A stretch of DNA of 64,000 nucleotides from Eledone cirrhosa (lineage: Eukaryota). The stretch lies in assembly GCA_964016885.1 (NCBI GenBank), contig OZ024743.1, positions 89,404,001 to 89,468,000 of the forward strand, in the 5' to 3' direction. Numbering within the stretch: position 1 is the stretch's first letter; every line of letters starts with the position of its first letter. The translations under genes were made by a program, and so were the position numbers. This document shows positions 1 through 64,000 of this stretch, piece by piece. The notes under the pieces are model-generated. The model worked only from the letters and a program-made list of their open reading frames with translations, was not told the DNA's origin and searched no databases.

Positions 1-30446: not shown

Positions 30447-30517
30447 ATGAATGAGTCAGGACCTCGACGACTTTTCAGACGGCAAGAGCTCAGTCGTCGA
30501 GGTACTGACTCATTCAT
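30447..30517. other. Isolated 71-nt near-perfect hairpin (pre-miRNA-like)
   Basis: atgaatgagtcag-g-acctcgacgact pairs with agtcgtcgaggt-a-ctgactcattcat; 26-bp stem, one mismatch, 19-nt loop. Confidence 0.5.
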
Positions 30518-30590
30518 ATAACCAAGTATCGAATAACCAGTTTCTTACTGAACCCAACTTGATTTATACACATATACACACACACTCACG

Positions 30591-30665
<75 letters not shown>

Positions 30666-31160
30666 TTACTTATACATATATGTATATGTGTGTCTTTGTT
30701 GATGTGTGGTGACACTTTCAAGTAAATCTCGGGACACAAGTAGTCTCCATCCCCACACGACGGGGGACAGTGTGGTGTGCCAGTTGAACACGCAAAGGTC
30801 TATAACATTTGTAGGACATATAATCGACAATATTATTCAAGTGCAATGACATGTATTTTAATGATGTAGCTGATTATGATGATGGTGGTGATGATGATGA
30901 TGATGCTGATGATGGTGATGGTGATGATGGTGATGACCATGATGATATAATTTCCACCGAGATCTACCCTCATTCCCAGCTCCTCTACCCCACCCACCCT
31001 CACCTCCGTCCACCCCACCGCCCTCACCTAAACCTTATTAGAACGTCGTCAGTGAAATGACAGTCAAATGCTGAATGTAGTCAGTCACGTAGGCAAATAT
31101 TCTCCTAGGTCGGTGTATGTGTGTGTATATGTGTATGTGTATGTATACACACACACACAT

Positions 31161-31252
<92 letters not shown>

Positions 31253-32150
31253 TCATACATGCATATATATGTATACATATATATATATGTGTGTGTATGT
31301 ATGTATATACATATACACATGCATAAATACATACATACACGCATACAAACATACATACATATATATATACATGTATACATACATATATACATACTTACAT
31401 ACACACATACATACTTCCATTCATGTACACATACATACATATGTACATATGTACATATATACATATATACATACGTACACACTTATATGCATATATATTT
31501 ATATATGCATATATATATACATGCATATATATATATGCATATTCATGTATATATATATATATATGAGAAAGAGGATGAGAAAGAGAGAGAGAGGGGGGGG
31601 GGGGGAGAGCATGTATATACACGCATGCTGCATGTACGTCAGTATGTGGTGGGAAAAGAATATATATAGGTGCGTATATACACTGTGTGTAATGTGAATG
31701 CATGTATGTGAATGTGTGTCTATGTTTGTGTATAAGTGTATATGGTGTGTGTGTGAATATGTGTGTATGTGAGAGCGTGTGTATTTGTCTGTGTCAATAT
31801 GTGTGTGAGTGTGTCTGTATGTGCCTATATGAGTGTATATATGTCTGTGGTAATGGGAGTATGTGTGAGTGTGTGTGAATGTGTGTGAATATTTATATCT
31901 ATGTCAATGGAGATGGAGCAGTGAGCACCATTTAACGTTAAGCTGAGAAAATAAAGACGAATTTCTCTGGTGATTTAGATTAGTCCGGCCTTCCATATAT
32001 AATCATATAGCTGTGATTATATCGTAAGTACTAATAAGGTTGGACACACACACAGATATATATATATATATGTATATATACACATACTCATACACACATG
32101 CATAGGCACATATTTAAGCACATGCAGATTTCATGGTCATCCATCCATTC

Positions 32151-32225
<75 letters not shown>

Positions 32226-32229
<4 letters not shown>

Positions 32230-32712
32230 AAACCGCCACCCTCCTTCAAAAACGAAGGAGAGGCGGTTTTCCTTTGTGTGATAGCTATGGCGAAAGAGGT
32301 TGTATGGTGGACAAGGTTAAAAGGGCTGAGGTCAGACACCTTTCTCTCAGGCCAACAACTGATTCTTTTTTTCAAATACTAAAGAATCAGGATGAAGAGA
32401 GAGGTGCTGTACCCCAGCAAGTTTTATGAAAGGTGGGTGAAAGTGGCGAGAATGGCCCGAGTGAATGGGCCTTCTCTCTATATCAGCCTGTAGGTTGAGG
32501 AAAAAGAGGAAGATAGGAAAAGGGTACAAACTCTTCGTACTCCTGGAAATGAGGGTTGCACATTTTTTCGGGCGTATGTGTTACCCATATGGAATGTCTC
32601 CCCCTATTGGGGAAAATCGACTAATTTTAAAATTGCATTTGTGATAACATTTTACACGTTTTTATTGTATGTAAACTTCCCCCTTTGTATTTGTCCCTTT
32701 CTTTTGTGGCCC
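32226..32712 (+). mobile_element. Tx1/L1 LINE 3' end, copy 1
   Basis: IKPPPSFKNEGEAVFLCVIAMAKEVVWWTR plus 3' UTR and AATAAA; (TCTA)n on both sides. Confidence 0.9.
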
Positions 32713-32731
32713 TGTGGCTAATAAAGAAACA

Positions 32732-32817
<86 letters not shown>

Positions 32818-32818
<1 letters not shown>

Positions 32819-34541
32819 GCCCTCTCTCCTCCCTTCTGTACGTACTGACTCTCGAGCTACTACTGCGGAAGTTGGAGCTATTGCAGGGCATCCCTTTGGA
32901 ACCGGGACTGCGAAAAGCGGCGTCGGCCTATGCCGACGACGTAACAGTAATGGTGTCGAGCACCTCGCAAATCGGGGAGGTCGGCACCTAACTGGAGGAA
33001 TATGAAAGGTTCACAGGAGCGAAGCTGAACCGGGACAAATCTGTCGGTTTGCAACTCGGAACGTGGAGAGGCAAACCGATGCCTTCCGATGACGTCGTCG
33101 GGCGCTGGACGGAAGGAACGGTAAAGCTGCTCGGGGTCTGGTTTGGTCCTGACCTCCAGGTGGAGAAGAACTGGAACGAGGTGACGGCCAAGGTGTTTGC
33201 GCTCACCCAGAAGTGGGCCGAGTGCAAACTATCCTTGAAAGGTCGAGCGGAGGTAGCGAACACTTTTATAGCGTCCGCCATCTACTACCGCTTGACCGTT
33301 GTGCCTTGTCCAGCCAAAACGCTCACCAAAATGGAGCGCGCGCTCTTCCAATTCCTTTGGAAGAAACGGGCTCCTTTGGTGAGAAGATCCATCTGCTGCC
33401 AACACCCTTCAAACGGAGGGCTGGGGATGCCGTGGCTGACGATGCGCAAACACGCGCTCAGGCTGCGGCACCTCCACGTATTCCTCACCAGACAACCGGT
33501 GTGGGCCCCGTTCGTGAGGCGAGCCTTCCCACGACTCGTCTCGCTGACCGAGCTGCAGACCTGGGTCAAGCAAAGACCGAGGAAAATGGGCGACTGGCAT
33601 ATCGAATGTGCTCAGGCGCTCACAGTCCTCTGGCAAACGGACCCGGCGATCAGTGGAGACTCCACTTCGACATTCTATAGAGGGTTGGTCCGCAGCAAGT
33701 ACGACTACACGCTCGGAGAAACTCTGGGCGTAGAGGAGGACGAACTGGCCAGTCTGTTCGGTAGGACCTTCCGCCCGGGACCAATGGACAACTTCCAAAA
33801 GTCCCTGGCCTGGCAGTGCTACCGAGGAGCTCTACCACTTCGAGACAAGCTCTACAGACACGGGCGCCCGAGTGGGACCCTTCGAAAAAGATCTGTTCGA
33901 GATGCGTTCGCGACGAGAAAACCGTCGCACACGCATTTGTACACTGCCCGGGCGTTACCGACCTGTGGGGCTTTGTAGAACGACTATTGTCGCGGGTGGG
34001 ACCAATCCAGTTGACCACCGAGTCCATTGTCATGATCAAACCACCACCCTCCTTCAAAAACGAGGGAGAGGCGGTTTTCCTATGTGTTATGGCTATGGTG
34101 AAAGAGGTTGTATGGTGGACGAGGTTAAAAGGGCTGAGGTCAGACACCTTTCTCTCCGGCGAGCAACTGATTCGTTTTTTCAAATATCATTTTGGAAGAA
34201 GAATCAGGATGGAGAGAGAGGTACTGTACCCCAGCAAATTTTATAAAAGGTGGGTGAATGTGGCAAGAATGGCCCGAGTGGTTGGGCCTTCTCTCTATGT
34301 AAGCCTGTAGGTTGAGGAAAAAGAGGAAGAGAGGAAGGGAGTACTCACTCTTGGTGCTCCTGGAGATGAGGGTTGTACATTTTTTCGGGGTGTGTAAAAC
34401 CCCTGTGTAACACCTCTCCCCTATTGGGGATTTCAATTGTTATTTGTTGTTTTATTAATAGTTTTATTTTCATATACCTGTATGTAAACTCCCCATTTGT
34501 ATTTGTCCCCTTCTTTTGTGCCCTTGTGGCTAATAAAGAAA
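32818..34541 (+). mobile_element. 5'-truncated Tx1/L1-clade LINE (RT to C-terminal CCHC), copy 2
   Basis: LSPLLY...AYADDV, KLLGVWF, LSLKGR, GGLG, CSRC...HAFVHC; one in-frame stop, a frameshift near 33880, ORF ends at 34310; AATAAA then (TCTA)n. Confidence 0.92.
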
Positions 34542-34575
34542 TTTATCTATCTATCTATCTATCTATCTATATATA

Positions 34576-34942
34576 ATACCACTTTGGAAGAAGAATCAGG
34601 ATGGAGAGAGAGGTGCTGTACCCCAGCAAGTTTTATGAAAGGTGGGTGAAAGTGGCGAGAATGGCCCGAGTGAATGGGCCTTCTCTCTAGATCAGCCTGT
34701 AGGTTGAGGAAAAGGAGGAGGAGAAGAAAGGAGTACAAACTCTTCGTACTCCTGGAGATGAGGGCTGCACATTTTTTTTCGGGCGTATGTGTTACCCATA
34801 TGGAATGTCTCCCCCTATTGGGGAAAATCGACTAATTTTAAAATTGCATTTGTGATAATATGTTACACGTTTTTATTGTATGTAAACTTCCCCCTTTGTA
34901 TTTGTTCCCTTCTTTTGTGCCTCTGTGGCTAATAAAGAAACA
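34576..34942 (+). mobile_element. Tx1/L1 LINE 3' end, copy 3
   Basis: Same C-terminus and 3' UTR, closer to copy 1 than to copy 2; (TCTA)n tail. Confidence 0.9.
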
Positions 34943-35304
34943 TATCTATCTATCTATCTATCTATCTATATATCTATCTATCTATCTATCTATATAAATT
35001 TGCCTGTCTTTCCCCTTATATATATATAAAGGGTAAAGAAACCTCCCTCAGTCACTAATGACCAAGGGATTTTCACCTAGAAAGTTCCCCTCCTCCGAGG
35101 CACACTCCGGGCAAGGTTGGTTGTTTGTGGAAGACCAGCAATCTCTCATACATACCAGTCTCCCCCTCTCTACGCCACCGATGATGTCCAAGACAAAGGC
35201 AACGGACGATACAGCTTGCTACCAGTGACGTTGCAACTCATTTCTAAACTGGAGCAACGGGAAATATAGTGCCTTGCTCCACGACACAACGTATCACATA
35301 TGCA

Positions 35305-35624
35305 CAATGTTGGATTTAGACCTAAAGGGGCCAGGGAAACTTCAGGTTGGGGGGAGGGGGCATCTCATACACAAACAAATACAATACACAGCAAACCCCC
35401 CAATTTTACATATCAAAGTTAGCTTGACGCAAGTAACTGGAATTAAAAAGTTATACATACAGGTATTGAATTCAAAAATTCTAACCATCCTAAAATTAAA
35501 AAGCCCAGCTGAGGGCACTAATAAATTACTACGGCTGTTGGTGGTGCCCTTCTCCCCCACTACCACTACCACTGCAGGGGCCCCGGGCAATTTCCCCCTT
35601 CGCCCCCTATTAAATCCGTCCCTG
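35305..35624. mobile_element. hAT-like MITE
   Basis: Perfect 8-bp TSD catatgca (35297-35304 and 35625-35632); right end taaatccgtccctg; homologous to 54451-54721. Confidence 0.75.
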
Positions 35625-35964
35625 CATATGCAATTACCCAAGAAGAATTAGAACTGTTCTGTGACAAAGCAATCGACATAACAAAATGTATTTCACTATC
35701 GTAATTGGAGGCCTTAACGCAAAGATAGGTCAAGGAAAGGAATATTATATACATCAATTCTCGCAAGATGCAAGAATAACAAGGAAGAAGGTGAAATAAA
35801 TATCTGTCAAAGAGAATAAATAAGGAAAAAAAGAACGAAAGAATGAAAAAGACTTAGAAATATCAAATACATTCTTCAAATATAATAAACTGCAGAGATG
35901 AACCTGGATAATTGTAAACTAGGAAACATTGAGCAAAATAGATTACATTATGACAATCAAGACA

Positions 35965-36152
35965 AGGCGGGGGATTGGCACTATCGGTAGAGGGTCGGAC
36001 GCCATGCTTTGCAGCATAGAGTTATTGCCCTTTACGTTCTGAGTTCAAATCCCGCCGAGGTTAACTTTGCCTTTCACCCTTACAGGGTCGATAAAATAAA
36101 GTACCAGTAATGCCTTAGGATAATTGCTGGCCTTGTGCCAAAAGTAGAAACA
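35965..36152 (+). mobile_element. Nin/Deu-type tRNA SINE with ~17-bp TSD
   Basis: Full consensus flanked by attatgacaat(c/g)aagac on both sides. Confidence 0.88.
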
Positions 36153-36959
36153 ATTATGACAATGAAGACGTCGTTTTAAACATTGAGGTAATTAATATAT
36201 TCTAAGGCAGCAATCACAGAATGGTAAAGGCCAGGGTTCAAACTGACTTACAAAAGAATAGACAATAATTATTCCACTTCCGGAACAAACCAATAAGTAT
36301 CGCCAATAGCCAAATCGATCTTTTCTAAGCAGACCTTAACACCGCATCTGTCCGCCGGAGCTGGGGGGCGGCCAGCGTGTAGAACCCCATTTGCTCAGAT
36401 GGGGAGGGCGAGAGAGATGGAGGTGATGACAGTGGGAGTTCGGCCCTTCTGTGTTCGGACCTGGTGTACATCATATATATATTAAGATCTATCTTAAGGT
36501 GGTGGTGATTATTCTATCCCGCGTAACGAAATAGGCCACGTCCTCTGTACCATTTAGAAATGGAGGGAATAAATCGCCCAAACACATACTATCTGTCTCA
36601 CACAGAAATTTCCGACAACTTGCGATCTGATCCCTATTATAAACAAAAGTTTCCTGTTCGCCATTACCTACTAATAACATGTTTGCTAATGAATTTCAGA
36701 AGTCGGATAGAATGTCTCGCGGTATTCGTTCTGGCTCTGAGCTCAAATACCGCCAAGGTTCACTTAGCTTTCCATTATTTCCAGGTCAATAGAAAAGTAA
36801 CAGTCCAGTACTGGAGTCGATTTTTCCATTATATCTCTTTCTCTCACTTCTCTGGAAGAAATCAATTGTGTTCAAACCTGGAGAAGGAATGGGCTCGGAC
36901 AGGTTTAAATTCTTAACTTTTCCATTAAATTAGCTCGGTGAAATATGAACTTACAATTT

Positions 36960-37911
36960 GTTATATGGCGTTTTAACATATTGTTTAGCTCTAGTTTTCT
37001 TAACTATTGAGCGCTTGCCAGCATTTCTACGATTTTGCGTTTCGTTTCGCTTTTTCTACCAGCCGAAATACGATTCGCGCTGAATTATATTTATATTAAT
37101 CTCCCGAATCTTACAATTAACCTGTTAATAATTCTATTGACAGATTAATTGCATAAGTTTATTTTAAAAACTACCTGGTTGAGTGCTTATTCGATTTGTG
37201 CTATCTATGCAATTTTTTGTATGATATACACATACTGAATTCATTTGCCAAAATCTGCGGAAATTCCCCTTCTGACTTACGCATATGCTTTTACAAAGTT
37301 CTGCGTCACTCGCAAAGCTGGTTACAAAGCAAAACTACCTGTTGATAACGGGATATTCCTTGTTCGATCTTTATGCTGTGAGCTTATAGTTTTAAGCAGA
37401 CAGTATTATTGATTAGGTGTCATAGAAACCCTGCATTTGGATTTTGCCATCAATTCCATTTGGGTCCAGGTCTGTTTTTATCATTTATTTTGTTTGAGCT
37501 GTTTAGCTTGATTTGTTTTTTGGCTTAGGTGGTTAATGCCTTCTTAACCACTTTTTCAGTTTGTATGGCGTTTTAACATATTTTTTAGCTCTAGTTTTCT
37601 TCACTATTGAGCGCTTGCCAGCATTTCTACGATTTTGCGTTTCGTTTCGCTTTTTCTACCAGCCGAAATACGATTCTCGCTGAATTATATTTATATATAT
37701 ATATATATGAATATGAATATGTCATTTATTTTGTCTGTCCTGTTTAGCTTGACTTGTTTTTTGGCTTAGGTGGTTAATGGCTTCTTGACCGCCTTCTCAG
37801 TTTGTATGGCCTTTATAACCAATGTTTATTGCTCTGGAGCGCTTGCCAGCATGACTCGGAATTTGCGTTACGTTTCGCTTTTACTACCCGCCGAAATGCG
37901 ATTCTCGCTGA

Positions 37912-37916
<5 letters not shown>
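36960..37916 (+). mobile_element. Tandem partial repeats (3 copies of a ~130-bp end), probable Penelope pLTR array ending in (TA)n
   Basis: tatggcgttttaac...gagcgcttgccagc...gccgaaat.cgattc.cgctgaatt at ~36963, 37565 and 37806. Confidence 0.55.
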
Positions 37917-37979
<63 letters not shown>

Positions 37980-37983
<4 letters not shown>

Positions 37984-38471
37984 AGGTGTATTATTGGTTG
38001 TGTCAAACGGCCCAATAAATTTTTTTTACCAGTATTAAGTTCTCCACGCTTTTGTATATCTCCAATTCCATTTATGGGAACAGCTACGGAGTATTTGTAT
38101 CAAAATAAAGATCCGAAGGCATGGTATAAATTTCCAATCATTTTAATCACGACACATGTTTCAATAAGAGATAGATCGATCGTGTAGCCATGATCGATTA
38201 TCACTGATCTCGTCAGGTGAAAATGAATTGTCTTCAAATCCTTGATATGAGGGAGAAAATTAACGATGTTCACTCACAGAGTTTAGTCCCTCATATGTGA
38301 GTGAACATCGTTAATTTTCTCCCTCATATCAAGTATTTGAAGACAATTCATTTTCACCTGACGAGATCAGTGATAATCGATCATGGCTACACGATCGATC
38401 TATCTCTTATTGAAACATGTGTCGTGATTAAAATGATTGGAAATTTATACCATGCCTTCGGATCTTTATTT

Positions 38472-38476
<5 letters not shown>
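37980..38476 (-). mobile_element. Penelope-like pLTR fold-back with a hammerhead in each arm
   Basis: ~180-bp arms 38098-38278 and 38298-38476; unique tail on the left; (TA)n on both flanks. Confidence 0.8.
38354..38427 (+). ncRNA. Type I hammerhead ribozyme (mirror copy on - strand at 38147-38220)
   Basis: tcac-CTGACGA-(long stem II)-GAAA-CATGTG-TC-gtga. Confidence 0.72.
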
Positions 38477-38537
<61 letters not shown>

Positions 38538-38865
38538 TTAAGTCGTTTTGGAAGCCTCGAAAATGCAGATGGGTAAATCTCCGGGTAACAAGATCCGGTG
38601 GTGGAGAGGGAGAGATGTAAGTGAGTGTACGTTGAGATGTGTAGCGTGTAGAAGAATGTAGGAAAGAGCGTAAAGGATAAAAATAATAACACGAGATAGA
38701 GTTACCTTGGGAGAGATTTAATTGTCCCTATATATTTCGGATTCACATCCATCAACTGGGGTTTTTTTCCGGGGGGTGTGGGGAGGGAGGTTGTCTGTCG
38801 GAAAGGTGCGAAACGTGTCCTCCGCTGTTCGTTGTTTTGAATATATATATATATATATATATATA

Positions 38866-40398
38866 ATGCCGAGGTGGCAACACCTATCGGGAAAATCTTC
38901 TTTAGACTCGTCGAAAAACACTTCCCACTACAACACCGCTACCACAACATAATCAACAAAAACACCATCAAACTCTCCTACAGCACCACACCTAACTTCG
39001 CACAAAACATCGTCTCCTCAAACAACAAAAAACTCAACCCCTATGGAAGAAATAACCTAGACATCAGTGGAGAGCCGACCACGAGGTGTAACTGCCCTGA
39101 TAGATCTACATGCCCCCTTAACAACAAATGCCGAGAACGTAACGTGATCTACCTCCAACAAAGCTTATATAGGATTAACCGCGTGTGACTTCAAGACCCG
39201 GCTCTACCAACACCGACATACTTTCGGAAACCCGGTCCGGCGACATGCCACTACACTTTCGGGCCACATCTGGGACCTCCAAGATAATAATATAACCTAC
39301 AATTTCACTTGGAGCTTACTGTCCAGAGCTAACTCTTACACGGGAGGACGCCGTCCGTGTAACTTATGCTCGGAGGAAACATTACAAATGGTGTTTTCCA
39401 AGGATCAACTCCTAAACAAGAAAGACGAACTGGTAACCGCATGCAAACACAGATTGCGTAGGACTTACCACGCCCTCAAACCCCATAGCGACCCGGGTGC
39501 GTAGACAAGGGCTGATACCCCCCCCCCCCCCACTTGCCGAATAAGATAGGGGAAACCCCAGCCTACATAGGTAGATGTATCTCTTTTCTTTTCTTTTCTT
39601 CATTGTCTTCTTCTTCCCTCTGTCTCATCCTATCACTTCCTTACACCCCCTATTTTCTTCCTCGTCTGCTTTTCCCCTTTCCCCTACCCCGATGCAGCCC
39701 ATCGGGCCTCTGTAGCATCAGTTCCCCCACCCCTGTAATTTTAAGATAGAATTGGCCGAATACGTTTTACTAACTACTTATAGCAGACGTGTTAAACCCC
39801 TTTTATTTTTGTATCAGTTTTGGTACTACTCAATTTCTACAAGTTTTTTCTATTCTCAACTTATTAACCTGTAATTGTAAGATAGCATTGTGAATTTTTT
39901 TTTTTAAATTCATTTCTCACTATCTAATTTTATATATATTTTTTTTTTCTTTCTATTATCTTTTATTGTCTCCTATTCTCATTCGATTTACCTGTTCTAT
40001 AACCTCCCTCCTCCACTTCATACACTATCCTTAGAATCTGCTGTATACATATTACTTTCAACGCTTGACCGCTCCACTCACTCCCTATTGTTCTACAGGC
40101 AAGTTCAGCCACCCCTACCCCCACCAAATGCCATGATAGACTTATTTGTGTTTACAACAAATTTTAACCAATCCTCTTGACAACTACAATCTTCCTATAT
40201 AAGGAAGTACCCTTTGACAAGTTCGGCTATTTATTCACCAGGCTAAAAATTCTAATTTAGTCCAGAAATAGCCGTCGAAACGGCTTGAGCTCTGCCGTCG
40301 GGGTCATACTTTTTCCTATTTCCCACTCTACTACTCTAAGTATTGAGTACTCTGGTGCGTTATGGTCCACCTGGTTCCTTACCACAATTCCTTTGTTA
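38866..40398 (+). mobile_element. 5'-truncated Penelope-like element (Neptune-type Cys linker, GIY-YIG endonuclease, 3' UTR/pLTR)
   Basis: FFRLVEKHFP...NTIKLSYS...CNC...CPLNNKC...NVIY, then after a frameshift YIGLT..FKTR..QH...LSGHIWDL...CNLC.EE...LLNKKDELVTACKH; begins and ends in (TA)n. Confidence 0.88.
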
Positions 40399-40716
40399 TA
40401 AATATATATATATATATATATCATATGTATATATACGTATGCATATAGGCATGACCTCAAAAGAAATGGTATTTGTGTTAGTGCATGTGTGGTGGTGGTG
40501 GTGGTGGTGGTGGTGGTGTGTGTATCAGCAGGGGGGGTAGGGTTAAGATGTGGAAGGTTTGTTTCGTGTCTCGGGAAGCTGGAAGTTGTGATGATGTGCC
40601 AGAAGTGATGAGAGAGCTTCAACAGACAAACCAAATGCCGGAGAGGGAATACATGTCGGCATGGGAAAGGTTGTTGAGAACAATATGTCTTAGAGAGAGA
40701 GATAGGAGAGGAGAAG

Positions 40717-40757
<41 letters not shown>

Positions 40758-40817
40758 CAGAGAGAGAGGGAGAGAGATGGAGAGTGAGAGAGAGGGGGAT
40801 GAGAGAGAGTGTGTGAC

Positions 40818-40849
<32 letters not shown>

Positions 40850-41031
40850 AGAGTGAAGGAGCGAGAGAGATGGAGAGAGATAGACTGAGAGAGAGAGAGG
40901 AGAGGGGATGAGAGAGAGTCTGACAGAGAGAGAGAGAAATGGACAGAGAGAGAATGAGAGTGAGAGAAACAGAGGAGAGTGTGTGACAGAGAGGCAGATG
41001 GAGAGAGAGAGAGACTGAGAGAGAAAGAGAC

Positions 41032-41089
<58 letters not shown>

Positions 41090-41614
41090 CAGAAATTGTG
41101 TAAGTGTCGGTAGGTTAGTTGAAATAGAAGACATTCCATAGCAGAGTTAAATAACTTCACAACTTATTTTTGTTACTTGTGCCTCTCTCTCTCTCTTCAG
41201 ACTGTCTGTTTCTCTCTATCTCTCTCTCTGCCTCTCTTTCTCTCTTTGCTTCTCTCTCTCTTCTGACTGTCTGTTTCTCTCTCTTTCTTTCTCTCTCTCT
41301 CACTCTGTTTATCTGCCTATTTTTATGTCCTCTCTCTCATCTCTCCTATTTTCATCATCTTCTGTCTCTCTCTCTGCCTGTCTGTTGCCTCTTTGTCCAT
41401 CTGTTTGACTCTCTCTCTCTCTCTCTCTCTTTCTTTCTCTCTCTCTGTTTATCTGCCTGTTCCCCCTCTCTCTTACTCTCTTTCTTCTGTCTGTTTTTTC
41501 TCTCTCTTTCTCTCTCTCTGTTTATCAGCCTGTTTTTTCTTTCTCTCTCTCTCTCATCTCTCCTATTGTTCATCATATTCTGTCTCTCTCTCTGCCTGTC
41601 TGTTGCCTCTCTGC

Positions 41615-41655
<41 letters not shown>

Positions 41656-41674
41656 TTATTATGTCTTTCTATTT

Positions 41675-41867
41675 AGGGCGGTGTATTGGCAGTATCGGTA
41701 GAGGGTCGGACGCCATGCTTTGCAGCAAAGAGTTACGGCCTTCTACGTTCTGAGTTCAAATCCGGCCGAGGTTAACTTTGCCTTTCATCCTTACGGGGTC
41801 GATAAAATAAAGTACCAGTAATGCACTGGGTAATTGCTGGCCTTGTGCCTAAAGTAGAAACAATTAT
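41675..41867 (+). mobile_element. Nin/Deu-type tRNA SINE
   Basis: Full family consensus. Confidence 0.88.
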
Positions 41868-42128
41868 GTCTTTCTATCTCTCTCCTCTCTCACCATCTCT
41901 CTCTGTCACCCTCTCTCTCTCTCACCATCTCTCTCTGTCTCCCCCTCTCTCTGTCTCCCTCTCTCTCTGTCTCCCCCTCTCTCTCCGTCTCTCTCCAATG
42001 TATTTTATATACATATATAAGAAGTATTAGATATCTATCTCTGTCTGTTATGGCATACCAGCTTTACACTGACGTTGAAATTGATAAAATAAAATAAAAA
42101 AATAATATACTCTAAGGTAAGAATATGA

Positions 42129-42198
<70 letters not shown>

Positions 42199-42689
42199 GA
42201 GGGGGTGGGGTGATAGTGTAGAGAAGAGAAAGGAAGAAGAAATTTTATGAAGAAGGAAGTAAACGAGAAGCGGGGGTGGTGGTGGTGGTGGGGGTGGAAG
42301 AGAAGTAGTGTAATGAAGATATATATATATATATGTATGTAGGGACCCGTAACTCCTGATGTAGTCGTAATGGCGCCGTCGTGACATAAAGTGTATCTTG
42401 GGCATTTTAAATCTGGCAGAACCCATCTCCTCTCCAGATTTAATCACACCAAGTTTCTTTCAGAGAAGGTGAGAGAGAGGGAAAGCGAGAACAAGTTATA
42501 GAGGAAGAATCGACCCCAATACTAGACCAGTACTTTCTCTGTCAACCTCGAAAGGATGAAAGGCTAAGTTGACCTCGGCGGAATATGAACTGCGAGAGCA
42601 GAGCCGAGATGAATAGCAGAGTTTGTGAGATAGGTTTCAGTATACCTAGTTAATCGTGTTTCTAATATAATCCACAATCTCCATTTAAC

Positions 42690-42842
42690 AGGATATACCT
42701 TGTTACATCTACCACATTGTACTCACAAGGCTGTGGTCATCCTGAGGCTATAGCTAAAGAAACTTACCCATGTGTGCCACGCAGTGGGAACGAACCCGGC
42801 ACCACATGCTTAGAAGCGAACGTCTAAACCACACAGACACAG
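42690..42842 (-). mobile_element. tRNA-derived SINE head of another family
   Basis: The reverse complement gives gtgtggtttagacg...ccgggttcgttcccactgcgtggcaca (A/B-box-like). Confidence 0.5.
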
Positions 42843-43199
42843 CTGAGTGTGTGTCTACGTTAGAACTTCCAAAGGGCGGTAAGTCGGCGTTACAATGTCG
42901 GATAGACTGCTTTACACTATTTGTTCTGACTCTCCACACTTTCGGTTCAAATCCTATCTAGATTAACTTTCATTCTTTCGATGTTGATATAAAAAAAAAG
43001 TAGCAGTCCAGTACTGGGATCGATTCTACCTCTATATCTCTTTCCCACTTCCTCTCTATCACTCTCCTCCTCTTCTCCGTCTATCCCACCCTCTCTTTCT
43101 TCCCCTTCACGCTCTCTCTTTCTCCCTCTACTTCTCTGGAAGAAATTGAATGTCGGATAGAATGCTTTGCAGTATTCATTCCGACTTTCTGAACTTTCT

Positions 43200-43560
43200 G
43201 ATTTCAGATTCCCGCGAGGTCAGCTGTGCCTTTCATCCATTTAAGGCCGATAAAAAAAGTACCAGTTTAGTACTGAGGTCGATTCTTCCTCTATATCTCT
43301 TTCTCACTTTCTCTCTATCACTGTAGTTTACTGAGGTCAACTTTGCCTTTCATCCATTTAAGGTCAATAAAAAAAGGTACCAGTTTAGTACTGAGGTCGA
43401 TTCTTCCTCTATATCTCTTTCTCACTTTCTCTCTATCACTGTAGTTTACTGAGGTCAACTTTGCTTTTCATCCATTTAAGGTCAATAAAAAAAGGTACCA
43501 GTTTAGTACTAACGTCGATTCTTCCTCTATATCTCTTTCTCACTTCCTCTCTATATCACT
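43200..43560 (+). repeat. Tandem ~119-bp amplification of a SINE core fragment (3 units)
   Basis: gaggtcaactttgcctttcatccatttaaggtcaataaaaaaaggtaccagtttagtactgaggtcgattcttcc repeated. Confidence 0.8.
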
Positions 43561-43687
43561 CTCTATGCTCCTCTGGAAGAAATCTGCTGTATTCAGACAT
43601 GGAGAGGAGAAGGGCTCCGCTGGGTTTAAAATACCCTAGACACGCTGTATGTCAATAAGACTCCCCTACGACTCACTCAGGAGTTAT

Positions 43688-44155
43688 GGGTCCGTACATT
43701 CAACATTGTTACATGACGACATATGTCTAGTCTTGCTGTACACTGTGTGTGTAGTGTAGATATGTGTGTACGTGCATGCGTGACTGTGTGAGTATGCACA
43801 TTACGGGTCCGTATATTCAACATTGTTACATGACGACATATGTCTAGTCTTGCTGTACACTGTGTGTGTGTAGTGTAGATATGTGTGTACGTGCATGCGT
43901 GACTGTGTGAGTATGCACATTACGGGTCCGTACATTCAACATTGTCACATGACGACATATGTCTAGTCTTGCTGTACACTGTGTGTGTAGTGTAGATATG
44001 TGTGTACGTGCATGCGTGACTGTGTGAGTATGCACATTACGGGTCCGTATATTCAACATTGTCACATGACGACATATGTCTAGTCTTGCTGTACACTGTG
44101 TGTGTGTAGTGTAGATATGTGTGTACGTGCATGCGTGACTGTGTGAGTATGCACA
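43688..44155. repeat. 117-119-bp minisatellite, 4 units
   Basis: gggtccgta.attcaacattg at 43688, 43805, 43924 and 44041. Confidence 0.9.
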
Positions 44156-44955
44156 TGTGTGTGTGACTATATGCATGTGTGTGACCATGTATGTATAAAT
44201 CTACCAGATCACACTATACGAACACCAGCTTCCAACTAGGCCACGTCATACATGTACCAGATCACACCACACATGAAGATTTATATTACATCTTACTTCA
44301 TCGTCTCTTCACCAAGCGGATGACACAGTTGTCACGTGACATTACGACAAATATTTCCTAACAGTAAACATCCGGTCTTTATCATCCGTTAAATATAATT
44401 TCAGCTAATGTCATAAATTTGGAGAAACTTTGTAAGAGATGAGAGATTCAATTGTGGCCGTTCTCAATGGTGAGACGACTGTGAAATTAACTTTACATTA
44501 CTTTATTCTCATTCCGTTGGCAATTAAAGTAATTTTCCACTAATTTTCATTCAATTTGAAAGTCAATATTATATGTTTTAAGTGAAAACCAACTGTAATT
44601 TAGCTGTAAACTAGCATTTGTTTGTGTATATGTCGGTGGAGGTGGGATGGGTAAGATTGATGTAAGAATTACCCTGAGGGTGGGGCGTCGGAGGACTGTA
44701 AAATGTCTTGGGAAAAATCAGAAATCCTATCGTAAAAATTACATTTAAAGAAATAAATAACCGTGTGAGACAATATGGCGACAGAGGAGTGAAACAATAA
44801 CTACATATAGAGGACATGTAAATATAGGAGTATTACAAAGGATCAGTCTCCGAAACATAAAGGTCCTTTTTCTAATATATCAAGCGTTAAACTAATATAC
44901 TTTTTCATCGTACCCTGCTGTTTGCTTTGTTGCTTCCGTTTACTTTTTGTATACA

Positions 44956-45047
<92 letters not shown>

Positions 45048-45052
45048 TATAT

Positions 45053-45840
45053 ATATATTGAGTTAAGAACTCAGACTAGTCTCTTACAATTAAATAGCTC
45101 TAAGAAAAAAGCTTTTCCGAGCCGTACAATATAATTGAATAAACAAGAGAGATGAACACTACCCAATATAGGTCTGTTATTTTTCTTAATTTTTCTTAAT
45201 TTAATATTTAAAGTTAAGTATAACAAACCATATTGCTGTAGTTAGTATTTTTTCACCCAACCAAATTTGGTCCTTACGATTCGAACACATATGTTTATAT
45301 TAGTGTTCATCTCTCTTGTTTATTCAATTATATTGTACGGTTCGGAAAAGCTTTTTTCTTAGAGCTATTTAATTGTAAGAGACTACTCTGAGTTCTTAAC
45401 TCAATATATATTTGTCGGCTCCATCATGTAGAGCTAATTTTTATTGTCCTGTCAGCCAGGCTGCTATTTTTAGCGGCAGGGAATTTCGTGACAAGCTGGA
45501 TTCCGAATGAAACGGGCGATAATTCATATCATACACAATTCATTCTCTAATATTTTTAGAAGTGAAAGGATCACTAATTTCTCAACAACTACTGAGGAGC
45601 AGAAAAACGTGAGAACTTCACTTAATAAGTCGTTGCGAAACAGTCTCCAATACTGTCTAGTTGTTACCAGGCGTTTTGCCCAATATAGGTCTGTTATTTT
45701 TCTTAATTTAATATTTAAAGTTAAGGATAACAAACTATATTGCTGTAGTTAGTATTTTTTCATCCTACCAAATTTGGTCCTTACGATTCGAACACATGTA
45801 TGTTTATATTAGTGATCATCTCTCTTGTTTATTCAATTAT
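45053..45840 (+). mobile_element. Penelope-like pLTR with fold-back plus tandem partial copy
   Basis: Inverted repeat 45053-45160 / 45301-45410; direct repeat ~45161-45330 / 45680-45840; intact hammerhead inside. Confidence 0.78.
45584..45665 (+). ncRNA. Canonical type I hammerhead ribozyme
   Basis: 8-bp stem I aacaacta/tagttgtt; CTGAGGA; stem II gcag...ttgc; GAAA; stem III cagt-ctccaat-actg; GTC cleavage triplet. Confidence 0.88.
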
Positions 45841-45859
45841 ATATATATATATATATATG

Positions 45860-46250
45860 TATCACGGGCGAGGAGGGAGCGCTCAGCTTCGGAGAGTGAT
45901 AGGTCCTGGGGTATGGTGACTACAGTGCAGGGACGTGAGGGAGTGAAAGAGGCGGAGGCGGAGGGGTCAAGGTGGTTGGGCAAAGCGTGTGCAGATACAT
46001 TGGTAGGTGACGGGATAGAGGGATTAGGGTTGGAGGTGATATGAGTATGGGTGGTGACGGCAGGCGGGGAGCGGAGCGAGTCGAGTTTATGATTTTTTAC
46101 GGAAGTGAGGAAATTGAAAAGGAGGCGATTGAGGTAAAGGATGAATTGGATAAGGGATTGGGCGAGGAAAGGGTGGCAAGTGGAGGAGAGATGGAGGTAG
46201 GCCTTGGAGAGATCTCGGTCGAGAGAACTGATTTGGGTGAGAGTTGATCT
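45860..46250 (-). pseudogene. Penelope-like ORF N-terminal fragment
   Basis: ...KNHKLDSL...VVTIPQDLSLSEAERSLLAR resembles the recalled PLE motif preceding LSKGLNF. Confidence 0.55.
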
Positions 46251-46264
46251 ATAATAACACACAG

Positions 46265-46295
<31 letters not shown>

Positions 46296-46521
46296 CTTAC
46301 GCACGTGCTCAAGTATAGCGCTTTTTACAAAACGTTTTTTTTCCATTTCAGGTAGACGCGCTCCATCGTCCACTTTTCTAAAAAAAAAATCATACACAAA
46401 ACGCCAGCACCAACAGTTTTGCAAGAGATATCACCATGAATTGATTTGTTATTTTTATCTAAAGACATTTTTTACAATCCCCCCTCCCCTCGTCCCCTCA
46501 ATCTATTTTATTTCTCATTTT

Positions 46522-46557
46522 TCTTCTCATGAAGGACTAGCGTCCGAAACGTTAAGA
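46522..46557 (+). ncRNA. Minimal hammerhead with a mutated core (CTCATGA); same family as 61908-61943
   Basis: tctt-CTCATGA-aggac tagc gtcc-GAAA-CG-TT-aaga. Confidence 0.6.
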
Positions 46558-46641
46558 CCCTCTTCCTGCTATATCAAGCGTTAACCTAATATATCCCTTC
46601 CATATACTGTACTGATTGTGTTGTTGTTTCTGTTTACCTCT

Positions 46642-46671
<30 letters not shown>

Positions 46672-46672
<1 letters not shown>

Positions 46673-46987
46673 CATCATCATCATCATCATCATCGTTTAA
46701 CGTCCATTTTCCACGCTAGCATGGGTCTGGACGGGAATTGTCCCACTTGAGGCAAGATTGGTTGTCTTGCTCAGGACTGTCTGGCGAGTTTTCTACGACT
46801 GGATGCCCTTCCTAACACCAACCACGTTTACAGTGTGGACTGGGAGGTTTTTACCGTGTTACCTACACGGCCACATTACAGCATATAAAACACACAGTCC
46901 ACGCTGTAATGTGGCCGTGTAGGTAACACGGTAAAAACTTCCCAGTCCACACTGTAAACGTGGTTGGTGTTAGGAAGGGCATCCAGC

Positions 46988-46989
<2 letters not shown>
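46672..46989 (-). mobile_element. 5'-truncated Meta-domain-like SINE with (CAT)n tail, folded back on itself
   Basis: ggttggtgttaggaagggcatccag present in both orientations; arms ~46797-46883 and 46903-46989; (TA)n on both flanks. Confidence 0.65.
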
Positions 46990-47035
<46 letters not shown>

Positions 47036-47079
47036 CAGAATATTAATAAATGAAGACATTCACATAATCAAAATATATG

Positions 47080-47142
47080 TTTTATTATATATATATCGAA
47101 GATACTGTGCTGTTTTTTTCAGTACGCCCTCGTCAGATAAAA
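47080..47142 (-). ncRNA. Degenerate type I hammerhead (GAAA mutated to GATA)
   Basis: ttttat-CTGACGA-...-GATA-TATATA-TA-ataaaa. Confidence 0.55.
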
Positions 47143-47298
47143 TACATGAATTAATGTATGACATACCTCAACGGTCTTGATGGTTCAATTCCAGTATTGA
47201 ATAATATTAATAACTCCAGAAAACTTCACTGTAGAGTGCTTTTAATCTATGGTAAAACTATATTCATTGAGTAATCAATGAAACATATTAATCTTTGG

Positions 47299-47354
<56 letters not shown>

Positions 47355-47854
47355 ACAGTCAATCGATAAGATCGCTTAACGAGTGGGGTGGAGCTCGTCA
47401 AATCGGACCGACGAAACAATGTTTCCATTGGTCTTTCCAATTGGTAATACTAGCTACCGGTCGCAAATGCAGACAGAAGGAGCAACTTGAAATAAATGAT
47501 CTGTTTAAGGACATAACGTATCAACCGCTCCAGGAATCGAACTCACAACCTCATGTTTGGAATCCAATTCACTCAACCAAGTGTCTTTACACACACACAC
47601 GCGCACGCACACACACCCACACCCACACCCACACCCACACTCACTCACACACATATATATATTGAAACGTAGCTATTGATTAGGACCGACACAGATTCGG
47701 TAGTTTTTCCACTCTCTCAATAATTTAATTAAGTCAGTATCATTAAGACACCAACCGAAGGTAATTAGAGTGAACACTAATACATTAATTTGTGAGAAAG
47801 ATGATTTCGTGTGAGTAGGTAATTTGATTTTCCCGCCTCGGATCAATACATTAA

Positions 47855-47956
<102 letters not shown>

Positions 47957-48428
47957 TGTAGCCAGCTAACCACAAGATACTGTAAATATAGAAGTAATAC
48001 ACACACACACACACACATATACACACGGCTATGTGATTAGTCAACCACAGTACATGTAAATATAGAAATATTACATATACATGTGTGTATGTCAAGAATC
48101 TACTAAACACAAAGAAAATATTTCACTACATGAAGGCTACGAAAAAATTCAACAGAAACCTTTAGATGCTTTCACTGTTTGTTTTACTTAGCTAGGATTC
48201 TTTTGCCGCCTGCTTTCATTCTCTTTCTTATCATTTTACTCTCTCTATTTGTTGTTTTTGTTTCCTTAATTGTAAGGAGTATTAGATATCAAGGCTACCC
48301 GCTCTATACTGACGCTCAAATTGATTAAATAATTAAATAAATTCAACCACAAGATTTTTTAATTCTTTATCAATATAGGAGTAATACATACACAGTTATA
48401 TAATCATCCAATCACCATATATATATAT

Positions 48429-48476
<48 letters not shown>

Positions 48477-49098
48477 CAATGACCGTAAATATAAAAAGGA
48501 AAAGGAAAACTCGTATAATCGCCTGAAGAAAAGTCACTAATTTGGTGCCACTTGTTATAATATAATATATATATTTATAGAATAATGAGAAACTCAACGC
48601 AAAGAAAACTGCCAAAATATTAAAATGTCAATGACGACATTTATTCCTTTGAGTTAAGGTTTTACCCAACGTCATCATTGACGTAGAACTGGACTGGTAT
48701 TTTATTTATCGTCCCTGAAAGGAAAAGTTGACCTCGGCAAGATTTGAAAGCCTTATAAAAATAACAACTTTATTTATATAGTCAGTCAAGCAAAAGGCAG
48801 GTAATTACAGACGGATTATTTATCTATATCTTGTCAACCGAAATATATTGTAATATATATATACACCGTTATATAAGCAGTCAACCAAATGACATGTATA
48901 TAATTACGGGTATTATATATATAATAACTGGTGGTTCGCGTTGCTAAACGATGATGCAAAAATAAATTAAAGCACTCAACGTTATGCAAATCGTAGATGT
49001 GGTATCCAGTGGTTGGTGCAGGAAAGGAATAAAATATTCATTAAAACAACAGAAGGTCGCACTGGAAAATTTACTTTAGAATTTTAATTCCTTGAAAG

Positions 49099-49169
49099 CA
49101 CTATAGATATTTCGATGGCCCAGCTCTATCATCTGATTATAATGCAAGACAAGGCGATTTCCTCAGGTG
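49099..49169 (-). ncRNA. Type I hammerhead fold in a pLTR remnant
   Basis: cac-CTGAGGA-...-GAAA-TATCTA-TA-gtg; GAGTGCT lies downstream at 48971-48977 (-). Confidence 0.58.
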
Positions 49170-49958
49170 TTATTTGTAGAATTATGTAACAGGATTACGT
49201 TGAATCCAACCCAACAATATGTCAGACACCATCCACTTTCTTTAAGTAATTCCCATGACCTGGCACTTCCTCTCCAACAGTGTAATGACTGTACCCCCTC
49301 CCTGTATCCCTCTCATATATACACTGCACCCTCATCAGTTCCTCCACAACCTGACCAAGTGTACTGAGAATGGCAGATAGGAGATAGAGGAAAACATAGA
49401 AGATAGAAAATAGAAAATTCGATTCGGGGACAGCCTGCACATATGTTGTTATGACGATAGCAGGCGTATGTAAATACAGCGACCACATTACAACAAACTT
49501 TAAGCAATAGAAAATAATTAAAAGTTGTAAAGATAAGTCTCAGATAAATTGAATGAAACTCAAGAGCTGTGGTATGTTGAGGTCTGTTCATCGCTTATCT
49601 TATCTGAGAAAGTTGAAATATGAAGTCTTGCAACGTCATCTATATTGGTATTTCGCCCACAAATTATCACATTACTGTTCAAAGATTTTGAGCTTTATAT
49701 CCGTAATATAAGATTTGATATGTGAAGTCATAATTAGTGTCTTTACAGAAACTCTAACCGTCAAACAAGGAATTTTATAGAGATGGCCTATTACCACAAT
49801 AAAAAGGTTATAACTTCAAATGGATCATATTTTGATAAGACATTTAACATTTTTGTGGTTTAATATAATCTTTCATTCAAATGTCCGCTAAAAAAATGAC
49901 GTTTCATATATATTAATAACATGCACACACAAAATGTTGTTTAAGCTTTCAATCTGTG

Positions 49959-50018
<60 letters not shown>

Positions 50019-50035
50019 GGAGGTGAGTTTTATTG

Positions 50036-50430
50036 TAGCACAATAAAGCAATGCAAATATCGGATAAGTAGCACTCAACAGTTTATAGGATTGGAGTATA
50101 AATAATATAAAATCAAAAGATGGTTAAAAGAGTTCCATGTATTTTATTATGCGCATTTCAAAAACAAATATCATCATGGGATGATATTTGCGTTCTCATC
50201 AGATAAAATAGGGAGACATGATATGAAGCTTAAAAAACACTTGCGAGCAGTGAAGTGTTAAATCACTACACTGTTGATTTAACACTTGCAAGTGTTTTTT
50301 AAGCTTCATATCATGTCTCCCTATTTTGTCTGATGAGAACGCAAATATCATCCCATAATGATATTTGTTTTTGAAATGCGCATAATAAAATACATGGAAC
50401 TCTTTTAACCATCTTTTGATTTTATATTAT
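50036..50430 (-). mobile_element. Penelope-like pLTR fold-back with a hammerhead in each arm
   Basis: Arms ~50103-50265 and 50275-50430; tail on the left carrying GAGTGCT (-). Confidence 0.8.
50322..50392 (+). ncRNA. Type I hammerhead ribozyme (mirror copy on - strand at ~50142-50210)
   Basis: tattttgt-CTGATGA-gaac gcaaatatcat cccata atgatatttgt tttt-GAAA-TGCGCA-TA-ataaaata. Confidence 0.8.
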
Positions 50431-50434
50431 ATAT

Positions 50435-50620
<186 letters not shown>

Positions 50621-51006
50621 AGGATTGGTGCTCTGAAATAGCGATGTATACATGGTCTTCTAAATGTTTTTAATTAAACATACAGTATATTACGAAATAT
50701 ACTATACATACATTCATGTATACATCGCTATTTCAGAGCACCAATCCGAAAACCTAATTTTTGCTGGACCGGCAATCGCTCTGTGTAATCAGCTCTTGAT
50801 TATTACTGGAATTCTATAAGAATCCAGCTTCTATAATTTTCAGCGAAAGCAGGGGAGTATGTAGCTCTCATGAGCGCCAACCAGCGTGAACCAGACTGTC
50901 AGCTTCTCTCCCTTCTTTCGCCGAAAAGAAGTAAGTGGCATAGCGTATGGTCTTCTAAATGTTTTTAATTAAACATACCGTATATTGCCAAATATACTAT
51001 ACATAC

Positions 51007-51068
<62 letters not shown>

Positions 51069-51860
51069 AATCGCTGCTTTCACCCTTAACGGGATCTTCT
51101 GAAACTAAAAAAGTCAATCTGTGAACGCAGAAGTAAATATTTCAAAAAACGTTGCTCTACGGTTCTTATATATTTGATATAAATTTATCCTTATCGAGCC
51201 CTCTTTGGATTTTAGTCTTCAAATTTATTATTATATGAATAAATTTAGTCCTTCATCAGTGATCTTCCAGCCTTCATTGGTATTTCATCGCTTTAAAGAC
51301 CATATACCTCTGGTTGGTGCGAGCAACGGCTAAAGAAAGTTGTTGGGACACGTAAATAGGGGAAACGAGCGAGACAGTAAACAAACAAAGATGGTAATGC
51401 AACGAAAAGTGAGGAAGAAGGAGTCAAGTCCCTGAAATCGATGAACATAAGTTCTGTGAAATCGTGGACGAGAGAGAATAAAGACCATCCAATCTGGTCG
51501 AAATATATATAATAGACGTATTTATATATCACAATCTGAATTTAAATTTTGATGGTTTTTCATTCATTGAAATGGTGAAGAACAACTTGCATATATTTGA
51601 CTATTTTGACATAAATTGTTTAGAAACGTTAAGCTACTGACTACTGATGTTTTATCTCATCTACAACAATACACCAACTTACAGAATCACGTTATTTATT
51701 TATATCTTATTAAATGTTACAAGTCACCCCTTCTCCCTCTTGGAAAGTCGCAGAATATATCATGCGATTAACTGAAATTAACTTTATATATAATTAAATG
51801 TGAGCTACTCTCTGTCTATCTGTCTGATGTCTGCCCCTCTCTCTCTCTCTCCCCCCTCTC

Positions 51861-51937
<77 letters not shown>

Positions 51938-52352
51938 CGATAGCTAATAAGCTTGAAACTAGTACAGCGTTCCTTTGTCAGTGTTGAACAAACGAGCAAC
52001 GATGGTTGCTGGACACTACGGCTTAATACGGGGTGTTTGTTTACAAACACACCGAGCATTATAATGAATGTTCGGTGAATCCATACGTACATATATATAT
52101 ATGTGTGCATGTATGTATATATATATACATACTACTGTACGTCTGTATACATATATGTATGTACGTGTTCATACTTATATTTAAGTAACAGCCGTACTAA
52201 GAGTGGGAAATGAAATTTCGTTTCCTTTTATCCGTTTATCCGTTTATATATTGGTTATGATATTTCTCATTTATTAATATTTTGAATAATATTATATATA
52301 TATTATATCAAGAAAAGAAATATATATATATATATTCTTATATTCAAAAACG

Positions 52353-52501
<149 letters not shown>

Positions 52502-52699
52502 GCTGTGTGTGTGTGTTTGTGTGTGTGTGTATTCTAGTTGAGATTAATAACGTCATTATTCAACTTAGGAAAGTAGAACACACACACGAATGTAAACATA
52601 CATACATACACATATACACACATATATATATATAATTTGTTGTATTATGGTACGTGTGCTTCTTTCAATTGGCAATATTGGCAACATGACCGCCGAATA

Positions 52700-52830
52700 T
52701 AATTGTTTCTACTTTAGGCACAAGGCCAGCAATTACCCAGTGCATTACTGGTACTTTATTTTATCGACCCCGTAAGGATGAAAGGCAAAGTTAACCTCGG
52801 CGGGATTTGAACTCAGAATGCCAAGGGCCG
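52700..52830 (-). mobile_element. 5'-truncated Nin/Deu-type SINE
   Basis: Reverse complement of the family core and tail. Confidence 0.8.
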
Positions 52831-52899
52831 TATTCAGCTTCTATTGTTTTTAAAAGAAGTGTTATTGGAACACAATTTTCATTCCATTTCTCATGTTTG

Positions 52900-53706
52900 A
52901 GACCACAGAATATAATGACCTCAACTCATCCCCGAATTACCCCGCCTTCTCCAACCACCAGAAACCACCGAATATAATGACCTCAACTCATCCCCGAATC
53001 ACCCCACCTTCTCCAACCACCAGAAACCACCGAATATAATGACCTCAACTCATCCCCGAATCACCCCGCCTTCTCCAACCACCAGAAACCACAGAATATA
53101 ATGACCTCAACTCATCCCCGAATCACCCCGCCTTCTCCAACCACCAGAAACCACCGAATATAATGACCTCAACTCATCCCCGAATCACCCCACCTTCTCC
53201 AACCACCAGAAACCACCGAATATAATGACCTCAACTCATCCCCGAATCACCCCGCCTTCTCCAACCACCAGAAACCACCGAATATAATGACCTCAACTCA
53301 TCCCCGAATCACCCCGCCTTCTCCAACCACCAGAGACCACCGAATATAATGACCTCAACTCATCCCCGAAACACTCCACCTTCTCCAACCACCAGAAACC
53401 ACCGAATATAATGACCTCAACTCATCCCCGAATCACCCCGCCTTCTCCAACCACCAGAGACCACCGAATATAATGACCTCAACTCATCCCCGAAACACTC
53501 CACCTTCTCCAACCACCAGAAACCACCGAATATAATGACCTCAACTCATCCCCGAAACACTCCGCCTTCTCCAACCACCAGAAACCACAGAATATAATGA
53601 CCTCAACTCATCCCCGAATCACCCCACCTTCTCCAACCACCAGAGACCACCGAATATAATGACCTCAATCATCCCCGAATCACCCCGCCTTCTCCAACCA
53701 CCAGAA
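52900..53706. repeat. 62-bp minisatellite, ~13 units
   Basis: Unit gaatataatgacctcaactcatccccgaatcaccccgccttctccaaccaccagaaaccacc. Confidence 0.95.
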
Positions 53707-54096
53707 AACATATAAATACAACAGTTTTACAAGTACAGTCTGCTTTTTTCGTGATTCCTTTTGAATAAAACCATTCTAGTCCAGTAGAAGCCATTTCTAT
53801 AATAAACATGGTGCTTACACGCTACTAATGTATTGAGTACCATACTAACTGTGGTTATCCCCGATTGAAACCGAGACTATCTCCCCCCCCCCTCTCTCTC
53901 TCTCACACACACACACTTCTTACCTTAAAGTATGGAGAACTAAGTTAAATAATGGCCTTACTAGTCTCAACTTGTATGAAACATCTTATCTCCCGCCCTC
54001 TCTCTATATATATGTGCGTGTGTGTGTGTGTGTGTGTGTGTGCGTATATATGTATGTGTGTGTGTATGCGTGTTTATGCATTAACATTATTTATTT

Positions 54097-54283
54097 GGGC
54101 CGTGAATTGACAGTATCAGGAGAGGGTCGGCCATGCTTTCCAGCATAGTTATGTCCCTTTACAGTCTGAGTTCAAATCCCGCCGAGGTTAACTTTGCCTT
54201 TCATCCTTACGGGGTCGATAAAATAAAGTACCAGTAATGTACTGGGATAATTGCTGGCCTTGTGCCAAAAGTAGAAACAATTA
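54097..54283 (+). mobile_element. Nin/Deu-type tRNA SINE
   Basis: Full family consensus. Confidence 0.85.
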
Positions 54284-54450
54284 TTTATTTGATGTGTCGT
54301 TGTTTGTTAGTGAAGTAGTAAAGGTTACTTGGCCATTTCTACTAACCGAAGAGTTGTGCATTACGTTGGCTACACAACATAACTTGTCCGTATATAAATG
54401 ACTGTTACTCAGAAGAGTTCGTCTTGTCCACAATACAGACGTATCTAGAA

Positions 54451-54721
54451 CAGGGTTGCGGAGCCTGGGGTACTTCAGGTCTAGTGGTGGGGGCATACAC
54501 AAAGAATTAGCATACACAGCAACCCCCCAATTTTACATATAAAAGTTAGCTTGGCACAAGTAATTGGAATTGAAAAGTTATACACGCAAATATTAAATTC
54601 AAAAATTCTAACCATCTTAAAATTAAAAAGCCCAGCTGAGGGCACAAATAAATTGCTACGGCCGTCGCTGGTGGGAGCCCGGAGCAATTTCGTCCTTTGT
54701 ACCCCATTAAATCCGACCCTG
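54451..54721. mobile_element. hAT-like MITE
   Basis: CAGGG...CCCTG termini; 8-bp TSD atctagaa/atatagaa (7 of 8 match). Confidence 0.75.
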
Positions 54722-55161
54722 ATATAGAATACATTATATAACTCCAACCCAATCATTTAGAAGACTGAGTTAAGTTAACGTTGAGATATTTCTTCTATCT
54801 CTGCTGCATTGCAGAATGGTGTAATATAAAATGTAGACAAATGATCTGTAGAATCGGGTTCTGGAAGATCGAATATTTAACTTCTGTGAACTAAATAATC
54901 AATCGAACATTGAATGAAGAATAATTAATGTGTTATTTTACAGCTGTCTTCTACGTAATCTTGACCTTACATAAGGATACGATTATTGATTATCACCAGT
55001 AAACAAAAGAGTTAGTTTTAATAACCTCTGACAGAAGTTTGGTGCGAATCGGTCAGTTGTTACTATCTAGTCATAATGAGATAGATAGAACCCTAGATAG
55101 ATAGATCGTTAAATAGATTAGAGAGATAGATTATATTAGAAAAATAAATAGATAGTGAGTA

Positions 55162-55193
<32 letters not shown>

Positions 55194-55196
<3 letters not shown>

Positions 55197-55359
55197 AACC
55201 AGTAAGACCCCGACAGCTGAGCTCAAGCCGTTTCGACGGCTAAACGGCTTGAGCTCAGCTGTCGGGGTCTTACTGGTTCCTATTACCCACTCTACTACCT
55301 CAAGTATTGAGTACTTTGGTGCGTTATGGTCCACCTGGTTCCTTACCACATTTCCTTCG

Positions 55360-55362
<3 letters not shown>
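55194..55362 (+). mobile_element. Fold-back of Penelope 3'-end family A
   Basis: Same sequence as 13411-13535 and 40255-40398. Confidence 0.8.
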
Positions 55363-55395
<33 letters not shown>

Positions 55396-55598
55396 GAGTT
55401 AAACAAGATTCAATGAGTACATCAAAGAATGAGTTTTACAGTAAATTGGAAGCACTCTACAAAAAAATATTTTCCAGAGTTATTAATATTAATTCAAATA
55501 TTAACAAAATAGATATTCTTGTGATCAATTAAATTTTATTATAAATATTTCAGAGGAATAAATCGTAGCCATCTAACATGTATGTCATGTATCATTTT

Positions 55599-55664
55599 AT
55601 TTTATCTGATGAAGACGTTCTGTTGAACTTGATTCAAGTACCTCTGAAATATGTATAATACAAT
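55599..55664 (+). ncRNA. Type I hammerhead inside fold-back cassette 55392-55710
   Basis: attttat-CTGATGA-aga...tct-GAAA-TATGTA-TA-atacaat. Confidence 0.65.
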
Positions 55665-55704
55665 TTTATTGATCACAAGAATATCTATTTTGTTAATATT
55701 TGAA

Positions 55705-55756
<52 letters not shown>

Positions 55757-55924
55757 TGTATTTACACAGTGTGTTCGATTTTTACGCGAAGATGTGTTCG
55801 TGAACGCGGCGCGTAAAGGAAATTCGCTTAATGATAGTTTTTCAAGAGGCGTTAAAGTGAATTCGCATATTTCAATTTCGCGTAAAAAGCGGACTGTGTG
55901 TGTGTATGTGTGTGTGTGTGTGTA

Positions 55925-56028
<104 letters not shown>

Positions 56029-56236
56029 AAGGCGTGTGGCTGGTTAGGGAATTGGATTCACAATCGTGAGGTTGTGAGTTCGATTTCCGGACCGGGTGAT
56101 GCGTTATGTCCTTGAACAAGACACTTTATTTCACGTTGCTCCTTCTACCTGGAGTTGCGACCGATAGATAGTATTAGCAATTGGAAAGACCAACGGAAAC
56201 ATTGTTTCCTCGGTCCGATTTGACGAAAGTCGATCG

Positions 56237-56289
<53 letters not shown>

Positions 56290-56438
56290 ACTGCTCCATT
56301 ACGGATATATATTTTGTTACCACTCTGGGACAGGTTCGCTTGCTTATGTGCTCGATACTTCTCGCTCCATTGAGAGCTTCGTGACCGCCTCAAGAAATTC
56401 GATTAGTATCTGCTATATTGCGGCTACAACGTCGATTC

Positions 56439-56550
<112 letters not shown>

Positions 56551-56899
56551 AATAAGTGTAAGTATTAACAGTATTTCAAAAACTGACTTTTATAAATCTT
56601 CAAGTAACTTTCTATTTGATGTCTTCCAGCGTCATTAATCAAATTAACAAGTTCCTACTTGATTATCAAAGTAGTTTCTCTAATAAAGTTATAATCAATA
56701 AAATTAGGTCACAACTTATTTCTCCCCCCTCCCCTCCCCCTTTCTGTTTCATTACTCCTCTTTTTGTTACCCCCCCCCCTTTTTTTTTCTCCCCTTAATT
56801 GAAAATTATACCTTGTACCTCATCCTCCTCCTCATCATTATGATGATCATCATCATAATCGCCGCCACCACCGCCATCCTCATCATCATCATCGCCATC

Positions 56900-56905
56900 A
56901 TCATT

Positions 56906-56972
<67 letters not shown>

Positions 56973-57690
56973 ACACCGTCCTGACCAAAATGTTCGAATG
57001 GAACAGCGTGCTCGTGAAGTTAACGTGTAAAAGGCCGAGGATTGCATTGACACGTGTACCGTTAAAATAGTTCTCAGGGAGATTCAGTGTGACACAGCAT
57101 GTATCGAGGCAGACCATAAGTATTGCATTGACACGTGAACCTTCAAAATAGTTCTCAGGGAGATTCAGTGTGACACAGCGTGTGTCGAGGCAGGCCATAA
57201 GTATTGCATTGATAGGTGTACATTTAAAATAGTTCTCAGGGCGATTCAGTGTGACACAGCGTGTGTCGAGGCAAGCCATAAGTATTGCATTGACACGTAC
57301 ACCTTTAAAATAGCTCTCAGGGAGAGTCAGTGTGACACAGCGTATGTCGAGGCAGGCCATAAGTATTGCATTGATATGTGCACCTTCAAAATAGTTCTCA
57401 GGGAGATTCAGTGTGACACAGCGTGTGTCGAGGCAGGCCATAATTATTGCATTGGCACATGCACCTTTAAAATAGTTCTCAGGGAGATTCAGCGTGACGC
57501 AGCATGTGTCAAGGCTGGATCTTTGGATTACAGGTACAATTTATTTTTGCCGGTTGAGTGGATTCGTGTAATGTGAAATAAAGTGTCTTGTTCAAAGATA
57601 GATACAACGTGCCATTGATAACCGAACTTAGCAAATTAGGGAACGTGAGGAGAACACTTTAACAACTAAGCCAGGCCCCTTCACAGCGGC
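56900..57690 (-). mobile_element. CORE-like SINE with (CAT)n tail whose body contains an 81-bp minisatellite (~6 units, 57041-57515)
   Basis: gtgaaataaagtgtcttgttcaa core (reverse complement); an 81-bp period equals 27 codons, which explains ORF 56806-57441. Confidence 0.65.
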
Positions 57691-57769
57691 CATGCTATTC
57701 CTATGGAGAAGAGAAACCCCGGTATTGCTACCTTTGATGGGTCAATGACACACATGTCTTTAAATTATT

Positions 57770-57955
57770 TGTTTCTACTTTAGGCACAAGGCCAGCAATA
57801 ACCCAGTTCATTACTGGTACTTTATTTTATCGACCCCGTAAGGATGAAAGGCAAAGTTAACCTCGGTGGGATTTGAACTCAGATCGTAAAGGGACGTAAG
57901 TATGCTGGAAAGCATGGCGTCCGACCCTCTACCGATACTGCCAATCCACCGCCTC
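57770..57955 (-). mobile_element. Nin/Deu-type SINE flanked by a 66-bp direct repeat
   Basis: 57704-57769 matches 57956-58021 with one mismatch. Confidence 0.85.
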
Positions 57956-58075
57956 TGGAGAAGAGAAACCCCGGTATTGCTACCTTTGATGGGACAATGA
58001 CACACATGTCTTTAAATTATTGGGAGGAGAGCCATGTACGTGATCTTGCATGACATAAGCAAGAAGAAGAAGAAG

Positions 58076-58107
<32 letters not shown>

Positions 58108-58423
58108 GAACAAAAACAACAACAACAACAACAAGAAGTGTGCCGAACATTATAATATATGTTTGGTGAAACTCTACGAATTGTGTCGTGATGAGAGACT
58201 GGTTTTATGGCAGAGTACATAATGATGGTGTAGGAGCTACTATAAGGCACAACTAGACTTTTTATCATATATTTAGTGTATGTCAACGTAGTCATGCTGT
58301 GAATATCATATTAAACAACAATAGTTTATTGACTTAGACTCCGCATTATTATGTCGCATACGTCACATGCTGTGTGCTGTATTATACACTTAGTTAAACA
58401 GCATCATTTCTTTCACAGCAACA

Positions 58424-58522
<99 letters not shown>

Positions 58523-58563
58523 ATAAATAGATGCATATATATATATGTATGTATATAAATAGA

Positions 58564-58604
<41 letters not shown>

Positions 58605-58740
58605 ATAAATAGATGCACATATATATATAATATATATAATACACACACACACACACATACATATATATATATATTACACACATATACATGTATGTATATA
58701 TATATATGTATATATATATATATGTGTATATATATATATG

Positions 58741-58771
<31 letters not shown>

Positions 58772-58862
58772 GTATATATACATATAGATATGTGTGTGTG
58801 TGTGTGTGTGTGTGTATAAGAACTTTACATATATGGATTTTAGTCTTCAAATTTATTATTAT

Positions 58863-58955
<93 letters not shown>

Positions 58956-59138
58956 AATATAATGAAAGTACACGCGACTCACATATACTGACAGGGTGTG
59001 GTAAGGGAGATAAGTGTCGGGACAAAATACTTCAATGAGTGATCACGTGCTCCTCCTCGAAAAATATTTGTAGCAAAATTAGTTTTATATACACATCCTA
59101 ATTAAATATACATTACACACAAGTTATGACATAAGCGA

Positions 59139-59169
<31 letters not shown>

Positions 59170-59989
59170 TGTATGTATGTATGTATGTATGTATGTATGT
59201 ATGTATGTATGTATGTATGTATGTATGTATGTATGTATGTATATATGTAATGTAATACTTCACGGCACAGGCATTGCTTTATATCTAAAGATCTCTGCAC
59301 TTGTCGTCACATGGTACCATGGGCCCAGCACTATGTGTCAATAATTGTCACAAGTGTAGTGTTTGTACCAGAGTTTTCAAGTCGCTGGCTGGACTAAAAA
59401 ATCACACTCGTTCAGCGCATCGGTAGGGGTTCTCCTACATGGATATGTGTATGTGTGTGTGTTTATATGTGTATGTATGTGTGTGTGTGTATGTGTGTGT
59501 ATGTATGTTTGTGTGTATGTGTGTGTGTATGTGTGTGGGTATGTATGTGTGCATGTGTGTGTATATATACGTATGTATGTATGTGAATATGTGTATATGT
59601 ATGTGTGTGTGTATGTATATATGTATGTATGTGTGTGTATGTATGTATATTTGTATGTATGCATGAATATATGAATATATGAACGCGTGTGTATATATGT
59701 ATGTATGTATGTATATATGTATGGTGACTTTGGACATCCTGCAGGACTAAAAACAAGACCTGTCAAAGGGCAAAGGAGCTCTTAAGAGTCAATGGCCATC
59801 CAAAATCACAGGGAGAGATGACCCCTTAGCCTTTGTCAAGGCAGAATTCTAGGAGAAGGAAAACTCTGATATAACACCTGCAACCCTGATGGTATCCAAT
59901 GATGTTGACATGTTCTTCTTTTTGGTAAATATCATCTTGGTTAAGAGAGTGGGACTGGCTTTGTGCAGTGCCTTTGCTCACTATAAAAG

Positions 59990-60220
59990 CTTCACGGCAC
60001 AGGCATTGCTTTATATCTGGAGATATCTATGCACTTGTCATCACATGTACCATGGGCCCAGCACTAGATGTCAATAATGGTCACAAGTGGGGTGTTTGTG
60101 CCAGAGTTTTCAAGTCGTTGGCTGGACTAAAGAGTCACACTCGTTCAGCGCATCGGTAGGGGTTCTCCTACATGGATATAAAGTAATGGCCGTACTCGAA
60201 AACGAGTTGGCAGCCACCAT
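59990..60220 (+). mobile_element. RTE/BovB-like LINE 3' end with C2H2-like motif and (TGTA)n tail; partial duplicate at 59258-59445
   Basis: GVCARVFKSLAGLKSHTRSAHR*, then a short UTR and (TATG)n. Confidence 0.55.
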
Positions 60221-60333
60221 GTATGTATATATGTATGTATATATGTATGTGTGTGTATGTATGCATATTTGTGAGTATGTATGCATGAATATATGAATAT
60301 ATGAACGCGTGTGTGTATGTATATGTATGTATG

Positions 60334-60367
<34 letters not shown>

Positions 60368-60423
60368 TGTATGTATGTATGTATGTATGGATGTATGTAT
60401 GTATGTATGTATGTATGTGTGTG

Positions 60424-60456
<33 letters not shown>

Positions 60457-60495
60457 CTATGTATGTATATATGTATGTATGTGTGTGTGTATATA

Positions 60496-60531
<36 letters not shown>

Positions 60532-60581
60532 TGTATGTATGTATGTATCTATGTATGTATATATGTATGTATCTGTTTGTA

Positions 60582-60617
<36 letters not shown>

Positions 60618-60969
60618 TGTATGTATGTATGTATGTATGTATGTATGTATCTATGTATGTATATATATGTATGTATGTGTGTGTATGTATGTATATTTGT
60701 GAGTATGTATACATGAATATATGAATATATGTACGTGTGTGTATATATGTACGTATGTATTTAAGGTTCATCGGGGCGCCGTCATAGCATACGGCGTATC
60801 ATGGGCACTCTAAACCTAGTGGAGCCACCCCCATCCCCAGGTCTAACTACTATCGAAGGAGAGAGAGAGGGGGGGGGGGGGGGGTCAAAGAACTATAGAG
60901 GAATAAATGAAATGCAGTGTAGTTCTCAGTGGGATTTGAACCCAGACAACAGTTTATATATATATATAT

Positions 60970-61333
<364 letters not shown>

Positions 61334-61370
61334 ACCCTGTTGCAACGTGAAAGGAAGTGTTTTCCTCAAG

Positions 61371-61437
<67 letters not shown>

Positions 61438-61544
61438 ACATACGTATGATATGACAGCGCCGCGATGATCCTTAAATACATACATATATCCACACACGTG
61501 CATATATTCATGCATACATACTCACAAACAAACATACATATATT

Positions 61545-61588
<44 letters not shown>

Positions 61589-61768
61589 TACATACATGCA
61601 CACATACTTACGTACGTATACACACACACGCTCACATATATAGATTAATTAAAGTATGTGTTACTTTATGACCGCCACTTTTGTATGTAGGTTAGAGCAC
61701 TCGAAATATATATAACAGCTATTATGAACAAATGAAGTGAATTATAACCCGTTGACTTGTACTTCATG

Positions 61769-61841
<73 letters not shown>

Positions 61842-61907
61842 AAAAGGTAAACACAAATAACAACACAATCGGAAGGGATATATTAGGTTAACGCTTGATA
61901 TAGCAGA

Positions 61908-61943
61908 TCTTAACGTTTCGGACGCTAGTCCTTCATCAGAAGA
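61908..61943 (-). ncRNA. Minimal type I hammerhead ribozyme (Penelope type)
   Basis: tctt-CTGATGA-aggac tagc gtcc-GAAA-CG-TT-aaga; palindromic ACGT stem III. Confidence 0.8.
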
Positions 61944-62076
61944 AAGAGTGAGAAATAAGATAGATTGAGGCGACAGGCGGGTTGGAATTGGAAAAAAATG
62001 TCTTTAGAGAAAAATAAAAGGTCGATTGATGTTGATATCTGTTGCAAAACTGTTGGTGCTGGTGTTTTGGTGTGTA

Positions 62077-62169
<93 letters not shown>

Positions 62170-62172
<3 letters not shown>

Positions 62173-62415
62173 ATTAGAAATGAAACAACACAAAATATAA
62201 CTACTCTATTACCAAAGGTTTCTGGATCCCAGACAATATTATTATACGTATGGATCGGTCATCAGACGTATAATAATATTGTCTGGGATCCAGAAACCTT
62301 TGGTAATGGAGTAGTTATATTTTGTGTCGTTTCATTTCTAATTAAATAGCTCTGTTCTATACATAGAGCACTCTTTTTTCTTTTGCTTTTCATTCGGAAT
62401 TACCTAACCCACCAC
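62170..62415 (+). mobile_element. Fold-back cassette with a hammerhead core on the - strand (62208-62267)
   Basis: Arms 62170-62249 and 62266-62345; reverse complement reads CTGATGA-ccgatcc...ggatcca-GAAA-CCTTTGG-TA; GAGCACTC at 62366. Confidence 0.72.
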
Positions 62416-62434
62416 CACACACATATATATATAA

Positions 62435-62521
<87 letters not shown>

Positions 62522-62527
<6 letters not shown>

Positions 62528-63117
62528 TAAATTTAGTCCTTCATCAGTGATCTTCCAACCTTCATTGGTATTTCATCGCTTTAAAGACCATATACCTCTG
62601 GTTGTTGCGAGCAACGGCTAAAGAAAGTCGTTGGGACACGTAAATAGGGGGAACGAGCGAGACAGTAAACAAACAAAGATGGTAATGCAACGAAAAGTGA
62701 GGAAGAAGGAGTCAAGTCCCTGAAATCGATGAACATAAGTTCTGTGAAATCGTGGACGACAGAGAATAAGGACCATCAAACCTAGTCGAAATGTGAGTGA
62801 GGAAAGAATCTCGCACAGGTCAAACAGGAGGAAGTAGGAGAGGGAGTAGCAGAGAGTGAGTGAGTGAAAGTGTGAGGAAGAGGCTAACAGAGAGAATGAC
62901 TAGTAGAGGGAGTAAAAGGAAGTGAGAGATACAGAGAAAAGAGGACGCAGTAAGAAAGAAACAGACGGGTCACAGTCTCGCTCGTTCCCCCTATTTACGT
63001 GTCCCAACGACTTTCTTTAGCCGTTGCTCGCACCAACCAGAGGTATATGGTCTTTAAAGCGATGAAATACCAATGAAGGCTGGAAGATCACTGATGAAGG
63101 ACTAAATTTATTCATAT
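62522..63117. mobile_element. Fold-back cassette (~140-bp arms); same family as 51234-51503
   Basis: 62522-62663 is the reverse complement of 62977-63117; contains GAAA-N23-CTGATGAAG. Confidence 0.8.
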
Positions 63118-63159
63118 GTAACCCATTTGCAACCACGCAGCACGCCATGTTTTCATATT

Positions 63160-63191
<32 letters not shown>

Positions 63192-63195
<4 letters not shown>

Positions 63196-63715
63196 TTGAT
63201 TAAAACAACAGGAGGCCGGACTGGTGATGTTCCTTCAAAGTTTTATTGTTACAAAAACACTATATATATTTTATTGACCTGGTTATATAAGATCCTGGCG
63301 ACATCATCAGGTTCGGATTACATAATTAGATAATCAATAAAGGAATTACGGCAAACACAAACAGAAAAAATATTTGATTCGAGGAAGGCCTGCGGTCTAG
63401 CATTTATGGTTGTGTATGTCGTAATTTCTCAATTGGTTAACTAATGAAGCAATCCTCTTTTGATGATGTCGTCAGGATCTTACGTAACCAGGGCACTGAA
63501 ATACATATAGTATTTTTTCAACAATAAAACTTTAAGGGAACATCACCAGTCCAGCCTCCTGTTATTTTAATGAAACCAATATTCAACTCCGTTCCGGCAT
63601 CAACCACAGGATTCAACATCAACGTTGGATGAGTTGCGTAACGCAGAGTACTTTTCCTACTATTACATCATGATTACTAAACGGAATGACCAGTTCTATA
63701 CATTGGTATACGCCT
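63192..63715 (+). mobile_element. Older fold-back cassette with a degenerate hammerhead
   Basis: Arms ~63192-63309 and 63461-63578 with many mismatches; (C)TGATGA-tgtc...ggca-ct-GAAA-TACATA-TA; GAGTACT at 63646. Confidence 0.68.
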
Positions 63716-64000
63716 GTGCGTATATATATATATTCTTTTCTCTTATTTTTAAGCTGTCAATTGTGTGTGTGTGTGTGTTAACTGTTACATAGACACGCAC
63801 ATACGAATATACATACACGAATACATTAGACATCCAAATAGCCAAGCAAGCATTTGTAAATAGGTACGTCTGTACTCATGCCCTGACACACAACACACAC
63901 ATACTAACACACACATACTACCACACACGCATACACATGCACCTCATATTCATTTACTCAATTTCCATTGACTTAGCTTACTCCTCACTAAGTCTCTGCC

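Follow-up and report, generated by a model that had tools for sequence, protein, structure and literature searches.

The short fold-back cassettes of the Eledone cirrhosa genome are almost certainly linked to a Penelope-like element (PLE) family, and their geometry suggests how they arose. Probably each was made singly, as a head-to-head pair of element end pieces, by priming on both target strands and run-off of the enzyme at a capped RNA start. The window analysed here is a 64,000-nucleotide stretch of contig OZ024743.1, in which one element and three cassettes all sit within (TA)n. A 16-base motif has six mismatch-free matches in it (13442 minus, 13469 plus, 40270 plus, 55226 minus, 61082 minus and 61126 plus) against 0.04 expected, and none of 100 shuffles reaches six. 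The preliminary description had proposed that the element end recurs as free palindromes. Alignment of the four copies bears this out, the end at 40258-40399 recurring at 13408, 55192 and 60965 with 89-93% identity (BLAST: 40258-40396 versus 61109-60971, 92.8%; 40278-40396 versus 55242-55360, 89.9%; 40263-40317 versus 13462-13516, 89.1%). To call them the same sequence was too strong, as the copies are similar by alignment but not identical and the cassettes come from sister subfamilies. The main features are as follows.

38839-38865, strand not assigned: target run of (TA)n where the 5' truncation of the element lies; the inverted partner arm is absent there.
38866-39504, plus strand: open reading frame (ORF) remnant, 5'-truncated, with a frameshift at about 39140-39150; it holds the end of the reverse transcriptase (RT) thumb region, a CxCX5C linker plus, C-terminally, a GIY-YIG endonuclease with CxxC and CxH and without CCHH.
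39505-40399, plus strand: 3' UTR and pseudo-LTR of the approximately 3.1-kb unit, assigned on a basis that includes the tandem at locus L251.
13408-13535, plus strand: short fold-back cassette of a sister subfamily; most of its tail was lost by a deletion between two 9-base repeats.
55192-55364, plus strand: short fold-back cassette of the same sister subfamily as 13408, with the full tail.
60965-61175, minus strand: short fold-back cassette of another sister subfamily, with the tail on the left.

The ORF remnant opens right behind the (TA)n run and lies in two frames (38865-39152 and 39136-39501), which match the C-terminal 224 amino acids of the open frame of locus L253 with identities of 85% and 92%. 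Its translation contains no RT core, and its Pfam match to GIY-YIG is weak (E 0.035, below the cut-off). Because it is split over two frames, starts at a (TA)n run and lacks the RT core, the window copy cannot be autonomous; it is a dead fragment. Of the proposed tie to an autonomous Penelope-like retrotransposon, the link to the ORF is real, but the copy at hand is not the autonomous partner.

That link was followed through the genome (3.0 billion bases). In a sample of 29 other loci with the end, drawn from the 40 scored of 672 candidates, the tailed arm continues upstream into the GIY-YIG ORF in 13, and ORF sequence lies on the inverted arm in five more; the remainder are truncated in the 3' UTR. 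This end is also present in all five RT-bearing loci that were extended, the longest of 25. The same ORF thus precedes the fold-back sequence in other genomic copies, and the chance adjacency that the preliminary description had named as the outcome against it, an ORF found elsewhere without this end, was not seen. Its label of "3' end" is accurate in that the sequence terminates the element, but it is equally the 5' start, running on into the ORF in L249 and L251. A search with the RT part returned relatives whose single frame encodes RT motifs along with the same endonuclease (L249, L250, L253 and L124). The tandem at L251 has a unit of about 3.1 kb, and its tail runs on into the next ORF; the tail in tandem copies is the start of the next unit. 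The sister subfamilies behind the cassettes have long copies of their own, which encode the same endonuclease (identity about 87-91%). No intact ORF was present among the genomic copies read. Eight match clusters lay in a blind sample of 399.8 kb, and one of these had a long arm, numbers too small for statistics.

With RT and GIY-YIG in one ORF, the family has the coding make-up of an endonuclease-bearing PLE, as judged from translated sequence. This assignment rests on motifs and homologues, since Pfam gave no relevant family for three long natural ORFs and four homologues and only the E of 0.035 for the window piece. LRWR and SDKTGN are present in L111, L115, L118 and L125. Among the best 120 of 1,991 homologues, most of them unnamed, RW[KR] occurs in 99, DKT in 118, CxCX5C in 110, CxxC in 115, CxH in 114 and CCHH in none. 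These motifs (an RWK/DKT region, CxCX5C, CxxC and CxH, with CCHH absent) appear to place the element in the Hydra clade. The Naiad clade, with an N-terminal endonuclease and no hammerhead, was considered and rejected, the endonuclease being C-terminal here. The non-coding structure is that of a PLE as well: a pseudo-LTR arising from partial tandems, an inverted 5'-truncated copy and a one-sided tail. Insertion into (TA)n, a Hydra feature, is evident on both sides of the cassettes: ATA directly abuts the short end in 79 of 99 and the tail end in 78 of 99. Fragments of other Hydra-type families adjoin this element at L036 and L043; there, long low-complexity stretches, Asn-rich in L043, separate RT from endonuclease and resemble inserts described in the accessible part of PMC3846280.

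The Hydra clade, as described in the accessible sections of Craig et al. (2021; PMC8557442), likewise has a single ORF with RT and C-terminal GIY-YIG, the RW(K/R) and DKT motifs, the CxCX5C linker and CxxC plus CxH without CCHH, together with (TA)n targets, a hammerhead, tandem and inverted 5'-truncated copies and a one-sided tail. Previous work has thus far described tails and hammerheads as well as (TA)n targets and inverted copies with 5' truncation. The differences lie in the unit (about 3.1 kb here, generally below 3 kb there), the tail (about 80 bases versus 30-40) and the numbers: tens of thousands of arms, mostly in body-less fold-backs, against the few Hydra families treated in those sections, whose account of the clade does not include the start-site run-off proposed here.

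The pseudo-LTR holds a predicted type I hammerhead with the core boxes and three helices. Its parts, and the sites within and beside it that bear on the cassettes, are the following.

40200-40319, plus strand: predicted type I hammerhead, from fold prediction and subfamily comparison.
40210-40213 with 40300-40303: stem I.
40214-40220: core UUGACAA, the U3-A8 form.
40221-40232 with 40266-40276: stem II, with a long loop II between.
40277-40280: GAAA; 40280-40298: stem III; predicted cut after C40299.
40257-40263, plus strand: initiator-like site; A at 40259 is the arm stop and the putative transcription start (+1).
40315-40319, plus strand: CCTAT, end of the tail-less arms at +61, the putative second priming site.
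40320-40399, plus strand: tail of about 80 bases, ending in GTTAT at about +141, the putative first priming site.

Across subfamilies the core reads UUGAnAA (position 7 being C, A, G or U), GAAA and GUC, and one subfamily has C3 opposite A8. In the nine rows compared, stems I, II and III are paired in 100%, 93% and 100%, and the core is kept at all positions but 7; the covariation count of these rows, which are too alike, showed no compensatory change. A search of 38800-40450 with Rfam did not detect the hammerhead and returned six chance-level matches. The accessible text of Cervera and de la Peña (2014; PMC4209133) likewise describes type I hammerheads in the pseudo-LTRs of Penelope-like elements, including the U3-A8 core, reported for the Schistosoma Cercyon variant. 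The motifs treated in that text and in bioRxiv 10.64898/2026.07.22.740005, as far as both are accessible, are minimal, whereas the one predicted here has a stable five-pair stem III and a 33-base loop II. The same two sources note motifs lying close together on opposite strands.

Other repeats were recorded in the window. Just upstream of the element, 38092-38482 is a separate palindrome with arms of about 190 bases (96%) and hammerhead-like boxes on both; it probably belongs to a different Penelope-type family, one with arms that extend past the ribozyme. A palindrome at 50097-50435 lies in (TA)n and has CUGAUGA and GAAA boxes on both arms, and no hammerhead box was found in the palindrome at 14797-15466, which has 328-base arms including mirrored microsatellites and a 14-base centre. 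Inverted repeats of other families occupy 45059-45403, 46796-46989, 50619-50750 and 62525-63117, and 62520-62790 matches 51232-51502. A dispersed, partly tandem SINE-like repeat of about 190 bases is found at 8335-9354, 24897-25088, 28224-28410, 35963-36160, 41670-41873, 52697-52832, 54083-54292 and 57763-57954. At 32992-34310 lies a LINE-like fragment of ORF2 whose match to zf-RVT is weak (E 0.0007); it is accompanied by repeated 3' pieces (32230-32647 and 34575-34940). Minisatellites occur at 16448-17972, 52775-53818 and 56957-57596, their periods being about 51, 62 and 81 bases. The near-100% duplication of 763-3044 and 3540-5813, flanking a gap of 200 N at 3272-3471, is likely an assembly overlap.

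The cassettes are lopsided, one arm stopping at the equivalent of 40319 and the other bearing the tail of about 80 bases to 40399. Counted by a tight pattern of exact matches, there are at least 15,251 short fold-backs in the genome, and a reversed control gives none. The exact arm motif occurs at least 64,562 times, whereas arms that retain the whole of stem II are far fewer (at least 4,117), both being lower bounds from exact matches. In contigs from two public runs of one sample, possibly the assembly's own, depth rises about 15-20-fold over 40238-40293, and loose ends occur at 40259 and at 40319; since these contigs give the same depth step, the abundance of cassettes is no assembly artefact. 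No RNA run was among the public runs listed as containing the sequence. One tailed and one tail-less arm are present in 99 of 103 cassettes. Among 50 consecutive cassettes 49 were single-tailed; the one with two tails was excluded from further counts.

Arm ends fall within about ten bases of A40259, inside hammerhead loop II. The surrounding heptamer fits the initiator consensus, and initiator-like sequence is kept across all subfamilies. Some arms pass this point, and they do so in company: 42 of the first 100 passing arms are in head-to-head pairs, where at most 6.4 would be expected if arms were independent. Because independently stalling arms would seldom give paired passing arms, the stop belongs to the template. 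A further mark of the stop is an extra base. The genome was searched for joints with a pattern that allowed only G or A before A+1, supplied by neither the partner arm nor the parent; it matches 120 joints, and among the 100 listed the base, counted by hand, is G in 95 and A in five. A script run on the first 30 joints gave 29 G and one A, on 14 tailed and 15 tail-less arms, and three loci (L319, L323 and L328) have the extra G on both arms. CpG decay would reduce such a count of G, not increase it. In long arms the base before A+1 is T in 80, C in eight and G in none (n = 88). Viewed on the cDNA, the first non-templated base past A+1 is C in 19 of 32 cases, compared with 19 of 70 where arms end elsewhere (Fisher p 0.002); this count was made after merging of duplicates, and of its nine G rows at A+1 two arose through faulty parsing. 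Joints with an unambiguous G are scarce (120 against at least 15,251 cassettes), most joints being trimmed. An extra G at the 5' junctions of full-length L1 has been attributed to the cap in the accessible text of PMC11702581. A stop set by the template, a non-templated C or G at that very A and the L1 precedent lead us to infer a capped RNA start at 40259.

The same stop also coincides with the 3' foot of a hairpin predicted within loop II, and it could be argued that two-site priming occurs on a long RNA on which the enzyme stalls at the folded hammerhead, the stalled cDNAs then being joined. The scatter of the ends over about ten bases would suit a stall, as would the behaviour of long arms, which runs contrary to a simple start-site model: of 13 arms that span the start of the ORF and extend past the fetched flank, none ends at +1, three stopping short. 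The other ten, however, pass through the very structure that should arrest them. Stalling is moreover an event of the single arm, which gives no account of the paired passing arms or of a non-templated G at one exact position, and the hairpin is the inner helix least conserved across subfamilies (84% paired, with six of seven pairs broken in some rows). We consider a stall unlikely. What the 13 long arms do require is that a second, longer class of template be assumed. At L255, L260, L271 and L283, arms from inside the ORF stop at or after +1 while their short partners end at +1, and these four short partners fit run-off at the RNA start. At L255, L283, L260, L265, L267 and L268 the 3' ends of arms fall inside the ORF start, 340-410 bases beyond +1, and hint at further minor priming sites. 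In fold-backs of a more distant sister family (L100:1255, L035:5414, L129, L132 and L141), the register in which the arms stop before GAAAC appears to be the same.

An RNA end at +1 could also be produced by a nuclease cutting in loop II instead of by transcription. At RNA ends of any kind, capped or uncapped, C may be added by reverse transcriptase, so that the G would be a terminal addition by the enzyme, and the sharp stop, the coupling of the arms and the added C would all be accounted for without a promoter. Against such processing, the A at which the end lies belongs to an initiator-like sequence that every subfamily retains, and the ribozyme does not make this end, as its predicted cut lies 40 bases away. 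We find it doubtful, to much the same degree as a stall, and regard run-off at a capped RNA start as likely on the sequence evidence.

Both arms of a cassette match one source variant: of two diagnostic bases, the first agrees between the arms in 98 of 99 cassettes and the second in 52 of 52 (64% expected for the latter), and across eight diagnostic bases, in the 52 of 99 cassettes where the pattern is readable, they are identical in 41 (26% expected). Arm concordance is the same for one RNA copied twice and for two RNAs of one locus. It would also follow if the cDNA folded back to make the second arm, or if antisense RNA primed itself, as proposed for rotifers in the accessible part of PMC3846280, and some joints do have short inserts copied from nearby arm sequence. 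Yet the inverted arm is the longer one as often as the tailed arm (19 and 19 of 49 cassettes, 11 being equal), at L003 it reaches more than 1 kb beyond the tailed arm, many joints have no loop, and the extra G is found on either arm or on both. Inverted arms with sequence missing from the tailed arm largely refute snap-back, which we hold to be very improbable; arm symmetry and the G on either arm favour two sense-primed cDNAs over self-priming.

Joints are blunt or overlap by one or two bases in 33 of 49 cassettes and contain inserts in 16. The cassette at 60965 has its own joint with a few inserted bases, and that at 55192 has an asymmetric centre, part of which is missing. That the cassettes are instead unit copies of palindromic masters, a non-autonomous family of MITE-, SINE- or retrozyme-like kind, as was at first suggested by 498 loci with the exact 27-base centre of the 13408 cassette and 39 other loci that fully match 109 bases of it, was dropped in view of the varied joint spectrum and is hardly credible, because this centre makes up about 3% of the 15,251 fold-backs, occurs on several source variants and in both orientations to the tail (31 versus 28, one unclear; n = 60), as expected of a common joint, and is accompanied by many other joints within the same subfamily. 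Secondary copying of cassettes may still contribute a minor share. The fixed interior and symmetric ends of a MITE or other palindrome copied as a unit are not seen, the joints varying and the ends being asymmetric. Nor are the cassettes non-LTR retrozymes, which in the accessible text of bioRxiv 10.64898/2026.07.22.740005 have tandem units and whole hammerheads, because they are inverted, not tandem, and contain only the 3' half of the ribozyme.

We therefore return to two sense-primed cDNAs that run off one RNA start. An internal promoter of the pseudo-LTR, as reported for Drosophila Penelope (PMC2377424), would start a capped RNA at A+1 (the equivalent of 40259) within loop II. Lacking the 5' half of the ribozyme, the 5' end of this RNA would stay uncut and keep both priming sites. 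The RT-endonuclease would cut both strands of (TA)n, one target end priming at about +141, the end of the tail, and the other at +61; that priming took place at two sites is very likely. Since just 61 and 141 bases of template lie upstream, both cDNAs would reach the RNA start and run off there, in many cases with a C copied from the cap, and their ends would be trimmed by a few bases and joined head to head through end-joining. Long insertions such as the window element would stem from less frequent templates with further sequence upstream (RNA that is read-through, tandem or circular), and priming at the same two sites on these would yield two long arms or one. A circular template has been proposed in the accessible text of PMC4209133. 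Taken as a whole, a promoter inside the ribozyme, coordinated two-site priming, most insertion attempts ending as paired strong-stop-like cDNAs and productive copies made through a separate template seem to us a reasonable, mildly favoured picture.

Several of these steps have parallels. For PAc, a Poseidon element of the green anole, the accessible part of Frangieh et al. (2024; PMC11167929) reports in vitro cutting and extension of both target strands, two neighbouring internal RT starts by which the tail is delimited, a template hammerhead that stays uncut and a predicted dimer. PAc showed no difference in start site between strands in vitro, whereas 99 of 103 cassettes here have one of each. 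It also primed without homology, while both sites here end in TAT beside (TA)n, and run-off at a capped end with head-to-head joining is not among the results in that part of the paper. Rotifer Penelope insertions, in the accessible text of PMC3846280, likewise show head-to-head inverted pseudo-LTRs, an optional tail, an initiator-like sequence in the pseudo-LTR and junction palindromes; there they were explained by self-priming on an antisense template. In L1 twin priming (PMC11702581, accessible text) a second RT is likewise primed on the reciprocal target end and an extra G occurs at blunt 5' junctions, but the L1 arms span adjacent parts of the RNA, whereas here both arms cover the same part, begin at fixed sites and reach the RNA start. 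In the open-access literature searched we found no account of cap-marked run-off fold-backs in PLEs, and the accessible part of the Octopus vulgaris repeat annotation does not mention such palindromes.

The origin of the tandem and inverted ends of PLEs is called open in the accessible passages of PMC8557442 and PMC11167929. To this question the genome of E. cirrhosa offers thousands of products of fixed geometry, with one start site per strand, arms of one source and a cap-like G at the stop. Our reading yields a predicted transcription start for this element and would explain body-less inverted pseudo-LTRs as run-off products and not as a non-autonomous family. As hairpins the cassettes are near-perfect, number at least 15,000 and have arms of about 55-60 bases; their transcripts, if any are made, would be double-stranded RNA substrates, and palindromic repeats are heavily edited in a frog, according to the accessible text of PMC5625713. 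If the proposed mechanism is true, these more than 15,000 cassettes are a fossil map of the 5' end of a transcript and evidence in vivo of coordinated two-site priming.
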